Assembly: GCA_021325275.1 (NCBI GenBank)
Contig: JAJPHL010000033.1
Span: forward strand, 63,291-127,290
DNA from: Terriglobia bacterium
Lineage (GTDB): Bacteria; Acidobacteriota; Terriglobia; JAJPHL01
Length of the DNA stretch: 64,000 nt
Direction of reading: 5' to 3'
Shown here: positions 1-64,000 of the stretch, in pieces
Layout of the letters: every line of letters starts with the position of its first letter
Numbering within the stretch: position 1 is the stretch's first letter
The notes under the pieces: model-generated
The model's database searches: none
What the model saw: only the letters and a program-made list of their open reading frames with translations
Told to the model about the DNA's origin: nothing
Made by a program: the position numbers and the translations under genes

Positions 1-224
1 TTTTTGTTCCCGCATTTAGTTAGATGGATGCGCGACATGTTGGGTTACTCGGCCCTAAGTGGCGCAGTGCCATGCGTCTAGAGAGCGTGGAAACTCTCGG
101 CTGCGGAAGGCTGGCGTCCTACATAACGGAGCGGCACTTCACCGACGCGCCAGCGCATGATCTGCTTGAATGTGACTAACATCCCTGCCAGTCTCCCCAG
201 CCGGACCTAAGGTCAACCCTTACA

Positions 225-701
225 CTAAGAAGCTTCTGCGAGATCTTTGAAGCCAGGCAAGCGGTGATCGACGCCACATAACTGCCTACGGCTTGCGTCC
301 AGCGCCGCTCCTCCGCCTCCAAGTGCGGCCGTAATGATCCCCCCAGCTAGGCCGGCGGCTGCTGCCTGATTGTGGCAAGCATCGATGACTGCTCCAATAT
401 CGCCTGGCGGATCAATATCTACTACTAGCCATGCATGAACATACATCCATTGGCAGTCAGTGCAGTATTTAGTACAGGTCTTTATTCCGGTATGGTCAAT
501 TTCGCTAACCTCGCAGCATTGTGTACGGGTGTGGGGCGGGGTGGTCGGATCGCGCCAAACGGCAATTTCTTTCTCGAAGTGGGCTGACGCGATGCCAGTT
601 GTCGTCTTCGTGTGATCCGAATCGTAGACAAAGGCCGTCGGTCGTCTGTTCTGCATCTCCATCTTGAGCCTCCAAATGTCGCTGGTTAGGGAAATCTCCA
701 A
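225..701 (-). CDS. hypothetical Cys-rich / Gly-rich small protein (low-GC patch)
   Basis: 158-aa ORF with multiple Cys (CC, CxxxC, CxxC) and a C-terminal GLAGGIITAALGGGGAA Gly-rich stretch. Local GC is clearly below the window average. No recognisable family and the start is ambiguous. Confidence 0.3.
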   Translation of the reverse strand: MEISLTSDIWRLKMEMQNRRPTAFVYDSDHTKTTTGIASAHFEKEIAVWRDPTTPPHTRTQCCEVSEIDHTGIKTCTKYCTDCQWMYVHAWLVVDIDPPGDIGAVIDACHNQAAAAGLAGGIITAALGGGGAALDASRRQLCGVDHRLPGFKDLAEAS

Positions 702-968
702 CCCGGGAGCTTACCACAATTGACTGAGCGCACACGGCACTATCGCGTTCACAACCTTGAACCGCGCCAGCTAGTTTCCCAGGACGGCCTATCGGCAACA
801 AGCCAAACGACGGAACGTGATAACGAGCTTGAGCTCGTTGTCGAGGTTGATGCCGACAAGGCCAATGCCTCGATCAAGAGCGTCAACATCGGCCTGTCCG
901 GCATGGAGCAGGCGGCTGTCCAGGCTGCGCGCTTATCTACAAGGTCCTAGAGTTATAATCGGAGCCAA

Positions 969-2735
969 GTGATCCATTTCGACGATTTCGAACTCGACCC
1001 CGCCGGCGAACTTAGGCGATCCGGCGCCGTGGTAAAACTTCCTCCGCAACCATTGCGTGTGCTGGCTTTGCTCGCGTCGCGCCCGGGCATGGTTGTTTCG
1101 CGCGAAGAGATTCGCCGCGAGATTTGGGGTCAAGACGTCTACGTCGATTTTGATCGCGGGCTGAATTCCTGCATCAAGCAAGTGCGCCACGCCGTCGGTG
1201 CGCAGTACATCGAGACGATTCCGAAACGCGGCTACCGTTTTCTTGGGGTGATCCGCGCGGAAGACGCGATTGTCTCGCTGGCGTCCCAGCCCAACCGGGA
1301 GAGGTTCTGGCAATACGTTGCGGCCGCCGCGTTCATCTGCGGACTCTCGTTGTCGGTGCTCCTCTCGGGACTCGCCGTGCATTTTGCGGAGCGTCGCGCG
1401 AATCTTCACAGCGGACGCGTGCTGGTCGCCGTGCTGCCGTTCGATTCCGGCACTGATTCATTGGGCGTTTCTTTCAGTGATGGCTTGACCGAAGAGACCA
1501 TCGCGCAACTAAGCCGCTTTCCTTCCGACCGCGTCGGCGTGATCGCGCGGACCGGGAAAACGCCTCAAAGCCTCCCGGATGTCGACTACATCCTGCAAGG
1601 CGCGGTGCGCCGCGACGGCCCGCGCGTTCGTGTCAGCGCGCACCTCATCAATGTTCGCGATCAAACGCAGCGTTGGTCGGAGACGTACGCAGGCGAATCG
1701 GGAGATTCACTGGCGGTTCAAACGCGCATCTCGCGGCAAATGGCGCGATCGTTGGCGGGCGAGCTGCTGCCGGGCGCGAATCTCGCGAGATTGGCCGAGT
1801 CGCGCGCGGCCACCACATCGTCGGCGGCGTTCGACGCGTACCTGCACGGACAGCAGTCGCTCGGTCAGCGGAACGACCGCGGATTTGCGGATGCGGCTGA
1901 ATCCTTTTCGCGCGCCACGCGCGAAGATCCCGGGTACGCGCTGGCTTACGCGGCTCTCGCCGACACCTACAGCTTGATGGGCGAGTATTACGTCCTCCCG
2001 CCGACCGAAGCCTTTCCGCTGGCGCGCGACGCCGCGCGTCACGCGGTGGAACTCGACGATTCGTTGGCCGAGGCGCAAGCGGCGCTGGCGCTCGAGATGG
2101 CCAAGTACGAATGGGATTGGACCGGCGCGGAAGTGCGCTTCCAGCGGGCCCTTGAACTAAACGCCGGCTACGCGCCCGCGCATCAGTGGTACGCGGAGTT
2201 GCTTTCGGCCGAAGGGCGCCACGACGAAGCGATCGCCGAAATCGAGCGTGCGCGCCGTCTCGATCCACACTCGTTGATCATTCAATCGGTGGACGGCTAC
2301 ATTTATTACAACGCGCGTCGCTACGACGAAGCGATCGAACGGTGCCGCGCGGTGCTCGACCGCGATCCGCGCTTCCTGCCGGCGCTGGAGTTTCTGGCGC
2401 TGGCGTACGAACATAAGGGAATGACAGAAGAAACGGCGGCACTCGAGCGCGTGGCCGCCGCGCAAGCGACAGTCGGCGTACGCTCGGTGCGTTTTATCGC
2501 CGACAACGCGTCGCGGCCTACGGACATGTCGGACAAGTCGGACGCATCGCCGTACAGCGTGGCCGCGCGTTACGCCGTGCTCGGCCGCCGCGACCTGGCG
2601 TTCCGTTGGCTCGATCGCGCGGCCGAGCGTCGCGATGCGCTGATCACATTTGCGAAGGTCGATCCGAACCTTGACGCGATCCGCGAGGATCCGCGGTTTT
2701 CGGACTTGTTGAGAAAGATCCGTTTGCCGAGGTAG
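969..2735 (+). CDS. CadC/ToxR-like transcriptional regulator: N-terminal OmpR/PhoB-type winged-helix DNA-binding domain, one TM segment, C-terminal TPR repeats
   Basis: N-terminus ...LRVLALLASRPGMVVSREEIRREIWGQDVYVDFDRGLNSCIKQVRHAV...IETIPKRGYRF is a trans_reg_C winged helix. A hydrophobic segment at about aa 120-140 is followed by TPR-like repeats (AYLHGQQ, AYAALADTYSLMGEY, LELNAGYAPA). Confidence 0.8.
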   Translation: MIHFDDFELDPAGELRRSGAVVKLPPQPLRVLALLASRPGMVVSREEIRREIWGQDVYVDFDRGLNSCIKQVRHAVGAQYIETIPKRGYRFLGVIRAEDAIVSLASQPNRERFWQYVAAAAFICGLSLSVLLSGLAVHFAERRANLHSGRVLVAVLPFDSGTDSLGVSFSDGLTEETIAQLSRFPSDRVGVIARTGKTPQSLPDVDYILQGAVRRDGPRVRVSAHLINVRDQTQRWSETYAGESGDSLAVQTRISRQMARSLAGELLPGANLARLAESRAATTSSAAFDAYLHGQQSLGQRNDRGFADAAESFSRATREDPGYALAYAALADTYSLMGEYYVLPPTEAFPLARDAARHAVELDDSLAEAQAALALEMAKYEWDWTGAEVRFQRALELNAGYAPAHQWYAELLSAEGRHDEAIAEIERARRLDPHSLIIQSVDGYIYYNARRYDEAIERCRAVLDRDPRFLPALEFLALAYEHKGMTEETAALERVAAAQATVGVRSVRFIADNASRPTDMSDKSDASPYSVAARYAVLGRRDLAFRWLDRAAERRDALITFAKVDPNLDAIREDPRFSDLLRKIRLPR

Positions 2736-2737
2736 CG

Positions 2738-3028
2738 ATGGCAACGAAATCGCCCGAAGAACAGGAAGACTTTCTGCAGCATGGTCGTTTCGGCGAAGGC
2801 CAGCCGAAGGTCAGGCGACCATTGTCGCCGCTTGTAAAAGCGGCGATGGTCTGCTTCGGTCTCGCCATCGTCTCTATCGCCGTGCCGGTGCTCCTGCACA
2901 TTGGTCGAGATGACGGCTCGCCATTCTTCCTGCTCGGCGCAATATTTTGCTTCGCGCAAGGACTCGCATTCGCCATCACTGCTGGTGTTCGTGAATTGCT
3001 GAGCCGGAACAGCGGAGGCGTTCGGTAA
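2738..3028 (+). CDS. small hypothetical membrane protein (2 predicted TM)
   Basis: 96-aa ORF 3 nt after the upstream stop, with two hydrophobic stretches (AAMVCFGLAIVSIAVPVLL; FFLLGAIFCFAQGLAFAITAGV). No family recognised. Confidence 0.45.
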   Translation: MATKSPEEQEDFLQHGRFGEGQPKVRRPLSPLVKAAMVCFGLAIVSIAVPVLLHIGRDDGSPFFLLGAIFCFAQGLAFAITAGVRELLSRNSGGVR

Positions 3029-3046
3029 CGCACGCACTGAGCCACC

Positions 3047-3451
3047 ATGAAAACTGAGTTGCTGACCTTCAACGGCGCCGTCGAGCGCGATCCCGCCATC
3101 GAAGCGTGGATGAAAAAGCATCGCGGTGAACCCGGTGCGATGGCGCGCGAGTGGTTCGAGGTGATGCGCGCGTGCGGCGACGAAGTCCGCGAGCTTGTGC
3201 ATGATGGTTGTCCCGTGGCATGTTTCGGCGACGTGCCGTTTGCGTACGTGAACGTCTTCACGTCGCACATGAACGTGGGATTTTTTCAAGGCGCATCGCT
3301 GCCGGATCCGGCGCGACTGCTACAGGGCGAAGGGAAATACATGCGTCACGTGAAGCTGAAACCCGGAGCGGCCGTAAACGCCACCGCACTCCGCCAGCTG
3401 ATCGAAACGGCGTACGCGGACATCAAATCGCGCGTCGAGCACGGCTTCTAA
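3047..3451 (+). CDS. DUF1801 (YdhG-like) domain protein
   Basis: 134 aa with the layout typical of DUF1801 proteins (DPAIEAWMKKH...FEVMRAC...NVFTSHMNVGFFQGASLPDP...). Good ORF in GC-rich context. Confidence 0.6.
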   Translation: MKTELLTFNGAVERDPAIEAWMKKHRGEPGAMAREWFEVMRACGDEVRELVHDGCPVACFGDVPFAYVNVFTSHMNVGFFQGASLPDPARLLQGEGKYMRHVKLKPGAAVNATALRQLIETAYADIKSRVEHGF

Positions 3452-3460
3452 TGGTGCTGT

Positions 3461-3570
3461 CTTAGTTTGAATTCTAGCGGCTCCGCCGCAGGAAGGTGGC
3501 TCCAGTCCCTCGGAAAGGCAAAGCCTTTCCGCACAAAGTAGCGGCGGAGCCGCTAGAAATTCAAACTAAG
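3461..3570. repeat. REP/MITE-like nested palindromic element (family copy 1)
   Basis: Outer 29-bp inverted repeat cttagtttgaattctagcggctccgccgc / gcggcggagccgctagaaattcaaactaag enclosing an inner perfect hairpin cggaaaggcaaagcctttccg. The same core motifs (gcggctccgccgc, tttgtgcggaaaggc...gcctttccg) recur at ~18.6 kb and ~60.9 kb. Confidence 0.75.
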
Positions 3571-3592
3571 ACACCACGCTTCTAATCGGAAA

Positions 3593-4429
3593 CTAGCTTT
3601 TGCTTCCGCTCACGATCAGCACTTCCGCGGGGAAACTCACACCGTTACCGCTCGAATACCCACGAAACAAATCGATTGCTTGGCGTTTCGCCTCCGCCAT
3701 TTGCTCCGCGGACAGCCCCGCGACGCGTTCCTTCAGCGATTCCGACAACTCCAGCCGCAGCGTCCAGAGTTCTTCCACCGAAATCGGCGCGGCGATGTTG
3801 AATCGGTGGATTCGCTCCGAGGCGTCGCGCACTCCTGCCTCGCGAAACACCTCGAGCAACGCGCCGGGACGCGCAAAGCGGAACATGTCGCCGTTCGGCG
3901 GGGGAGGCACGGGTTCAACGTAGCGATCGATCACTCGCGAGAGCGTGTGAAAGAACGCATTGCTCTCGGAGGTATGCCAAACCGCCAACGCGAGTTTTCC
4001 ACCGGGCTTCAGGACTCGCAACATTTCGCGGACTCCATCCACGGGCGACGGAAAAAACATTATGCCGAAACGGCTGACCACAGCGTCGAATGTTGCGTCG
4101 GGAAATGGCAGATGGTCCGCGGGAGCCGCGTCGAACTTTGCGTTTGTGAGGCCGCGGCGTTCCGTTTCGCGTCGCGCGGCTTCGATCATTGGCGCGACGA
4201 CATCGGTTCCGTGAACTCTGCCCACCAACGGCGCGATGCTCAAAGCAGGCTCGCCGGGACCCGTCGCTACGTCGAGAACTGTTTGTCCTCCGGAGATCCG
4301 CGCGTCTTCGATCAGCGCATCGGTTACCGGAGCGAACATTCCCTTGATGATCTCGCGATGCTTCTCCCAATACTGAGCCGCATCACTCCATCGTTGGACC
4401 TGGTCTTTGGGGTCTGGGCTGGACGGCAT
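3593..4429 (-). CDS. class I SAM-dependent methyltransferase (UbiE/Methyltransf_11-like)
   Basis: Motif I VLDVATGPGEPA and post-I DATFDAVVSRFGIMFF...LKPGGKLALAV. 278 aa. Confidence 0.85.
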   Translation of the reverse strand: MPSSPDPKDQVQRWSDAAQYWEKHREIIKGMFAPVTDALIEDARISGGQTVLDVATGPGEPALSIAPLVGRVHGTDVVAPMIEAARRETERRGLTNAKFDAAPADHLPFPDATFDAVVSRFGIMFFPSPVDGVREMLRVLKPGGKLALAVWHTSESNAFFHTLSRVIDRYVEPVPPPPNGDMFRFARPGALLEVFREAGVRDASERIHRFNIAAPISVEELWTLRLELSESLKERVAGLSAEQMAEAKRQAIDLFRGYSSGNGVSFPAEVLIVSGSKS

Positions 4430-4908
4430 TACTTTTTGAATAAATCGTCGAATGCTTGACGCGCCGACGAGCCTTGCCGCGGTGGACCTTGCGGCGATGA
4501 ACTACTTGGGCGCGACATCGGCACGCCGGCGGACGATGTTTCTTTCTCCACCGTCACGCGCATCTGGTAAAACGTGCATTCGTTGCGTTGATCTTTCTTG
4601 GCGATTCGCACCGGGATCGGTTGCGTGCATTCGAACCGCGCGCCGGTGTCGAAGTTCACGCACTGTTTGCACGAATGCAACTCGAAGTGGCACTTCGGGC
4701 ATTGACCCGTCACGTCGACGTCGAGCGGAAGCACCGTTCCGCACCCGGCGCAGCGCGAAAGTCCGCGGCGTCCCGGCATGACCGGTGAGCGCGGGCGCTC
4801 GTGCGACATGGGAGTGCGCGGCGCACCCGGCGGTTTTTCTCGTTTTTCGAAAGTTTCTTTGCGCGGACGGTCGTCGTCCTGATAGCCCTTCTGACGGTAC
4901 TTTGCCAT
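4429..4908 (-). CDS. zinc-ribbon protein with Lys/Arg-rich N-terminus; overlaps the downstream methyltransferase start
   Basis: CAGCG...CPKCHFELHSCKQC...C gives three or four CxxC pairs (Zn-ribbon or treble clef). Its stop overlaps the methyltransferase start by 1 nt, which suggests an operon. Confidence 0.5.
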   Translation of the reverse strand: MAKYRQKGYQDDDRPRKETFEKREKPPGAPRTPMSHERPRSPVMPGRRGLSRCAGCGTVLPLDVDVTGQCPKCHFELHSCKQCVNFDTGARFECTQPIPVRIAKKDQRNECTFYQMRVTVEKETSSAGVPMSRPSSSSPQGPPRQGSSARQAFDDLFKK

Positions 4909-5062
4909 GCTACTTTCGCCTCTTTGCTCTCAAGCCCCGTACTGCTACACCCGCCCCCGGGTGCATCGTGATTGAAGATCCTCTTAAGCCCTGTTCGTGA
5001 CGCGGAAGGGAACGGCCTTTATTGCTGACTCGGTAAAGTCCCTAGGGAGGATGCCGTTCGCT

Positions 5063-5803
5063 CTATTCCCAACGAAAGGTCTTTGCTGAGACTAGCACGC
5101 CGCCGACCATAATTGCCAGCAGAATTGTAACGTCGCCCGTGTATTCGCTCCATGGCTTGCCGAACCAAAGGCCCTGCACAAGGGACACCACGTGGTACAG
5201 AGGAAGGATCTTCATGTAGGGATGCATCCACGCCGGAAAGTTGTCCACGGGAATCGTTGCGCCCGAGAGAAAAATCATCGGATAGAAGATCAGGTTCGAA
5301 AGCATGAGGCCGGTGCGGGCGGTGGTCGCCAGTCCCGCCACCACAAAACCGAGCGCGAAGAAACTGAACGAGCCCAGCAAGAGCGCGAGGAACACGCTGA
5401 TCACGTTTCCGAAAAATCGAACGTGAAAAACGAAGGAGCCGGTGGCGATCAGCAAGGCGATGGAGACCAGGGTCATCGCCAGCAGCGTGAAGACTTGCGC
5501 CGTCAGGATGGTTTGCGGAAAAAGCGGCGTGGCGCGAAGCCGGCGCAAAATGCCGCGCTCGCGAGCCGCGGCCATGGTGATGATCAATGCCGGGAGTCCG
5601 GTGGTGGCGATGATCAACGCGATGTAGCCCGGCAGTAGCATGTCCACGATGCCGTAGCCGCGTCCCGGAATCGGTTTGTTGCTGTAAAGCGAGCCGAACA
5701 ACAGGATCATCATCTGCGGAAACATCATGGTGAAAAAAAAGCCGGAAGGCTCTCGCAGGAAGAGCTTGAAATCGACGATGAAGAGTTTTCCGAGGCCGCG
5801 CAT
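5063..5803 (-). CDS. ABC-2 family transporter permease
   Basis: Six hydrophobic segments and ABC-2 permease-like organisation (MRGLGKLFIVDFKLFLREPSGFFFTMMFPQ...). The supplied ORF is trimmed to internal Met 70 codons downstream, because the upstream extension is hydrophilic and non-conserved. No cognate ATPase is adjacent. Confidence 0.65.
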   Translation of the reverse strand: MRGLGKLFIVDFKLFLREPSGFFFTMMFPQMMILLFGSLYSNKPIPGRGYGIVDMLLPGYIALIIATTGLPALIITMAAARERGILRRLRATPLFPQTILTAQVFTLLAMTLVSIALLIATGSFVFHVRFFGNVISVFLALLLGSFSFFALGFVVAGLATTARTGLMLSNLIFYPMIFLSGATIPVDNFPAWMHPYMKILPLYHVVSLVQGLWFGKPWSEYTGDVTILLAIMVGGVLVSAKTFRWE

Positions 5804-5857
5804 TTTCGGGTAGAGCGTTATTTTGTCATAGAACGTTCTTGTGTCACAATCAAACCG

Positions 5858-6916
5858 ATGCAGCAATCTGTAGCGATTACTCCGGGACGCGCGAATTCCA
5901 CGCGATTCGTGGAAATTCCCGATGCCCCCGCGCCAGGATCCGGCGAAGTTCGCGTGCGCGTGCTCGACGTCGGCATCGACGGCACGGATATGGAATTGAT
6001 CGCCGGACATTTCGGATCACCGCCGCCCGGCAGCGAGTTCCTGGTAATCGGCCACGAATGCCTGGGCGTGATCGAGCAAACCGGCGCGGGGGTCGCGCTG
6101 CGTCCCGGCGATTTCGTGGCGGCGATGGTGCGGCGTCCCGACGATTGCGCGAACTGTCGCGCGGGATCAAGCGACTTGTGCACTACGATGAAGTACACCG
6201 AGCGCGGCATCACCAGCGCGCACGGTTTTCTCACGTCGCACTACACGGATCGCGCGGAATTTGTCGTGCGCATCCCGCCGGAGTTGCGATCGATCGGTGT
6301 GATGACCGAACCGTGGTCGGTGGCGGCGAAGGCGCAGCGCCACGCTTGGGAAATTCAGCGGCGGATGATCTGGAGTCCCACGCGCGCGCTGGTGATGGGC
6401 GCGGGCAGCTTGGGATTGCTTGCGGCGTTCTTGTTGCGGCTGCGCGGACTCGAAGTCAGCGTGTTTTCGCGCGAGCCGGCCGATTCGTCGCGTGCGAAAT
6501 TACTGGAATGCGCCGGCGTCCGCTACTTGACGTCGCTGGAGTCAAAGCCCGGCGGCGAATATGATTTCGTCTTCGAGGCGACCGGCGCGCCGCAACTTGT
6601 GATCGCGGGACTGGAACGCTTGCGCGCCAGCGGCGTGATGGTCGTTTTGGGCACGGGGCACGATCGCGAGCCGAGGCCGCTGGCGTTGGGCCCGATCGCC
6701 ACACGCCTGATGATCAATAATCAAGTGCTGTTCGGCAGCGTCAATTCCAACCGCCGCGACTTCGAGCAGACCGTCGTCGATCTCGGCGAGATGGAACGCC
6801 GCTGGCCCGGCTTGATCGGCGCGATGTTCACGCGACGGGCGCCATTCGCGCGCTTCGCGGACGTGCTGCAGAGAGGGGAAGAGGATATCAAGGTTGCGAT
6901 CGAGGTCGGTGCGTGA
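5858..6916 (+). CDS. zinc-dependent medium-chain dehydrogenase/reductase (glucose/alcohol dehydrogenase-like)
   Basis: GHECLG Zn-binding motif, CxxC structural Zn site (CANCRAGSSDLC), Rossmann motif GAGSLG. 352 aa. Confidence 0.85.
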   Translation: MQQSVAITPGRANSTRFVEIPDAPAPGSGEVRVRVLDVGIDGTDMELIAGHFGSPPPGSEFLVIGHECLGVIEQTGAGVALRPGDFVAAMVRRPDDCANCRAGSSDLCTTMKYTERGITSAHGFLTSHYTDRAEFVVRIPPELRSIGVMTEPWSVAAKAQRHAWEIQRRMIWSPTRALVMGAGSLGLLAAFLLRLRGLEVSVFSREPADSSRAKLLECAGVRYLTSLESKPGGEYDFVFEATGAPQLVIAGLERLRASGVMVVLGTGHDREPRPLALGPIATRLMINNQVLFGSVNSNRRDFEQTVVDLGEMERRWPGLIGAMFTRRAPFARFADVLQRGEEDIKVAIEVGA

Positions 6917-6931
6917 AACCGACAGCATCCA

Positions 6932-7204
6932 ATGAAAAAGAAATCCACCGGTCGCCCTTGTGAATATTGTAATGGGATTGCAGAGTCCCGCACTATGCGG
7001 ATCGCATTCCCTTACATGGGCGAGACCACCTACATTGACGGTGTTCCCGTGTGGGTCTGCAACAAATGCGCGGAACAGTATTTCGACGGGCCGGTTTACG
7101 AACGTTTGGAGGCGATTGCCAAACGGCGCAACTCCTTGCGCAAGACGATTACCTTTCCTTTGGGCCGATACACCGCTGCGGCGCACATCAATCGGCCGGC
7201 CTAG
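6932..7204 (+). CDS. YgiT-type (MqsA-like) zinc-finger domain protein, stand-alone
   Basis: CEYCNG...CNKCAE pair of CxxC motifs with FPYMGE...GVPVWVC spacing typical of the TIGR03831 YgiT-type Zn finger. No toxin partner adjacent. Confidence 0.5.
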   Translation: MKKKSTGRPCEYCNGIAESRTMRIAFPYMGETTYIDGVPVWVCNKCAEQYFDGPVYERLEAIAKRRNSLRKTITFPLGRYTAAAHINRPA

Positions 7205-7207
7205 GGT

Positions 7208-9754
7208 TTAGTCCTGCCTGAGCGACGTCATCGGATCGACCGCCAACGCCCGCCGCACCGGACCCCACGTGGCGATCATGCCCGTGATCGCCAGCGTGAA
7301 CAGAACCGCGGAAAAACTCAGCGGATCGGTTGGGCGCAGGCCGGGAACCAAGAAAATCGCCAGGGGTTTCGCGATCAGCAGCGCTACCAACAGGCCGATC
7401 GCCGACCCGATGCCGATCAGTTGGGCCGAATCGATCAGCACCATGCGCGTAATATCGCGGGGAGCAGCGCCAATCGCGATCCGCACGCCGATTTCTCGCG
7501 TTCTCCGCGCCACAGAATAGACCATCACTCCATACAGGCCGATGGCCGCGAGTAACAACGCGAGCGCGCCGATCGTGCCCATGAGCACTCCCCCGACCTG
7601 GCTGGGTAGAAATGCCAAGCCAATGCTCGAATACATCGTGGCCACTTCCGTCCCGACCGCCGGATCCAGGCGGTGCAGGACTTCGTGAACCGGCTGGACT
7701 TGCTGGGCCGGCGGGATCGCGGAGCGCAGCACAAACTGGATCCGCGGACGGTTGTTGGCGATTTGCGTGAGCGTCTCGTACAATTGCGGCGCGTCTTCTT
7801 CGCCGATCGTCATGGTCTTCGTGCCTTCCACTACGCCGATGATTTCGTAAGGCGTCTTGCCCTGCGCGCCCCACAGGAAGGACGCGCCGATCGGTGGTTG
7901 ATTGCCTAGGTAGCGTTTCACGAACGTCCGATTGACCACCACCACGTGCTGTCCAGCGCGATCGTCATCGCGAAACACGCGCCCTTGTAAGACGGGAATG
8001 TCCATCACCTGGAAGAACGCCGGCGAGACGGCGTTCCATTGGAAAACGGCGCGAACCGTCTTGCCGCTCGACGGGAAGACGAGGTCGCTCGAGAAATGCG
8101 TGTTATCCGTGAACGGGACAATGCGCGCCACCGCGGCCCCTGTGATCCCAGGAATGGCTCCGAGCTCTCGCAGCGCTTGACCCGCATACAGGTTAATGTG
8201 TTGGCTGTCCTTGTAGGTTGCCGGCGGCAAGTGGATTTCGGCGCGCAGCGTGTTTCGAACGTCAAAGCCCGGGCTCATCGCCCCGGCCGCGCCGAGGTTG
8301 TGCAGGAATAAAAAGCCGATGAACAGAACAACCAGCGACACGGCTAATTGTGCGACCACCAGCGTCCGGCGTAGGCGCATCCCACGATCACGGTGGAAAT
8401 CGGCGGCAATCGATTCCTTCACCGACCGCCATGCCGGGAGCAGGCCGCAGGCGATCGTCGCGAAGACCGTCAGAAAAACGGCATAGGCGACCAATCGCCA
8501 GTCGGGCTCGATGCGCAGATGAATGGGAAGCGGCAACGGCAGACGAATCTGCGCCAGCATCGACGCCGTGAACTGCGACGCCGCCAAACCGCACGCCGCC
8601 CCTAGGATGGAAAGCAGCGAACTCTCGACGAGGAGTTGCTGCAGCAATCGGCCGCGGCCAGCGCCGAGCGCCAGACGGGTGGCCATTTCCGGCCGTCGCG
8701 CCGCGGCGCGCGCCAGCAGCAAACTGGCGACGTTGATGCACGCGATCAAAAGAACCAATCCGGTGACGCCCAGCAGCAGCGCCAGGAAAACGCCAGTGGA
8801 AAACATCTCGCTCTGTTCCGTCAGTCGCGCGACACCGGAAACAGCCATGAGCTGATTGTGCTTGTAATACTTAAACTGCTCCGGAAAGACCCTGTCGAGC
8901 TGCTGTGCCACGTTCTCCAGGGCGGCGCGCGCTTCTCCGCGGCTCATGCCGGGCTTCAGACGCGCATAGATAGCCAGCAGCGTAGCATCGAGATAGCTCG
9001 GCATGTAGAGGTCGGGTGAAAATCCAAAGCCGATCAACGTGCGATGATTGGCGGGCAGAATCCCGACGACCGTGCAGGCGCGTCCATCCAGATTGAGCGC
9101 GCGGCCGAGAATCGCCGGATCGCCATTCAAATGCTTGACCCAAAAATCGTGGCTGAGTACCACCACTTCCTTGGGATCGTTCGGCAGAATGCCGCGTCCA
9201 TACTCCACGGGAACGCCCAGCGAAGAAAAATAATTCATGCTCGTGGCGACGCCGAAGACGGGCCGCGTGTCGACGCCGTCGTTCCAATTCACGAAGACTT
9301 CTTCGTTGTTACCGGCGACGTCCTGGAACACTCCACTGTCGCGCACGAAATTGAGCACCCTTTCGGTAGAGTGGCTGTTGCCGCCCAAGCGGATCGCCAC
9401 CACCGACGATGCGTCGCGCAGCGACGGTTCGCTGAACAAGAACTCCATGCCGAGCGAGAACACCGTGCTGTTCACGCCGATTCCCAGTGCCAGCGAAACC
9501 AGCGCGGTAGCCACGAGCGCCGGCGAGCGCCGCAATCCGCGCGCGGCGTAGACGAGATCGCGTCCAAGATTCTCGAGGAAGACGAATCGCCATTGATCGT
9601 AGGCCTGCTCGCGGACCACGGTTTCGGTACCGCCGCGGCCCAGCGGCAGCGAGTTGCCGTGCTCGGCGGTCATCTCGCGGTGGAAAGCTAGTTCGTCTTC
9701 CAGGTCCTGCTGCAGGCGGCGCCGCCGCCAAAGTTTGAGCCAAAAGCGTCGCAT
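7208..9754 (-). CDS. ADOP-family duplicated FtsX/MacB-like ABC permease (module 1)
   Basis: 848 aa with two FtsX-like 4-TM permease repeats separated by large periplasmic domains. N-terminal region ...LRRSPALVATALVSLALGIGVNSTVFS is typical of acidobacterial duplicated orphan permeases. It sits 4 nt downstream of PadR. Confidence 0.9.
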   Translation of the reverse strand: MRRFWLKLWRRRRLQQDLEDELAFHREMTAEHGNSLPLGRGGTETVVREQAYDQWRFVFLENLGRDLVYAARGLRRSPALVATALVSLALGIGVNSTVFSLGMEFLFSEPSLRDASSVVAIRLGGNSHSTERVLNFVRDSGVFQDVAGNNEEVFVNWNDGVDTRPVFGVATSMNYFSSLGVPVEYGRGILPNDPKEVVVLSHDFWVKHLNGDPAILGRALNLDGRACTVVGILPANHRTLIGFGFSPDLYMPSYLDATLLAIYARLKPGMSRGEARAALENVAQQLDRVFPEQFKYYKHNQLMAVSGVARLTEQSEMFSTGVFLALLLGVTGLVLLIACINVASLLLARAAARRPEMATRLALGAGRGRLLQQLLVESSLLSILGAACGLAASQFTASMLAQIRLPLPLPIHLRIEPDWRLVAYAVFLTVFATIACGLLPAWRSVKESIAADFHRDRGMRLRRTLVVAQLAVSLVVLFIGFLFLHNLGAAGAMSPGFDVRNTLRAEIHLPPATYKDSQHINLYAGQALRELGAIPGITGAAVARIVPFTDNTHFSSDLVFPSSGKTVRAVFQWNAVSPAFFQVMDIPVLQGRVFRDDDRAGQHVVVVNRTFVKRYLGNQPPIGASFLWGAQGKTPYEIIGVVEGTKTMTIGEEDAPQLYETLTQIANNRPRIQFVLRSAIPPAQQVQPVHEVLHRLDPAVGTEVATMYSSIGLAFLPSQVGGVLMGTIGALALLLAAIGLYGVMVYSVARRTREIGVRIAIGAAPRDITRMVLIDSAQLIGIGSAIGLLVALLIAKPLAIFLVPGLRPTDPLSFSAVLFTLAITGMIATWGPVRRALAVDPMTSLRQD

Positions 9755-9758
9755 ATGG

Positions 9759-10091
9759 TCACCTCGAGAGAACGATCTGTACCGCCGTGGAGAGCCGATT
9801 CCAGGTTTGCGCTTGCGCGGCGAGCAGTTTTCGGCCGCGTTTCGTGATCTCGTAGTAGCGGGCGCGGCGATTGTTTTCGGAAACGCCCCAGTGAGCGCAA
9901 ATCGCGCCGTCGAGCTCCAGGCGATAGAGCGCCGGATAGAGCGATCCCTCTTCCACTGTCAGCACTTGGTCGGAAAGCAGGTGGATGGTTTGCGCGATCG
10001 CAAACCCATGCAGTTCGCCCCGCTGGAGCGCGTGCAGAATCAAGAGGTCGAGCGTGCCTTGCAGCAAACTGGGTTCGGTGGATTTGGCCAT
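9759..10091 (-). CDS. PadR family transcriptional regulator (module 1)
   Basis: [14 protein letters not shown]...LHGFAIAQTI...SLYPALYRLELDGAI...YYEITKRGRKLL is a canonical PadR wHTH. The 418-aa supplied ORF is trimmed to the conserved 110-aa protein. Confidence 0.9.
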   Translation of the reverse strand: MAKSTEPSLLQGTLDLLILHALQRGELHGFAIAQTIHLLSDQVLTVEEGSLYPALYRLELDGAICAHWGVSENNRRARYYEITKRGRKLLAAQAQTWNRLSTAVQIVLSR

Positions 10092-10103
10092 CAGTCGATG
10101 TTC

Positions 10104-10131
10104 TCCTTCCCTATGACGATCTAGGGAAGGA
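10104..10131. promoter_or_regulatory. perfect 10-bp inverted repeat (tccttcccta N8 tagggaagga) immediately upstream of the PadR start; candidate PadR autoregulatory operator
   Basis: Read directly from the sequence. Located in the divergent PadR / M2-peptidase intergenic region. Confidence 0.5.
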
Positions 10132-10223
10132 AATGTTCCATCGATTTTGTGAGAAAGAATTGCCGGCCGCGGAAGAGCTGGTTGAGGCAGCGTCCAAGCC
10201 CGGCTTGCTGCTACAATCGGGCC

Positions 10224-12029
10224 ATGCGAGATCGTCTGCTCTTGCTGTGTATGCTGGCCATGCCCGTGTCTTTGATGGCGCAAGCGCCCACCGTGGCCGA
10301 GGCGCACAAGTTCATCATCAAGGCCGAAAAGCAGCTCTTCGAGCTCAGCAACAAAGCGCAGCGCGCGGGCTGGGTCCAGGAAAACTTCATCACCGACGAC
10401 ACCGAGGGCATTTCCGCCGACGCGCAGCAGGAAGTGCTTGCCGCGACCACCGATTTGGCGCTGAAAGCCACGCGCTTCAATGGACTCAAGCTTCCGCCCG
10501 TCGACGCGCGCAAGTTTCTTTTGCTGAAATTGTCGCTGACGTTGCCCGCGCCGAAGAATCCCGCGGCGCAAGCCAGGCTCACCAAGATTTCCGTGGGACT
10601 CGATAGCGATTACGGCAAAGGCAAGTATTGTCCCCCCGCTTCCAACGGAGACGCGCCCAGCGGAAAATGCCTGTCGCTGAACGATCTCGAACGGACCATG
10701 GCGAGCAGCCGTGATCCAAACGAGATTCTCGCGGCGTGGAAAGGCTGGCATTCCATTGCGCCGCCGATGCGCCAGCGCTACGCGGAGATGGTGGATCTGG
10801 CCAACGTCGGCGCGCGCGACCTCGGCTTCAAGGATACCGGCGCGATGTGGCGGTCGAAATACGACATGCCGCCCGACGCGTTCGCGGCGGAGATGGATCG
10901 CTTGTGGAATCAAGTGCGGCCGCTCTACGACTCGCTGCACACCTACGTTCGCTACAAGCTCACCGAGAAATACGGCAAGGAAGTGGTCGGCCCCGGCCCG
11001 GGAATTCCCGCGCATCTACTCGGCAACATGTGGGCGCAGGAGTGGGGCAACATTTACGACATTGTCGCGCCGCCAGGTCCTGGGCCGGGCTACGATCTCA
11101 CGGCGTTGTTGCGCGCGAAAAATCTCGACGCGAAGGGAATGGTGCATTACGGCGAACGATTTTTCATGTCGCTGGGATTTCCTCCGCTGCCGAACACGTT
11201 TTGGGAGCGGTCGCTGTTCCTCAAGCCCGCCGATCGCGACGTAGTGTGTCACGCCAGCGCCTGGGACGTGGACGGCGATCAGGATTTGCGCGTCAAGATG
11301 TGTATCGAGATCACCGGTGAGTATTTCGTGACCATCCATCACGAACTCGGCCACGATTTTTACGATCGTGCGTACTCCAAGCAGGATCCATTTTTCCGCG
11401 ACAGCGCCAACGACGGTTTTCACGAAGCGATCGGCGATACGATCGCGCTTTCCGTCACGCCTGAGTATTTGAAAGAGATCGGATTGCTCGACAAAGTTCC
11501 CGGTCCCGAAGGCGACATTGGATTGTTGCTGCACAAGGCGCTCGATAAGGTCGCGTTTTTGCCGTTCGGGTTGCTGATCGATCAGTGGCGGTGGAAAGTT
11601 TTCTCCGGTGAGATCAAACCCGCCGACTACAACAAGGCGTGGTGGGAACTGCGCGCGAAATACCAAAGCGTGACGCCGCCGGTGGAGCGCACGGAAGTCG
11701 ATTTCGATCCCGGCGCGAAGTATCACGTGGCGTCGAGCACGCCGTACGCGCGATATTTCCTGGCCGACATTTTGCAATTCCAGTTTCATCGCGCGTTGTG
11801 CAAGGAAGCCGGATACAAAGGTCCGCTGCATCGTTGCTCGATTTACGCCAACAAGGCGGCGGGCGCGAAACTCGCCACAATGCTCGAGATGGGCGTGAGC
11901 CGTCCATGGCCCGAGGCGCTGGAAGCGATCAGCGGAGAAAAGCAAATGGACGCCACCGCGATTCTCGATTATTTCGCGCCGCTGAAAAAGTTTCTCGACG
12001 AAGAGAATGCCAAGCATGCCGGACGCTAA
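10224..12029 (+). CDS. M2 family peptidyl-dipeptidase (angiotensin-converting-enzyme-like zinc metallopeptidase), secreted
   Basis: HHELGH zinc-binding motif plus downstream HEAIGD, and ACE-like conserved blocks. Signal peptide MRDRLLLLCMLAMPVSLMAQA. Start moved to internal Met 25 codons into the supplied ORF. Confidence 0.8.
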   Translation: MRDRLLLLCMLAMPVSLMAQAPTVAEAHKFIIKAEKQLFELSNKAQRAGWVQENFITDDTEGISADAQQEVLAATTDLALKATRFNGLKLPPVDARKFLLLKLSLTLPAPKNPAAQARLTKISVGLDSDYGKGKYCPPASNGDAPSGKCLSLNDLERTMASSRDPNEILAAWKGWHSIAPPMRQRYAEMVDLANVGARDLGFKDTGAMWRSKYDMPPDAFAAEMDRLWNQVRPLYDSLHTYVRYKLTEKYGKEVVGPGPGIPAHLLGNMWAQEWGNIYDIVAPPGPGPGYDLTALLRAKNLDAKGMVHYGERFFMSLGFPPLPNTFWERSLFLKPADRDVVCHASAWDVDGDQDLRVKMCIEITGEYFVTIHHELGHDFYDRAYSKQDPFFRDSANDGFHEAIGDTIALSVTPEYLKEIGLLDKVPGPEGDIGLLLHKALDKVAFLPFGLLIDQWRWKVFSGEIKPADYNKAWWELRAKYQSVTPPVERTEVDFDPGAKYHVASSTPYARYFLADILQFQFHRALCKEAGYKGPLHRCSIYANKAAGAKLATMLEMGVSRPWPEALEAISGEKQMDATAILDYFAPLKKFLDEENAKHAGR

Positions 12030-12744
12030 GGTTGCCTTGATCACCGGTGGCGCGCGCGGCATCGGCCGCGCGTGTGCGTTGGCGCTGGCATCGCGCGGAT
12101 ATCGCGTGGCGATTGCCTGGCGGCGGAGTGCGGACGCTGCGGCCGAAACGCTGGCGGCCATGGGCGCGAACGGGCGATCCATCCAGTGCGACGTTTCCGA
12201 CCCCGCGCAAGCGGCTGGGCTGGTCGAGAGAGTGGAACGCGAATGGGGCCGCATCGACGTTTTGATCAACGGTGCGGGACCGTATCATCGCATCGCGCTT
12301 TTGGACGAGACGCCCGACGGCTGGCGCGAAATGTTCGACAACAACCTGCATCCCGTTTTCTACTTGAGCCGCGCCGCGGCGGCGGGGATGAAGTCGCGTT
12401 CCTGGGGGCGCATCGTAAGTTTCGCCATGGCCAACGCCGATCAAGGCGTAGGACAACCGCACGTCACCGCGCACTACATCGCCAAGGCCGGCGTGTTGAT
12501 GTTGACGCGTTCGCTCGCGAAAGTTCTCGCGCCGCACGGGATCACGGTCAACGCGATTTCGCCGGGATTCATCGATTCCGGCAGCGCGCCGGCCGAGGAA
12601 TTGCAGAAAATGGTAAAAACAATTCCCGCCGGATATGTCGGCACGCTCGAGGACGCCGTGCAAGCGGTGCTTTATCTGATCTCCGACGAAGCACGCTATG
12701 TGAACGGTGCGAACATCCAGTTGAGCGGGGCCTGGGGCGTTTAG
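12007..12744 (+). CDS. SDR family oxidoreductase (3-oxoacyl-ACP reductase-like)
   Basis: TGGARGIG glycine motif, NGAG, YxxxK (HYIAKAG) catalytic motif. Overlaps the peptidase 3' end by 23 nt. Confidence 0.85.
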   Translation: MPSMPDAKVALITGGARGIGRACALALASRGYRVAIAWRRSADAAAETLAAMGANGRSIQCDVSDPAQAAGLVERVEREWGRIDVLINGAGPYHRIALLDETPDGWREMFDNNLHPVFYLSRAAAAGMKSRSWGRIVSFAMANADQGVGQPHVTAHYIAKAGVLMLTRSLAKVLAPHGITVNAISPGFIDSGSAPAEELQKMVKTIPAGYVGTLEDAVQAVLYLISDEARYVNGANIQLSGAWGV

Positions 12745-12784
12745 TTGCGCATCCTGATTTCTTGAACCGCCCTTTCAGGGCTAG

Positions 12785-12948
12785 GCATATTGCTTGGCGT
12801 TTTCCGCGGGCGTCGCGGGGCTGAGCGGTGCGGCGTTTGGAAAGTACGGCGAAGGTTATTTGCGTTTCTCGTACGCGAACTCGATTGAAAATATCGGGAA
12901 GGCGATGCAGAAGATCGAAGCGGCCGTGACGGCCAAAGCGCACGCGTA
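12785..12948 (+). pseudogene. relic of a class I/II PLP-dependent aminotransferase (C-terminal ~54 codons only)
   Basis: The translation ...AGLSGAAFGKYGEGYLRFSYANSIENIGKAMQKIEAAVTAKAHA* matches the conserved C-terminus of aspartate/aromatic aminotransferases. An in-frame stop lies immediately upstream and there is no room for the rest of the gene after the SDR. Confidence 0.6.
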
Positions 12949-12974
12949 GGCGGCGACAATATGGTGAACCGCCG

Positions 12975-13598
12975 TTACGACTCGCGGCTGATATGAGCAG
13001 TTGCGTGCTTTAACGCATATGCGAGCCGTTTTCTCTCAATCTCGCTTAGCTCGTCGCTAATTGGGCCGTAGAGCTCGGCGACTCGACTGTACTGCTTAGC
13101 CGACCAGGCTGCGTCGGCATCCTTCCGCAGCCGGGCCAGCATCCGATTACGCTCGCCCATAATCGAGGCACGTTCATTCTGTCGGGCTAGGTCTTCATAA
13201 TATGACGTGGTCCCCAACAGAAACTGAGGGCCATACTTTTCGAGCAACGCAGCAACTTTCGGAACGATATTTCTGACCCCCTCTACGGAGCTCACTTGGA
13301 AGATCGTGGCACCACCGAATCCTTCCGACTTGTAAGCCTCTGTGCCTGCTGCTTTCAACACCACGTAGCCGAGCCCGTACGTCTCCGGACGATCTTTCCG
13401 GCCAACTTCGATGCCGATCTCGTAAGATCCTCGGCCATGAAAGACATTGACGAATACATCTTTGGACTCAAACCGGACGAAGGTAACGTCTTCGGTGACA
13501 GGGACCATTCCGTATGTGCGAAGGAAGAGGAAGTCCTTCAGCACCACCTCTTTGAAACCAAGCATCCAGCGATCTTTTCCAGGTTCAAAATGAAACAC
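12975..13598 (-). CDS. hypothetical protein (207 aa) in a low-GC island, downstream of mglA
   Basis: Clean ORF whose GC is clearly lower than the surroundings. No recognisable motifs. Same strand as mglA, 160 nt downstream. Confidence 0.6.
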   Translation of the reverse strand: MFHFEPGKDRWMLGFKEVVLKDFLFLRTYGMVPVTEDVTFVRFESKDVFVNVFHGRGSYEIGIEVGRKDRPETYGLGYVVLKAAGTEAYKSEGFGGATIFQVSSVEGVRNIVPKVAALLEKYGPQFLLGTTSYYEDLARQNERASIMGERNRMLARLRKDADAAWSAKQYSRVAELYGPISDELSEIERKRLAYALKHATAHISRES

Positions 13599-13759
13599 TG
13601 TTTCTCCATGGCGCGGCGCGTCGACAGAAGTTGAGTGTACGCTTGGCGCGAACGCGCCTACAGCAAGACGCTGGGTGTCTTCGCGCCGGACTTTCCACGA
13701 TGCTGGGCCCCGCCGCTCGATAACTGTCGCGGCTCGTTCCTTGCGCGGTGGCGCGACCG

Positions 13760-14338
13760 TTAGCCCTTCTTCAATTCCTCAAGGACTTGTCGCGCAACTT
13801 CACGAAGCGTCTCAAACACGCCCGTGCCTTTGTACGCCACCGCCTCAAACGTGGACTCGCCTTTGCGCACTAGTTGCGATTTCAGCTCGTCCAGCGGCAG
13901 CGCATTCGGCAAATCGCGTTTGTTGAATTGCAGCACGTACGGTACTTTCTCGAAATCGTAGCCGTGATCTTTGAGGTTCTCCTGCAAATTCTCGATCGCT
14001 TCGATATTCGCGTCCATGCGTTCTTCCTGCGAATCGGCGACAAAGACCACGCCGTCGACGCCGCGCAGGATCAACTTACGGCTGGCGTCGTAGAAAACCT
14101 GGCCGGGCACGGTGTAGAGATGGAAGCGCGTTTTGAATCCGCGCACGGTGCCGAGATCGAGGGGCAGGAAATCGAAGAACAACGTTCGATCGCTTTCGGT
14201 GGCCAGCGAGATCATCTTGCCCTTGTTGGGCGCGTTGTCGAAAATGTACTGCAAGTTGGTGGTCTTGCCGCCCAAACCGGCGCCGTAATAGACCAGCTTG
14301 CAGTTGATCTCTCGCGCGGCAAAGTTGATGAAACTCAA
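13760..14338 (-). CDS. mglA: MglA, Ras-like small GTPase (mutual gliding-motility protein A)
   Basis: Near full-length identity to Myxococcus MglA: MSFIN...[25 protein letters not shown]...[66 protein letters not shown]...[12 protein letters not shown]. No mglB (roadblock/LC7) gene on either side. Confidence 0.9.
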
Positions 14339-14543
14339 AGTGGCTCCCGGCTCTTGTGATTCGTAACAGATGCTAAGGGAATAGTTTATCGCGGCGTGTG
14401 GAACCGCCGCGCCCGTTTATATTTACCACAACGACACGTGGGAAGCAATGCATCTATCGACTCTAGGTCAACGGGGGTGGGCGCGCGTTCTAATCCCACG
14501 GGCTATCGCGTCAAGGAAGCCTGGAACATTCCGCGTGCTATGA

Positions 14544-15620
14544 TTGTCTAACTTTCATATGCTCTCCCTACTCGGCGGACTCCTGTTCTTCCAGATTGCG
14601 CTGATCTCCCCGAATGCGTCGCCGAACGGCGTCGACCTTTTGCCCGCCGACATTGCCGCATGGCACGCCGCGGCCGCGCCGGAAAAATTCTCGGTCGCGC
14701 AGTTGAACGCGTTCGCCACGGCCGACAACGCCGCCGTGCTCGACGAATTGGGATTCTTCGGAGCGCAGCGCCGGCAATACACCGGAGGGAAGGACATCGT
14801 AACGGTTGAAGCGATCCGCATGAAGGACCCCAGCGCGGCGTATGGCGCGTTCACATGGTTTCGCCAAACGGGATGGCGCGAGGAAACGAACTCGTCGCAC
14901 GATCCGCGCGCGTTTCAAGCCGCCGTGGGAGCGACCGACGCGGTGCTGCAGCGCAACAGTTACGTGGTGCACATCAGCGGAGTGGCGGCCACGCATCAGC
15001 AACTGGAGGCCGCCGCCGCCGCGTTGCCGTCGTTGGAAAACGAGCCGCTGCCCGCGCTCGCCAGTCATTTGCCGGCCTCGGGACTGGTGGGCGGTTCCGT
15101 GAAATACGCGTATGGTCCACAGCTTTTCGATCGCGTGGTTCCAGGGCTTCCCGCCATGGCCATGGGATTTCACTTGGGCGCCGAGGTTGTCGCCGGCGAG
15201 TATCGTTTGCCGGGAAAATCTCCGATGACGCTGGTGTTGGTGGAATATCCCACGCCGCAAATCGCGCGGAGTCTGGAGAAGAATCTCACGTCGCAGAATC
15301 TGAACGGCGCTCACGTGAAACGCGTGGGACCTTTGCTGGCGATCGTGCCGGGCGGCGCGTCCGATGCCGACGCCGCGCGACTCATCGATCAAGTTCATTA
15401 TGAAATGGCCGGCATGTGGGACGAAAAAGTGAGCAAGATCAAGGAACCGAGCTTCGCGCAGATGATCATCAGCATCTTCGAACTGTGCGGCATCCTTCTC
15501 GTGTTCTGCGTTCTCTCGGGAGCCGCCTACGGAGGTATCCGAGTGCTTACTCGCAGTAAGAATCCCGGATACGCTTTTGAGGGCGATGCCGACTTCATTT
15601 CGCTAAAGATAAATGGTTGA
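14544..15620 (+). CDS. hypothetical exported protein with C-terminal TM anchor
   Basis: N-terminal hydrophobic signal-like segment (LSLLGGLLFFQIALISP) and C-terminal TM (IISIFELCGILLVFCVLSGAAYGGI). No family recognised. Confidence 0.55.
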   Translation: MSNFHMLSLLGGLLFFQIALISPNASPNGVDLLPADIAAWHAAAAPEKFSVAQLNAFATADNAAVLDELGFFGAQRRQYTGGKDIVTVEAIRMKDPSAAYGAFTWFRQTGWREETNSSHDPRAFQAAVGATDAVLQRNSYVVHISGVAATHQQLEAAAAALPSLENEPLPALASHLPASGLVGGSVKYAYGPQLFDRVVPGLPAMAMGFHLGAEVVAGEYRLPGKSPMTLVLVEYPTPQIARSLEKNLTSQNLNGAHVKRVGPLLAIVPGGASDADAARLIDQVHYEMAGMWDEKVSKIKEPSFAQMIISIFELCGILLVFCVLSGAAYGGIRVLTRSKNPGYAFEGDADFISLKING

Positions 15621-15733
15621 TCGGTAAAGGGTTACGATAGGGGCTAGCTCTCTATGAAAAATCATAGCGATCGGCCCGTTTCGCCTTCTTCTAAGTATCT
15701 TAAAACAAAGGTTTTATTTAATCGTTTTTCCGC

Positions 15734-15764
15734 TTGACACCCCCTCAGTACGGCAAGATAAACT
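15734..15764 (+). promoter_or_regulatory. sigma70-like promoter candidate (TTGACA N19 TAAACT) in an AT-rich intergenic island
   Basis: TTGACA at 15734-15739 with a TAAACT/ATAAAC -10-like hexamer 18-19 nt downstream. The surrounding 100 bp is AT-rich, unlike the rest of the window. Confidence 0.35.
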
Positions 15765-15770
15765 GCCCTC

Positions 15771-15873
15771 AAAAGTTTTAGCGGTGCATCTTTGCCGTTG
15801 AGACTATTCTCCCTGTGAATCCCCCGCCAAAGAGCGGGGGCAGAAAGCCCGCCCCCAAAGGCGGGCTTTTCTG
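15771..15873 (+). ncRNA. candidate small RNA (~100 nt) defined by promoter plus intrinsic terminator; alternatively a 3' UTR
   Basis: Predicted TSS ~15771, then two GC hairpins (cccccgccaaagagcggggg; aagcccgcccccaaaggcgggctt) ending in a T-run cttttct. No ORF longer than 27 aa. Confidence 0.25.
15821..15873. terminator. bidirectional rho-independent terminator (two adjacent GC hairpins plus T-tract)
   Basis: Stem-loops at 15821-15840 and 15845-15868 followed by TTTTCT on the + strand. It lies 14 nt past the stop of the minus-strand gene 15887..17326. Confidence 0.6.
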
Positions 15874-15886
15874 TTGGTCAATCCTT

Positions 15887-17326
15887 TTATTTGCTTTCGG
15901 TTGCGGTTGGTTCGGGCTGTACTTGCGCGTCGAATGGGACGGTTAGGACCTGGCCCTGATACCGCACCTGAACCCAGATCCGATAGGCGCCCGGTTGCGG
16001 GAATCCGTAAGGAAAGGAGACGTCCGGTGCAATCTCATTCACGCCGGCATGCATCATGCTGTGATCCCCGAACGCCATCAGTGACGCCATCGGTACCGTT
16101 CCCGATGGGTGCACGTGCGCGAAGACCGAAAGATCGCGTTTCGCAATCACGGCGTGTCCGGCCATGCCCATGTATAGTTGCGTGCTCGGCACGGGTTTGC
16201 CGCTCGCGTCGAGTAAACGGAAATCGAGCGAGTAAGGACGACGAGCAACAAGCGTGGCCGGACGATCCCAGACGAGTTGCAGTCCGTTGGGTAAGGGCGC
16301 GGCGAAAGAATCGTCGGAATCGTTCAGCGTGCCAGTCGCAGTGGCCGCGCCCGCGGGAATCTGCAACTCGCCGGCGGGCGTTTCCGGAAATCCGCTCTGA
16401 TGCACGACGTCCGCGAACACACGATAGTCGCCGGGCGGCGCGGGCGGAAGCGGCGTTTCATAGCGCGCTGGTCCCGTGCGTTTGGGATGCAAATGATAGA
16501 ACGCGTCGAAATCGGGATAGCGCACGAGGAACAAATGCATCAAGTGCCCGTGATCTTCCACAAAGTCGTCGATGCTTCGCCAATGCATGATGCTGGGATC
16601 GCGCAAGCTCACCACGAGTTTGCCGCCTTCGATCGCAGAATCGAGACGCAGCGGCTGGTAAATATGATTCGCAAAGCTCGACGCTTCGGCGCTCCACCAG
16701 GAATTGCCCAACCACACGACCGCAGCGAAGGCCACAAGCGATACGGCCATCGCAATGCGCGCTTTGCTCCGCGATCGAGCGTCGGGCGGCGCGCCGGGCG
16801 TCAACTCGGCTTCGCGCACCGCCGCGCCGACAACGTTCACCGCGCCGATCACCAGAAACATCATGAGTCCGAAGAGCAAAATGCCCATGCCGCGCGGCAT
16901 CCCCAGCACGGCGCGCGACGTGGAGGGCGTGGGCACGCTCATTACGCCTTCGCCGCGCGATCCTTTGGCGATCACGCGAACGTCATAGGATCCGGTGCCC
17001 ATGAACCAGACTTGTCCGGTGAAGTATTGCGGATCGCTCGAGGATTGCTTAAGCACGTCCGGCACCGGCGCGCCGAGTTTCTGCGTGGCGTAAGTGATCG
17101 GCTGAATCTTCAGCGACGGGATTTCGCCCGGTGCGAGTTTTCCACGCAAGTACACTTCGACTTCGGCGATCCCCGGCACGATCGCCGGCGGTCGCACGAC
17201 CACGGTCATGTTGTAGGGACCCGCTTTGCCTTCGAGGTAGACGTCGGGACTTCCCACGTGTGCTGACAGCGGAAGGCAAAAGGCAAAAGTCAAAAGGCGA
17301 AAGGCAAAAGTGCGGAAGGGCTTCAT
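15887..17326 (-). CDS. hypothetical exported His-motif-rich protein (possible metal-binding), distal gene of a two-gene operon
   Basis: Signal peptide MKPFRTFAFRLLTFAFCLPLSAHV. Conserved-looking His clusters (EDHGHLMHLF, YHLHPK, GMAGHAVIA, FAHVHPSG, HSMMHAG). One TM mid-protein. Its start overlaps the upstream gene's stop (ATG/TAA share 1 nt). Start trimmed 8 codons from the supplied ORF. Confidence 0.65.
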   Translation of the reverse strand: MKPFRTFAFRLLTFAFCLPLSAHVGSPDVYLEGKAGPYNMTVVVRPPAIVPGIAEVEVYLRGKLAPGEIPSLKIQPITYATQKLGAPVPDVLKQSSSDPQYFTGQVWFMGTGSYDVRVIAKGSRGEGVMSVPTPSTSRAVLGMPRGMGILLFGLMMFLVIGAVNVVGAAVREAELTPGAPPDARSRSKARIAMAVSLVAFAAVVWLGNSWWSAEASSFANHIYQPLRLDSAIEGGKLVVSLRDPSIMHWRSIDDFVEDHGHLMHLFLVRYPDFDAFYHLHPKRTGPARYETPLPPAPPGDYRVFADVVHQSGFPETPAGELQIPAGAATATGTLNDSDDSFAAPLPNGLQLVWDRPATLVARRPYSLDFRLLDASGKPVPSTQLYMGMAGHAVIAKRDLSVFAHVHPSGTVPMASLMAFGDHSMMHAGVNEIAPDVSFPYGFPQPGAYRIWVQVRYQGQVLTVPFDAQVQPEPTATESK

Positions 17327-18489
17327 TATCGTTGGATGCGCCGCATCCAATCTCCCCAGCCCAGCGAGGCGCGCGCGCAGATGAAACTGATTCCGAGCGC
17401 CGTGGCCATGCCGATCGCGAATTGCGCGGGCGCGTCGGGCGGGAAGAACTCATTGCGCGACATGGTGAAATCCGGCGGCAGGTAGTACGGCACGTATTTC
17501 GTACCGAAGAACCAGTTGCGCGCCGCCGGCGACATCAAGAAGTCGGCGAACGGCCACTGCACTGCGAAGAACACCGCCAGAAACGCCACCGACACCGCCA
17601 GCGCCAGCAACCACTTGTTCATCCGCTCGAAACGCTTCAGCATCACGTCGAGCAAGATGGCCGGCACGATGAACAGCAGCGGAAAGTCGGGCGGCATGAA
17701 GTAATTGATTTGCTGGTAGACCGGCCCGAGCTTCGGCTCCGCGCCGAAAAGCGGCAGGATCACCACCAGCGCGATCATCACCACCGAGTAAATCCCCGCG
17801 ACAATCGTGGCCGACCACTTGTTGCCGCAGGCGCGCGCGATGCCGGTCAACACCAGCAGCGCCGCCGGCGTCAGGACACGATAAAACAGCGACTGATGCA
17901 TCTGCGAGCGGTGATCGTTTTCCATCATCACCGTCATCAGCGCCAGGAACATCATCGCCGCGCCGTAGAGATACATCCACTCGAGCACTTGGCGCTTCGG
18001 GCCGCTGGCGCGATTCATTTCGCCCAGGATCATGATCAGCACGCCGAACTGAATCGTCTGCAATCCCAGCGCCAGCACCATGTGCGGCGGACTCAAAATT
18101 TTCACGTCGAGGCCATAGGCGTTGTGCCACCAATTGTCGAACGGCGCCGAAGTCAGCATCGCCACCGCGCCCCAAATGCACAGGAAAATTCCCAGCGGTG
18201 CGCGGAATCCCCACAACCCCACCGTGGACTCGCGCTGCGCGTCGCGCGGACCAAACGTGCGCAGCAGCGTGACCGCGCCGCCGCCGAATCCCGCGATCAC
18301 TCCGCACAAATAAATCGCCATGTGCGCGGGAGTCCAAAACGTGTCGCGGCCGATCGAGCGATGCCAGGAAATGTCCCACTGCCCGCCGAGCACCGCCGAG
18401 GTGGTGGCGATCAATCCGGCCCACAGATACCAGGGAATTGTCTCCTCGCGTTCGATCGCGAACGCGGGGTTCAAAGTCGTGGCCGCCAT
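17326..18489 (-). CDS. hypothetical polytopic integral membrane protein (about 9-10 TM), proximal gene of the operon
   Basis: 387 aa, many hydrophobic helices, Trp-rich loops (WDISWHRSIGRDTFWTPAHMAIY). Translationally coupled to the downstream His-rich protein. Confidence 0.65.
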   Translation of the reverse strand: MAATTLNPAFAIEREETIPWYLWAGLIATTSAVLGGQWDISWHRSIGRDTFWTPAHMAIYLCGVIAGFGGGAVTLLRTFGPRDAQRESTVGLWGFRAPLGIFLCIWGAVAMLTSAPFDNWWHNAYGLDVKILSPPHMVLALGLQTIQFGVLIMILGEMNRASGPKRQVLEWMYLYGAAMMFLALMTVMMENDHRSQMHQSLFYRVLTPAALLVLTGIARACGNKWSATIVAGIYSVVMIALVVILPLFGAEPKLGPVYQQINYFMPPDFPLLFIVPAILLDVMLKRFERMNKWLLALAVSVAFLAVFFAVQWPFADFLMSPAARNWFFGTKYVPYYLPPDFTMSRNEFFPPDAPAQFAIGMATALGISFICARASLGWGDWMRRIQR

Positions 18490-18589
18490 ACAAAAATTAT
18501 ACGGCTAGGGACGAAGGTGCCCTTGCAGAAACTTGATGAAATCGTGAGATAGGACTTGTGTGCTTGCAGCTCTGCCGCAACTTTACGTG

Positions 18590-18955
18590 GAGTGTTGCGG
18601 CTCCGCCGCTGTTTTGTGCGGCCTTGGGTCCACGCTCTTTTGTGGGGGCTTCATGCGGCTCCGCCGCTGCTTTGTGCGGAAAGGCTCAGCCTTTCCGGCG
18701 AACGTCAACTCCGAATTGGGCAAGGCCGCGCCTTGCCCAATCCATCGGGCGCGATTAAACTACGGGTCGGCCCGAAGATTATCGATGGTCAAGTGTACGT
18801 TTCTGGACGCGTGGCGCGCGCGACGACGAGCCCTTGGTTCCAGATCATGACCAGATCGTGTGGCGGTCGGCGGGCAAGGCGTAGCCTTGCCGAGGTGCGA
18901 GCATCTTCGGAAAGGCAAAGCCTTTCCGCACAAAAGGAGCGGCGGAGCCGCTCGC
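18590..18955. repeat. cluster of REP/MITE-like nested palindromic elements (family copies 2a-2c) filling a 520-bp intergenic region
   Basis: Contains gcggctccgccgctgttttgtgcgg, gcggctccgccgctgctttgtgcggaaaggctcagcctttccgg, the palindromes ttgggcaaggccgcgccttgcccaa and gggcaaggcgtagccttgcc, and cggaaaggcaaagcctttccgcacaaaaggagcggcggagccgc. Same motifs as at 3461-3570 and 60851-61020. Confidence 0.75.
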
Positions 18956-19010
18956 GATGCCCGGGTGTTTGCTAATAGCCTGACAAGCCGCTTCTACGGT
19001 AGCGGAGTCG

Positions 19011-20303
19011 CTACGGTTTCAGATTTTGTTCCAGAAACTTGATGAAGACTTCCCAGTCGGCGGGCAGCGCGCCGTGACCGCCCGCGTGCATGTAGTATCC
19101 AAGGTCGTGGAGAATCGGCATGCCCGCCGCGGGCCATTCGGTTGTTCCCAAGTCTTGTTTTCCGAAAAGTTTGAATACCGGACCCGCCGCGACGGCCGCG
19201 AGAAATTCTCCCTTGGGATCGGACCATCCGTCGGTGGTTCCGGTTTGCAGCAGCAACGGACGCGGCGCGATCAACGCCACGAGTTCGTGCGCGTCGATGG
19301 GAAATTGATCCACATGCTGGCCGAATTTTCCGTAGTTCGCGCAAAACTGATAGGCGTAGCGCGTGGGCGCGGTGAGATGCGCGATCGTTTCGCCGTAATT
19401 GCGGCGGCTCAGCGCCGCGCCGCCTTCGCCCGAACAACTGGCGATCACAGCGGCAAAACGCGTGTCGTGCGCGCCGGTCCACAAGACGGTTTTTCCAAGA
19501 CGGGAGATGCCGAACAGCGCCACGCGATGCGCGTCGATGGATTTGTCGGTCTCGAAATAATCCATGATGCGGCTCGCACCCCACGCCCACGCGGAGATCG
19601 TTCCCCATTCGTCGGGCGCGAACTCGGTTTGTCCCGCTTTCAAATACGGCGCGCGCACGCCGTTGGGAATTCCGCCCAGAAAATCGGGATCGATGTCTCC
19701 GTAGTAGACGGTGGCGAATCCCAGACCGGCGGCGATGATCGGCTCCACCTTCACGTGGCCGAGTCCACCGCCGGCCGGCGCGGTCACGCGCTTCTTCTCT
19801 CGATTCCATTGCTCGCCAGGCTTTACGCCCGGATCTTCCACGGTCGCCGAGTTCGCGGAAAAACTCAAATTCAGCAGCAGCGGAACGGGCTTGGTCGCCG
19901 CGGCCGGAATGTAGATGAGCACGTCGAAGTGCGGGCCGTCCGCTTTTTTCGCGGTCGTATAAATTGTCACTTGGCGGCGGATCGCTTTTCCGTCGAACGC
20001 CGGCGCGGATTTCTCGAACACCTCGAATGACTGCCCGTCAGGACGCCCGGGCGTCCGGCCGAATTGGTTTTCTTCGTACAGCTTCACAAGTTCGGGGCGG
20101 CGCTTCTCGGTCCACGTCTTCGCGTCCTTTACCGGCTTGCCGTTTTCGAGCTTCAACGCGTCGGGCAGCGTGTACGTGCCGACGTTGGCCTCGCGATAAT
20201 TTGCGGGAATCCCGGCCACAACGTTATCGGGTCCCTCGGGGACTTGCGCGAGTCCAGCGATGGCGAATCCACAGATGGCGAGAACGAGCGTTTTCATGCC
20301 CAC
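19011..20303 (-). CDS. CE15-like glucuronoyl esterase / carbohydrate esterase (secreted)
   Basis: Signal peptide. GISRLGK (GCSRxG-like nucleophile motif of CE15) plus C-terminal His pair HDLGYYMHAGGHG. 430 aa, alpha/beta-hydrolase layout. Confidence 0.6.
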   Translation of the reverse strand: MGMKTLVLAICGFAIAGLAQVPEGPDNVVAGIPANYREANVGTYTLPDALKLENGKPVKDAKTWTEKRRPELVKLYEENQFGRTPGRPDGQSFEVFEKSAPAFDGKAIRRQVTIYTTAKKADGPHFDVLIYIPAAATKPVPLLLNLSFSANSATVEDPGVKPGEQWNREKKRVTAPAGGGLGHVKVEPIIAAGLGFATVYYGDIDPDFLGGIPNGVRAPYLKAGQTEFAPDEWGTISAWAWGASRIMDYFETDKSIDAHRVALFGISRLGKTVLWTGAHDTRFAAVIASCSGEGGAALSRRNYGETIAHLTAPTRYAYQFCANYGKFGQHVDQFPIDAHELVALIAPRPLLLQTGTTDGWSDPKGEFLAAVAAGPVFKLFGKQDLGTTEWPAAGMPILHDLGYYMHAGGHGALPADWEVFIKFLEQNLKP

Positions 20304-20320
20304 AGACTACAGGAAAAAAC

Positions 20321-20447
20321 AGTCCACAGATTACACAGATTGCACAGATTCAGAACCAGAGGAATGGGCGAACCTGAGCGTTGGGTCAATCCTAATCTGT
20401 GCAATCTGTGGATTGTTTCTCCAATCGGTGGAATAGAATCGGTGGAT
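20321..20447. promoter_or_regulatory. divergent promoter region with direct and inverted CACAGATT repeats; candidate operator array
   Basis: cacagattacacagattgcacagattc (3 tandem units, 20324-20350) and its inverted partner aatctgtgcaatctgtggatt (20391-20411), plus tandem aatcggtgga x2 (20422-20447). Sits between the CE15 (-) and GH2 (+) genes. Confidence 0.5.
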
Positions 20448-20448
20448 C

Positions 20449-22212
20449 ATGAGACGCGTCTTTCTTCTGTTGCTCACGGCGACAGCGTTCGCTGCCACGC
20501 CTCGTCCCGAAGTTCCGCAACCGCAATTCTCCCGCGAGCAGTGGGTCTCGCTGAATGGCCCGTGGCAATTCGCCTTTGACGATTCTGCGTCGCTGGCCGA
20601 TCCGCGCGGCGTCACGTTTACGAAGACGATTACGGTGCCCTTTGCTTTTGAAAGCAAACTGAGCGGCATTGGCGACACCTCGCAACATCCGGTGGTGTGG
20701 TATCGCCGCCGCGTGGACATTCCGCGCGACTGGCCGGGCCGCCACTTGCTTTTGCATTTCGGCGCGGTCGATTATCGCGCGTCGGTGTGGATCGACGGAA
20801 AGCTCGCGGGCACGCATCGCGGAGGCAACGTCCCGTTTGTTTTCGACATCACGCCGCTCGTGCACGGGCGCAACGCGACGATCGTGGTGCGCGCCGAAGA
20901 TTCGCCTACGGATCGGTATCAGCCGCGTGGCAAACAATACTGGCAGCCGAAGTCGCGCAGCATTTGGTACACGCGCACCAGCGGCATCTGGCAATCGGTA
21001 TGGATGGAAGCGACGGGCGAGAATTATTTGGAACGCGTGCGGATCACGCCGTCGAACGACGGCACGGTCCGCTTTGAGGCGCTACTGGCGCACGAAGGCA
21101 AGGACCTCGAAGTGTCAGCGGTAATCGCGGGTGCGCCCGAGGCTTCCGCGAAAGTCGCGGAGCGCCGCGCGGTTGTAGACGCGAAGGTCGCCGATCCGAA
21201 GCTGTGGTCGGTGGAATCGCCGAACCTGTACGACGTGGTGTTCGAACTGCGTCGCGGCAAGCAGGTGCTCGACCGCGTGCATTCGTATTTTGGTTTTCGC
21301 ACGATCGCGGTGCAGAACGGCCGCGTCACAATCAACAATCAGCCGGTGTATTTGAAGTGGGTGCTCGATCAAGGCTATTGGCCGGACGGAATTCTGACCG
21401 CGCCCACCGACGAGGCGCTGGTGGCCGACATTCGCGCGTCGCAAGAAATGGGTTTCAACGGCGCGCGCAAACATCAAAAGGTGGAAGATCCGCGATTCCT
21501 CTACTGGGCCGACAAGATGGGCTATCTCATCTCGAGCGAAATGGCCAACGCGCAGCGCTACGACGCCGAGTATGCGGGCGCGTTCACCGAAGAATGGATC
21601 GAGTGTGTCGAGCGCGACTACAACCATCCGTCGATCATCGTGTGGGCGCCGATCAACGAGAGCTGGGGCGTGCCCGCGCTCGTCGAGCCGGTGCAGCAAG
21701 CGCACATCAAGGCTTTGTATGAGTTGACGCATTCGCTCGACAACACGCGTCTCGTAATCGACAACGAAGGCTGGGAGCACACCACGTCCACCGATTTGTT
21801 CGCGTTCCACGACTACGTTCCGCAAGGTAAGGAGCTAGCGGAAAAATACAAGAATCTTGGCGTGCCCGGCTCCGACATTCCCGATATCAGCAAGAAGGCC
21901 CTGATCCCTGGGTATCCGTACAATGGCACGCCGTTTTATCTCTCGGAATTCGGCGGCATCGCATTTATCCCCGACAAGTCGAAAGTGCCGCAGGAGGCGT
22001 GGGGATATTCAGGCGTGGAACCAACCGCCGACGCCGCGCTAAAGCGTCTGCGCGGATTGTACGAGGCGATCACGGGCGTGCGTGTGATCGCCGGAATCTG
22101 TTACACGCAACTCACCGACGTAGAACAAGAAGTCAACGGCCTTCTGACGTTCGATCGTCACGCGAAGTTTGACGCGTCGAAGTTGAAGGAGTTGAACGCG
22201 CTGTTGAAGTAG
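20449..22212 (+). CDS. glycoside hydrolase family 2 (beta-galactosidase/beta-glucuronidase/beta-mannosidase-like), secreted
   Basis: GH2 sugar-binding, Ig-like and TIM-barrel blocks (WVLDQGYWPDG, NHPSIIVWAPINES with acid/base E, ...NEGWE...). Signal peptide MRRVFLLLLTATAFAA. Confidence 0.85.
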   Translation: MRRVFLLLLTATAFAATPRPEVPQPQFSREQWVSLNGPWQFAFDDSASLADPRGVTFTKTITVPFAFESKLSGIGDTSQHPVVWYRRRVDIPRDWPGRHLLLHFGAVDYRASVWIDGKLAGTHRGGNVPFVFDITPLVHGRNATIVVRAEDSPTDRYQPRGKQYWQPKSRSIWYTRTSGIWQSVWMEATGENYLERVRITPSNDGTVRFEALLAHEGKDLEVSAVIAGAPEASAKVAERRAVVDAKVADPKLWSVESPNLYDVVFELRRGKQVLDRVHSYFGFRTIAVQNGRVTINNQPVYLKWVLDQGYWPDGILTAPTDEALVADIRASQEMGFNGARKHQKVEDPRFLYWADKMGYLISSEMANAQRYDAEYAGAFTEEWIECVERDYNHPSIIVWAPINESWGVPALVEPVQQAHIKALYELTHSLDNTRLVIDNEGWEHTTSTDLFAFHDYVPQGKELAEKYKNLGVPGSDIPDISKKALIPGYPYNGTPFYLSEFGGIAFIPDKSKVPQEAWGYSGVEPTADAALKRLRGLYEAITGVRVIAGICYTQLTDVEQEVNGLLTFDRHAKFDASKLKELNALLK

Positions 22213-22220
22213 GGCTGACC

Positions 22221-22841
22221 ATGCCACGGAACCAACGCAGTTCGCAGCTTCCGATCCCGATCGAAACGATCGAGAGGCACATCTATCTCATCCGGGGCCA
22301 GAAGGTCATGCTGGATTCCGACTTGGCAGATCTTTACCAAGTGCCGACCAAGGTGCTCAAGCAAGCCGTCCGGCGGAACCGCGATCGATTCCCAGCCGAC
22401 TTCATGTTGGAACTGACGGATGAAGAGGCCAAATCTCTAAGGTCACAAACTGTGACCTTAGGACGGGGCCGGGGCCGCTACTCGAAGTACGCGCCATTAG
22501 CTTTCACAGAGCACGGTGTGGCCATGCTTTCCTCGGCGCTTCGCAGCAAGCGCGCTGTTCAAATGAACATTCTCGTGATTCGCGCGTTCGTCAGGCTTCG
22601 CGAGGTTCTTGCCACCCACAAAGACTTGGCGAGCAAAATGGATGACCTTGAACGAGAACAGAGAGAACACGGCGTGAAGATCAATGCAGTTTATGAGCTT
22701 GTCAAGCGACTCATCGAATTGGCTTTCGAGCCGACTGACAGCCGGAGAGCGCGCACGAGTGGACTGCGCTGGGCGCCCTGCCGGCCGAACGCCTACCCTG
22801 GGCCTGATTGCCTTTCAACGGCGTTTAGGTTTGACCTCTAA
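22221..22841 (+). CDS. ORF6N (KilA-N-like) domain protein; possible phage/mobile-element remnant or stand-alone regulator
   Basis: IRGQKVMLDSDLADLYQVPTKVLKQAVRRNRDRFPADFMLELTDEE...YAPLAFTEHGVAMLSSALRSKRAVQMNILVIRAFVRLRE is a canonical ORF6N domain. GC is lower than the neighbours. Contains a 25-bp perfect palindrome. Confidence 0.8.
   Translation: MPRNQRSSQLPIPIETIERHIYLIRGQKVMLDSDLADLYQVPTKVLKQAVRRNRDRFPADFMLELTDEEAKSLRSQTVTLGRGRGRYSKYAPLAFTEHGVAMLSSALRSKRAVQMNILVIRAFVRLREVLATHKDLASKMDDLEREQREHGVKINAVYELVKRLIELAFEPTDSRRARTSGLRWAPCRPNAYPGPDCLSTAFRFDL
22437..22461. repeat. 25-bp perfect palindrome ctaaggtcacaaactgtgaccttag inside the ORF6N coding sequence
   Basis: Read directly: 11-bp arms around an aac centre. 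Statistically unexpected inside a CDS. Confidence 0.7.
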
Positions 22842-24250
22842 CTTCTTGGCAGCCACTCAAGCGGCGGATCGGTCTTCGGTTTCACGAACTCCGGCTTCAG
22901 TGGACCCTGCTTCTCCAAGATCAACGCCGAGTGGATTCGCAGTTCTTTCCCACGCTGGCTCACTTGGAAATTCTCGAACTCGAGTGTAAACCCGCGGCCG
23001 GTGATCTTGAGTTTGTCGCCCATGTCTTTGATCGCGGCATCGACCACGTCTTCAGGCAGCATGCACCAGAACGCGTCTTGCTGTTTTTCGTAGACTACCG
23101 GAACGCCCGCGAAGTCGAGCTTCATGTCGTCGAGATCGAGCGCCAGCATCGTGAACGCCGTGTCGTTGGGCGTCAGGGGCACCATCATGCTGGGATTCAG
23201 CGCGCGCAGGCGCAGCTTCGATCGCGCTGCACCAACTTCGATCACCACTTTCTTGGCCTTTTGCGCCAGCATCAGCCCGATACGCCGCGATCCTTCGTCT
23301 TCCCACTTGCGGACCTTGGCCTGTTCCTCGGGCAGCGCCTGTCCCCACTCGCGCAATTCCGGCGACGCGGTGGTCACGCGCTCCAGCAACTCGTCGGGTG
23401 TCGCATCGCTCGACTCGAATTCCTTTTTCCACGCGGGACGCAAGCGATCGAGCACCAGCGCCTCGGCCATTCCCAGCAATTCGAAGCGTTCCTGCTCGCG
23501 CTCACGCGGCAACTCGCGGATTTTCCCAAGTTCAGCGAGTTTTTCCGGGTGCTCCGTCAAGCGATACGCAACGTACTCGGCCAATCCCAGCGTCGACTCC
23601 TCGGCCGACTCGAATTTCGCGACGTCGGCTTCCATGTATTTGCGACGCTCGGCACGCGCGCCCAAAAATTCGCCGACATGCTTCTTGCACTGATCATCGT
23701 CTGGGGCGCGCACCGCGTCGAGCAGGGAATCGGCTTCCATCTGCATCAGCACGCGATTGCGCGTGGCGAAGTCGGGATACTTTCCCCACAGGAGAACGGT
23801 GAGATCCGGCGTTTTCTTCGGCGCCACTTGGTGAATATACGCGAGGAACAACGCGCGCACGCCATAGTCGGCGGCGGCTTCGTCGTTGGACTTGGCGGCC
23901 AACTCGTCGGCGGAGATTTCCGCGATCGTCACGTTGCCGATGCGCCCCACTCCGTCGGAAAAGTGCATTCCGGCGGCCGGAGCGATGAACAAAGGATCGT
24001 TGGGCGACGACGCCGGGTCCATCTTAAACGGTGGCGGCAATTGTTTCGCGCCAAGCACGGCGAGAAACTCGCCGTGCCGATAGACGCCCAGCGGCGTCGA
24101 TGCGGGATCCCAGCCGGGCCACAATTTCCCGGCTGCCTTGGCGGCCGAATCGCGGACCGCTTGCGCGCGCGAAAGAACGTCGGTGGGAACGTAAGGCGCT
24201 TGAGCTTGCGCGGCGATGGCCGCGCTCAGCAGCGCCAGGATGAGCCTCAT
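22838..24250 (-). CDS. hypothetical exported protein (470 aa)
   Basis: Signal peptide MRLILALLSAAIAAQAQA, long uninterrupted ORF with GC-rich codon usage. No family recognised. Confidence 0.6.
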   Translation of the reverse strand: MRLILALLSAAIAAQAQAPYVPTDVLSRAQAVRDSAAKAAGKLWPGWDPASTPLGVYRHGEFLAVLGAKQLPPPFKMDPASSPNDPLFIAPAAGMHFSDGVGRIGNVTIAEISADELAAKSNDEAAADYGVRALFLAYIHQVAPKKTPDLTVLLWGKYPDFATRNRVLMQMEADSLLDAVRAPDDDQCKKHVGEFLGARAERRKYMEADVAKFESAEESTLGLAEYVAYRLTEHPEKLAELGKIRELPREREQERFELLGMAEALVLDRLRPAWKKEFESSDATPDELLERVTTASPELREWGQALPEEQAKVRKWEDEGSRRIGLMLAQKAKKVVIEVGAARSKLRLRALNPSMMVPLTPNDTAFTMLALDLDDMKLDFAGVPVVYEKQQDAFWCMLPEDVVDAAIKDMGDKLKITGRGFTLEFENFQVSQRGKELRIHSALILEKQGPLKPEFVKPKTDPPLEWLPRS

Positions 24251-24266
24251 TCCTCTAGTTTAGCAT

Positions 24267-24656
24267 TCACTCTCCGGCGCGCTGCTGGTAGATCCCCGCG
24301 AACGCCGAGCGCACGCGATGATACACGAGGAACCAAAGAATCACCACGACCACGGCCAAGGGTAATCCCGCCGGCGCCATGAATACGTGGACGAAGAAAA
24401 TGTTCACGATCACGGGGCCGAGCAACGTGAGCGCCAGCGGCACATAACGATTGATCAACAACAAGACAGCAGCGCCGGCCTGGAGCGCGAAGATTACCAC
24501 CCAGTAGCCCGACGAGAAAATGGCTCCGAAGAATTGTCCGGCCACGGCCGGTATCGGTTGCGCCGGAATGAAGTGCAGGAAGCCGTTGAGGCCAAAGACC
24601 AAAAAGACCAACCCCAGCAGGTACCGCGCGATTGTGGAAGCAGTTTTCATACCCAA
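24267..24656 (-). CDS. DoxX family membrane protein
   Basis: 129 aa, 4 TM, with the DoxX-typical ARYLLGLVFLVFGLNGFLHF opening. Confidence 0.75.
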   Translation of the reverse strand: MGMKTASTIARYLLGLVFLVFGLNGFLHFIPAQPIPAVAGQFFGAIFSSGYWVVIFALQAGAAVLLLINRYVPLALTLLGPVIVNIFFVHVFMAPAGLPLAVVVVILWFLVYHRVRSAFAGIYQQRAGE

Positions 24657-24728
24657 ATCCTCCTTGACATCAATTATATTGACATCAATGCTTCTGATGC
24701 CCTAACCTGGAAGAAGGATTCAGATTTT

Positions 24729-25175
24729 ATGGCGAAATTTCCCGCCCACACGTCTCCGGCTCACACTTGGCTCGTGATGATTAAAGCCATGCAGGCCCTC
24801 ACCAAGTACGCGGTGTCGAGCATCCAGGCCGCGGGACTGGGCGACTCCGAGTTCCGCATTCTCGAAGTGCTATTGCACAAAGGTCCGTTGCCGGTGAATA
24901 CGATTGGACCCATGGTCGACCTGACTCCGGGATCGATCAGCGTGGCCGTCGACCGTCTCCTCGAGCGCGGCCTCGTCAGCCGCAAGGAGTGCCGTGCGGA
25001 CCGCCGCGTGCGGACCGTGGCGCTTACGAAAAAAGGAAAGGCCGTGATCGTCCCTGTGTTTCGACGTCACGCCGCGGATATGGAGAAAGTTTTCTCCGAA
25101 CTGACCGCCTCGGAACTCCGGTCTTTGGAGGACGCTCTGAAGAAAGTGGGCAAGCGCGCTCAGACGATCAACTGA
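24729..25175 (+). CDS. MarR family transcriptional regulator
   Basis: wHTH FRILEVLLHKGPLPVNTIGPMVDLTPGSISVAVDRLLERGLVSRKECRADRRVRTVALTKKG. Divergent from DoxX. Start set at Met 114 codons into the supplied ORF. Confidence 0.85.
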   Translation: MAKFPAHTSPAHTWLVMIKAMQALTKYAVSSIQAAGLGDSEFRILEVLLHKGPLPVNTIGPMVDLTPGSISVAVDRLLERGLVSRKECRADRRVRTVALTKKGKAVIVPVFRRHAADMEKVFSELTASELRSLEDALKKVGKRAQTIN

Positions 25176-25344
25176 TCGCGCTGGTCTCGTCGTGCGACTT
25201 CACCTGCGCTCGACGGTCCGCTCGGTCAAGCTGGATTCGATTTGCAGCGCGACGAAGCTCGATCATTTATCCTTCCCTGTCCGTTTCCTCGAATCGCGAT
25301 TTCCTCAACTAACTCTTGGGTTACACTGGCATTCGCTCTCTTTC

Positions 25345-26298
25345 ATGGACGATCTCACACATTTGGCGCTGGCGGGGACGCTCGGCTACGCGCTTCGCTC
25401 GCGCGGCATGACGGTGCGCGAGATCGGCGTGCTCGCAGTGGCGGGCGTCGCGCCCGACGTCGAAGCGATCGTTGGATGGTTCGCGCCCGCCACCTACCTC
25501 ACGTACTATCACGGGCCGGCGCATTCGCTGATCGGCGCCATCGCGCTCGGCGCGATTATCGCGCTCATCGCCAAGCGATTTTGCGGCGTGCCGTCGCCGT
25601 GGCTTGCGGCGTCGTTGGGAATCGCACTGCATCTGGCGCTCGATCTGCTGTCGGGTTTCGGCGAAGAATTGCTGTGGCCGCTCTCCACGAAGCGCGTGGG
25701 CACGCACCTGGTCGCCAACTACGACCTCACGACGTTTGTGATTCTCGCGCTGTGCCTGCTGGGTCCCGCGACGTTGAACGCGGTGAATCGCGAGATCAAG
25801 GCGCGGCTCGTAAACGCCAGCCTCGCCGCGTTCGTGGGTCTCGCACTGATCGCGGCGCTGCTTCCACTGCGCGCCGTTTGGCGCGAGCATGCTTACGATC
25901 GCGCGCATCAGCAGCCGCTGGTGGAAGATCCCGAATCGACCATGGCGTTCCCCTCGGCGATCATGCCGTGGGTGTTCAACATTATTGAAGACACGCCGAT
26001 CGCCTATATGGTCTACGAAATGGACGGCATCAGCGGACAGCGGCGCACATTCGTGACGCGCTTCCGCAAGCCTGAGAAAAACAATTTGCTGGAAGCGGCG
26101 CGCGACTCCGACACCGGCAAGGTTTTTCTGGAGATGGCCGCCGCGCCGTTCTATTCTTTAGAAGACGGCCGCAAAGCGCCGCTGGTGCGCATTCGCGATC
26201 TGGCGTTTTACGCACCCGGCGGCAGCAATAAGCCGTTTTCGGTGGAGATTGAAGTGAAGAGCACGAAAAAAGTGGTTGCCCAACGAGTGAACTTTTAA
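25345..26298 (+). CDS. membrane-bound metal-dependent hydrolase (YdjM/DUF457-like) with C-terminal extension
   Basis: MDDLTHLALAGTLGYAL...YYHGPAHSL... and several TM segments fit the YdjM-type family. Start set at Met 51 codons into the supplied ORF. Confidence 0.55.
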   Translation: MDDLTHLALAGTLGYALRSRGMTVREIGVLAVAGVAPDVEAIVGWFAPATYLTYYHGPAHSLIGAIALGAIIALIAKRFCGVPSPWLAASLGIALHLALDLLSGFGEELLWPLSTKRVGTHLVANYDLTTFVILALCLLGPATLNAVNREIKARLVNASLAAFVGLALIAALLPLRAVWREHAYDRAHQQPLVEDPESTMAFPSAIMPWVFNIIEDTPIAYMVYEMDGISGQRRTFVTRFRKPEKNNLLEAARDSDTGKVFLEMAAAPFYSLEDGRKAPLVRIRDLAFYAPGGSNKPFSVEIEVKSTKKVVAQRVNF

Positions 26299-26345
26299 CA
26301 AGCGTTTGCGCCGCGGAGCGCGCGAAGCAATCTAAAGGAGAACGC

Positions 26346-26834
26346 ATGAAACCCGAGAATGCCAAAGTAGTCGCCGAGTTTTTAGCCAAGGATCTGGAAC
26401 ACGAGTATCAAACCACGTGCCGCGTGCTGGCCGCGCTGCCCGACAACCAAATGGGTTGGCAACCGCATGAACGCGGCATGAAGGCCGGCGAACTGGCTTG
26501 GCACATCGCCACGTCGGATTGCTTTTTCCTATCGTCGATCGCCAACGGCGAGTTTGCACCGCCCGCGAAAGTGGAGCAGCCCGCAACCACGGCGGAAATC
26601 GTGGCCTTTTACCAGAAGACGTATCCGGCGCTACTCGAAAAATGCAAGAATCTGTCGGGGGAACAATTGGTGAAGGAACTGAATTTCCTCGGAATCTTCG
26701 TGTTCCCGACGGTGATCTTTTTGAACTTGGCGGGAAATCACTCCATCCATCATCGCGGACAACTTTCAACGTACTTGCGCGGCATGGGCGCGAAAGTGCC
26801 GAAGATCTACGGACGCAGCGCGGACGAGCAGTAA
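26346..26834 (+). CDS. DinB family (DinB_2/DUF664 four-helix bundle) protein
   Basis: AWHIATSDCFF...HSIHHRGQLSTYLR, i.e. the characteristic His triad and HxxxHRGQ C-terminus. Confidence 0.75.
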   Translation: MKPENAKVVAEFLAKDLEHEYQTTCRVLAALPDNQMGWQPHERGMKAGELAWHIATSDCFFLSSIANGEFAPPAKVEQPATTAEIVAFYQKTYPALLEKCKNLSGEQLVKELNFLGIFVFPTVIFLNLAGNHSIHHRGQLSTYLRGMGAKVPKIYGRSADEQ

Positions 26835-27916
26835 TGCAGAGCTGCAAGGCAAAAGGCAAAAGGCAAGAGGCAAAAGGCAAAAGTGAACGCGCCTTGTCCT
26901 CAATTTTCACCTTTTGCCTATTGCCTGTGTCCTTTTGCCTTCCGTTCAACCTTCAAGCCCAGCGCATAAAGGTCGCGCTCGACGGTTCCGGCGACTACCG
27001 GACCGTCCAGGCCGCCGTGGACGCCGCGCCGGCCGCGGGCGCCGTGATCGACATTGCGCCCGGTTTGTACTACGAACGTTTGCGCATCGAGAAACCTTCG
27101 ATCACATTTAAGGGTTTGGGGAAATCTCCCGCCGACACGATTCTCAGCTATGACTTGAGTTCGGGCACGGCCGGCGGCACCACGAAATCGGCGAGCGTGA
27201 CAGTAACCGGCGACGATTTTCACGCCGAGAACTTGACGATCGAAAACACGTTCAGCCGCAATCGCCCGTTGACGCAGGAGGGCAGCCAGGCCGTCGCGAT
27301 CAAGGTGATGTCCGATCGTGCGATCTTTCGCCGCGTGCGTTTTCTCGGATACCAAGACACGCTGTACGCCGACGGCAAGGGCTGCGATTCCGATCAAGGG
27401 CCGTGCCGTCCGGCGCGCCAGTATTTTGTGGATTGCTACATCGAAGGCAACGTCGATTTCATTTTCGGCGACGCCGTTGCGTTCTTCGAGAGCTGCGAAC
27501 TGCACGGATTGGCTCACAAACAGGTGATGCTTTCAGCGCAGAGCAAACGTTACGACGGCGAGCAGAGCGGATACGTCTTCGATCATTGCCGCGTGACGGC
27601 GGAAGCCGGAGCCGATCACATTTGGCTGGGGCGTCCGTGGCGATCGCACGCCAGTGTCGTGTTCATGAACACGGAATTGCCGGCGCAGATCGAACCGGCC
27701 GGATGGTCGGAGTGGATGCACAACGAGAAGCCGTCGCTGCCCACGGTTTTCTACGCGGAGTATCACAACCGCGGTCCGGGCGCGAAGGCGGACGCGCGCG
27801 ATCCGCACGCGCGCCAGCTCACGGCAGAAGAAGCGCACAAGTTTTCGGCGGCCGTGTGGTTGGCAGGCGACGATCACTGGAATCCTGCGGGGAATCAGAA
27901 AGACAAAACGAAATGA
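26834..27916 (+). CDS. pectinesterase (CE8 pectin methylesterase), secreted
   Basis: CE8 blocks (GSQAVAI, QDTLY, DFIFG...LGRPW...). Its start overlaps the DinB gene's stop (TAATG). The N-terminus is a Lys-rich n-region plus hydrophobic h-region signal peptide. Confidence 0.8.
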   Translation: MQSCKAKGKRQEAKGKSERALSSIFTFCLLPVSFCLPFNLQAQRIKVALDGSGDYRTVQAAVDAAPAAGAVIDIAPGLYYERLRIEKPSITFKGLGKSPADTILSYDLSSGTAGGTTKSASVTVTGDDFHAENLTIENTFSRNRPLTQEGSQAVAIKVMSDRAIFRRVRFLGYQDTLYADGKGCDSDQGPCRPARQYFVDCYIEGNVDFIFGDAVAFFESCELHGLAHKQVMLSAQSKRYDGEQSGYVFDHCRVTAEAGADHIWLGRPWRSHASVVFMNTELPAQIEPAGWSEWMHNEKPSLPTVFYAEYHNRGPGAKADARDPHARQLTAEEAHKFSAAVWLAGDDHWNPAGNQKDKTK

Positions 27917-29250
27917 AATATTTACCCTTGCTGGTTTTTCTCGCGGTCTCGGCGTCGGCGCAGGACACTCGCAATGTTACCGAGCCGGTGATTCCGCCGT
28001 CATGCGCAAAGCTCGACGCACAACTCAACGTGAAGTTGAGCGAGGCCGACGAAACGAAGCTCGACTCCTCGCGCATTCAAGCGGCCATCGACGCCTGCCA
28101 GCCGGGACAAGCCGTGGAACTGCGCGGCGATGCGCAGCACAACGCGTTCCTGAGCGGACCGCTGGAGTTGCGCGCCGGTGTCACGCTGCTGATCGACGGC
28201 GGCGTCACGCTCGTGGCGTCGCGCAATCCGCGCGACTACGAAACGTCGCCGGGCGCGTGCGGCATCGTGGCGAAATCAGGGCGCGGTTGCAGGCCGCTGA
28301 TCGCCGTGAGTCGCGTGGACGGCGCGGCGGTGATGGGCGACGGCGCCATCGACGGCCGCGGCGGCGCGAAATTGCTGGGACAAAACGTCACGTGGTGGGA
28401 TCTCGCCGAGCAAGCGCGCGCGGGAGGAAGCCAACAGGTGCCGCGTTTGATCGTCACGTCGCACTCGAACAATTTCACGCTGTACCGGATCACGTTGAAG
28501 AACTCGCCGAACTTCCACGTGGTCTTCGGCCAAGGCGATGGATTCACGGCGTGGGGCGTGATCATCGATACGCCGGGGAAAGGCGCGCGCAACACCGATG
28601 GCATCGATCCCGCGAATGCCACCAACGTTACGATCACCCATTGCTTCATTCGCACCGGCGACGACAATGTCGCCATCAAAGCGGGATCCGGCGGGCCGAC
28701 GGCGCATCTGACGATTTCTCACAATCACTTTTACGCGGGACATGGCATGTCGGTGGGCAGCGAGACGAATGGCGGACTCGCGGGACTGCGGGTGAGCGAT
28801 CTTTCCATCGACGGCGCGGACAACGGTTTGCGCATCAAGTCGAACATCTCGCGCGGCGGCTTGGTGCATGACGTGGTCTATGAAGACGTGTGCATTCGCG
28901 ACACCAAAAACCCGATCTTCATGGATCCGACGTACACGGCCACGGTGGGTCCCGAGAAAAATCTGATTCCCGTTTTCACCGACATCAATCTGCGCAACGT
29001 ACGCATCGCAGGCGGCGGAAAAATCACGCTGCGCGGTTTGGACGCCGAGCATCGTCTGGGAATTCATTTCGACAATGTGTTCATCGCAGCGGGAAAGACC
29101 ACGTACGACGCGAAACACGCCGACATTGCCGTTGGTCCCGGCGCGGTGAACTTCGCGCCGGCGGGAGATGACGTGCACATCACGGGAAGCGCGGCGAAAG
29201 GCGAAGGGCAGTCGTGCGGCGCGAAGTTCGTGCCGTTTCCGAAGCGGTAA
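27913..29250 (+). CDS. glycoside hydrolase family 28 (polygalacturonase-like), secreted
   Basis: GH28 motifs NTDG(ID), GDDNVAIK, HG(MS), RIK. Signal peptide MKYLPLLVFLAVSASAQ. ATGA overlap with the pectinesterase stop. The supplied ORF is trimmed by 170 codons, since that part overlaps the CE8 gene. Confidence 0.8.
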   Translation: MKYLPLLVFLAVSASAQDTRNVTEPVIPPSCAKLDAQLNVKLSEADETKLDSSRIQAAIDACQPGQAVELRGDAQHNAFLSGPLELRAGVTLLIDGGVTLVASRNPRDYETSPGACGIVAKSGRGCRPLIAVSRVDGAAVMGDGAIDGRGGAKLLGQNVTWWDLAEQARAGGSQQVPRLIVTSHSNNFTLYRITLKNSPNFHVVFGQGDGFTAWGVIIDTPGKGARNTDGIDPANATNVTITHCFIRTGDDNVAIKAGSGGPTAHLTISHNHFYAGHGMSVGSETNGGLAGLRVSDLSIDGADNGLRIKSNISRGGLVHDVVYEDVCIRDTKNPIFMDPTYTATVGPEKNLIPVFTDINLRNVRIAGGGKITLRGLDAEHRLGIHFDNVFIAAGKTTYDAKHADIAVGPGAVNFAPAGDDVHITGSAAKGEGQSCGAKFVPFPKR

Positions 29251-29260
29251 TCTCCGCCGA

Positions 29261-31441
29261 TTACTTTCGCGGCTCTTCCTTTGCCGTTTCCATCTTGTAG
29301 GTCAACGCCGCGTGGACCCACTCGTCGAGTTCCTTGTGGACGTTTTCGGCGTCCTTGCCCATTTCTTTTTCCAGCGCTTTGCGGGGTCCCGGTTCGGCTT
29401 TGTCGCCGAGTAAGCGTTCCGATTCCAAGTACGCCGTCAGCACGAAACGCGGCGGGGCATTGATCGCTTTCAGGAATTTCGCGAAGAGAAACCAGTCGGC
29501 GCCGGCCGTGGGATCGTCTTTGTGGCGGCTGTCGAGATCGAGTCCCGCTTGGTAATTGCGGAGCGCGTCCTTCGGTCGATTCAAGCGGTAAAGCGTGTCG
29601 GCCAGATGGAAGCGTGCCACGCTTTCGAGCGTCGATTCGCCGAGTTGTTCGAAGATCACCGCGGCTTTCTCGTTGTAGAAATGCGCGCGGTCGATGCGGC
29701 CGATGTTCTCGTACGCCGTGGCCACTTTCATGCTGGTGATTCCCAGCGTGCGGCCGGGAATTTTCTTGGCCGCCGTCGTTTCCTGCAGCAGCGTCAAATA
29801 CTTTTCATAGTGCAGCACCGCTTCCTGAAATTGCCCTTGATCGAAGTTCGCTTCTCCGAGGTAAAGCTGCACTTCGGCGTTGCGGGGATCGAGGGCCGCG
29901 GCGCGCTTCCAATCTTCAATGGCCTGCGCGACGTTGTGACGCTGCGACTCGAGCAATCCGAAATTCGCCCACGATCCGGCGTCGAGCGAAACGAAATGGC
30001 GCATGCTCTCGTACGCGGCGTCGGCTTCGGCGTAGCGCTGCTGCTCGATGTAGTAGAGCGCCAGCGCGCGTTGCGCGTCGAAGCGGTTCGGGTTGATCTC
30101 GACGGCGCGCTTCAACGCGGCGATCGCCTCGTCGGGATGTTTCGCCGCCGCGCCCGCTGAAGCGATGTTCAGCCACAACGTGGAATCGTAAGGATCGATC
30201 GCTACGGCAAGATGCAACTTCGCCGGACTCTTCGTGTCGGACGCCAGAAAATATCGCGCTTGATCGAGTGCCGCCAGCGCGATCAGCGCGACGGCGGCCG
30301 CGCGGCGGAATTGTTGCGCCTGCGAAGAGGAACCGCGAAGCCACTCGACAATATTCCCGAGCGCTCCGCGAACATCGGATTCGGGCGCGCGCTCCTCACC
30401 GGGCAACAAGCCGGTTCGGCGATTCCGCACCGGCCACAACGAGCTATCGATAAAGAAATGATGCAAATTGACAAGCGCGATGAACGCCAGCGAACTGGTT
30501 ACGTAGTCCTGATGTAACAAGCGGCTGGCGATCCACGGACCGGGGAGGAAAAGCGCGATTCCGCCGACGGCCATGGCGCCAAACCATTTCCATCCGTTCC
30601 AAATTTCTTGACGATCACCGCGGTCTTGGCGCGCCAGATATGACGCCACCCATAAATACTGCGCCGAATGCAAGAGCGCGAGTAATCCGCCGGCATAACG
30701 TTGCGGTGCGATCTCCCAGCGATGCGCCGCTTCCAAGACCGGCGGCAACACGAACCACAAGAACTCGGTGACGAAGAGCGTCCAGCAAGGAAGCATCGCT
30801 TTGGCGCGAACTTCTTCCGGTACGCTTTTCGCCAAGCCGACGAGCGCGGCGAGGCCGGCGATCACGAACACGGGCGCCAGGGCGTAGCGCGCGTAAACGC
30901 CTGCGGCCGCCGGAATCCCGAGCGAAATCACATAAGGATCGGGCGAGGGATGCGCGTGCAGGCTCAAGAACACCATCGCGTAGGAAACGAAAAACGCAAA
31001 GTACAAGAGATTCCGGTCGCGCCGCCGCGTCTTGGCGCCCGATCGTCGCACGAACATCGTGGTAATCCCGTAGTTCTGCGACATGAAGTGAAAAGGACTC
31101 CAGGTGAGAAACGCGGTGTAGAGCCACGGCAAGACGCGAGGGAACACGTGAGCCGCGATCAGGGCCGCGCCCAGCAACGCCGTGATGTGGATCGTAACGA
31201 TGCGCCGTCCGTAGATCTCGCGGCGGTCGCGGTAGGCGCGTTCGATCGTCGCGGCATAGTGCGGATAATTGCAAATCAGGACGAGCGCGTAAAAGATTTG
31301 GTCGATCGATCGAATCGACGCGCTGCGAAACGGGTACGCGGCCAGCATCAACGGCGCGGTGAGCGCGCCGCATCCGGCGATTACGTCGAACCATCCGTTC
31401 TGGAGCCACGGGCGTGCGGCGGATGACGCCCCTTTGGACAT
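29261..31441 (-). CDS. polytopic membrane protein with C-terminal TPR repeat domain
   Basis: About 9 N-terminal TM helices, then TPR-like repeats (AEADAAYESMRHF..., AQAIEDWKRAAALDPRNAEV..., EAVLHYEKYL...). 726 aa. Confidence 0.7.
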   Translation of the reverse strand: MSKGASSAARPWLQNGWFDVIAGCGALTAPLMLAAYPFRSASIRSIDQIFYALVLICNYPHYAATIERAYRDRREIYGRRIVTIHITALLGAALIAAHVFPRVLPWLYTAFLTWSPFHFMSQNYGITTMFVRRSGAKTRRRDRNLLYFAFFVSYAMVFLSLHAHPSPDPYVISLGIPAAAGVYARYALAPVFVIAGLAALVGLAKSVPEEVRAKAMLPCWTLFVTEFLWFVLPPVLEAAHRWEIAPQRYAGGLLALLHSAQYLWVASYLARQDRGDRQEIWNGWKWFGAMAVGGIALFLPGPWIASRLLHQDYVTSSLAFIALVNLHHFFIDSSLWPVRNRRTGLLPGEERAPESDVRGALGNIVEWLRGSSSQAQQFRRAAAVALIALAALDQARYFLASDTKSPAKLHLAVAIDPYDSTLWLNIASAGAAAKHPDEAIAALKRAVEINPNRFDAQRALALYYIEQQRYAEADAAYESMRHFVSLDAGSWANFGLLESQRHNVAQAIEDWKRAAALDPRNAEVQLYLGEANFDQGQFQEAVLHYEKYLTLLQETTAAKKIPGRTLGITSMKVATAYENIGRIDRAHFYNEKAAVIFEQLGESTLESVARFHLADTLYRLNRPKDALRNYQAGLDLDSRHKDDPTAGADWFLFAKFLKAINAPPRFVLTAYLESERLLGDKAEPGPRKALEKEMGKDAENVHKELDEWVHAALTYKMETAKEEPRK

Positions 31442-31474
31442 GGGGTTAAGTCTACCATGTGATAATTTCGAACC

Positions 31475-32275
31475 ATGTTGCGCGGCGTGGTACTTTGGTC
31501 GCTGATTCTCGCGGGGAGTGTCGTTCCCATCGAGAAGTTACAGCCCAAAACAATCGACGCCTGGAACGACTACGTCCGCCAGACCGAAGAACGCCTGTCG
31601 CGATCGGTCAACGGCGAGAACTTCCTTTTCACCGATCAATTGCCCGCGGCGCAACGCGATGCCGCACGGAAACAAATGGACGCCGGCAAAATCTTTGTGC
31701 TGCACACCGGCGGCAAATCGCGCGCCGTCGAGAGTGGATTGATTCACGACTGGCTCGGCGCGGCATTCTTGCCCGGCGCAAAACTAGAGCCGCTGCTCAA
31801 GTGGGTGGAAGACTACGACGCGCACGCGAAGTATTTTCAGGAAGTGGAGCGATCGAAGCTCATCTCGCGCGAAGGCGACGTCTTCAAGATTTACTATCGT
31901 TTTCGCCGCAAGAAAGTGATCACCGTTTACTACAACACCGATCACACCGTCGATTACCACGTGCTCGCCAACGGGCGCGCCTACAGCCGCAGTGTGGCCA
32001 TGCGAATTGCCGAAGTGGAGCATCCCGGCGCGTCGAACGAGAATGAAATGCCGGTCGGTGACGACAGCGGATTCCTGTGGCGCTTGAACAGCTACTGGCG
32101 ATTTCAAGAAACTCCCGCCGGAGTTTACGTGGAGTGCGAATCGCTGAGTTTAAGCCGCCCGATTCCCACGGGATTCGCGTGGGCGGTGCAAGGATTTGTG
32201 GAGAGCGTACCGAAGGAGTCGCTCGAGAATACGCTGACGTCGATTCGCAAGGGATTCAGCGCGAAGCAGCCTTGA
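31475..32275 (+). CDS. hypothetical secreted protein (266 aa)
   Basis: Signal peptide MLRGVVLWSLILAGSVVP. No family recognised. Divergent from the TPR membrane protein with only a 33-bp spacer. Confidence 0.55.
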   Translation: MLRGVVLWSLILAGSVVPIEKLQPKTIDAWNDYVRQTEERLSRSVNGENFLFTDQLPAAQRDAARKQMDAGKIFVLHTGGKSRAVESGLIHDWLGAAFLPGAKLEPLLKWVEDYDAHAKYFQEVERSKLISREGDVFKIYYRFRRKKVITVYYNTDHTVDYHVLANGRAYSRSVAMRIAEVEHPGASNENEMPVGDDSGFLWRLNSYWRFQETPAGVYVECESLSLSRPIPTGFAWAVQGFVESVPKESLENTLTSIRKGFSAKQP

Positions 32276-32633
32276 TCGCAATCCAGACGCGCGGCTTTTT
32301 CCAGCGCTGGAAGAGATTGCCCACGCGCTTCATCCAATACTTTTGATCCAGCAGCCCGTCGCCGCGCGCGGCTTCTTGGCCCTCGATGATCGTCGCGGTT
32401 CCTTCGATCCATTCGCCGCGGATTTGTTTGCCGTCGAAGGAACACGCCGCCAGGCGCACGGAAGGATTGTTGCGGATGCGTTTCAGCTTGCCCGCATCGG
32501 CTTCGCTGATCACATAAACGGTGTCGCCGTCGACGGCAAACCATACGGGTGTCGCGATGGCCGTGCCGTTCTTGCGCTTGGTTTCCAGATTTACGTACTT
32601 TTCACTTTTCAACGATGAGAACGTTGCTGGCAT
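32256..32633 (-). CDS. pyridoxamine 5'-phosphate oxidase family (PPOX class / F420-type split-barrel) protein
   Basis: KYVNLETKRKNGTAIATPVWFAVDGDTVYVISEADAGKLKRIRNNPSVRLA is the split-barrel FMN-binding fold signature. Start set at Met 39 codons into the supplied ORF. Confidence 0.7.
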   Translation of the reverse strand: MPATFSSLKSEKYVNLETKRKNGTAIATPVWFAVDGDTVYVISEADAGKLKRIRNNPSVRLAACSFDGKQIRGEWIEGTATIIEGQEAARGDGLLDQKYWMKRVGNLFQRWKKPRVWIAIKAASR

Positions 32634-32648
32634 AATAGGAACTCTAAC

Positions 32649-32810
32649 ATGCTGATCGTCTACGCGCTGGTGATGGCCGCGATGTTTGTGCTTCTGTTCG
32701 GCCTGTTGTACGGCGATTGGTTCGGGTTGGCGCGCCAACGATACGGCCAACCGCCGGAGGACGCCGACGCACCGCCTCCGGAAAAGCCTGACGACTCCAC
32801 TCCTCTATGA
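32649..32810 (+). CDS. candidate 53-aa single-TM small protein translationally coupled (ATGA) to the alkaline phosphatase gene
   Basis: MLIVYALVMAAMFVLLFGLLYGDWFGLARQRYGQPPEDADAPPPEKPDDSTPL*. Its stop overlaps the ATG at 32807. Below the 60-aa cut-off of the supplied ORF track. Confidence 0.3.
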   Translation: MLIVYALVMAAMFVLLFGLLYGDWFGLARQRYGQPPEDADAPPPEKPDDSTPL

Positions 32811-34393
32811 AACGCCTTACAAAACTAGTCATCTTATTGGCCCTTTGCTCGGCTTGTTTCGCGATGGAGCCGGCGCTTTCCGCTGCGCCGCCAGCGAGAA
32901 AACCGAAGCTCGTCATCGCCATCATCGTCGATCAATTCCGCTATGACTATCTGTTGCGTTTCCGCGACGGATACAACGCGGGACTGGCGCGGCTGCTCGA
33001 TAATGGCGCGGTTTTCACCGACGCGCATTATCCGCACGCGCACTTGGTGACCGCCGTCGGACATTCCACCTATATGTCGGGCGCCCCGCCGTCGATCAGC
33101 GGAATCGTCGCGAACGAATGGTGGGATCGCGAGACGAATCAATCGGTGACCAGCGTTTCCGATCCCCAGACGAAATCGGTGGGCGGAATTCCCGGAATCG
33201 CCGGATCTTCGCCGAAAAGGCTGCTGGTGTCGACGATCGGCGACGAGTTGAAGATGGCCGATCCCGCCGCGCATGTGATCGGCATTTCCATTAAGGATCG
33301 AGCGTCGATTCTACCGAGCGGTCACATGGCCGACGCGGCGTATTGGTACGACAACGACTCTAACAACTGGGTGACGAGCGACTACTATCGCGCGCAGCTT
33401 CCGGAGTGGGCCGCCGCGGTGAACGCAAAAAAAACATATCGGCAGTTCCTGGGAAAAAGCTGGTTTCCGTTCGACGCGAAAGACGAATCAGGCCAGCCGT
33501 TTTGCACGATGGTCGCGGGCACCGAGGCTCGTTTCTGCGGCAACATCGAGGCTACGCCGTGGGGCAATGAAATGATCGAAGCATTCGCGGAAGCCGCGCT
33601 GGCCGGCGAAGACTTGGGACGCCATCGCGGTACGGATTTGCTGACGGTAAGTTTTTCCTCGAACGACTACGTCGGTCACGCGGTGGGTCCCGACGATCCC
33701 GCGGTCCGCGACATTTCGATTCGCACGGATCGCCTGATTGGCAAATTGTTGGCGGCGGCCGAGCAGCGCGCCGGACAAGAAAATGTGCTGGTGGTGCTTT
33801 CCGCCGATCACGGCGTCGCGCCATCGCCGGAAGTCAACAAGGCACGCAAAATGCCCGGCGAGCGATTGTCGGATTTCGCGCTGACCGGCGCGATCAACGA
33901 TTCCCTGATCAGAAAGTTCGGTCCCGGCAAGTGGTTGATGCCCGGACAGCCGGCGATGATTTACCTGAACCTTGAGACGATCGCGCAGAAAAAACTGGAC
34001 CGCTCGGAAGTAGAGCGTGTGGCCGCCGACGCGGCGCGCGCGCAGCCGCACATTGCGCGCGTCTACACGCGTCACGATCTCGCGGCGGGCGCCGTGCAGC
34101 AGGACGCCATTGGCCGCGCGATGATGCTCGGCTTCAATCCCGAGCGGTCCGCCGACATTTTTGTCCTGCAAGAACCGTACGCGCTTTTCGAAGCGGCCCC
34201 CGGATCGTCGCACGGCACGCCGTACGATTACGACACGCACGTACCGCTGATATTCATGGGAGCGCAGATCAAAGCGGGCACGTATTCGCAGCACGTGTGG
34301 GTGAACGACGTCGCGCCAACGCTGGCGCAAATTCTCGGCGTCGAAACGCCGTCGGGATCGATCGGGCGCGTTCTGGCCGAAATTCTGCAATAG
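32807..34393 (+). CDS. alkaline phosphatase family protein (type I phosphodiesterase/nucleotide pyrophosphatase-like), secreted
   Basis: Signal peptide. IVDQFRYDY metal-ligand block, HSTYMSGAP, VLSADHGV C-terminal block. 528 aa. Confidence 0.8.
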   Translation: MKRLTKLVILLALCSACFAMEPALSAAPPARKPKLVIAIIVDQFRYDYLLRFRDGYNAGLARLLDNGAVFTDAHYPHAHLVTAVGHSTYMSGAPPSISGIVANEWWDRETNQSVTSVSDPQTKSVGGIPGIAGSSPKRLLVSTIGDELKMADPAAHVIGISIKDRASILPSGHMADAAYWYDNDSNNWVTSDYYRAQLPEWAAAVNAKKTYRQFLGKSWFPFDAKDESGQPFCTMVAGTEARFCGNIEATPWGNEMIEAFAEAALAGEDLGRHRGTDLLTVSFSSNDYVGHAVGPDDPAVRDISIRTDRLIGKLLAAAEQRAGQENVLVVLSADHGVAPSPEVNKARKMPGERLSDFALTGAINDSLIRKFGPGKWLMPGQPAMIYLNLETIAQKKLDRSEVERVAADAARAQPHIARVYTRHDLAAGAVQQDAIGRAMMLGFNPERSADIFVLQEPYALFEAAPGSSHGTPYDYDTHVPLIFMGAQIKAGTYSQHVWVNDVAPTLAQILGVETPSGSIGRVLAEILQ

Positions 34394-34400
34394 TTGTCTG

Positions 34401-36212
34401 ATGGACCTTGGTGGATGGGTTCGAGACATTCTCGAACAACCCAAGAATATCGGTTTCACCGCCGCGGACTTGGTGGAGTTCGTGTGGGCGTTCCTGATTG
34501 TCGCGTGCGTGTGCGCATGGCATTGGATCACCGACGCCGTGCGCGTCATCACGCGCCGCACCTGGCTCGCGATGGCGACGCTGGCCGCGCTGCCGGTGGC
34601 GTTGCGTCTGGCATTGCTGGCGAATCATCCCGCGCCGTCGCCGGACCTCTACGACGAGTTCGCGCATCTTCTCACGGCCGATACGCTGCTGCACGGGCGT
34701 CTCGCGAATCCGATGCATCCGATGCATCGTTTCTTCGAGACGTTCTTCGTCTTGCAGGAACCAACGTACAGTTCCATCTATCCGCTTGGGCAAGGCGCGT
34801 TTCTGGCGCTCGGCCGCGCCGTGTTCGGCCATCCATGGGCGGGCGTGCTGCTTTCGACGGCGGCGTTTTGCGCACTTTGTTACTGGATGCTGCTGGCGTG
34901 GACCACGCCGGAATGGGCGCTGGTCGGCGGCCTGCTCGCCGTGGCGGAATTTGGTCCGCTGAATTATTGGATGAACAGCTATTGGGGCGGCAGCGTTCCG
35001 GCGTTGGCCGGATGTCTGGTGTTCGGCGCGATCCCGCGTGTGATGGCGAACTTCGGCGTGATTCCCTCGGCGTTGCTCGGACTCGGCCTGGCGATTCATT
35101 GGCTGACGCGTCCGTACGAAACGGTTTTTCTCTGGCTCGGGGCGGTGATTTACGGTGCGGCCGCGATGCGGAAGTACCCGCGACCATGGCCCTGGCGGCG
35201 AATTGTCCTCGCGAAGGCCGCTTGCATCGCCGTGCTTCTACCCGCGATCGCGATCACGCTCCTGCACGACAAGCGCGTCACAGGGCGCTGGTTGGAATTG
35301 CCGGAAACGCTCAGCATGGAGCAATACGGCGTGCCCGCCGCGCTCACGTTTCAATCGCCGGCCGTAGCGCATCGCGCGTTGACGCCGGAACAAGGACTCG
35401 ATTACCGGATGCAAACGGGATTCGGTCCGCCGGGCGGGGAAACGCTGCGCACGTTTTTTGAACGCCTGGAGTATCGCGTCCGCTTCTATCGTTTCTTCTA
35501 TCTCACGCCGCTGTATCTGGCGCTGCCGTTTTTTTTCCCGCTGCTAAGCCAGTGGCGATTCGCGTGGGTCGCCGCGACGCTCGCGCTGTTCGCCGTGGGG
35601 ATCAACTTTTTCCCGGCGTATCAGCATCATTATCTCGGCGGCGTGGCGTGCTTGTTTGTGCTGGTGAGCGTGGCGTCGCTCGAACGGCTCTCGCGCGTGG
35701 AAATCCGCGGGACACCGGCCGGAAAAGATGGCGCGAAACTGCTGGTGATCGCCTGCGCCGTGCAATTTGTCTTCTGGTACAGCGTGCACGTTTTCGAAAA
35801 CCAAGATTTCACCGCGGCGCTGCGGCCGTATGAGACATGGGATTTCATCAATCATCGCGGGAACGAACGGCGTGCCGTCGTGAATCATCAGTTGGCGCAA
35901 ACGCCAGGGAAGCAGCTGGTTTTCGTACGCTATCGATATCCTGGCCATGCGTTTCAAGACGAGTGGGTTTACAACGCGGCCGACATTGATGGCTCGCGCG
36001 TGGTGTGGGCGCGCGATTTGGGCCCGGACGAAGACGAAAAACTGCGGGTTTACTATCCCGACCGCGCGGCTTGGCTTCTCGAGCCCGACTTCCGTCCGCC
36101 GCGCCTGACCAAGTACGAGCCGCCGCCTCCACCGCCGCCGAAACAGGAGGAAGGCAAGCCGATGAAGATGCAATTGCTGCCGGTCCCGATGGCCAAGCCG
36201 GGAGATCCATAG
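34401..36212 (+). CDS. polytopic membrane protein, GT-C-fold glycosyltransferase-like (ArnT/PMT-like)
   Basis: About 11 TM helices with a DE motif (PDLYDEF) in the first extracytoplasmic loop, as in GT39/GT83 enzymes. C-terminal Pro-rich tail (EPPPPPPPKQ). Confidence 0.5.
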   Translation: MDLGGWVRDILEQPKNIGFTAADLVEFVWAFLIVACVCAWHWITDAVRVITRRTWLAMATLAALPVALRLALLANHPAPSPDLYDEFAHLLTADTLLHGRLANPMHPMHRFFETFFVLQEPTYSSIYPLGQGAFLALGRAVFGHPWAGVLLSTAAFCALCYWMLLAWTTPEWALVGGLLAVAEFGPLNYWMNSYWGGSVPALAGCLVFGAIPRVMANFGVIPSALLGLGLAIHWLTRPYETVFLWLGAVIYGAAAMRKYPRPWPWRRIVLAKAACIAVLLPAIAITLLHDKRVTGRWLELPETLSMEQYGVPAALTFQSPAVAHRALTPEQGLDYRMQTGFGPPGGETLRTFFERLEYRVRFYRFFYLTPLYLALPFFFPLLSQWRFAWVAATLALFAVGINFFPAYQHHYLGGVACLFVLVSVASLERLSRVEIRGTPAGKDGAKLLVIACAVQFVFWYSVHVFENQDFTAALRPYETWDFINHRGNERRAVVNHQLAQTPGKQLVFVRYRYPGHAFQDEWVYNAADIDGSRVVWARDLGPDEDEKLRVYYPDRAAWLLEPDFRPPRLTKYEPPPPPPPKQEEGKPMKMQLLPVPMAKPGDP

Positions 36213-36230
36213 GAAAAGCGCTCGCGGCGT

Positions 36231-36313
36231 TGTCAGAACCATTCGCGGTAGCGAATCGGCGCGCTGCCCATGGATGCGCGATCCCATCCGCTACCGCGGA
36301 TGGTTCTGACAAC
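36231..36313. promoter_or_regulatory. 23-bp inverted repeat (tgtcagaaccattcgcggtagcg ... cgctaccgcggatggttctgacaa) enclosing a 36-bp GC-rich loop; terminator or PadR operator
   Basis: One mismatch between the arms. Sits directly after the GT-C-like gene's stop and 25 nt upstream of PadR module 2. Confidence 0.45.
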
Positions 36314-36337
36314 CGCGGCCAGCCCTTGTAGAATATC

Positions 36338-36691
36338 GTGTCGCGTTATATCGCGATGCGTTATACTGACTTCATGGCTGAACTGAGTCCGCAAGTACTC
36401 CACATTCTCCTGTCACTCGCCGAAAGCGATCAGCACGGTTACGCGATTATGCAGGACGTCGCGGCCCGCACCAATGGGCAACTGCGACTCAGTCCCGGCA
36501 CGCTGTACGGGTCCATCAAGCGCATGCTCGACGACGGCTTGATCGCGGAATTGCGCGCGCGGCCGCTCGAACGGCGTAGGCGCTATCGCCTGACGGCGCT
36601 CGGGCGCCAAGCGCTGAAATCGGAAATCGCGCGAATGTCGGACATGGTGCGACAAGCGAGGGCGTATGGACTCGTACCCAAAAGGGCCTAA
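36338..36691 (+). CDS. PadR family transcriptional regulator (module 2)
   Basis: LHILLSLAESDQHGYAIMQDVAARTNGQLRLSPGTLYGSIKRMLDDGLIAEL...RRYRLTALGRQAL. The true start may be the internal MAELSP. Overlaps the ADOP start by 26 nt. Confidence 0.85.
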   Translation: MSRYIAMRYTDFMAELSPQVLHILLSLAESDQHGYAIMQDVAARTNGQLRLSPGTLYGSIKRMLDDGLIAELRARPLERRRRYRLTALGRQALKSEIARMSDMVRQARAYGLVPKRA

Positions 36692-39287
36692 GTTATATCG
36701 AGCGCTCCTCTACGCGTACCCGGCGGAGTTTCGCCACGAGTACGGCTCGGAGATGGAAGACGCCTTTGCCGGACGTTTAGCCGCAGAGCCTGCCGCACGG
36801 GTATGGATGGCCGCGGCACTCGACGTTTTCATCGCCGCGCCGCGCGAGCATTTCGCCATTCTGAAATCGGACCTGCGTGTAGGCGTCCGGGTGTTCGCGA
36901 AGTCGCCGGTCACGACGTTCGTCGCGTTGCTCTCGATGGCGCTGGGCATCGGTGCGGCGACGGCGGTCTTCAGCTTGGTGTACGCCGTGCTCCTCCGCGC
37001 GTTTCCGTACGGAGACGTCTCGCGGATCGCTTACGTGTGGACACCGAATCCGAAATTCACCGGCGCTCCCCGGGAGCTGGGTCCATCGGTGCCCGATTTT
37101 GCGGCGTGGCGTAAGGAGCAGCGCTCCTTCACCGAATTGGCGGGCTTCAACGAGGGACACTTTCGCGTCAAGAGCGGGAATTCCGTTTCGAACTACGACG
37201 GCGCGTGGGTCACGGGCAATTTCTTCCAAACTTTACGCGCGAATGCAGAACTGGGCCGCACGATCGTTCCGGACGACGATCAACCGGGCCATGACCTTGT
37301 CGCTGTGATCAGCGACGCGATGTGGCACGCCGATTTTGGCGGCGCTCCCGATGTGCTGGGAAAAACGATTGCGCATAGCAAGCAGACGTTTGTGATCATC
37401 GGCGTGATGCCGCATGAGTTTTCCTATCCACATTCGAGCGATTTTCCGCCCACCATCCTCAACGTGGAACGCGCGGATCTTTGGATGCCGTTCGGATGGG
37501 CCGAAAAAAGAATGACCGAGCGCGGGGAGAATTTCGATTCGCTCACGGCGTTCGGACGATTGCGTCCCGGCGTCACGATTCGGCAGGCGCAAGCGGAATT
37601 CGCGGCGATGGAAGCGCGGCTCGACCCGCTCTATCCGGAATTGTTTCGCGGCTGGAGAGTTTTCGTGCAGTCCTTCGCCGACGCCGCGGCGGGTGAAGTC
37701 CGCCTATTGATGTGGCTGCTGCTGGGTGCCGTCGCGATCGTTTTGCTGATCGCGTGCAGCAACGTCGCGGGATTGCTTACGGCCCAGGCCGCGGCGCGCG
37801 TGCATGAAATGGGCGTGCGGGCGGCGCTGGGCGCGGCGCGCGGACGGCTCGTCCGGCAGGTGCTCACCGAATCTCTGATGCTGGCCGTCGCAGGCGGCGC
37901 GCTGGGAACGGCGCTGGCGATGGGCGCGATGCGTCTCGTGGTTCGCTTGAATCCGGGGAATATTCCGCGGCTCGCGGAAATCTCCCTCGACGGCCACGTG
38001 CTGGCGTTTATGTTGGCGGCGACGCTTCTGACCGGAATCGTTTTTGGACTCGCGCCGGCGCTTGTCGCCTCGCGCGTCGACTTGATGGAGTTGCTGAAGT
38101 CGGGCGGTCGCGGACTCGCGGGCGGCCAGCGGCTTCGCGGCAGTTTGGTGACGACGCAAGTCGCACTCGCCGTCGTCTTGCTGTCGTCAGCGGGTTTGCT
38201 TTTGCGCAGCTACTGGAATGTGCAGCGCGTGGAGAAAGGGTTCTCGCTCTCTACCATCACCGGCCTCATCGCCTTGGACCTCGGCAACGACCGATACGCG
38301 ACCGCGCCGAAGCAAGACGCGTTCCGACACGCGGTCTTGCAGCGGGTGCGCGCGATTCCCGGCGTGGAAGCGGCGGGTGCGGTCACCGGGGCGCCGCTGA
38401 GCCACAGTGAGTCGCTGGGATTTCTCGAAGTCGACGGCTATCCGAATTCGAAAGACCAAGTGACCGACGGCCGCCGCGCTACCGACGGCTATTTCGAGGC
38501 CATGGGTATTCGTGTGCTCTCCGGTCGTGCGTTGGCTCCCGCGGATCGCAACGTTGTCGTCATCAGTAAAGGATTCGCGGACCGCTATTTCGCAGGACGC
38601 CAGGCCGTCGGCGGCAAAGTGCGCTTGAGCCATAACGAGGGGGCGCCGTGGTTCACGGTGATCGGCGTAGTCGACGATGTGCGTCACTCGAATTTGGAAG
38701 ACGTGCCGCGCCCGGTTGTCTATCAGCCGATGGGGCAAGGCATCGAGCTGCGCTTGGACGTCGCGATCCGCGCGACGCTGCCGCCGGGGCAGGTCGCGGC
38801 CGCCCTTCGCCAGATTGTCCGCGACATCGATCCGGAATTAAGTGTCGCGCAGTTCCTCACGATGGCGGAACGCGTCGACGAAGCCAGCGCGCGCCGGCGT
38901 TTTCAAGCGGTGATGCTGACGGTTTTCGCCGGGATCGCCGTGTTTCTCCCGCTCGTGGGACTCTATGGACTGATGGCCTACGCGGTGAAACAGCGCACCG
39001 CTGAAATCGGCATTCGCATGACGCTCGGCGCGTCGCGCCGTCGCGTGATCGCGATGGTATTGCGTCAAGGGATCGGGTGGGTCGCGGGCGGAATCGCCGT
39101 GGGACTCGCCGGGGCGCTCGCGAGCGCGAGAGTCGCGGCGAGTTTTCTCTATGGGATCACGCCCGCCGATCCGCTGACCTTCGCGGCCGTTCCTTTGTTC
39201 TTGCTGATCGTGGCGATGATGGCGTCGCTGATCCCGGCGTGGAACGCGGCGCGCATTAATCCCGTAGACGCGCTGCGCAGCGAGTAA
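36666..39287 (+). CDS. ADOP-family duplicated FtsX/MacB-like ABC permease (module 2)
   Basis: 873 aa, two FtsX permease repeats. N-terminal ...VFAKSPVTTFVALLSMALGIGAATAVFS; C-terminal ...INPVDALRSE. Confidence 0.9.
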   Translation: MDSYPKGPKLYRALLYAYPAEFRHEYGSEMEDAFAGRLAAEPAARVWMAAALDVFIAAPREHFAILKSDLRVGVRVFAKSPVTTFVALLSMALGIGAATAVFSLVYAVLLRAFPYGDVSRIAYVWTPNPKFTGAPRELGPSVPDFAAWRKEQRSFTELAGFNEGHFRVKSGNSVSNYDGAWVTGNFFQTLRANAELGRTIVPDDDQPGHDLVAVISDAMWHADFGGAPDVLGKTIAHSKQTFVIIGVMPHEFSYPHSSDFPPTILNVERADLWMPFGWAEKRMTERGENFDSLTAFGRLRPGVTIRQAQAEFAAMEARLDPLYPELFRGWRVFVQSFADAAAGEVRLLMWLLLGAVAIVLLIACSNVAGLLTAQAAARVHEMGVRAALGAARGRLVRQVLTESLMLAVAGGALGTALAMGAMRLVVRLNPGNIPRLAEISLDGHVLAFMLAATLLTGIVFGLAPALVASRVDLMELLKSGGRGLAGGQRLRGSLVTTQVALAVVLLSSAGLLLRSYWNVQRVEKGFSLSTITGLIALDLGNDRYATAPKQDAFRHAVLQRVRAIPGVEAAGAVTGAPLSHSESLGFLEVDGYPNSKDQVTDGRRATDGYFEAMGIRVLSGRALAPADRNVVVISKGFADRYFAGRQAVGGKVRLSHNEGAPWFTVIGVVDDVRHSNLEDVPRPVVYQPMGQGIELRLDVAIRATLPPGQVAAALRQIVRDIDPELSVAQFLTMAERVDEASARRRFQAVMLTVFAGIAVFLPLVGLYGLMAYAVKQRTAEIGIRMTLGASRRRVIAMVLRQGIGWVAGGIAVGLAGALASARVAASFLYGITPADPLTFAAVPLFLLIVAMMASLIPAWNAARINPVDALRSE

Positions 39288-39350
39288 GGACTTCGCGGAC
39301 TACTTGCGTCTTGGCTTCGGCGTAAATGCTGCATGGTTTCCGAACTGGCG
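39258..39350. repeat. ~90-bp direct repeat, copy 1 (ADOP 3' end with opposite-strand grpB C-terminal relic); partner at 40306-40398
   Basis: About 75% nucleotide identity to 40306-40398. The minus-strand translation ETMQHLRRSQDASS... resembles the GrpB C-terminus ETVQHYADAKTQVV.... Confidence 0.65.
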
Positions 39351-39520
39351 AAGATCATGGTGACCGACTAGCGACGATCCAGCCACGTAACCAAGCCGGG
39401 CCAGCCCGCCGTCAACACTCTTCCGGCAATGGACTGGCCCGCTTGGCTTTTCTTGGAATCGCATTGCAAGGGCTTGATTTTCGGTCCGTCTTACGTCAAC
39501 ATGTATACGTGAGAGGTTCT

Positions 39521-39814
39521 ATGGATAAGGTCTTTTCCGCGCGGCTGGGCGTCGAGGTGGTGGAGGAGTTGGAGCGCGCGTGCCGCTTATTGCGAGTCAC
39601 CAAGAAGGATTTTCTGGAAGAGGCGGTCCAGTGCCGAGTCCGCCAATTGGCGCCCGAGGCGGTTCCCGGCGGTCCTGGCAACATCTGGGAAAAAACCTGC
39701 GGGGCCTGGAAGCGCAAGGAGGCGCCGCCGGCAACCATCGCCCGCATTCGCAAGACGATGGAAGACGATTTCCATCGCCATCACCGGCGCAAGAATGCGA
39801 AGTTATCTCGATAG
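39521..39814 (+). CDS. vapB: VapB-like antitoxin (ribbon-helix-helix/CopG-type)
   Basis: 97 aa, MDKVFSARLGVEVVEELERACRLLRVTKKDFLEEAV. RBS gagagg precedes it and it overlaps the PIN gene by 20 nt. Start set at Met 65 codons into the supplied ORF. Confidence 0.7.
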   Translation: MDKVFSARLGVEVVEELERACRLLRVTKKDFLEEAVQCRVRQLAPEAVPGGPGNIWEKTCGAWKRKEAPPATIARIRKTMEDDFHRHHRRKNAKLSR

Positions 39815-40178
39815 CGACGTGCTGATCGGGCACCTTCGCGGCGAGCGCCGGGCGTCCGCGTTACTGCAACGGCTTTCCACTGAAAGCCACGGCGATCTCT
39901 GGATCGGCGCGCTGCAACGCATCGAAATCGTCTTCTTCATGCATCCGCATGAGACCGACGACACTGAAGCGTTCCTGCAGCGCTTCCGCACGGATCCACT
40001 GACGGAAGAGATCGTGGATTCTGCCGGCGTGCTCTATCGCCAGTGGCATCCCTCTCACGGCACGGGCATCAACGATTGCGTCCTGGCAGCCATGGCGTTG
40101 CTCAGCGGAGGCAGGATTTATACCCGGAATCTGAAACATTTCCCGATGCCGGGGCTGTCCGTTGTCCGCGCTTGGTAG
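39795..40178 (+). CDS. vapC: VapC PIN-domain toxin
   Basis: YLDSDVLIGHL... with conserved acidic residues (D6, E, D, D near the C-terminus NDCVLAAMAL). 127 aa. Confidence 0.85.
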   Translation: MRSYLDSDVLIGHLRGERRASALLQRLSTESHGDLWIGALQRIEIVFFMHPHETDDTEAFLQRFRTDPLTEEIVDSAGVLYRQWHPSHGTGINDCVLAAMALLSGGRIYTRNLKHFPMPGLSVVRAW

Positions 40179-40287
40179 AGGAAAGCGCTGAAAGATCAGG
40201 TATTCGATGCCGGGCTCTCCGGCAGATGACGTTATATCGCGAAGCGTTATATTTGTTTGATTGACTGGGCTCAGCCCCCCAAGTGCT

Positions 40288-40821
40288 TCAGATTCTGCTA
40301 TCGCTCGCGGAAAGATCCGGTGGACACCCTGCGCAGCGAGTAAGAATTTCCTTCACCACTTGCGTCTTGGCGTCGGCGTAGTGCTGCACGGTTTCCCATT
40401 CGCTCTGGGCCAACTGCCGTTTGGTTCGCTCGTACAACGCGCGATCCTCAAGATTCGCGCGGAGGTGATCGCGGAACGCGACCATTCGCTCGATCTCCTC
40501 GCAGTCCTCGGAAAAAACATGCAAGTGAACTTCGCTGTCGCGCGAGGTGAACATGCGGTGCTCAAACCAAGCAGGCTCGCGATGACGCAGCGGGAATCCC
40601 GCGGCTTCCAGCGCCAGGACATACGCCGGCTCGTCGGCGGAGTCGGCTACGGCCAGCGTGATGTCGATGATCGGTTTCGCGGCGATTCCCGGGACGGCGG
40701 TGGATCCGGTGTGTTCGATGCGCAACGCGCGCGGGCCCAGTGCCGCGCGAATGCGTGTGGCTTCGCGCTCGAACAGGCGGGGCCATTCGGGATCGTATTC
40801 GGCGAGACGGATCGCGACCAT
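40288..40821 (-). CDS. GrpB family protein (UPF0157 nucleotidyltransferase-like)
   Basis: EYDPEWPRLFEREATRIRAALG...IEHTGSTAVPGIAAKPIIDI...HLHVF is the GrpB signature. Its 3' end lies inside direct-repeat copy 2, which also carries an ADOP C-terminal relic DPVDTLRSE* on the + strand. Confidence 0.85.
   Translation of the reverse strand: MVAIRLAEYDPEWPRLFEREATRIRAALGPRALRIEHTGSTAVPGIAAKPIIDITLAVADSADEPAYVLALEAAGFPLRHREPAWFEHRMFTSRDSEVHLHVFSEDCEEIERMVAFRDHLRANLEDRALYERTKRQLAQSEWETVQHYADAKTQVVKEILTRCAGCPPDLSASDSRI
40306..40398. repeat. ~90-bp direct repeat, copy 2 (grpB 3' end plus ADOP C-terminal relic)
   Basis: ctgcgcagcgagtaag...acttgcgtcttggc.tcggcgta..tgctgca.ggtttcc is shared with 39258-39350. 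Confidence 0.65.
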
Positions 40822-40838
40822 GGTGTATATTGTGGCCC

Positions 40839-41771
40839 ATGCGAATCCTTACTGCCGTTTGTTTCCTCATGGTCGCGGCCGCGGCCCAGGCGCCGCAAAC
40901 TTTTTCGACTCAAATGCCGGCGTCCGTGCCCGCGGTGCAAGGCCCCGTCACCGAGCAGTTCGCGCTGCGCTGGATCGACGTGAAGGCCGGCGACGGCGCG
41001 CCCGCCACGCCTGGAAAGCTCTACAAAGTGCATTACACTGGCTGGCTGCGGGACGGCACGAAGTTCGATTCGTCGCGCGATCGCGAGCCGTTCACGTTCG
41101 TGCAAGGACAGCGCCAGGTGATCGCCGGATGGGAAGCCGGCTTCGAGGGCATGCGCGTCGGCGGACAGCGGCGGCTATTTTTACCATATCAATTGGCGTA
41201 CGGCGAAAAAGGGCAGGGCAACACGATCGGCCCGAAGGCCGAATTGATCTTCGACGTGGAGTTGCTCGACGTGACGGAACCGCCGGCCGTGGCTGTGGCC
41301 GTCGACGTGTTGGTTCCACTGAAGGAAATGGAGGATCAAGTCCAGTCACTGTTGAAAGCCGTGCCCGACGACAAGCTCGACTGGCGGCCGGGACCGGGCG
41401 TGCGGTCGTTCCGCGAAGTTTTTCTGCACATCGCGGCGGGAAACAAATTGATCCTGGCGATCGCCACGAGTCAGCCCAAGGGCGACGACCTGAAGAAACT
41501 GATCGGCGAAGCGCAAGGAGCCGAACATGCCACCGGAGGCAAAGACGCGATCGCCCAGGCGCTGACCGATAGCTTTGCGGCGGTGCGCAAGTCGCTGGAA
41601 TCGGCGCGCGCGGGCGCGTTGGCGCGCGAAGCGGAGTTTTTCGGTACGCCGACAACGCGCCGCGGGGTCTACACGCATCTTGACACGCATATCGCGGAGC
41701 ATTTGGGTCAGTTGATCGCGTACTCGCGCGTGAATGGGATCGTGCCGCCGTGGTCGATGCCGTCGAAGTAG
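40839..41771 (+). CDS. FKBP-type peptidyl-prolyl cis-trans isomerase fused to a C-terminal DinB_2 (DUF664) domain, secreted
   Basis: Signal peptide MRILTAVCFLMVAAAAQA. FKBP core (KLYKVHYTGWLRDGTKFDSSRDREPFTFVQGQRQVIAGWEAGFEGMRVGGQRRLFLPYQLAYG...LIFDVELL). C-terminus W.PGPGVRSFREVFLHIAAG...HIAEHLGQL is DinB-like. Start set at Met 33 codons into the supplied ORF. Confidence 0.75.
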   Translation: MRILTAVCFLMVAAAAQAPQTFSTQMPASVPAVQGPVTEQFALRWIDVKAGDGAPATPGKLYKVHYTGWLRDGTKFDSSRDREPFTFVQGQRQVIAGWEAGFEGMRVGGQRRLFLPYQLAYGEKGQGNTIGPKAELIFDVELLDVTEPPAVAVAVDVLVPLKEMEDQVQSLLKAVPDDKLDWRPGPGVRSFREVFLHIAAGNKLILAIATSQPKGDDLKKLIGEAQGAEHATGGKDAIAQALTDSFAAVRKSLESARAGALAREAEFFGTPTTRRGVYTHLDTHIAEHLGQLIAYSRVNGIVPPWSMPSK

Positions 41772-41772
41772 G

Positions 41773-42165
41773 TTAGAGCAGTTCGATTCGTGCGCGATGG
41801 CCCGGCGCAGCGGCGAGGCGTTTATCGCGCGTTACCAACGGCACACCGAGCGATTCCGCGAGCGCGACGTAAGCGGAGTCGTAGGCCGTTAGGTTCCGTC
41901 GCAGTTCCCAAATCCTCGAAATGAAGAGCACGTGGGAGTATCGCGTAATGGGAAGATGGGCGTAGTCGTCGAGCAATACTGCAACGCGGTCACGATCCAG
42001 ATCGCCGGCGCGCTCCAGCTTGCGCAGTGTTTGAATCACTTCCAGATCCAACAAATGGGGAGCGTGCAGTTGGGCGTCTGCAGCGAACATGCGGTCGGTC
42101 GCGCTTTTCGATCCGGGTTGCCTCAGGAGCCCGTAGACAACCGCGGACGCATCCGGCACCATCAT
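41773..42165 (-). CDS. vapC: VapC PIN-domain toxin (second pair)
   Basis: MMVPDASAVVYGLL...LLDLEVIQTL...DSAYVALAESLGVPLVTRDKRL is the PIN fold with conserved D and E. ATGA overlap with the upstream antitoxin. Confidence 0.8.
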   Translation of the reverse strand: MMVPDASAVVYGLLRQPGSKSATDRMFAADAQLHAPHLLDLEVIQTLRKLERAGDLDRDRVAVLLDDYAHLPITRYSHVLFISRIWELRRNLTAYDSAYVALAESLGVPLVTRDKRLAAAPGHRARIELL

Positions 42166-42392
42166 CGGCTATCGCGGTCCGCGCGGATCAAGTCTTCGAT
42201 GGGAATGGATGGTGTAACCGGCTGGCGGGTTTTCAGGCGCTCGTAGAATTCTTCCATCGTTGGGACGTTAGCCAATCGCTCAATTTCTTCCCGGAGATAG
42301 CCTGAGAGGGACATGCCCTTCTTGGCGGCGCGCGCCTTCAGTTTGCGGTGCACCGGACCGGGGACGTGGCGAATCTGGATCATCGTCGACAT
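42162..42392 (-). CDS. vapB: VapB/FitA-like antitoxin (second pair)
   Basis: 76 aa, MIQIRHVPGPVHRKLKARAAKKGMSLSGYLREEIERLA, i.e. Arc/RHH or plasmid-stability type. Confidence 0.75.
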   Translation of the reverse strand: MSTMIQIRHVPGPVHRKLKARAAKKGMSLSGYLREEIERLANVPTMEEFYERLKTRQPVTPSIPIEDLIRADRDSR

Positions 42393-42552
42393 GCTTCAAT
42401 TCTAGGTGCATGTGCGGCACATGTCAACGAGCGGCGGATCGGCACGGCGGTCACGGCAGGTTGATCCTTCACAGAACTTAGCCTAAAATACAAAGTGGAC
42501 TGTGTTTATAATGTTCATCGCAATCTTTTCTCGCATCTTGGGGAGGGCCACT

Positions 42553-43704
42553 ATGGCAAACCGTTATTCCATTCTCTGGAAGTTGTCGCTGCTCGTGGCG
42601 TTTTGCGCCGCGCCCGTTTTCGCGCAGGTCGGCGCCATTGAAGGCGACGTCAAGAACGCCGACGGATCGCCCGCCATCGGGGCGCAGATCGTCATCGACC
42701 GCACCGACATGAAGGGCCACTACGACGTCAAGGTGAAAGACAAGAAGACCGGCCACTACTACTACGGCGGCCTTCCGCTCGGCACGTACAAGGTGTCGGT
42801 GGTCATCGACGGGAAACCCATGGACTCCGTGAGCGGCGTCAGGGTCGGATTGGGCGAGCCCATCAAGGTCGACTTCGACTTGAAGCAAGCGCAATTGCGC
42901 GCGCAAGCGGCGCAAGCGGGCATGGTAATTCCGGAAGCGCAGGCGGGCCAAGCGCAGCCGAAGATCTCCAAGGAAGAACAGGCCAAGATCGAGGAAGTCA
43001 ACAAGAAGAACGAGGAAATCAAGAAGAAGAACGCGGCGCTCACCGGCGGTTTCAATGCCGGTCTCGCCGCCATGCAGGCCAAGGATTATGCGGAAGCCAT
43101 CAAGCAATTCCAGACGGCCGCCGAGGTCGATCCCAACCAGAGCGCCGTTTGGGCGAACATGGGTGAAGCGTACAACCAGTTGTCGAAGACCAAATCCGGC
43201 GACGAGCGCAAAGAGGCGTTGTCCAAGGGCACCGAGGCCTATCAGAAGGCCGTCGATCTCAAGGCGGACGACGGATCGCTGCATCACAACTTGGGTTTGA
43301 TGTACGTGAACTCCGGACAAGTCGACAAGGGCGTGATCGAGTTGAAGAAGGCGGCCGAACTGCAGCCCGCCAATGCCGGACAGTATTACTACAACCTGGG
43401 TGCGGTGCTCATCAACAACAATCGCACCGACGAAGCCGTGCAAGCGTTCCAAGACGCCGTCAAGGCCGATCCCACCAAAGCCGACGCGTACTTCCAGATC
43501 GGCACGGCGCTGATGGGCAAGGCGACCACCGACACCAAGACGGGCAAGATCACCCCCGCACCGGGTACCATCGAAGGTTTCCAGAAGTATCTGGACCTGT
43601 CGCCGAATGGTCCCAACGCCGAAACGGCGAAAGCGATGATCGCGGCGCTCGGCGGCACGGTGATCACGGAAATCAAATCGGACACCAAGAAGAAGAAGCC
43701 CTAA
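42553..43704 (+). CDS. secreted carboxypeptidase-regulatory-like domain + TPR repeat protein
   Basis: Signal peptide. N-terminal CarbopepD_reg-like beta-sandwich (GAIEGDVKNADGSPAIGAQIVIDRTDMKGHYDVKV...GTYKVSVVIDGKP). Lys/Glu coiled region. Four or five TPRs (AVWANMGEAY, LHHNLGLMY, YYYNLGAVL, AYFQIGTAL). RBS gggaggg. Start set at Met 17 codons into the supplied ORF. Confidence 0.75.
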   Translation: MANRYSILWKLSLLVAFCAAPVFAQVGAIEGDVKNADGSPAIGAQIVIDRTDMKGHYDVKVKDKKTGHYYYGGLPLGTYKVSVVIDGKPMDSVSGVRVGLGEPIKVDFDLKQAQLRAQAAQAGMVIPEAQAGQAQPKISKEEQAKIEEVNKKNEEIKKKNAALTGGFNAGLAAMQAKDYAEAIKQFQTAAEVDPNQSAVWANMGEAYNQLSKTKSGDERKEALSKGTEAYQKAVDLKADDGSLHHNLGLMYVNSGQVDKGVIELKKAAELQPANAGQYYYNLGAVLINNNRTDEAVQAFQDAVKADPTKADAYFQIGTALMGKATTDTKTGKITPAPGTIEGFQKYLDLSPNGPNAETAKAMIAALGGTVITEIKSDTKKKKP

Positions 43705-43711
43705 CGCGGGT

Positions 43712-44785
43712 GTGATTCTTCAGGAAAACGTACCGCTCGCACCGTTCACCACTTTCGGAGTGGGCGGTCCGGCACGTTACTTCATTCCAGCGGCCTCGCC
43801 ACAAGATGTGCGCGAGGCCGTTTCGTTTTCCGGGGAGCGCAACGAGCCGCTGTTCGTTCTCGGCGGCGGCAGCAATCTCCTGATTTCCGATGCCGGATGG
43901 CCGGGAGTCGTGCTGCGCGTGGAGATCGCGGGCGTCGAGCGGCGCGGCGCCGGGCGATATTTTGTCGGTGCGGGCGAAAACTGGGACGCGTTTGTGGCGG
44001 CCGTGGTCGCCGACAATTGCGCGGGGATCGAGTGCTTGAGCGGCATTCCCGGAACCGTGGGCGGCACGCCGATCCAAAACGTCGGCGCATACGGGCAGGA
44101 AGTCGCGTCGTCGATTGTCGCGGTGCAGGCCTTCGATCTCACCACGAAATCGCTGGTGGAAATCCCCAATGCCGATTGCGGATTCAAATATCGCTCGAGC
44201 ATCTTCAATTCGTCCGCGGCGGGGCGATTCATCGTGCTGGGCGTCGAGTATCAACTGACGCCCGGCGGCGCGCCGGCCATCGAGTACGCCGATTTGCAGG
44301 CGCGGTTTTCAGCGGGAACAACGCCGCGCCTGGCGGAAGTGCGCCATGCCGTACGCGAGATCCGCGCGCGCAAGGGAATGCTGATTGATCCTGATGATCC
44401 GGATTCGCGCAGCGCCGGATCGTTCTTCAAGAATCCCGTGATTTCGCTCGATCACTACAACGACCTGGCCTCGCGGCCCGAGTCCCGCGACATGCCGCAT
44501 TGGTGGGGCGGATTGAATCGCGTGAAACTGTCGGCGGCGTGGCTGGTGGAGCATGCCGGATTCGCCAAGGGTACGCGTCGCGGAAACGCGGCGGTGTCGC
44601 GTAAACATTCCCTGGCCTTGGTGAATGCCGGAGGCGCGAGCGCCACGGAGATCGCTAGGCTGGCGGCGGAAATTGTCGCGGGCGTGCAAGCGCGCTTTGG
44701 CGTGGAATTGCAGCGCGAGCCGCTATACGTGGGAGAGTTTGCGCGGTCAGAACCGCCGGCGGTAGCAGACGCGTGGAAGACTTAA
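43712..44785 (+). CDS. murB: UDP-N-acetylenolpyruvoylglucosamine reductase MurB
   Basis: FAD-binding PCMH block FTTFGVGGPA...VLGGGSNLL, then ...SGIPGTVGGTPIQNVGAYGQE..., C-terminal SAAWLVEHAGF.KG. GTG start. Confidence 0.9.
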   Translation: MILQENVPLAPFTTFGVGGPARYFIPAASPQDVREAVSFSGERNEPLFVLGGGSNLLISDAGWPGVVLRVEIAGVERRGAGRYFVGAGENWDAFVAAVVADNCAGIECLSGIPGTVGGTPIQNVGAYGQEVASSIVAVQAFDLTTKSLVEIPNADCGFKYRSSIFNSSAAGRFIVLGVEYQLTPGGAPAIEYADLQARFSAGTTPRLAEVRHAVREIRARKGMLIDPDDPDSRSAGSFFKNPVISLDHYNDLASRPESRDMPHWWGGLNRVKLSAAWLVEHAGFAKGTRRGNAAVSRKHSLALVNAGGASATEIARLAAEIVAGVQARFGVELQREPLYVGEFARSEPPAVADAWKT

Positions 44786-44816
44786 CCCATTCGCTGGCGC
44801 GAATGGTTCCGACAAT

Positions 44817-45125
44817 CTACAGAAGGATGCCGCGAAGTAAACGGCGGATCGAGTTTGAATCGGGCACGGTGTGTCCCGCGAGGCGTCCGGCGCCGTGGTT
44901 CTTGGCAATGTCTTCCGACGCTGCAGGTTGCGGCAGCACAGGCACGGTGTTCTTGACATCCGGCGCTTTGCTGTCCTTGGCCGCGTGATCGGCGCAAACG
45001 GCTAACGATTTCGCCGCGCGTTCCGGCGGAACGATCGTGGCCGATGCCGGCATCGCTAAAATCGCCGACGCGAAACAAGTCGCGGCGAGCAAGCTGGCCT
45101 TTCTAATGGACTTTCGATGAAACAT
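44817..45125 (-). CDS. small hypothetical secreted protein (~102 aa)
   Basis: Signal-like N-terminus MFHRKSIRKASLLAATCFASAILAMPASA. Weak call with no family. Start trimmed 20 codons from the supplied ORF. Confidence 0.35.
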   Translation of the reverse strand: MFHRKSIRKASLLAATCFASAILAMPASATIVPPERAAKSLAVCADHAAKDSKAPDVKNTVPVLPQPAASEDIAKNHGAGRLAGHTVPDSNSIRRLLRGILL

Positions 45126-45345
45126 TGGGAACCTCATCCGCAGGAGATGCAACTCCAATGCCAATCCCTTAGCTCCCCTACACATTGGTAGACGAATGAA
45201 AAGGCCAAAGGTTCACATTAATTTACTGCCAAAGGGAAGATTGTTGGTTCGAAGTAGGGATGGTTACACTGTCCGGTTCCGGGACTTCGCTCGCGGAATC
45301 GGACACACGGAGAGGGACGACCGGCGGACCTCCTAAGAGGTAGCT

Positions 45346-45741
45346 CTAGCTCGCTTCGCGCAGCCAAACTGGTAGTGCTTCGTGCCCGATCAGTGCGCGA
45401 ATCCGTGACACCAAACGGTCCAGCGCGAAAGGCTTCGGCATAAACGCGTCGGCGCCCGCGGCGGTGGCGCGCGACGCCGATCCCGTATCGCCGCTCATCA
45501 GCATCACGGGAATTCCCGCCAAATCGGGATTCGCTTTGATCCGGCGACACGCTTCGCAGCCGTCGATGCCGGGCATTTGCACGTCCATCAGGATTAAGCC
45601 GGGATGAAACGCGGCGGCTTGCGGAATCGCCGCGGCGCCATCAACGGCGGTGGCTACTTGAAATCCCACGGCGTTCAAAAGGTCAGCCATCAGATTTCGA
45701 AAATCTCTGCTGTCGTCCACAATCAGAATCCGGTTGCTCAT
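45346..45741 (-). CDS. single-domain response regulator (CheY-like receiver)
   Basis: ILIVDDS...LILMDVQMPGIDG...PVMLMSGD...K conserved D/D/T/K positions. Divergent from otsA. Confidence 0.9.
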   Translation of the reverse strand: MSNRILIVDDSRDFRNLMADLLNAVGFQVATAVDGAAAIPQAAAFHPGLILMDVQMPGIDGCEACRRIKANPDLAGIPVMLMSGDTGSASRATAAGADAFMPKPFALDRLVSRIRALIGHEALPVWLREAS

Positions 45742-45930
45742 AATCTTTCTCCTTCAACCTTCACCGCGCGGACGCCTTCTACTGCTTATGACCACAGGGG
45801 CTCGCCATTCGGTTACAGAAAGAATGAAAAAGTTTTCTCGCATGCATTTTAGGTAAAACCCCTACAGTCACAAGACCTAGGTGCCGCGTACTCTGGCGTG
45901 CAACGAGTTTGCGCGATACCATGAATTCAT

Positions 45931-47850
45931 ATGCGGCTGACACTACGTCTTGCCGCGTCACTCGTCGCCAGCATTACGCTGCTGGTTTTTGTTCTTGCGT
46001 ATATCGGTCAGGGCGGTAGCTTAAACGCCCCGAGTTCGCCAACGCTAATCCTGCGCTCGTTGCTCGAAGCGCTGTTCGTCACCTTATTTACATTGCTGAT
46101 CGTGCGCTGGTGCGTCACCGGGTCGGTGGAGCGCACGTTGCGATGGATGCACGAAGTGCGCATGGGCCGCCGCGACGCGCATCCGGGCGCCGATTCCACC
46201 GACTCCGACGCCGATCCTGAATTACTCCAGCCGTTCCGCACCGAGGTCGGCCGCTTCGCCGCGAGTCTGCAAGCGGCGCGCGCCGCCGCGGCCGAGGAAG
46301 CGCGTCTGCGGCACGCCGCCGAATCGCAATGGACGCCAGAGCGCTTGCGTGTCCATGTGCGTCGCCGCTTGGACGGTAGCCGGCTCTTCGTGCTCTCGAA
46401 TCGCCAGCCCTATGCGCACCAACACAAGGGAAAAAACGTGGAAGTGGTCGTGCCGCCCAGCGGACTCGTCACGGCGATCGAGCCGATCCTGCGCGCTTGC
46501 GACGGCGTGTGGGTGGCGCACGGCTCGGGTGATGCGGATCGCGAGGTTGTCGACGAGCACGATCGTTTGCGCGTGCCGCCGGATGAAAGCCACAACTATA
46601 CTCTTCGGCGTGTCTGGCTAACGCCTGAAGAGGAAGCCGGCTATTACTTCGGCTTCTCGAACGAAGGATTGTGGCCGCTTTGTCACATCGCGCATACGCG
46701 ACCCGTTTTTCGCGTGCCCGACTGGCGTTACTACGCCGATGTGAATCAGAAATTCGCGAATGCGCTGGCCGAAGAAATGGAAGACGTGCCCGATCCTCTG
46801 GTGTTGGTGCAGGATTATCACTTTGCGCTCGTGCCGCGCATGATCAAGCAACTGCGTCCCGACGCGCGCGTGGCCATCTTCTGGCATATCCCGTGGCCGA
46901 ATCCGGAATCGTTTGGAATTTGCCCGCAGCAGCGCGAATTGCTCGACGGATTACTCGGCGCGGACCTCATCGGATTCCACATTCAGGCGCATTGCATCAA
47001 TTTCCTCGAAACCGTCGACCGCGCCCTGGAAGCGCGCGTGGAATTGGAGCGATCGGTGGTGAATCGCGGCGGGCATCCGACGTTGGTGCGTCCGTTCCCG
47101 ATCAGCATTCCGTTTCCGGCGGAGCAATCAGGCGAACGCCGTGGGTCCACGATCACCGAACGCACCGCGCTGCTCGCGGAAACGGGAATTCACGCGCAAT
47201 TTCTCGGCGTGGGCGTCGATCGCGTCGACTACACGAAGGGAATTCTCGAACGCTTCCACGGCATCGAGGAAATGATGGAGCAGTATCCGCAATATCGCGG
47301 GCGCCTGACGTTCGTACAGATCGGCGCACCGAGCCGCATGCACGTGCGCAGCTATCGCGAGTTGTTCGAAGAAGTGGGGCGCGAGGCCGAGCGCATCAAT
47401 CAAAAGTGGAAGCGCGGAAACTGGCAGCCCATCGTGCTGCTCGACCGTTATCATTCGCACCGCGAGATTGAGCGCTTCTATCGCGCCGCCGATTTTTGTT
47501 TAGTCACGTCGCTGCACGACGGAATGAATCTGGTGGCGAAGGAATTCGTCGCTGCCCGCAGCGACGAGCAAGGTGTGCTGATCCTGAGCACGTTTACCGG
47601 CGCCAGCCGCGAGTTGACCGACGCCTTGTTGGTGAATCCGTACGACGCCGCGCAACTGGCTTCGGCCATGTGCGAGGCGCTGGAAATGCCTTCCGGGGAA
47701 CGGGTCGCACGCATGCAACGCATGCGCCGCGTGGTGAGGGAAAACAACGTCTATCGCTGGGCGGCCAGCCTGATCGGGGAACTCTCCGAGATCCGCACCG
47801 AAGCACGAAGCGAGATACGGAGCATCAAGCCGCAAGGAGTTGCCGCATGA
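45931..47850 (+). CDS. otsA: alpha,alpha-trehalose-phosphate synthase (GT20) with ~150-aa N-terminal 2-TM extension
   Basis: GT20 blocks RLFVLSNRQPYAH..., GGLVTA, VWVAHGSGD, LVLVQDYHFALVP, GFHIQAHC, VQIGAPSR, LVTSLHDGMNLVAKEF. The N-terminal hydrophobic helices LAASLVASITLLVFVLAYIG and LEALFVTLFTLLIVRWCV are unusual for OtsA. Confidence 0.9.
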   Translation: MRLTLRLAASLVASITLLVFVLAYIGQGGSLNAPSSPTLILRSLLEALFVTLFTLLIVRWCVTGSVERTLRWMHEVRMGRRDAHPGADSTDSDADPELLQPFRTEVGRFAASLQAARAAAAEEARLRHAAESQWTPERLRVHVRRRLDGSRLFVLSNRQPYAHQHKGKNVEVVVPPSGLVTAIEPILRACDGVWVAHGSGDADREVVDEHDRLRVPPDESHNYTLRRVWLTPEEEAGYYFGFSNEGLWPLCHIAHTRPVFRVPDWRYYADVNQKFANALAEEMEDVPDPLVLVQDYHFALVPRMIKQLRPDARVAIFWHIPWPNPESFGICPQQRELLDGLLGADLIGFHIQAHCINFLETVDRALEARVELERSVVNRGGHPTLVRPFPISIPFPAEQSGERRGSTITERTALLAETGIHAQFLGVGVDRVDYTKGILERFHGIEEMMEQYPQYRGRLTFVQIGAPSRMHVRSYRELFEEVGREAERINQKWKRGNWQPIVLLDRYHSHREIERFYRAADFCLVTSLHDGMNLVAKEFVAARSDEQGVLILSTFTGASRELTDALLVNPYDAAQLASAMCEALEMPSGERVARMQRMRRVVRENNVYRWAASLIGELSEIRTEARSEIRSIKPQGVAA

Positions 47851-48584
47851 TGGCCGATTATCTTTTCGACTCGTGGAGTACCGTGGCGCGACGCCTAGGG
47901 GCATCGCGCCGAATCGCGTTGATTCTGGATTTTGACGGAACGCTCACGCCGATCGTTTCGCATCCGTCACTGGCGAAAGTGCCGGAGGCGGTGCGCGATC
48001 TACTGAAACGCATCGCGCGCCTGGCACGCCTGCGCGTCTGGATCGTCACCGGACGTAAGCAGGATGATCTGGAGCAGTTGCTTGCTGTGCCAGGCGTACA
48101 GATCGTGGGCGTGTATGGCGGTACGCTGGCGCCTGCCGGGGCCCATGCGATGCAGGAATTGTGCCACGAGATGGCCAAGTCGCTGGCCGGCATGAAAGGC
48201 GTATGGGTGGAAGACAAAGCTGTTTGTTTCGCGATCCACTATCGTGAAGCGGAACGCGCCACCGTGCGCCGCGCGCGCCGGATGGTGCGTTCGAAACTTC
48301 CGCCCGGAATGCAGATGCGCCGCGGCAAATGCGTGTGGGACGTGGCTCCCGCCGGCTTCCGCGAAAAAGGCGACACCGTGCGCAATCTCTTGGCGAGGCA
48401 GCCGCCGTTGACGCTGCCGATTATCGCGGGTGACGATGGCGCCGACGAATCGGCGTTCGCGGCGTCGCCCTCGGCGCTCACCGTGCGCGTGGGATGGTCG
48501 CAGAAAACGGAAGCGAAATACTACGTGCGCACGCCAAGGGAACTGTGGGAGTTTCTAAGAAGGTTGGAAGAAGCGGTGGCCTAA
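47847..48584 (+). CDS. otsB: trehalose-6-phosphate phosphatase
   Basis: HAD motif I LILDFDGTLTP. ATGA overlap with the otsA stop. Start set at Met 117 codons into the supplied ORF. Confidence 0.9.
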   Translation: MMADYLFDSWSTVARRLGASRRIALILDFDGTLTPIVSHPSLAKVPEAVRDLLKRIARLARLRVWIVTGRKQDDLEQLLAVPGVQIVGVYGGTLAPAGAHAMQELCHEMAKSLAGMKGVWVEDKAVCFAIHYREAERATVRRARRMVRSKLPPGMQMRRGKCVWDVAPAGFREKGDTVRNLLARQPPLTLPIIAGDDGADESAFAASPSALTVRVGWSQKTEAKYYVRTPRELWEFLRRLEEAVA

Positions 48585-48598
48585 CAACAGTGCGAGTT

Positions 48599-48991
48599 TT
48601 ACCCTCGCGCCTTTAGCCAGCGCTGCATCTCGTCTTTGAGGACGCGCAGGTCCACCGGCTTGCAGACCACTGCGTTGCATCCCGCTTGCAGAATGCGATC
48701 CTGCTCGTCGCGCAGCGCGTGCGCCGTCACCGCGATCACCGGTACTTGACTCGACGGCGGTTCAGGACGCTCGCGCACCCATCGCGAAAAATCCGCGCCG
48801 TCTTCATCGCCCAAACGAATATCGAGCAACACCAACGCCGGACACGCCGCTGCGAAACGCGAGCGCGCAGTGGCGAGATCTTCGGCCGTGTCCACTTGAT
48901 AGCCGGCGATCTCCAACCACTCCACGAGCATCTCCATGTTCATGGGATTGTCTTCCACCACCAGCACGCGTGTTTTCGTCGAAAAATTCAT
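48599..48991 (-). CDS. single-domain response regulator (CheY-like receiver)
   Basis: VLVVEDNPMN...LVLLDIRLGDEDG...VIAVTAHA...K. Immediately downstream of the hybrid histidine kinase. Confidence 0.9.
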   Translation of the reverse strand: MNFSTKTRVLVVEDNPMNMEMLVEWLEIAGYQVDTAEDLATARSRFAAACPALVLLDIRLGDEDGADFSRWVRERPEPPSSQVPVIAVTAHALRDEQDRILQAGCNAVVCKPVDLRVLKDEMQRWLKARG

Positions 48992-49018
48992 CAGATCGTA
49001 CGTGTCACCTCTTTGGTT

Positions 49019-51196
49019 CTACGATTTCCCCACTGTAGAACGCTTCGTCGCGCACCGTTCCACGGCTCTCAAGAGTACATCGCGTTCCACCGGTTTGACT
49101 AGATATTCTTGCGCGCCGAGAAGATTTCCCATCTGCGGCTGATCGACGACCGTGATCAAGATCACGGGGATTTCGCGAGTCCGTGTATCTTCTTTGAGCT
49201 GCGCCAAAACTTGCCATCCGTTCACCGGCGACATCAGCACGTCGAGCGTGATGGTCATCGGTTGAAGACGCGCGGCCACTTCCACCGTCGCGCTGGGATC
49301 GTCGCAGATCACCGGATTGTATCCCGCGCCTTCCAGCTGCTGCTCGAGCAACTGCGCGCTGCGCACATTGTCTTCCACGATCAACACGGTTCCGCGAGAT
49401 GGTTCCACTGGCGGCGGCGCCGTCCCCAACGCCGGCGGTGTGCGCGGAGCGGAGCGGCCCGCGGGCAGCGTGAAAAAGAAACGGCTGCCATTGCCAAGCG
49501 TGCTTTCCAATCCAAACTTTCCGCCGTGCGCTTCCACGAGACTCTTTGAGATCGCCAGACCCAATCCGCTGCCTTCCTTGCGGCGGGCTTGTTTGCCGCG
49601 ATAAAACGATTCGAAGATGCGGTCCTGTTCGGTAGGCTCAATGCCGGGACCATCGTCGATCACCGAAATCCGCACGCCTTCGGCGCCCGCGTCTTCGGCG
49701 CGCACGATCACGCGTCCGCCGTCGGGCGTGAACTTGATCGCATTGCCCACCAGATTCATCACCACTTGGCGGAATCGCGTGCGATCGGCCAGAATGACAA
49801 GTCCACCCAAGCCCGCGGCGCAATCTTGCTCGAGTGTTTGCGATTTCTTGTCGGCCAGCGGCTTGAGTCCCGCGAGACATTCTTCGACCGCTTCGTTCAC
49901 GGCAATGTTCTCCAGGCTCAGATCGAGGCGGCCCGCTTCGATCTTCGACAAATCGAGAATGTCCCCGATCAAGCGAACCAGGTGCTGTCCGGCCTTGTAG
50001 ATGTTGTTGACGTAGCGGTCTTGCTTTTCGGTGAGCGGCCCGTAGGCGGTGTCTTTGAGCAATTCGGAAAATCCCAGGACGGCGTTGAGCGGCGTGCGCA
50101 GCTCGTGACTCATGTTCGAGAGGAATTGATCCTTGAACTGATTCGATTGCTCGGCCGCGATTTTCGCCGACGCCAGCGCCGCTTCTGCCGCCTTTCGCTC
50201 GGTGATGTCGGTGGAAAAGCAGCACAGCGCCAGCGGCTGGCCGTGTTCGTCATTCAGCGGATACTTGATCGCAAGAAACGTCCGGGGAATTCCGCGCACC
50301 AAAAGACTTTCCTCGAACTCCATGGGACCGCGGTGCTTCCACACTTGCTCGTTGTGCTCGGACAAGGCATCGGCGAGCTCCTTGGGCTGGAAATCGTAAG
50401 CCGTCTTGCCGATCATGTTTTGTACCGTGGTGCCGTACACCGCCGCGCAGAAGCGATTCACCAGCAGGAAGCGCCCTGCGTGATCCTTGGCGAAGACCAC
50501 CGCCGTGCAGCTCTCCAGGACTCCCGAAAGCATGGCGCGCGCCTCGCGCTCGGAGCGTTCCGCGCGCATGCGCGTGCGCACTTCCTCGCTGATCTTGCGG
50601 AACGACCATGCCACGGCGGCCAGCGCGACCGCGCAGCACGCCAGAATGCTTGCCACCACCAGGCGATTGCTGAATTCGGCTTGGTCGGTGCGTAGGCGCG
50701 CGAGCTGCGCTTCTTCCGCCAGCATGGCGAGCATTTGCTCCCGCACTGGGTAGCCCGGGTTCGTCGAATTCTCGACGATCGCGGCGGCCTTCTTGGTCTC
50801 TCCCGCGCGCGCGAGGCGGACCGTTTCATCCATCTCCGCGAGACGTCCCACGATTTCCGGTTCCAACACGTCGAGACGCGCTTGCTGTCGCGGATTGTCG
50901 GTGGTCAACTCGCGCAGATGGTTCATGGACGAACGCACTTCCCGGTGGGCGTCCTGGAATCGCTGGTTGAAATCTTCGGTGGGAGCAAGGACAAATCCGC
51001 GGGAGGCCGACGACGCAATGGCCAGCGCGCTGCGCAGATGGTGCACTTCGGCCAGCACTTCGTAAGTGTGCGAAACCATCCGCGCGTTTTCGGAATATCC
51101 GCGAATATTCCAATACGAAACTCCGCTCACGGCGGCGAGCATGAACAGCGCGACGCCGAATCCCAGAACAACGCGCGATGTGAGACCCAAACGCAC
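49019..51196 (-). CDS. hybrid sensor histidine kinase: TM–CHASE3–TM–PAS–HisKA–HATPase_c–receiver
   Basis: CHASE3 (VSHTYEVLAEVHHLRSALAIASSASRGFVL), PAS (VFAKDHAGRFLLVNRF...), H-box SHELRTPLNAV, N/G boxes (VMNLVGNAIKFT, DDGPGI, GSGLGLAI), C-terminal receiver (VLIVEDN...D...K). Confidence 0.9.
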   Translation of the reverse strand: MRLGLTSRVVLGFGVALFMLAAVSGVSYWNIRGYSENARMVSHTYEVLAEVHHLRSALAIASSASRGFVLAPTEDFNQRFQDAHREVRSSMNHLRELTTDNPRQQARLDVLEPEIVGRLAEMDETVRLARAGETKKAAAIVENSTNPGYPVREQMLAMLAEEAQLARLRTDQAEFSNRLVVASILACCAVALAAVAWSFRKISEEVRTRMRAERSEREARAMLSGVLESCTAVVFAKDHAGRFLLVNRFCAAVYGTTVQNMIGKTAYDFQPKELADALSEHNEQVWKHRGPMEFEESLLVRGIPRTFLAIKYPLNDEHGQPLALCCFSTDITERKAAEAALASAKIAAEQSNQFKDQFLSNMSHELRTPLNAVLGFSELLKDTAYGPLTEKQDRYVNNIYKAGQHLVRLIGDILDLSKIEAGRLDLSLENIAVNEAVEECLAGLKPLADKKSQTLEQDCAAGLGGLVILADRTRFRQVVMNLVGNAIKFTPDGGRVIVRAEDAGAEGVRISVIDDGPGIEPTEQDRIFESFYRGKQARRKEGSGLGLAISKSLVEAHGGKFGLESTLGNGSRFFFTLPAGRSAPRTPPALGTAPPPVEPSRGTVLIVEDNVRSAQLLEQQLEGAGYNPVICDDPSATVEVAARLQPMTITLDVLMSPVNGWQVLAQLKEDTRTREIPVILITVVDQPQMGNLLGAQEYLVKPVERDVLLRAVERCATKRSTVGKS

Positions 51197-51288
51197 TTAC
51201 CCAATTACGTTACTACGTTTCGGGCATCCCCGCGAGCGTGGGGCGGATAATGCCTTGTGCTATTCTGGTACTTCCCAAGGGGGTTCGG

Positions 51289-52008
51289 ATGCGCTTGCTT
51301 AACGCCGCTGCGTGCGCGGCTCTTTCGGCGACAATCCTGATGGGGCTCGCCGCCGCTCCGGCCGGGCCGATGAAGGTCGACGTTTCCAAGGAAACGCCCG
51401 GCGCGGAGTCGAAGCGATTTCTCTCGGTAGTCGGAAATTGGTCGGTGGTGAACGATCACGGACGCAACGTGATGATGGAAGACGGCCGCCCGTGGAAACG
51501 CGGTCAACCCGCCGGCGGATTGGTGGACACGGCGCGCGCCATCTACGGATCGAAGCACGAAGAATTCATCGACAACGTGAAGGCCTTCGCGTATTTCCCC
51601 TACGCGGTGGCGCACGAAGTTCCGGATTTCTCGAACGGCGAAGTTTCGGTGCGCTTCAAGATCATGGACGGCCAGCTCGATCAGTGCGCGGGAATTCTTT
51701 TCAACCTGAAACCGAACGGCAATTATCTGACGGTTCGCTTCAACGGCAAGGAAGACAATCTCGTGTTGTGGACGTTCAAGGAAGGCAAGCGCAGTTTCGT
51801 GAAGCGCGCGCCCGACGATTATCCGCTGGAAATGAAGAAGTGGTACACCATCAAGATCGCCGTGCACGGCGTGCAACTCTCTGGATTCCTAAACGGCGAG
51901 CGGATTTTGGAATACACGCTGCCGGAACCGGTTTCCGGCAAAGTCGGCCTGTGGTCGAAGACCGATAGCGTGATCTACTTCGACGATTTCACGGTGACGC
52001 CGGAATGA
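51289..52008 (+). CDS. secreted DUF1080 (3-keto-disaccharide hydrolase / LamG-like jelly-roll) domain protein
   Basis: Signal peptide MRLLNAAACAALSATILMGLAAAPA. Jelly-roll pattern GEVSVRFKIMDG...NGKEDNLVLWTF...WYTIKIAVHGVQLSGFLNGERI...GKVGLWSKTDSVIYFDDF. RBS aaggggg. Start set at Met 17 codons into the supplied ORF. Confidence 0.65.
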   Translation: MRLLNAAACAALSATILMGLAAAPAGPMKVDVSKETPGAESKRFLSVVGNWSVVNDHGRNVMMEDGRPWKRGQPAGGLVDTARAIYGSKHEEFIDNVKAFAYFPYAVAHEVPDFSNGEVSVRFKIMDGQLDQCAGILFNLKPNGNYLTVRFNGKEDNLVLWTFKEGKRSFVKRAPDDYPLEMKKWYTIKIAVHGVQLSGFLNGERILEYTLPEPVSGKVGLWSKTDSVIYFDDFTVTPE

Positions 52009-52757
52009 GCGCCGCGCCTCAGCGTCCCGGCAACCCAGGTCCCGTGCCATCGGCCACGCGCCAATTGTGCGAAGCCGTTTACGAAGCGAATCTCGCGCTG
52101 GTCCGCGCGGGACTCGCCATGGACACCTTCGGCAACGCCAGCGGAATCCTGCGCCCCACCGGTGGATCCGCCGGATTGGTCGCGATCAAGCCGAGCGGCG
52201 TGGCGTACGACAAGCTGCGTCCGGAGTCGATGGTTCTCGTGACGCTCGATGGCAAAGTGCTCGACGGCAAACTGCGGCCGTCAACGGATTTGCCCACGCA
52301 TCTAGCGCTCTATCACGCCTTCCCCGCGATCGGCGGCGTCGCACATACGCATTCGCATTACGCCACCGTGTTCGCGCAAGCGGGCCGCGAGATTCCATGC
52401 TTCGGCACGACGCACGCTGACTATTTCTATGGATCCGTCCCGGTGACCGATCCGATGTCCGCGAGTATCATCCAGCACGATTACGAACTGAACACCGGAC
52501 GCGAGATCGCGCGGCGCTTCACGGTGCTGAATCCCGCGGCGATGCCGGCGGTGCTGGTGCATGGTCACGCGCCGTTTTGCTGGGGAGCTTCGCCGGCCGA
52601 GGCCGCGCACAACGCCTGGATGCTGGAGGAAGCGGCGCGCCTGGCATTTCACACCATGCAGTTGAGTCCCGGCGTGCGTCCGATCTCGAAGGAATTGCTC
52701 GACAAGCATTTTCTCCGCAAGCATGGAGCGGGGCGATACTACGGCCAGGGTTTTTAA
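52005..52757 (+). CDS. class II aldolase/adducin family protein (L-ribulose-5-phosphate 4-epimerase / fuculose-phosphate aldolase-like)
   Basis: GNASGI...IKPSG..., HTHSHYAT zinc-ligand His cluster, HGHAPF. ATGA overlap with the upstream gene. Confidence 0.8.
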   Translation: MSAAPQRPGNPGPVPSATRQLCEAVYEANLALVRAGLAMDTFGNASGILRPTGGSAGLVAIKPSGVAYDKLRPESMVLVTLDGKVLDGKLRPSTDLPTHLALYHAFPAIGGVAHTHSHYATVFAQAGREIPCFGTTHADYFYGSVPVTDPMSASIIQHDYELNTGREIARRFTVLNPAAMPAVLVHGHAPFCWGASPAEAAHNAWMLEEAARLAFHTMQLSPGVRPISKELLDKHFLRKHGAGRYYGQGF

Positions 52758-52802
52758 GCTTCGAAGCTTCAAAGTTCGTAAGCTCAATAGCTCGCGCCGA
52801 TT

Positions 52803-53918
52803 TTGGGGGACAAAATGATTGGCAAGTTTTCCACGGCGCTAGCGCTGCTGGCGATTTTCTCGGGAGCTCAAACAAAAGTGACTCAACAACCTTTCGGCAA
52901 GATGAAGGACGGCCGCGCCGTGGAGATTTACACCCTCAGCGACGGCAAAGTGGAAGCGCGCATCATGACCTATGCGGGCACCATCGTGTCGCTCAAGACG
53001 CCGGATCGCAACGGCAACATGGCCGACGTGACGCTCGGCTTCGATTCGCTCGACGGCTATCTGGGCAATCATCCGCACTTCGGCGCGCTGATCGGCCGCT
53101 ATGGCAATCGCATCGGCAAGGGACATCTTGTCGTCGATGGCAAGACGTATCAGTTGGCGCTGAACAACGGTCCCAACACGTTGCACGGCGGCACCGAGGG
53201 ATTCGATCGCAAACTTTGGAAGGGCAAGGCGATTCCCAACGGCGTCGAGCTGGAATACGTGAGTCCCGACGGCGAGGAGCATTTTCCCGGCACGCTCACC
53301 GTGATTGTTCGCTACACGCTGGTGGGCGGCGCGCTGCGCATCGACTACTCCGCCACCACCGACAAAGATACGGTCGTGAATCTTACCAATCACGCGTACT
53401 GGAATCTCGCGGGCGAGGGCTCGGGCGACGTGCTGAACCAGGAAATGCAAATCAACGCCGGCAAATTCACGCCGGTGGACGACGGCCTGATTCCCACGGG
53501 CGAACTAAAGCCGGTCGCCGGCACGCCGTTCGATTTCACCAAACCGAAAGCCATCGGCAAGGACATCGCGAGCACCGACGAGCAAGTGGTCCGCGGCAAA
53601 GGTTTCGACCACAATTTTGTGCTGGACAAGAAATCGATGAACGGCCAGTTGGTGCAGGCGGCCGTGGCGCACGATCCCGCGTCGGGACGCACCATGGAAA
53701 CATGGACCACCCAGCCGGGCGTCCAGTTCTACACCGGAAATTTCCTCGACGGCACGATCCACGGCAAGAGTGATCACGTCTACGCGCGGCGAAACGCGTT
53801 TTGTTTAGAGACGCAGCATTTCCCGGACTCGCCGAATAAACCCGAGTTTCCCTCGACGCTGTTGAAGCCGGGCCAGAAGTATCACACCGTGACGGAATAT
53901 CGCTTCTCCGCGAAATAA
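52803..53918 (+). CDS. galM: aldose 1-epimerase (galactose mutarotase), secreted
   Basis: Signal peptide. GalM blocks GFD...HPHFGALIGRYGNRI, TLHGG..GFD...W, NLTNHAYWNL, F.LETQHFPDSPN. Confidence 0.85.
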   Translation: MGDKMIGKFSTALALLAIFSGAQTKVTQQPFGKMKDGRAVEIYTLSDGKVEARIMTYAGTIVSLKTPDRNGNMADVTLGFDSLDGYLGNHPHFGALIGRYGNRIGKGHLVVDGKTYQLALNNGPNTLHGGTEGFDRKLWKGKAIPNGVELEYVSPDGEEHFPGTLTVIVRYTLVGGALRIDYSATTDKDTVVNLTNHAYWNLAGEGSGDVLNQEMQINAGKFTPVDDGLIPTGELKPVAGTPFDFTKPKAIGKDIASTDEQVVRGKGFDHNFVLDKKSMNGQLVQAAVAHDPASGRTMETWTTQPGVQFYTGNFLDGTIHGKSDHVYARRNAFCLETQHFPDSPNKPEFPSTLLKPGQKYHTVTEYRFSAK

Positions 53919-54053
53919 TTTGGAGTGCGGCGACTCGTCGCCGCTTTGTTAGCCCGCGGCTTGACGCGGGCCGCGCTTCGCGTAGTTACAAACCAGGCGC
54001 GCGAGTCGAGCCTCGCGGCGTCGAAAGCGGCGACAAGTCGCCGCACTCCAAAT
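53919..54053. terminator. cluster of five stem-loops; outer 30-nt arms are inverted copies (tttggagtgcggcgactcgtcgccgctttg / gaaagcggcgacaagtcgccgcactccaaa); bidirectional terminator or REP-like element between convergent genes
   Basis: Each outer arm is itself a hairpin (gcggcgac N3 gtcgccgc). Inner palindromes gcccgcggcttgacgcgggc and gcgagtcgagcctcgcg. Begins right after the galM stop. Confidence 0.55.
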
Positions 54054-54170
54054 GAATCGCGCGGCAAACTTCCTGTTCTTCGTTCTGGCAAGCGCCGCAT
54101 TCGCGCAAGCGCCCGTTAGGCTCAAACTCGCTCCCGTCGAATCGCTGTTTTTTATCGGCGAGCCGTAGAC

Positions 54171-57100
54171 CTACGGCTGAATCGGTATGAAGACCGTATC
54201 GCTGACCAACTGCGGACCCATGCTCATGTTCAGGCCGATCATGTTGCCCGTCGGCGCATTCGCCGGGATTTGAATGTTCACTTGATATACACCGACGAGG
54301 CCAGGAGCTAAGCCCGCGAAACTCACCGGAGCTTGAACTGACGACATCGGCGGCCCGAGCATCACCGTTGGCGTTGTCAACGTCATGGAGAGAGGACTCG
54401 CCACAGCCACCGCGCCGTCCGCCGGCGTGTTCGTCACCGGACCCAAGCCGCTCACGTACAGTTCCACGTATTCTCCGGGTTTCACCGGCCGAGAGGTGGC
54501 CGTAAATCCAACGGGCGCGGCGAGCACGCCGCCGGTGTTGGCAATCAGCGCGGCTGGATTTCTTGCGCCTTGCGCACTGGTCACCAGGAAAAACGCCGGG
54601 TTGATCGCCGCGATCACGTTGGACTCGATCGGCGAGGTGCCGCCGCCGTTGATGACCGTCGCGGAAAGCATCGCCTGCGTGCTGGTTTCCCATGGGATTT
54701 GCACATTGATCTGGGCTGGGGAGACATACAAAATCGGCGCGGCGACGCCATTGATCTGCACCGTGGTTCCGTTCATGCTCGATGGCAGTGGAATCGAGGA
54801 CGCGCCGGCGATGCCCGACGCGAGATCGGCGCCGAAGATGCTCGCCAAGCTTCCGGGCGACGGAGTGAACGCGTACGCGCCGGCCGCCGCCGTAATGATG
54901 CCGTTCAAATTGATGGCCGGCGCGAGCGACGGTGGCAGGCTCGTCGCGCTGGTGATTTTCGCGATAAGCGCGTCGGACGCTCCGCCGCCGTACGCCGATT
55001 GCGCGGCTGCGACCGAAAGCGGGTACGAAGTTCCCGGCCAGACATAGCCTGCGATATACGCGACTCCCTGCGCGTCCACGGCGATGGCCGAAGCTTGCGT
55101 CACACTGTTGCCGCCAAAATACGTCGAATAGAGCAAGGCCGATCCGGTGGGATTGAATTTCATCAAGAACGCGTTGGAAGGTCCGCGCAAGCTGAGTTGC
55201 ATCGGATCCATCAGCGGCAAGTCGGTGGAACTGACAATGCCCGTCACATAGGCGTTGCCTGTTGGGTCGACGGCCACACCCTGGCCACTCGCAGTGATCG
55301 ATCCCAAGCGTGTGGAGTAAACAAGCGCCGATCCATCCGCCGCCACTTTCGAAAGGTAGCCGCGGCCGCTCGAGAACAGCGGATTCACGAGTGGAAAGTT
55401 GTTCGTGGTTGAGATCGAGGCGTCGTAGCCGGTTACATAGGCGGATCCACTCGCGTCCACGGCGATCGCGTATGGCGATCCGTTCGAAGAAGTGCCGCCG
55501 AGATAACTCGCATAAACCGGCGCGCCGCTGCCGTTCAGCTTAGCGACAAAGGTGGCGGCATGGCTGGTCTGGAAAGCGTTTAGCAAGGGAAAGCTCGTCG
55601 ACGGCGTACCGGTGACGTAAGCATTTCCTGGCGCGTCGACCGCGATGGCAATTCCGGCATCGTTTCCCGCGCCGCTCATAATGGTGGAATATAGCAGCGC
55701 CGATCCCCCGGCGTTCAATCGCGTCACAAAAACGCTGCTGTCTCCTGCGCCCAACTTTGAGACGTTTTGCAGCGCCAAGCTCGATGGGAAATTCGTCGAT
55801 GCCGTGGTGCCGATGATTGTGGCGTTGCCCGCGGAATCAACCGCGATGCCGTTCGCGACGTCGCTCGCCGATCCGCCCAAGTACGTGGAGTACACCAGCG
55901 TTCCCGTGGAACTCAGTTTTGCCACGAACGCGTCGTTCGTGCCGGCGTTGGCGCTTTGAAAGACGCCCGGCGTCGTGGGAAAGTCGGAGGAATTGGTGTA
56001 TCCGGTGACGTAGGCGTTTCCCGCGGAGTCCACGCTGACACCCGTCGCCCCCTCGGTGTTCGCGCCGCCCAGATACGTGGCATACACGAGATTTCCGTTG
56101 GGATCATACTTCGCGACAAACGCCTTCTGCAGCACTCGCTGTCCCGCGTAGACCGTCGAGGGATTGCGCGGATCAACCAACAGCGAATAGACGTTGACGC
56201 TGTTCAGTCCGTTGTTGGCCGGCGCCCAGGTATTTCCACCGTCGGTGCTTTTGCTGACGCCCGAGGTCCACCCGGCGTAGACATTCGATGTGTTGACAGG
56301 ATCGATCGCCAGTGAACGCGCAATGAAGCTGCAACACGTTATATTGGCTTGCCAAGTGGCGCCGCTGTCGGTGCTTCGCAGAAGAACGTCGCCCGCGGCA
56401 AAGATCGTCGAAGGAGTTTTCGGATCGACAGCCATCGTTTGGGCGCCCCGGTTCCTCAGCACCGTTTGCCACGTCGCGCCCGCGTCCGTGCTCTTGTAGA
56501 TCGCCGGTGTAAATCCGCTCGTTCCAACGTACAGCGATGGCGACGCTTGCGAATCCGCGACGATCGCGTTTACGGGACCATTGATCTGGATCGCGGTCCA
56601 AGTGGCGCCGCCGTCGGTGCTGCGATAGAGTGCCGGTCCGGCTGCGAGAGAGCTGCCAACTCCCGCCAGCAGCACGCCCGAAATCGTGGGATGCACGAGA
56701 ATCGATAGGATGTCCGATCCGGCGAAGTGCAGCAGCGTCCAGGTCGCGCCGCCGTCGCCGCTTTTGTAGATACCGCCGCCGGTCGCACTCAGTGTTCCGG
56801 CGTAGATCGTGGAGGTTTTCGGATCGATCGCCAACGTATTCACGTAATACGACGGCAGCGCGCTCGTCGCGCTCCACGATTGGCCGGCATTGGTGCTCTT
56901 GTACACTCCCGCGAACGTGGCCGCGTAGAGTACACCTGCAGGATCGATGGCCAGCGACTGAACTTGTACACTGGACAATCCCGCGCCCGACGTAATCCAC
57001 TGTGTCGCGCCGTTGGTCGATTTCGAAACTCCGGCGCGCGCACCTTGAAACGCGGCACGCGTAGGAAAATTGCTCGACGCCGTGAATCCTGCGACGTAGG

Positions 57101-57755
57101 CATTGCCCGCGCTGTCGAGGGCGATTCCCGTGGCCTGATCGGCGTCGTCGCCGCCGGCGAGCGTCGCGTAGACCACGACGGGATCGATCAGCAACGGCGC
57201 GCGGGAATCCACGCCGGCCACGGCGAAACGCAGACGATTGCGGTCAGCCAGAACAAAGTGTCCTTCGAGGTGCTGTCCCGCTTGCGATACGTCAGGGTGG
57301 CGGATCCGCACGTTGTCGACAATCGCATCGCCGCGCGAATCGATGTGAATGTTGCGTGAGCCCGGAAAGTCGATGGCAATGCGCCGCCAATCGGCGCCCG
57401 GCGATACATTGATGTCGAACTCAAGATCGTGCGCGTGCGCGTGGTAAACCACGGCGATCCCGGGATAGATTTCGGTGAAACGCACTTCGGCCACGCTTGC
57501 CACGCCGACGTTCCAGTTGCGCGGGTCGCGGCCGGTGATGTAGTTCAAGCGAGCGGCGGGGCCGGTCTCGACGCCGCAACGCTTCGCACCACGAAAGCGC
57601 ATGCGCACCGTTCCGAATCGCGCGCCGCGGCAGTCGACGACGGTATCGCGCGCCACAAAGCTGTCGCCGTGGCGTTCGAACCGCAACGGCAGAGCGAACA
57701 CCGATGTTCCGAGGAGAAAGATGGTAATGAATGTGCGGCGGGTGGCAGTGACCAC
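54171..57755 (-). CDS. giant secreted repeat protein: BNR/Asp-box-like (S-x-D-x-G-x-T-W) propeller repeats + SBBP beta-propeller repeats + C-terminal Ig-like domain of the Solibacter-type family
   Basis: 1194 aa. Repeats YKSTNAGQSW, YKSGDGGATW, YRSTDGGATW, YKSTDAGATW, LRSTDSGATW, SKSTDGGNTW. Then repeated G(V/I)A(V/L)DSAGNAYVTG.T.S.(D/N)FP blocks. C-terminal ~250 aa resembles the uncharacterised C-terminal domain abundant in Ca. Solibacter proteins. Confidence 0.85.
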   Translation of the reverse strand: MVTATRRTFITIFLLGTSVFALPLRFERHGDSFVARDTVVDCRGARFGTVRMRFRGAKRCGVETGPAARLNYITGRDPRNWNVGVASVAEVRFTEIYPGIAVVYHAHAHDLEFDINVSPGADWRRIAIDFPGSRNIHIDSRGDAIVDNVRIRHPDVSQAGQHLEGHFVLADRNRLRFAVAGVDSRAPLLIDPVVVYATLAGGDDADQATGIALDSAGNAYVAGFTASSNFPTRAAFQGARAGVSKSTNGATQWITSGAGLSSVQVQSLAIDPAGVLYAATFAGVYKSTNAGQSWSATSALPSYYVNTLAIDPKTSTIYAGTLSATGGGIYKSGDGGATWTLLHFAGSDILSILVHPTISGVLLAGVGSSLAAGPALYRSTDGGATWTAIQINGPVNAIVADSQASPSLYVGTSGFTPAIYKSTDAGATWQTVLRNRGAQTMAVDPKTPSTIFAAGDVLLRSTDSGATWQANITCCSFIARSLAIDPVNTSNVYAGWTSGVSKSTDGGNTWAPANNGLNSVNVYSLLVDPRNPSTVYAGQRVLQKAFVAKYDPNGNLVYATYLGGANTEGATGVSVDSAGNAYVTGYTNSSDFPTTPGVFQSANAGTNDAFVAKLSSTGTLVYSTYLGGSASDVANGIAVDSAGNATIIGTTASTNFPSSLALQNVSKLGAGDSSVFVTRLNAGGSALLYSTIMSGAGNDAGIAIAVDAPGNAYVTGTPSTSFPLLNAFQTSHAATFVAKLNGSGAPVYASYLGGTSSNGSPYAIAVDASGSAYVTGYDASISTTNNFPLVNPLFSSGRGYLSKVAADGSALVYSTRLGSITASGQGVAVDPTGNAYVTGIVSSTDLPLMDPMQLSLRGPSNAFLMKFNPTGSALLYSTYFGGNSVTQASAIAVDAQGVAYIAGYVWPGTSYPLSVAAAQSAYGGGASDALIAKITSATSLPPSLAPAINLNGIITAAAGAYAFTPSPGSLASIFGADLASGIAGASSIPLPSSMNGTTVQINGVAAPILYVSPAQINVQIPWETSTQAMLSATVINGGGTSPIESNVIAAINPAFFLVTSAQGARNPAALIANTGGVLAAPVGFTATSRPVKPGEYVELYVSGLGPVTNTPADGAVAVASPLSMTLTTPTVMLGPPMSSVQAPVSFAGLAPGLVGVYQVNIQIPANAPTGNMIGLNMSMGPQLVSDTVFIPIQP

Positions 57756-57833
57756 GAAGACCTCTTAGATGATTCTCTCCCATCAGACATCTCCCGAGTG
57801 AGCAACATTGCACACGTTTTTACAACCCTCCTG

Positions 57834-57873
57834 TTGACATTCGACCCAAGCGATCGCATACTCGGGTCGAATG
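57834..57873 (+). promoter_or_regulatory. PadR module-3 promoter (TTGACA N17 CATACT) overlapped by a 13-bp inverted repeat (cattcgacccaag / ctcgggtcgaatg); autoregulatory operator candidate; near-leaderless ATG
   Basis: Read directly. The -10 lies 9 nt upstream of the ATG at 57871, and the IR spans the -35 through to the start codon. Confidence 0.5.
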
Positions 57874-58200
57874 CCAACCCGAATCCCCATTCTTCAAGGC
57901 ACCCTTGATCTCTTAATCTTGCGCATGCTCCTGTTCGGCAAGCAGCACGGGCAGGGAATCGCGCGCGCTATTCAGGAGCAATCGGGCGACGAATTGCTCG
58001 TCGATCATGGATCGCTCTACCCCGCGCTGCAGCGATTGGAAGACCGCGGATGGATCGCCGCGGCGTGGGGCACCAGCGAGAACAATCGCAAAGCGCGCTT
58101 CTACAAACTCACCAGCGCGGGCCGAAAGCAGTTGGTGCAGGAAACTAGCGACTGGCGACGGCTCGCCGCCGCCGTCTTTCGCGTATTGGATCCTCAGTAA
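57871..58200 (+). CDS. PadR family transcriptional regulator (module 3)
   Basis: [82 protein letters not shown]. Confidence 0.9.
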
Positions 58201-58225
58201 GAGGATCCTCAAGAAGAGATCCCCA

Positions 58226-60838
58226 ATGAAACGCCCGCTTGACGATTTTTCCGCCGAGATCGAAGCGCATATCGCGCTCGAGGCCGACCGTTTGCAGCGC
58301 GAGGGCATGAGCCCGCAAGACGCGCTCGATGCCGCGCGCCGCCGCTTTGGATCGGTGACGCAATCGAAGGAGCGCTACTACGAACGGACACGCCGGCCGT
58401 GGCTCGAACACATGATGCAAGACGTGCGCTACGCGATGCGGCAACTCCGGCGCAGTCCCGGCTTTGCCGTCGCTGCGGTGCTGACGCTGGCGTTGGGAAT
58501 CGGCGCGAATACCGTGATCTTCACGGCCATCGATCAACTCGCATTGCATCCGCTGCCGTTCCGCGACGCGTCAACGCTGATGTCGATTGAAACGCGGAAA
58601 AGCGCCAGCGACGAAGCGTGGACCTCGCGTCTCGACTTCGACGATCTGCGCCGCAGCGTGAAATCGTTCACTTCCCTGGCCGCGATTTCACCGGTGTGGA
58701 ACGTGGTGATGACCGGGCGCGGCGACGGAGAGCGCTTGGAAGCACTGTACGTATCGTCGAGTTTTTTTCCCATGCTCGGCGTGCCGCCGGGCACGGGGCG
58801 CGGCTTCTCCGATGCCGACGACAAATCGGGCGCGCCGGGCGTGGTGATTCTCTCGCACGAATTTTGGCAGCGGCGTTTCGGCGGCGATCCCGCGCTGCTG
58901 GGGCAAAAACTCAATCTCGACAGCAGAACCTACACGGTCATTGGAATTCTGCCCGCGGGATTCTTTTATCCCGGCGAGCCAATGGCCGGCACGGCCAACG
59001 TGATCGACGTGTGGATGCCGCTGGCCGCGAATCAAATCTACAACTCGCCGCGCGGGTTGCGTTTCCTGAAAGTGATTGGCCGCCGTGCGCCGGGCGTCTC
59101 GCCGCTACAGGCCAACGACGAAGTTCGTCGCGTTGGCGCCGTGCTGGCGTCGCAGTTTGCTTCCACGAATCAGGGATACGAGATCGGCGCGCGGTCGTTG
59201 GAAGAACAAGCGGGCGGCCAAGTGCGTCCCATGGCCGCGTTGTTGCTCGGCGCGGTGGGATTAGTGTTGGCGATGGCGTGCACGTCGGTGGCGAACTTGC
59301 TCCTGGTTCGCGCCGCGGCGCGCCGTCGTGAGATTTTCATGCGTGTCGCGCTTGGCGCGTCGCGCGTGCGGTTGCTGTTGCAGCTTTTGGTGGAGGGATC
59401 GTTGCTCGCGGCGTGCGGCGGTGTCGCGGGCGTCGCGTTAGCTGCCGCGGGTTTGAAACTCTTGATCGCCGCCGCACCCGCCAGCCTGATCGGAAGCCGC
59501 GCGATGACGCTCGACGTGCGCGCGCTCGCGGTTACCGCCGCGTACGCGCTGGCCAGCGCCATTTTCACGAGCCTGCCGCCGGCGTGGCGCATGATTGGGC
59601 ATGCCGAAATCGGCGCGAAGCTTCGGGAGAACGCCGCATCGGTCGCGGGAGGGCATCATCGTTTGCGATCGGCGCTGGTCGCGACGCAGGTGGGATTCGC
59701 ACTGGCGTTGCTCGTGGGCGCGGGATTGCTCTTGCGCAGCTTCGCGCGACTCCTTGACGTGGCGCCCGGCTTTGACGCCGATCGCGTGGCGACAATTTCC
59801 ACGCAATTGCCATCGTCGGCCGGCACGCCCGCGCAGCGCACCGCGGTCTACCGCCAGATCGAAGCGCGCATGCGCGCGGTTCCCGGCGTGCAATCGATGG
59901 CCTCTGTGAGCCGCCTGCCTCTTGGCGGAATGAATCTCGGAAGCTGGGTGTGGATCGAAGGCCGCACCGAGGGCCCGGGAGCGCAACCGGGCAGCGAAGC
60001 CGAATATCGCGTGGCCACACCGAATTATTTCGAGACCATGGGCATTCCGCTGATCGCCGGGCGCACTTTCGACGACCACGATAACGCGACGGCCGGCACG
60101 GTCTGCGTGATCAATCAAACCATGTCGCACGCCTATTTTTCGGGGCAAGATCCCGTGGGGCAGCACATCAAGTTGGGCATGAATCCCGAGCAGCAGCCGT
60201 GGATCACGATTGTCGGCGTGGTCGGCGACGTTCATCACGTCGCGATCGATGCGCCGCCGCGTCCGGAAGTGTATCGTCCCTACGCGCAGAATCCCTTGGG
60301 CTCGCCGGTACTCGTGATGCGCGTGGCGGGCGATCCGGCCTTGATGCTTGAGACAATGTCCGCGGCCGTGCGATCGGTGAATCCGGAAATGCCCGCGTAC
60401 AACGTCTTCTCGATGCGCGAGCTGGTGCGACGCTCCAACGCGCAACGCCGCTTCGTGGTGATGCTACTCGGTGCGTTCGCGCTGGCCGCGGTGTTGCTCG
60501 CGGCGGTGGGAATCTACGGCGTCGCGGCGCAATTCGTCGCGCAACGCACGCGCGAGATTGGATTGCGAATGGCGCTGGGCGCCACACCACAATCGGCGCT
60601 GCGGTTGGTGCTGGCGGCGGGCGCGCGGCTGATCCTCCTGGGCCTCGCGGGCGGATTGCTCGCGGGTGCGGCGCTGGGTCGTGTGGCGCAGGGCATGTTG
60701 TTTCACGTAAGCCCACTCGATCCCCTGGTGTTCGCCGCGGCGGCCGGCGTCCTCGCGGTGGTCGCGATGCTCGCATGTTCGGGTCCCGCGGTGCGCGCCA
60801 CGCGGATCGCGCCGATGGTTGCGCTTCGGGAAGAGTAG
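58226..60838 (+). CDS. ADOP-family duplicated FtsX/MacB-like ABC permease (module 3)
   Basis: 870 aa, two FtsX repeats. N-terminal ...MRQLRRSPGFAVAAVLTLALGIGANTVIFT. Start set at Met 73 codons into the supplied ORF, after the PadR stop. Confidence 0.9.
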   Translation: MKRPLDDFSAEIEAHIALEADRLQREGMSPQDALDAARRRFGSVTQSKERYYERTRRPWLEHMMQDVRYAMRQLRRSPGFAVAAVLTLALGIGANTVIFTAIDQLALHPLPFRDASTLMSIETRKSASDEAWTSRLDFDDLRRSVKSFTSLAAISPVWNVVMTGRGDGERLEALYVSSSFFPMLGVPPGTGRGFSDADDKSGAPGVVILSHEFWQRRFGGDPALLGQKLNLDSRTYTVIGILPAGFFYPGEPMAGTANVIDVWMPLAANQIYNSPRGLRFLKVIGRRAPGVSPLQANDEVRRVGAVLASQFASTNQGYEIGARSLEEQAGGQVRPMAALLLGAVGLVLAMACTSVANLLLVRAAARRREIFMRVALGASRVRLLLQLLVEGSLLAACGGVAGVALAAAGLKLLIAAAPASLIGSRAMTLDVRALAVTAAYALASAIFTSLPPAWRMIGHAEIGAKLRENAASVAGGHHRLRSALVATQVGFALALLVGAGLLLRSFARLLDVAPGFDADRVATISTQLPSSAGTPAQRTAVYRQIEARMRAVPGVQSMASVSRLPLGGMNLGSWVWIEGRTEGPGAQPGSEAEYRVATPNYFETMGIPLIAGRTFDDHDNATAGTVCVINQTMSHAYFSGQDPVGQHIKLGMNPEQQPWITIVGVVGDVHHVAIDAPPRPEVYRPYAQNPLGSPVLVMRVAGDPALMLETMSAAVRSVNPEMPAYNVFSMRELVRRSNAQRRFVVMLLGAFALAAVLLAAVGIYGVAAQFVAQRTREIGLRMALGATPQSALRLVLAAGARLILLGLAGGLLAGAALGRVAQGMLFHVSPLDPLVFAAAAGVLAVVAMLACSGPAVRATRIAPMVALREE

Positions 60839-60850
60839 CGAACTAAGCGT

Positions 60851-61020
60851 CGCTTTGCGGCTTCGCCGCTGCTTTGTGCGGAAAGGCTTGGCCTTTCCGA
60901 AACGCCTTTAAATACTTTCGCAAGGCTGGGCCTTGCGCGCGAGGCACAGCCTCGCCAAATGCAAATGCAGATCCGGAAAGGCACAGCCTTTCCGCACAAA
61001 GTAGCGGTGGAGCCGCAAGG
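60851..61020. repeat. REP/MITE-like nested palindromic element (family copy 3)
   Basis: gcggcttcgccgctgctttgtgcggaaaggcttggcctttccg ... ccggaaaggcacagcctttccgcacaaagtagcggtggagccgc with an internal palindrome caaggctgggccttg. It begins 13 nt after the ADOP stop. Confidence 0.75.
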
Positions 61021-61124
61021 GTTTCACTGCCGCCTAACCGCTCATCCCTCCCTCGTTTTCTACAATCTTTTCTGCTATCCTGGTACGGTTCTATAGCGTT
61101 ATTCTCAAGGCAGGAAACGTTTTC

Positions 61125-62456
61125 ATGTCTAACGCGATTAGCCGCCGGGAGTTCAACAAACGCGCCGCCGCCGTGGCCGCTGCTTTCGGACTCTCCAACT
61201 TCGACATTCCGGAACTTTTTCCCACCGTTCACGCCGCCTCCGAGCCCGTGAAATGGGCCATGATCGGCACCGGCACGCGCGCGCTCGATTTGTTGCGTCC
61301 GCTCAGCACCAACACCGGCGGTCAATGCGTGGCTCTTTGCGATATTTATCCGCCCAACCTCGAACGCGCCGCGAAAACCATCGGCGGGAGCCCCACGCAT
61401 TACGACGACTATCGAAAAGTCCTCGAGCGGAAAGATGTGGAAGCGGTGATGATCGTGACGCCGCTCGATCGCCACGCCTTCATGACGCTCGACGCGTTGA
61501 GCGCCGGCAAGCACGTCTTCTGCGAGAAGACCATGGTGTTCAAGGAGCAGGAAATCGCCGCGTTGCGCGAAGCCGTCGCTGCACATCCCAAGCAGGTTTT
61601 CCAAGTAGGATTGCAGCGCCGCTACAGCGAGATCTACCACATGGGCATGCAGATGATCCGGCGCGGCGCATTGGGACGCGTCACGCACTGCTATGCGCAT
61701 TGGAATCGTAACAGCGATTGGCGGCGTCCCGTGGCCGACGCGAAACTGGAGCGCTTGATCAACTGGCGCATGTACAAGGAATATTCCGGCGGCCTGATGG
61801 CCGAGTTGGGATCGCATCAAATGGACATCGCGGGATGGGCGTTCCAGGCCGATCCGCGCTCGGTGATCGGCACGGGCGGCATCGATTATTGGAAGGACGG
61901 CCGCGAAGTTTACGACAACGTCAGCGTGATTTTCGAATATCCCGAGGGACAAAAAGCCGTTTTCACGTCGATGCTGAACAATCAGCATTACGAATTCGGC
62001 GAACACTTGTGCGGCGACGGCGGCACGATGGAGTTGACCTTGGCGGGTCCCAGCGGCACCGGAACGTTTTGGGTGGAACCGAAAGCCAAGGCCACGGCGG
62101 CCGCCGGGAAAGCGAAAGAACAATGGTGGGCCGGCGCGACGGTCAGCGCCAGCGCGACGCAAAAGGGCATGCCGATTTTCCCGGATGAAATCGGCGAAGA
62201 CATGCCGTTCATGGATCGCGAGCGCGCCTTCGGACGCCGCTGGTTAGCGCAGCGCGGATGGTACGAGGTCACCGAACCGAAGAATCCGGTGGGCACGCAG
62301 TTCGAGCATTTTTTCATGTGCATTCGCGAAGGCAAGCATCCGTTGTCGGACATCAACGTGGGCGCCTCAGACGCCGAAGCGGTGGTTTACGCGAATCAAG
62401 CGATGGACGAGAATCGCCGGGTGTTCTGGCCGAAATATCGGGACCAAAAGGGCTAG
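61125..62456 (+). CDS. Gfo/Idh/MocA family oxidoreductase with twin-arginine (Tat) signal peptide
   Basis: SRREFNKRAAAVAAAFG Tat motif. Rossmann block WAMIGTGTRA...ALCDIYP and the EKP-like motif FCEKTM of the Gfo/Idh/MocA family. 443 aa. Confidence 0.85.
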   Translation: MSNAISRREFNKRAAAVAAAFGLSNFDIPELFPTVHAASEPVKWAMIGTGTRALDLLRPLSTNTGGQCVALCDIYPPNLERAAKTIGGSPTHYDDYRKVLERKDVEAVMIVTPLDRHAFMTLDALSAGKHVFCEKTMVFKEQEIAALREAVAAHPKQVFQVGLQRRYSEIYHMGMQMIRRGALGRVTHCYAHWNRNSDWRRPVADAKLERLINWRMYKEYSGGLMAELGSHQMDIAGWAFQADPRSVIGTGGIDYWKDGREVYDNVSVIFEYPEGQKAVFTSMLNNQHYEFGEHLCGDGGTMELTLAGPSGTGTFWVEPKAKATAAAGKAKEQWWAGATVSASATQKGMPIFPDEIGEDMPFMDRERAFGRRWLAQRGWYEVTEPKNPVGTQFEHFFMCIREGKHPLSDINVGASDAEAVVYANQAMDENRRVFWPKYRDQKG

Positions 62457-62463
62457 AACAAAA

Positions 62464-62540
62464 GCAACCGCAGATGAACGCAGATAAACGCAGATTCGGA
62501 ATTGTGTTATCTGCGTTCATCTGCGTTTATCTGCGGTTGC
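62464..62540. repeat. 77-bp near-perfect palindrome built from tandem CGCAGAT(G/A)AA heptamer/decamer units, spanning the ApbE start codon and signal-peptide coding region
   Basis: Left arm gcaaccgcagatgaacgcagataaacgcagat and right arm atctgcgttcatctgcgtttatctgcggttgc (2 mismatches), with a 13-nt loop. Begins 8 nt after the oxidoreductase stop. Confidence 0.7.
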
Positions 62541-63361
62541 TTTCGTTTGGTCTTGCCGCGCAGGAAATCCGCTATGAGGCTTCCCATGTTTCCATGGGAA
62601 GCGAATATCAAATCGTGGTCTACGGACCGAATCGCGCGGTTCTCGCCGAAGCGTGCGAGCAAGCGTTCGCCGAGATCGATCGCCTGGACGATTTGCTCAG
62701 CAACTACAAACCGCAGAGCGAACTTTCGCGCGTGAATGCGACGGCCGCCAAAGGTCCCGTGAAAGTCACGCCCGAGTTCTTCGACTTTCTTCGCGTCTCC
62801 GACGAGTTTCGCCGCCAAACGTTCGGCGCCTTCGATATCACCCTGGGACGCGGCCGGCTCTCGCTCGATACGCGCAACTCCACCGTCGAGTTCACGACTC
62901 CAGAAGTCAAACTCGATCCCGGCGGCATCGGCAAAGGACTGGCCGTCGATCACGCCATCGACATTTTGAAAGCGGCCGGCATCAAGCGCGCGCTGGTGAG
63001 CGCCGGGATGAGCACGATCAACGCGATCGGCACGCCGCCGGGCGAAGATCAAGGATGGAAGATCACGATTCGCTCGCCGAAATCGAAGGACATCGCGGCG
63101 GCGACGGTATATCTGAAAGACAATTCGTTGAGCACGTCCGCAACGTACGAGAAGGGCCGCCACATCATCGACCCTCGAACCAAAAAGCCCCCGGAAAATG
63201 GTGTCGAGGCCGTTTCGTCGATGGCCATCACCGGAACGGAGTCCGACGCAATCACGAAATGCTTTTTTGTTCTCGGGCGCCAGGGCGCCTCCGCGTTTTT
63301 GCGCGCGCATCCCAGCGATCGCGCGTTGGTGTGCGACCCGGAATGCTCCTGGGTGAAGTGA
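62474..63361 (+). CDS. FAD:protein FMN transferase (ApbE family), exported
   Basis: Signal peptide MNADKRRFGIVLSAFICVYLRLLSF. ApbE blocks ...HVSMGSEYQIVVY..., LDPGGIGKGLAVD, STSATYEKGRHIIDPRT. Start set at Met 72 codons into the supplied ORF, because the upstream part overlaps the Gfo gene. Confidence 0.8.
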   Translation: MNADKRRFGIVLSAFICVYLRLLSFGLAAQEIRYEASHVSMGSEYQIVVYGPNRAVLAEACEQAFAEIDRLDDLLSNYKPQSELSRVNATAAKGPVKVTPEFFDFLRVSDEFRRQTFGAFDITLGRGRLSLDTRNSTVEFTTPEVKLDPGGIGKGLAVDHAIDILKAAGIKRALVSAGMSTINAIGTPPGEDQGWKITIRSPKSKDIAAATVYLKDNSLSTSATYEKGRHIIDPRTKKPPENGVEAVSSMAITGTESDAITKCFFVLGRQGASAFLRAHPSDRALVCDPECSWVK

Positions 63362-63365
63362 GTCG

Positions 63366-64000
63366 CTAGCGGTTTTCCTGGCGGAATTGCCACACCGACG
63401 AGCGGATCGCGCGACCCACTGCCAGAATCTTGCCGTCGCTCGTCCATGACGGATAAATCACATCGCCTGGGAATTGCACGAGCACGATCTGCGCGTTTCC
63501 CTTCGCGGGATCGATGATCGCGACGTGATAAAAGAAAAGACCCGCCGTGCTGACGGCGGCCAGGATGCGCCCGTCTTTTCCGATCGAGCCCGGCAGCAGT
63601 GGGTGGTGACTCAGCGCGCCGCCCTGCGGAAAATGCAGCGGAATCGATTGCGGCTCGCCGCCGTTGATTCCCACCCACACCAAGCGCGGCTCGGCTTCGT
63701 TGAGCTTTACCAAAAGTTTCGACCCGTCCGGATGCACCGTGACCGAATCTCCGGCGGTCAAGCGAACCGGTTGTCCGCCGCCGGCGGGAACGCTCCAAAT
63801 GGATCCGCCGGCCGAATAGTAAAGCGTGCGGCCATCCGCGGACGCCGTGAGGCATTCGATACCCGGCCGCGAAGAAAACTTTCCGGCGGTCGCCGTCTCC
63901 GATAGTCGCCGCACCACGCGACCGTCCGTGAGCGAAGCAATCGCGATCACCTGTTGCGCGCCGCTGCCGATCAAGAACGCGAGCTGCGAGGGCGTGCCCG
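63366..64000 (-). CDS. TolB-like / WD40-like beta-propeller repeat protein (C-terminal part; the gene continues past the window end)
   Basis: Repeated ...DG..L.....GG...IW.V...GG.P.RLT... propeller blades (DGRTLYYSAGGSIWSVPAGGGQPVRLT; DGSKLLV; DGRILAAV; DGKILAV). Stop at 63366, and the ORF is open to the window edge. Confidence 0.6.
   Translation of the reverse strand, partial: GTPSQLAFLIGSGAQQVIAIASLTDGRVVRRLSETATAGKFSSRPGIECLTASADGRTLYYSAGGSIWSVPAGGGQPVRLTAGDSVTVHPDGSKLLVKLNEAEPRLVWVGINGGEPQSIPLHFPQGGALSHHPLLPGSIGKDGRILAAVSTAGLFFYHVAIIDPAKGNAQIVLVQFPGDVIYPSWTSDGKILAVGRAIRSSVWQFRQENR

What the first reader, a model, noticed from the sequence alone, without database searches (positions are those of the whole stretch)
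39258..40398. vapBC cassette inserted into a tail-to-tail ADOP/grpB overlap, leaving ~90-bp direct repeats and reciprocal gene relics
The last ~30 nt of the ADOP permease plus ~60 nt downstream (39258-39350) recur at 40306-40398 at roughly 75% identity. Copy 2 still encodes an ADOP C-terminal relic (DPVDTLRSE*) on the + strand. Copy 1 encodes a degenerate GrpB C-terminus on the - strand (ETMQHL... versus ETVQHY...). The simplest history is that ADOP and grpB once overlapped convergently at their 3' ends, and a ~1-kb segment carrying vapB-vapC (39521..40178) was inserted with duplication of the overlap. Each copy then kept one gene end intact. This is a cleanly visible toxin–antitoxin insertion footprint.
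Basis: seen in the sequence. Interest (0 to 1): 0.55.

Follow-up and report, generated by a model that had tools for sequence, protein, structure and literature searches.

The report
Scars of a second padR–ADOP–grpB module
The ~90-bp repeat flanking a vapBC toxin–antitoxin cassette is real, but it is the leftover of two old, diverged copies of a three-gene module (padR–ADOP permease–grpB) that each lost different genes, not a duplication made when vapBC inserted; it is ordinary genome decay.

Summary
The repeat is real. Window 39250-39341 matches 40306-40396 over 92 columns at 79% identity with one 1-nt indel (in-window BLASTN E 5e-17). Three independent assemblies carry the identical sequence.

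The 85 nt just upstream of copy 2 (40230-40314) match the promoter and first 17 codons of the padR gene that precedes ADOP (36344-36426; E 6.5e-10). So 40224-40343 is a collapsed second padR–ADOP operon, followed by an intact grpB. Copy 1 is the last ~28 codons of another grpB.

Differences between relics and intact genes are mostly synonymous: codon positions 7/2/20, dN/dS about 0.12, Fisher P 1.6e-6. Both modules therefore evolved as working genes for a long time (dS about 1) and were truncated recently.

Related contigs:
- padR–ADOP><grpB with the same 32-nt convergent overlap and no vapBC: L084, L087.
- padR–ADOP–FKBP with neither grpB nor vapBC: L085, L086, L088.

The ~717-bp vapBC cassette occurs at 80-91% identity in at least four unrelated contexts, never beside this module.

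The ancestral overlap and the accessory status of vapBC are supported. The duplication made by the insertion is not. Interest is low to moderate.

The parts
36229..36313 (.). 85-nt near-perfect hairpin between the upstream 603-aa gene and padR. It is context only, not part of the repeat.
   Evidence: Folds at -66.9 kcal/mol, z -9.1. The arms occur only here in the window.
36344..36426 (+). Module 1 padR promoter, operator and first 17 codons. This is the intact partner of the padR relic at 40230-40314.
   Evidence: BLASTN 75% over 85 nt, E 6.5e-10. Alignments. The promoter architecture is conserved in orthologs.
36374..36691 (+). padR of module 1, intact. The start was chosen by homology to orthologs; the ORF opens at GTG 36338.
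   Evidence: Pfam PadR 1e-15. 72-75% identical to the PadR of L084-L088.
36666..39287 (+). ADOP-family duplicated permease of module 1, intact, 873 aa.
   Evidence: TIGR03434 862 bits against a cut-off of 622. MacB_PCD and FtsX domains. Orthologs are 67-70% identical.
39250..39341 (+). Repeat copy 1: the real ADOP 3' end plus the grpB relic.
39256..39341 (-). grpB relic of module 1: the last ~28 codons with one +T frameshift, ending at its own stop, which overlaps ADOP by 32 nt. Reads ETMQH / YAEAKTQVVREVLTRCAARLRD*.
   Evidence: The overlap length and frame are the same as in L084 and L087.
39342..39469 (.). 128-nt spacer of unknown origin between the grpB relic and the vapBC cassette.
   Evidence: No match in the window or in related loci.
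39470..40187 (+). vapBC cassette, from promoter/operator to a few nt past the vapC stop. vapB-like gene 39521-39814; PIN-domain vapC 39795-40178; the two genes overlap by 20 nt.
   Evidence: PIN domain. 80-85% nt identity to L089/L100, L090/L091, L104 and L106, with homology ending at these coordinates.
40188..40223 (.). 36-nt spacer between the cassette and the module 2 scar.
   Evidence: No homology to the flanks of other cassette copies.
40224..40313 (+). Module 2 padR relic: fossil promoter ATGACG-16-TATATT (40226-40253), the operator-like motif GTTATATCGCGAAGCGTTATA, and 17 padR codons with one +C frameshift.
40314..40343 (+). Module 2 ADOP relic: the last 9 codons plus stop (DPVDTLRSE*), joined directly and out of frame to the padR relic. 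This junction is the scar of a ~2.8-kb deletion.
   Evidence: It shares the VD..RSE tail with ADOP1 only.
40306..40396 (+). Repeat copy 2.
40288..40821 (-). grpB of module 2, intact, 177 aa. Its last 9 codons (LSASDSRI*) run into the antisense of the padR relic, because the deletion removed the original stop.
   Evidence: Pfam GrpB 6e-53 over residues 4-162. Tail analysis.
40839..41771 (+). FKBP/DinB gene, the syntenic right flank. In L085, L086 and L088 it follows ADOP directly.

Best explanation
The two ~90-bp repeats are the right-hand ends of two anciently diverged copies of a three-gene module: padR, an ADOP permease, and a convergent grpB whose 3' end overlaps ADOP by 32 nt. Module 1 (36344-39341) keeps padR and ADOP, but its grpB is cut down to the last ~28 codons. 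Module 2 keeps grpB (40288-40821), but its padR-ADOP operon has collapsed, through a ~2.8-kb internal deletion, into a 120-bp scar (40224-40343) that joins padR codon 17 to the last nine ADOP codons. One working copy of each gene is left.

The vapBC cassette (39470-40187) is a separate, horizontally mobile promoter-to-stop unit lying between the two modules. It did not create the repeats.

Shown here: the two colinear homologies, the purifying-selection signature, the single frameshift in each relic, the ancestral overlap in relatives, and the independent distribution of vapBC.

Inferred: the order of events and the source of module 2. I slightly favour the view that module 2 came in from a related lineage by recombination, with a homologous anchor on the grpB/FKBP side and an illegitimate joint inside the resident grpB, and that the redundant genes were then lost quickly (about 0.45). 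An old in-genome tandem duplication is nearly as likely (about 0.35).

The scar itself probably has no function. Its visible side effects are a 9-codon extension of GrpB and a fossil padR promoter that points into the 3' end of grpB.
For: 1. A second colinear homology: 40230-40314 matches 36344-36426, the padR promoter and 5' CDS (E 6.5e-10). It lies directly next to the ADOP-tail relic at 40314-40343. The fossil promoter ATGACG-16-TATATT lines up with the TTGACA-17-TATACT conserved in five orthologous loci.
2. Relic-versus-intact differences fall 7/2/20 on codon positions 1/2/3 (binomial P 9e-5). For padR alone the counts are 2/1/11. Nei-Gojobori estimates are pS 0.56, pN 0.12 and dN/dS about 0.12, with Fisher P 1.6e-6. 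Replacements are conservative (D>E, I>V, and K>R through three nucleotide changes).
3. Each relic has only one frameshift and no premature stop, so inactivation is recent relative to dS of about 1.
4. Module 2 is sister to module 1. They share a padR N-terminus three codons shorter than in relatives, QVL/ILL residues, the ADOP tail VD..RSE and a short GrpB tail.
5. L084 and L087 show a single padR-ADOP><grpB with a 32-nt overlap in the same frame. L085, L086 and L088 show padR-ADOP-FKBP.
6. vapBC copies at 80-91% identity lie in at least four other contexts, none with padR, ADOP or grpB.
7. The sequence is identical in three independent assemblies.
Against: No genome with two intact modules was found. 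The 5.8-billion-protein collection holds no ADOP between 72% and 100% identity and no GrpB above 73%, so the intermediate state is inferred, not seen.

The selection test rests on only 43 codons.

The 128-nt and 36-nt spacers flanking vapBC are unexplained.

The window's GrpB is only 57% identical to the L084 GrpB but 66-73% identical to GrpBs of other phyla, so the history of grpB may include replacement.

The source of module 2 cannot be decided from the data. The collapse could also have happened in a donor genome before transfer.
Confidence: 0.8

Rival explanations
1. A ~1-kb vapBC segment inserted into a single ADOP><grpB overlap and duplicated ~90 bp of target. Each copy then kept one gene end while the other end decayed.
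For: The repeats do flank vapBC directly. A single overlapping ADOP><grpB exists in relatives. vapBC is mobile.
Against: This model does not explain the padR promoter and 5' CDS relic fused to the ADOP relic. The orphaned halves should have drifted neutrally, but dN/dS is about 0.12 and 20 of 29 differences are at third codon positions. At 79% identity, neutral relics should carry stops and several indels; each has one frameshift. The cassette ends at 39470 and 40187, separated from the repeats by 128 and 36+90 nt of other sequence. A ~90-bp target duplication fits no transposition mechanism I know of (own knowledge).
Confidence: 0.04
2. Pre-formed scar. The collapsed padR-ADOP relic arrived together with grpB, and perhaps vapBC, on a single incoming fragment whose donor had already suffered the deletion. 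This genome never held two working modules.
For: It is compatible with every sequence observation here: the purifying-selection signature, the recent frameshifts, and the absence of a two-module genome in the databases.
Against: A redundant padR-ADOP would have had to be lost in the donor without a second copy to replace it. The donor would then lack this ADOP, while the recipient's own grpB was truncated at the same time. This needs more coincidences than reciprocal loss after redundancy. No donor-like locus was found.
Confidence: 0.12
3. Chance similarity or assembly chimera. The repeats would be an artefact of metagenome assembly or of conserved ADOP C-terminal codons.
For: ADOP C-termini are strongly conserved (DPV.ALR.E), so 30 nt of the repeat could recur by paralogy alone.
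Against: The similarity runs 55 nt beyond the ADOP stop. E-values are 5e-17 and 6.5e-10. Three assemblies from different samples are identical. No other ADOP 3' end in the window matches.
Confidence: 0.01

Closest known systems
Displacement arrays with orphaned 3' ends (Rhs C-terminal displacement; T6SS effector-immunity arrays in Vibrio cholerae), proposed to arise by homology-facilitated illegitimate recombination (PMC5361080; mechanism defined in PMC3240628)
   Same: An incoming homologous module is joined next to the resident one. This leaves a truncated 3' fragment of the resident gene and a direct repeat of diverged homologous ends. One side is anchored in homology and the other is an arbitrary joint inside a gene.
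   Different: Here the genes are a PadR-regulated permease operon and grpB, not polymorphic toxins. There is only one displaced unit, and the incoming (or duplicated) operon was itself later deleted. The mechanism is inferred and was not tested. In-genome tandem duplication remains a live alternative.
Reciprocal loss (pseudogenisation) after segmental or operon duplication
   Same: Two colinear copies existed. Each gene survives in only one copy, and the relics keep a coding-type substitution pattern with recent frameshifts and deletions.
   Different: The relics are reduced to 85-120 bp. The two copies are separated by an unrelated mobile cassette. Because the module contains a convergent 32-nt gene overlap, each repeat carries the ends of two genes on opposite strands.
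Type II VapBC toxin-antitoxin cassettes as horizontally mobile chromosomal accessory genes (review PMC7167474)
   Same: A small antitoxin gene overlaps a PIN-domain toxin gene by 20 nt, with its own promoter/operator. Distribution is patchy: the same cassette lies in unrelated neighbourhoods, two of them rich in other TA-like genes.
   Different: The antitoxin matches no Pfam or NCBIfam model. The toxin scores far below the NCBIfam VapC equivalog cut-offs (19.6 bits against 80). No recombinase, IS element or integron signature is associated with it.
Target-site duplication of transposable elements
   Same: Direct repeats flank an accessory insert.
   Different: The repeat is about 90 bp and only 79% identical. 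It extends to a second block (padR), shows purifying selection, and does not abut the cassette ends. No transposase or terminal inverted repeats are present.

Membership tests
Insertion footprint / target-site duplication made by the vapBC insert | The duplicated sequence is confined to the target and abuts the ends of the inserted element. | tested here: not met
   The cassette ends at 39470 and 40187, while the repeats end at 39341 and start at 40306. A further duplicated block (padR 5' end) lies at 40230-40314.
Insertion footprint / target-site duplication made by the vapBC insert | The copies were identical at the time of the event, so the orphaned gene ends evolve neutrally afterwards. 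| tested here: not met
   Codon-position counts 7/2/20; dN/dS about 0.12; Fisher P 1.6e-6.
Insertion footprint / target-site duplication made by the vapBC insert | Relatives have an empty site holding a single copy of the target. | tested here: inconclusive
   L084 and L087 have a single ADOP><grpB overlap without vapBC. They are distant (ADOP 68% identical), and the fully syntenic loci L085, L086 and L088 lack grpB too.
Remnant of a duplicated or paralogous operon (pseudogene scar) | Colinear homology to both ends of the intact unit, in the same order and orientation. | tested here: met
   padR 5' end (E 6.5e-10), then the ADOP 3' end and grpB 3' end (E 5e-17), in the same order as 36344...39341.
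Remnant of a duplicated or paralogous operon (pseudogene scar) | A coding-type substitution pattern together with disabling lesions. | tested here: met
   dN/dS about 0.12. A +C frameshift in the padR relic, a +T frameshift in the grpB relic, a 2.8-kb deletion and an out-of-frame junction.
Homology-facilitated illegitimate recombination / displacement | One end of the incoming DNA recombines in homology and the other joins illegitimately, usually with a deletion of resident DNA. | not testable with these tools
   The truncation of grpB1 at an arbitrary codon is compatible with this. No donor or pre-event genome is available.
VapBC type II toxin-antitoxin | PIN-domain toxin. | tested here: met
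   PF01850 at 3e-08, 34.6 bits against a cut-off of 23.6. NCBIfam VapC equivalogs match only weakly (19.6 bits against 80).
VapBC type II toxin-antitoxin | A small upstream antitoxin gene, translationally coupled to the toxin gene and belonging to a known DNA-binding antitoxin fold. | tested here: inconclusive
   A 97-aa ORF overlaps vapC by 20 nt and co-occurs with it in every context. It has no Pfam or NCBIfam hit. Its structure was not predicted.
VapBC type II toxin-antitoxin | Toxin RNase activity that is neutralised by the antitoxin. | not testable with these tools
   This needs an experiment.
ADOP family duplicated permease (TIGR03434) | A score above the curated cut-off and a duplicated MacB_PCD+FtsX architecture. 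| tested here: met
   861.9 bits against 622.3. Two MacB_PCD and two FtsX stretches.
GrpB (PF04229) | A full-length domain match. | tested here: met
   6.3e-53, covering profile positions 2-159 of 159.

The most novel reading that the evidence does not exclude
padR-ADOP><grpB may be a functionally coupled three-gene unit. A PadR-controlled MacB-like permease and a GrpB nucleotidyltransferase-fold protein would be tied together by a conserved 32-nt antisense 3' overlap. That would explain why the overlap and its frame persist across lineages whose GrpB proteins are only 57% identical, and why both window modules carried it. A distant ADOP paralog also sits convergent to grpB in another Bryobacteraceae genome (L060). 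On this reading, the fossil PadR-type promoter at 40226-40253, which now fires into the 3' end of grpB, could still place grpB under PadR-dependent antisense control.
Probability: 0.15. Interest if true: 0.45.

Novelty: new member of a known kind. Interest (0 to 1): 0.25.

Why it matters
The main value is as a correction. A tidy 'toxin–antitoxin insertion footprint' turns out to be the eroded ends of two diverged operon copies. Flanking repeats around accessory cassettes should therefore be tested for the extent of homology and for codon-position bias before they are read as insertion scars.

The locus is also a clear, datable example of reciprocal gene loss after a module became redundant. 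Each relic still shows the signature of past selection.

Two smaller leads follow. One is a conserved convergent 32-nt overlap between an ADOP permease and grpB, both of unknown physiological role in Acidobacteria. The other is a ~717-bp vapBC cassette found in at least five neighbourhoods.

None of this changes current understanding of TA systems or of genome evolution.

Tried and rejected
- **GTDB genome scan with GrpB.** It returned 80 loci, with best identity 66-70% and mostly from other phyla. No close relative turned up. Only L060 (Bryobacteraceae) had a convergent ADOP, a 33% paralog.
- **GrpB search of 5.8 billion proteins.** Nothing above 73% identity, so no intact module 2 could be found through grpB.
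- **ADOP search.** Nothing between 72% and 100% identity, so no ADOP2-like sequence was found. No ADOP hit ends in DPVDTLRSE.
- **VapC searches.** These looked for a donor with vapBC next to padR-ADOP. None of the other contexts has it.
- **Spacers 39342-39469 and 40188-40223.** Sensitive BLASTN against the window and all related loci found nothing.
- **Rfam at E ≤ 0.1 over 36000-42600.** The only hit was a spurious miRNA match that falls on the hairpin at 36217-36326.
- **Terminator scan.** No more sites than in the shuffles.
- **Literature searches.** Nothing specific was found on ADOP/PadR in Acidobacteria or on TA insertion footprints.
- **A frame error of my own.** My first codon-position run used the wrong grpB frame. 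I discarded it and redid it.
- **The sharp cassette ends as evidence for a dedicated mobility mechanism.** I considered this and rejected it. At 15-20% coding divergence, neutral flanks that moved with the cassette would no longer align, so sharp ends are expected anyway.


Full report
**1. What is in the window**

Open reading frames and domain searches give this order on the + strand:
- a 603-aa membrane protein (34401-36212);
- padR (36374-36691; the ORF opens at 36338);
- an 873-aa ADOP-family permease (36666-39287; TIGR03434 at 862 bits against a cut-off of 622);
- a 97-aa ORF with no family hit (39521-39814), overlapping by 20 nt a PIN-domain gene (39795-40178).
- grpB on the - strand (40288-40821; PF04229, 6e-53);
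- an FKBP/DinB gene (40839-41771);
- a second PIN/FitA-like pair on the - strand (41773-42392).

The window comes from a 157-kb soil metagenome contig (JGI 3300005533). Two other assemblies from different samples carry the region 36200-40900 at 100% identity, so the arrangement is not an assembly artefact.

**2.

The best local alignment pairs 39250-39341 with 40306-40396: 92 columns, 79% identity, one 1-nt indel. The score is 52. Two thousand shuffles gave at most 19, and the in-window BLASTN E-value is 5e-17. A 24-nt core occurs only at these two sites.

Copy 2 reads DPVDTLRSE* in the ADOP direction. Copy 1 reads ETMQH on the opposite strand. After one extra T it continues YAEAKTQVVREVLTRCAARLRD*, against GrpB ETVQHYADAKTQVVKEILTRCAGCPPD.

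**3.

I scored the two repeat regions against every other 300-nt piece of the window. One outlier appeared: 40230-40314, directly upstream of copy 2, matches 36344-36426 (75% over 85 nt, E 6.5e-10). That stretch is the promoter and first 17 codons of the padR gene that heads the ADOP operon.

Five orthologous loci share the architecture TATATCGC-TTGACA-GTATATCGC..CGCGTTATACT-N6-ATG. The stretch at 40224-40260 keeps the -35 (ATGACG), the repeated GTTATA motif and the -10 (TATATT). The consensus scan reports it as a promoter-like site.

So 40224-40343 is a padR promoter and 5' end joined, out of frame, to the last nine ADOP codons. It is a second padR-ADOP operon from which about 2.8 kb has been deleted. 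The duplicated unit is roughly 3 kb (36344 to 39341), not about 90 bp.

**4. The relics evolved as genes**

I compared each relic with its intact partner in the partner's reading frame, after removing one extra nucleotide from the padR relic and one from the grpB relic.

| Segment | Differences at codon positions 1/2/3 |
|---|---|
| padR, first 6 codons | 2/1/4 |
| padR, next 11 codons | 0/0/7 |
| ADOP tail | 2/0/3 |
| grpB outside the overlap, two segments | 1/0/1 and 2/1/5 |
| Total | 7/2/20 |

The total departs from an even spread with binomial P 9e-5. It still does so against a null of 0.43 that allows one neutral branch (P 0.004).

Nei-Gojobori counts over 43 codons give pS 0.56, pN 0.12, dS about 1.05 and dN/dS about 0.12 (Fisher P 1.6e-6). 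Replacements are conservative: D to E, I to V, V to M, and K to R through three nucleotide changes.

Each relic has one frameshift and no premature stop. Both modules were therefore under purifying selection for nearly all of a long divergence and were disabled recently. An insertion-made duplication predicts the opposite, because the orphaned halves would have drifted neutrally from the start.

**5. Relatives**

The closest ADOP proteins in the 5.8-billion-protein collection are 67-70% identical. Their contigs fall into two groups.
- **padR-ADOP followed directly by FKBP/DinB.** L085, L086 and L088 continue with the PIN/FitA pair and the same downstream genes as the window. They have neither grpB nor vapBC. 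The ADOP-FKBP spacer holds a different palindromic element in each.
- **padR-ADOP with a convergent grpB.** In L084 the grpB 3' end overlaps ADOP by 32 nt. L087 is syntenic on the left through the 603-aa gene and ends 35 nt past the ADOP stop. Those 35 nt plus the ADOP tail read KTAVVAEILARATRSAAPPPD* on the - strand, which is a GrpB C-terminus in the same relative frame.

The window's grpB relic stops at 39256-39258, giving the same 32-nt overlap. The vapBC-free state exists, though only in distant relatives.

In module 2 the deletion removed the original grpB stop. The intact grpB now runs nine codons further (LSASDSRI*) into the antisense of the padR relic.

**6. Relationship of the two modules**

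Module 2 groups with module 1 against the L084-L088 clade. Both have a padR N-terminus three codons shorter (18-19 nt from the -10 to the SPQ codons, against 27 nt). Both share QVL.ILLSLAE where relatives have QVFHILVSLAE. They share the ADOP tail VD.LRSE, where relatives have VEALRNE or VEALRAE, and a GrpB tail shorter than in L084 and L087. Module 2 keeps the ancestral -35, which module 1 has lost, so it is not a copy of present-day module 1.

**7. vapBC**

Nucleotide homology to other vapBC copies runs from 39470 to about 40185. It starts at GGGCTTGAyTT, includes a conserved TACGTCAACATGTATACGT motif, and ends at or just past the vapC stop. Copies at 80-91% protein identity lie in four other contexts:
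- in a TA-rich island, between a DUF6036 gene and a methionine-synthase-like gene (L089/L100);
- next to an MNT-type nucleotidyltransferase and a DUF433 gene (L090/L091, one locus);
- after rpsF-rpsR-rplI (L104/L105);
- before an arginine deiminase gene (L106).

None is near padR, ADOP or grpB. The cassette is therefore accessory and horizontally mobile, and it is separated from the repeats by 128 nt on the left and 36 nt plus the padR relic on the right. At this level of divergence, neutral flanks would not align anyway, so the sharp ends do not show a special mobility mechanism.

**8. Most likely history**

A lineage carrying 603aa-padR-ADOP><grpB-FKBP came to hold two diverged modules in tandem. 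The resident grpB was then cut to its last ~28 codons, at or near the point where the vapBC-bearing DNA now lies. The second padR-ADOP operon was removed by an internal deletion. One copy of each gene remains.

Two sources for module 2 fit the data.
- **Acquisition from a related lineage (about 0.45).** A homologous anchor lay on the grpB/FKBP side and an illegitimate joint inside the resident grpB, as in homology-facilitated illegitimate recombination (defined in PMC3240628; invoked for orphaned 3' ends in Rhs and T6SS arrays in PMC5361080). This naturally explains long divergence under selection followed by quick reciprocal loss, and I favour it slightly.
- **An old in-genome tandem duplication (about 0.35).**

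The scar could also have arrived pre-formed from a donor. I could not find a genome with two intact modules, so this history is inferred.

**9. Verdict**

Its central claim, that the vapBC insertion generated the repeats, is not supported. The feature is a pseudogene scar of a kind that is well understood, so interest is low to moderate. The more novel reading that remains open is that padR-ADOP><grpB is a functionally coupled unit and that the fossil promoter still acts on grpB.

Noticed in passing
window 39470-40187; L089 589-1304; L100 5674-6389; L104 5673-6382; L090 1-570; L106 3-417: The same ~717-bp vapBC unit, from promoter to stop, lies in at least five different neighbourhoods at 80-85% nt identity. 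All copies share the left end GGGCTTGAyTT and a conserved TACGTCAACATGTATACGT motif upstream of vapB. No recombinase or IS element is nearby.
   Followed up: partly
window 36229-36313: An 85-nt near-perfect hairpin (-66.9 kcal/mol, z -9) lies between the 603-aa gene and padR and is unique in the window. A promoter-like site (CTGACA-17-TAGAAT, 36306-36334) overlaps its 3' arm. The only Rfam hit in the region, a sub-threshold miRNA model, falls on it and is spurious.
   Followed up: partly
L085 10611-10812; L086 10606-10781; L088 4644-4759: In the three relatives that lack grpB, the ADOP-FKBP spacer holds a long palindromic or REP-like element. The element has a different sequence in each genome.
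   Followed up: no
window 36320-36373; L084-L088 upstream of padR: The padR promoter/operator is conserved across orthologs as TATATCGC-TTGACA-GTATATCGC..CGCGTTATACT-N6-ATG. The window's working padR has lost the TTGACA -35, while the dead module 2 copy keeps ATGACG.
   Followed up: partly
window 41773-42392 (- strand); L085 11808-12427; L086 11745-12355: A second PIN/FitA-like ribbon-helix-helix toxin-antitoxin pair is conserved in synteny with relatives (PIN 64-67% identical, antitoxin 83-88%). It is an old resident TA pair, in contrast to the patchy vapBC cassette 1.6 kb away.
   Followed up: partly
window 40288-40821 versus L084 3129-3746 and L004-L083: The window's GrpB is only 57% identical to the GrpB of L084, which sits in the same arrangement. 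It is 66-73% identical to GrpBs from Chloroflexota, Actinomycetota and Bacillota. This suggests xenologous replacement of grpB within a conserved arrangement, or very uneven evolutionary rates.
   Followed up: no
L060 9929-13294: In another Bryobacteraceae MAG, grpB lies convergent to a distant ADOP paralog (33% identical), with a 109-aa ORF between them. This is a further ADOP-grpB association.
   Followed up: no
L086 8001-10605: The ADOP ortholog in this 588-kb contig is split into three ORFs (517, 185 and 184 aa). It is either a pseudogene or carries frameshift errors from the assembly.
   Followed up: no
L087 2397-7556: Relative L087 has an arsenic-resistance-like island (LMWPc, ArsR-type HTH_5, SBF/Acr3, MIP, MFS) inserted between the 603-aa gene and padR. 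L085 has an ABC-transporter pair at the same position. This intergenic site is a hotspot for accessory genes.
   Followed up: no
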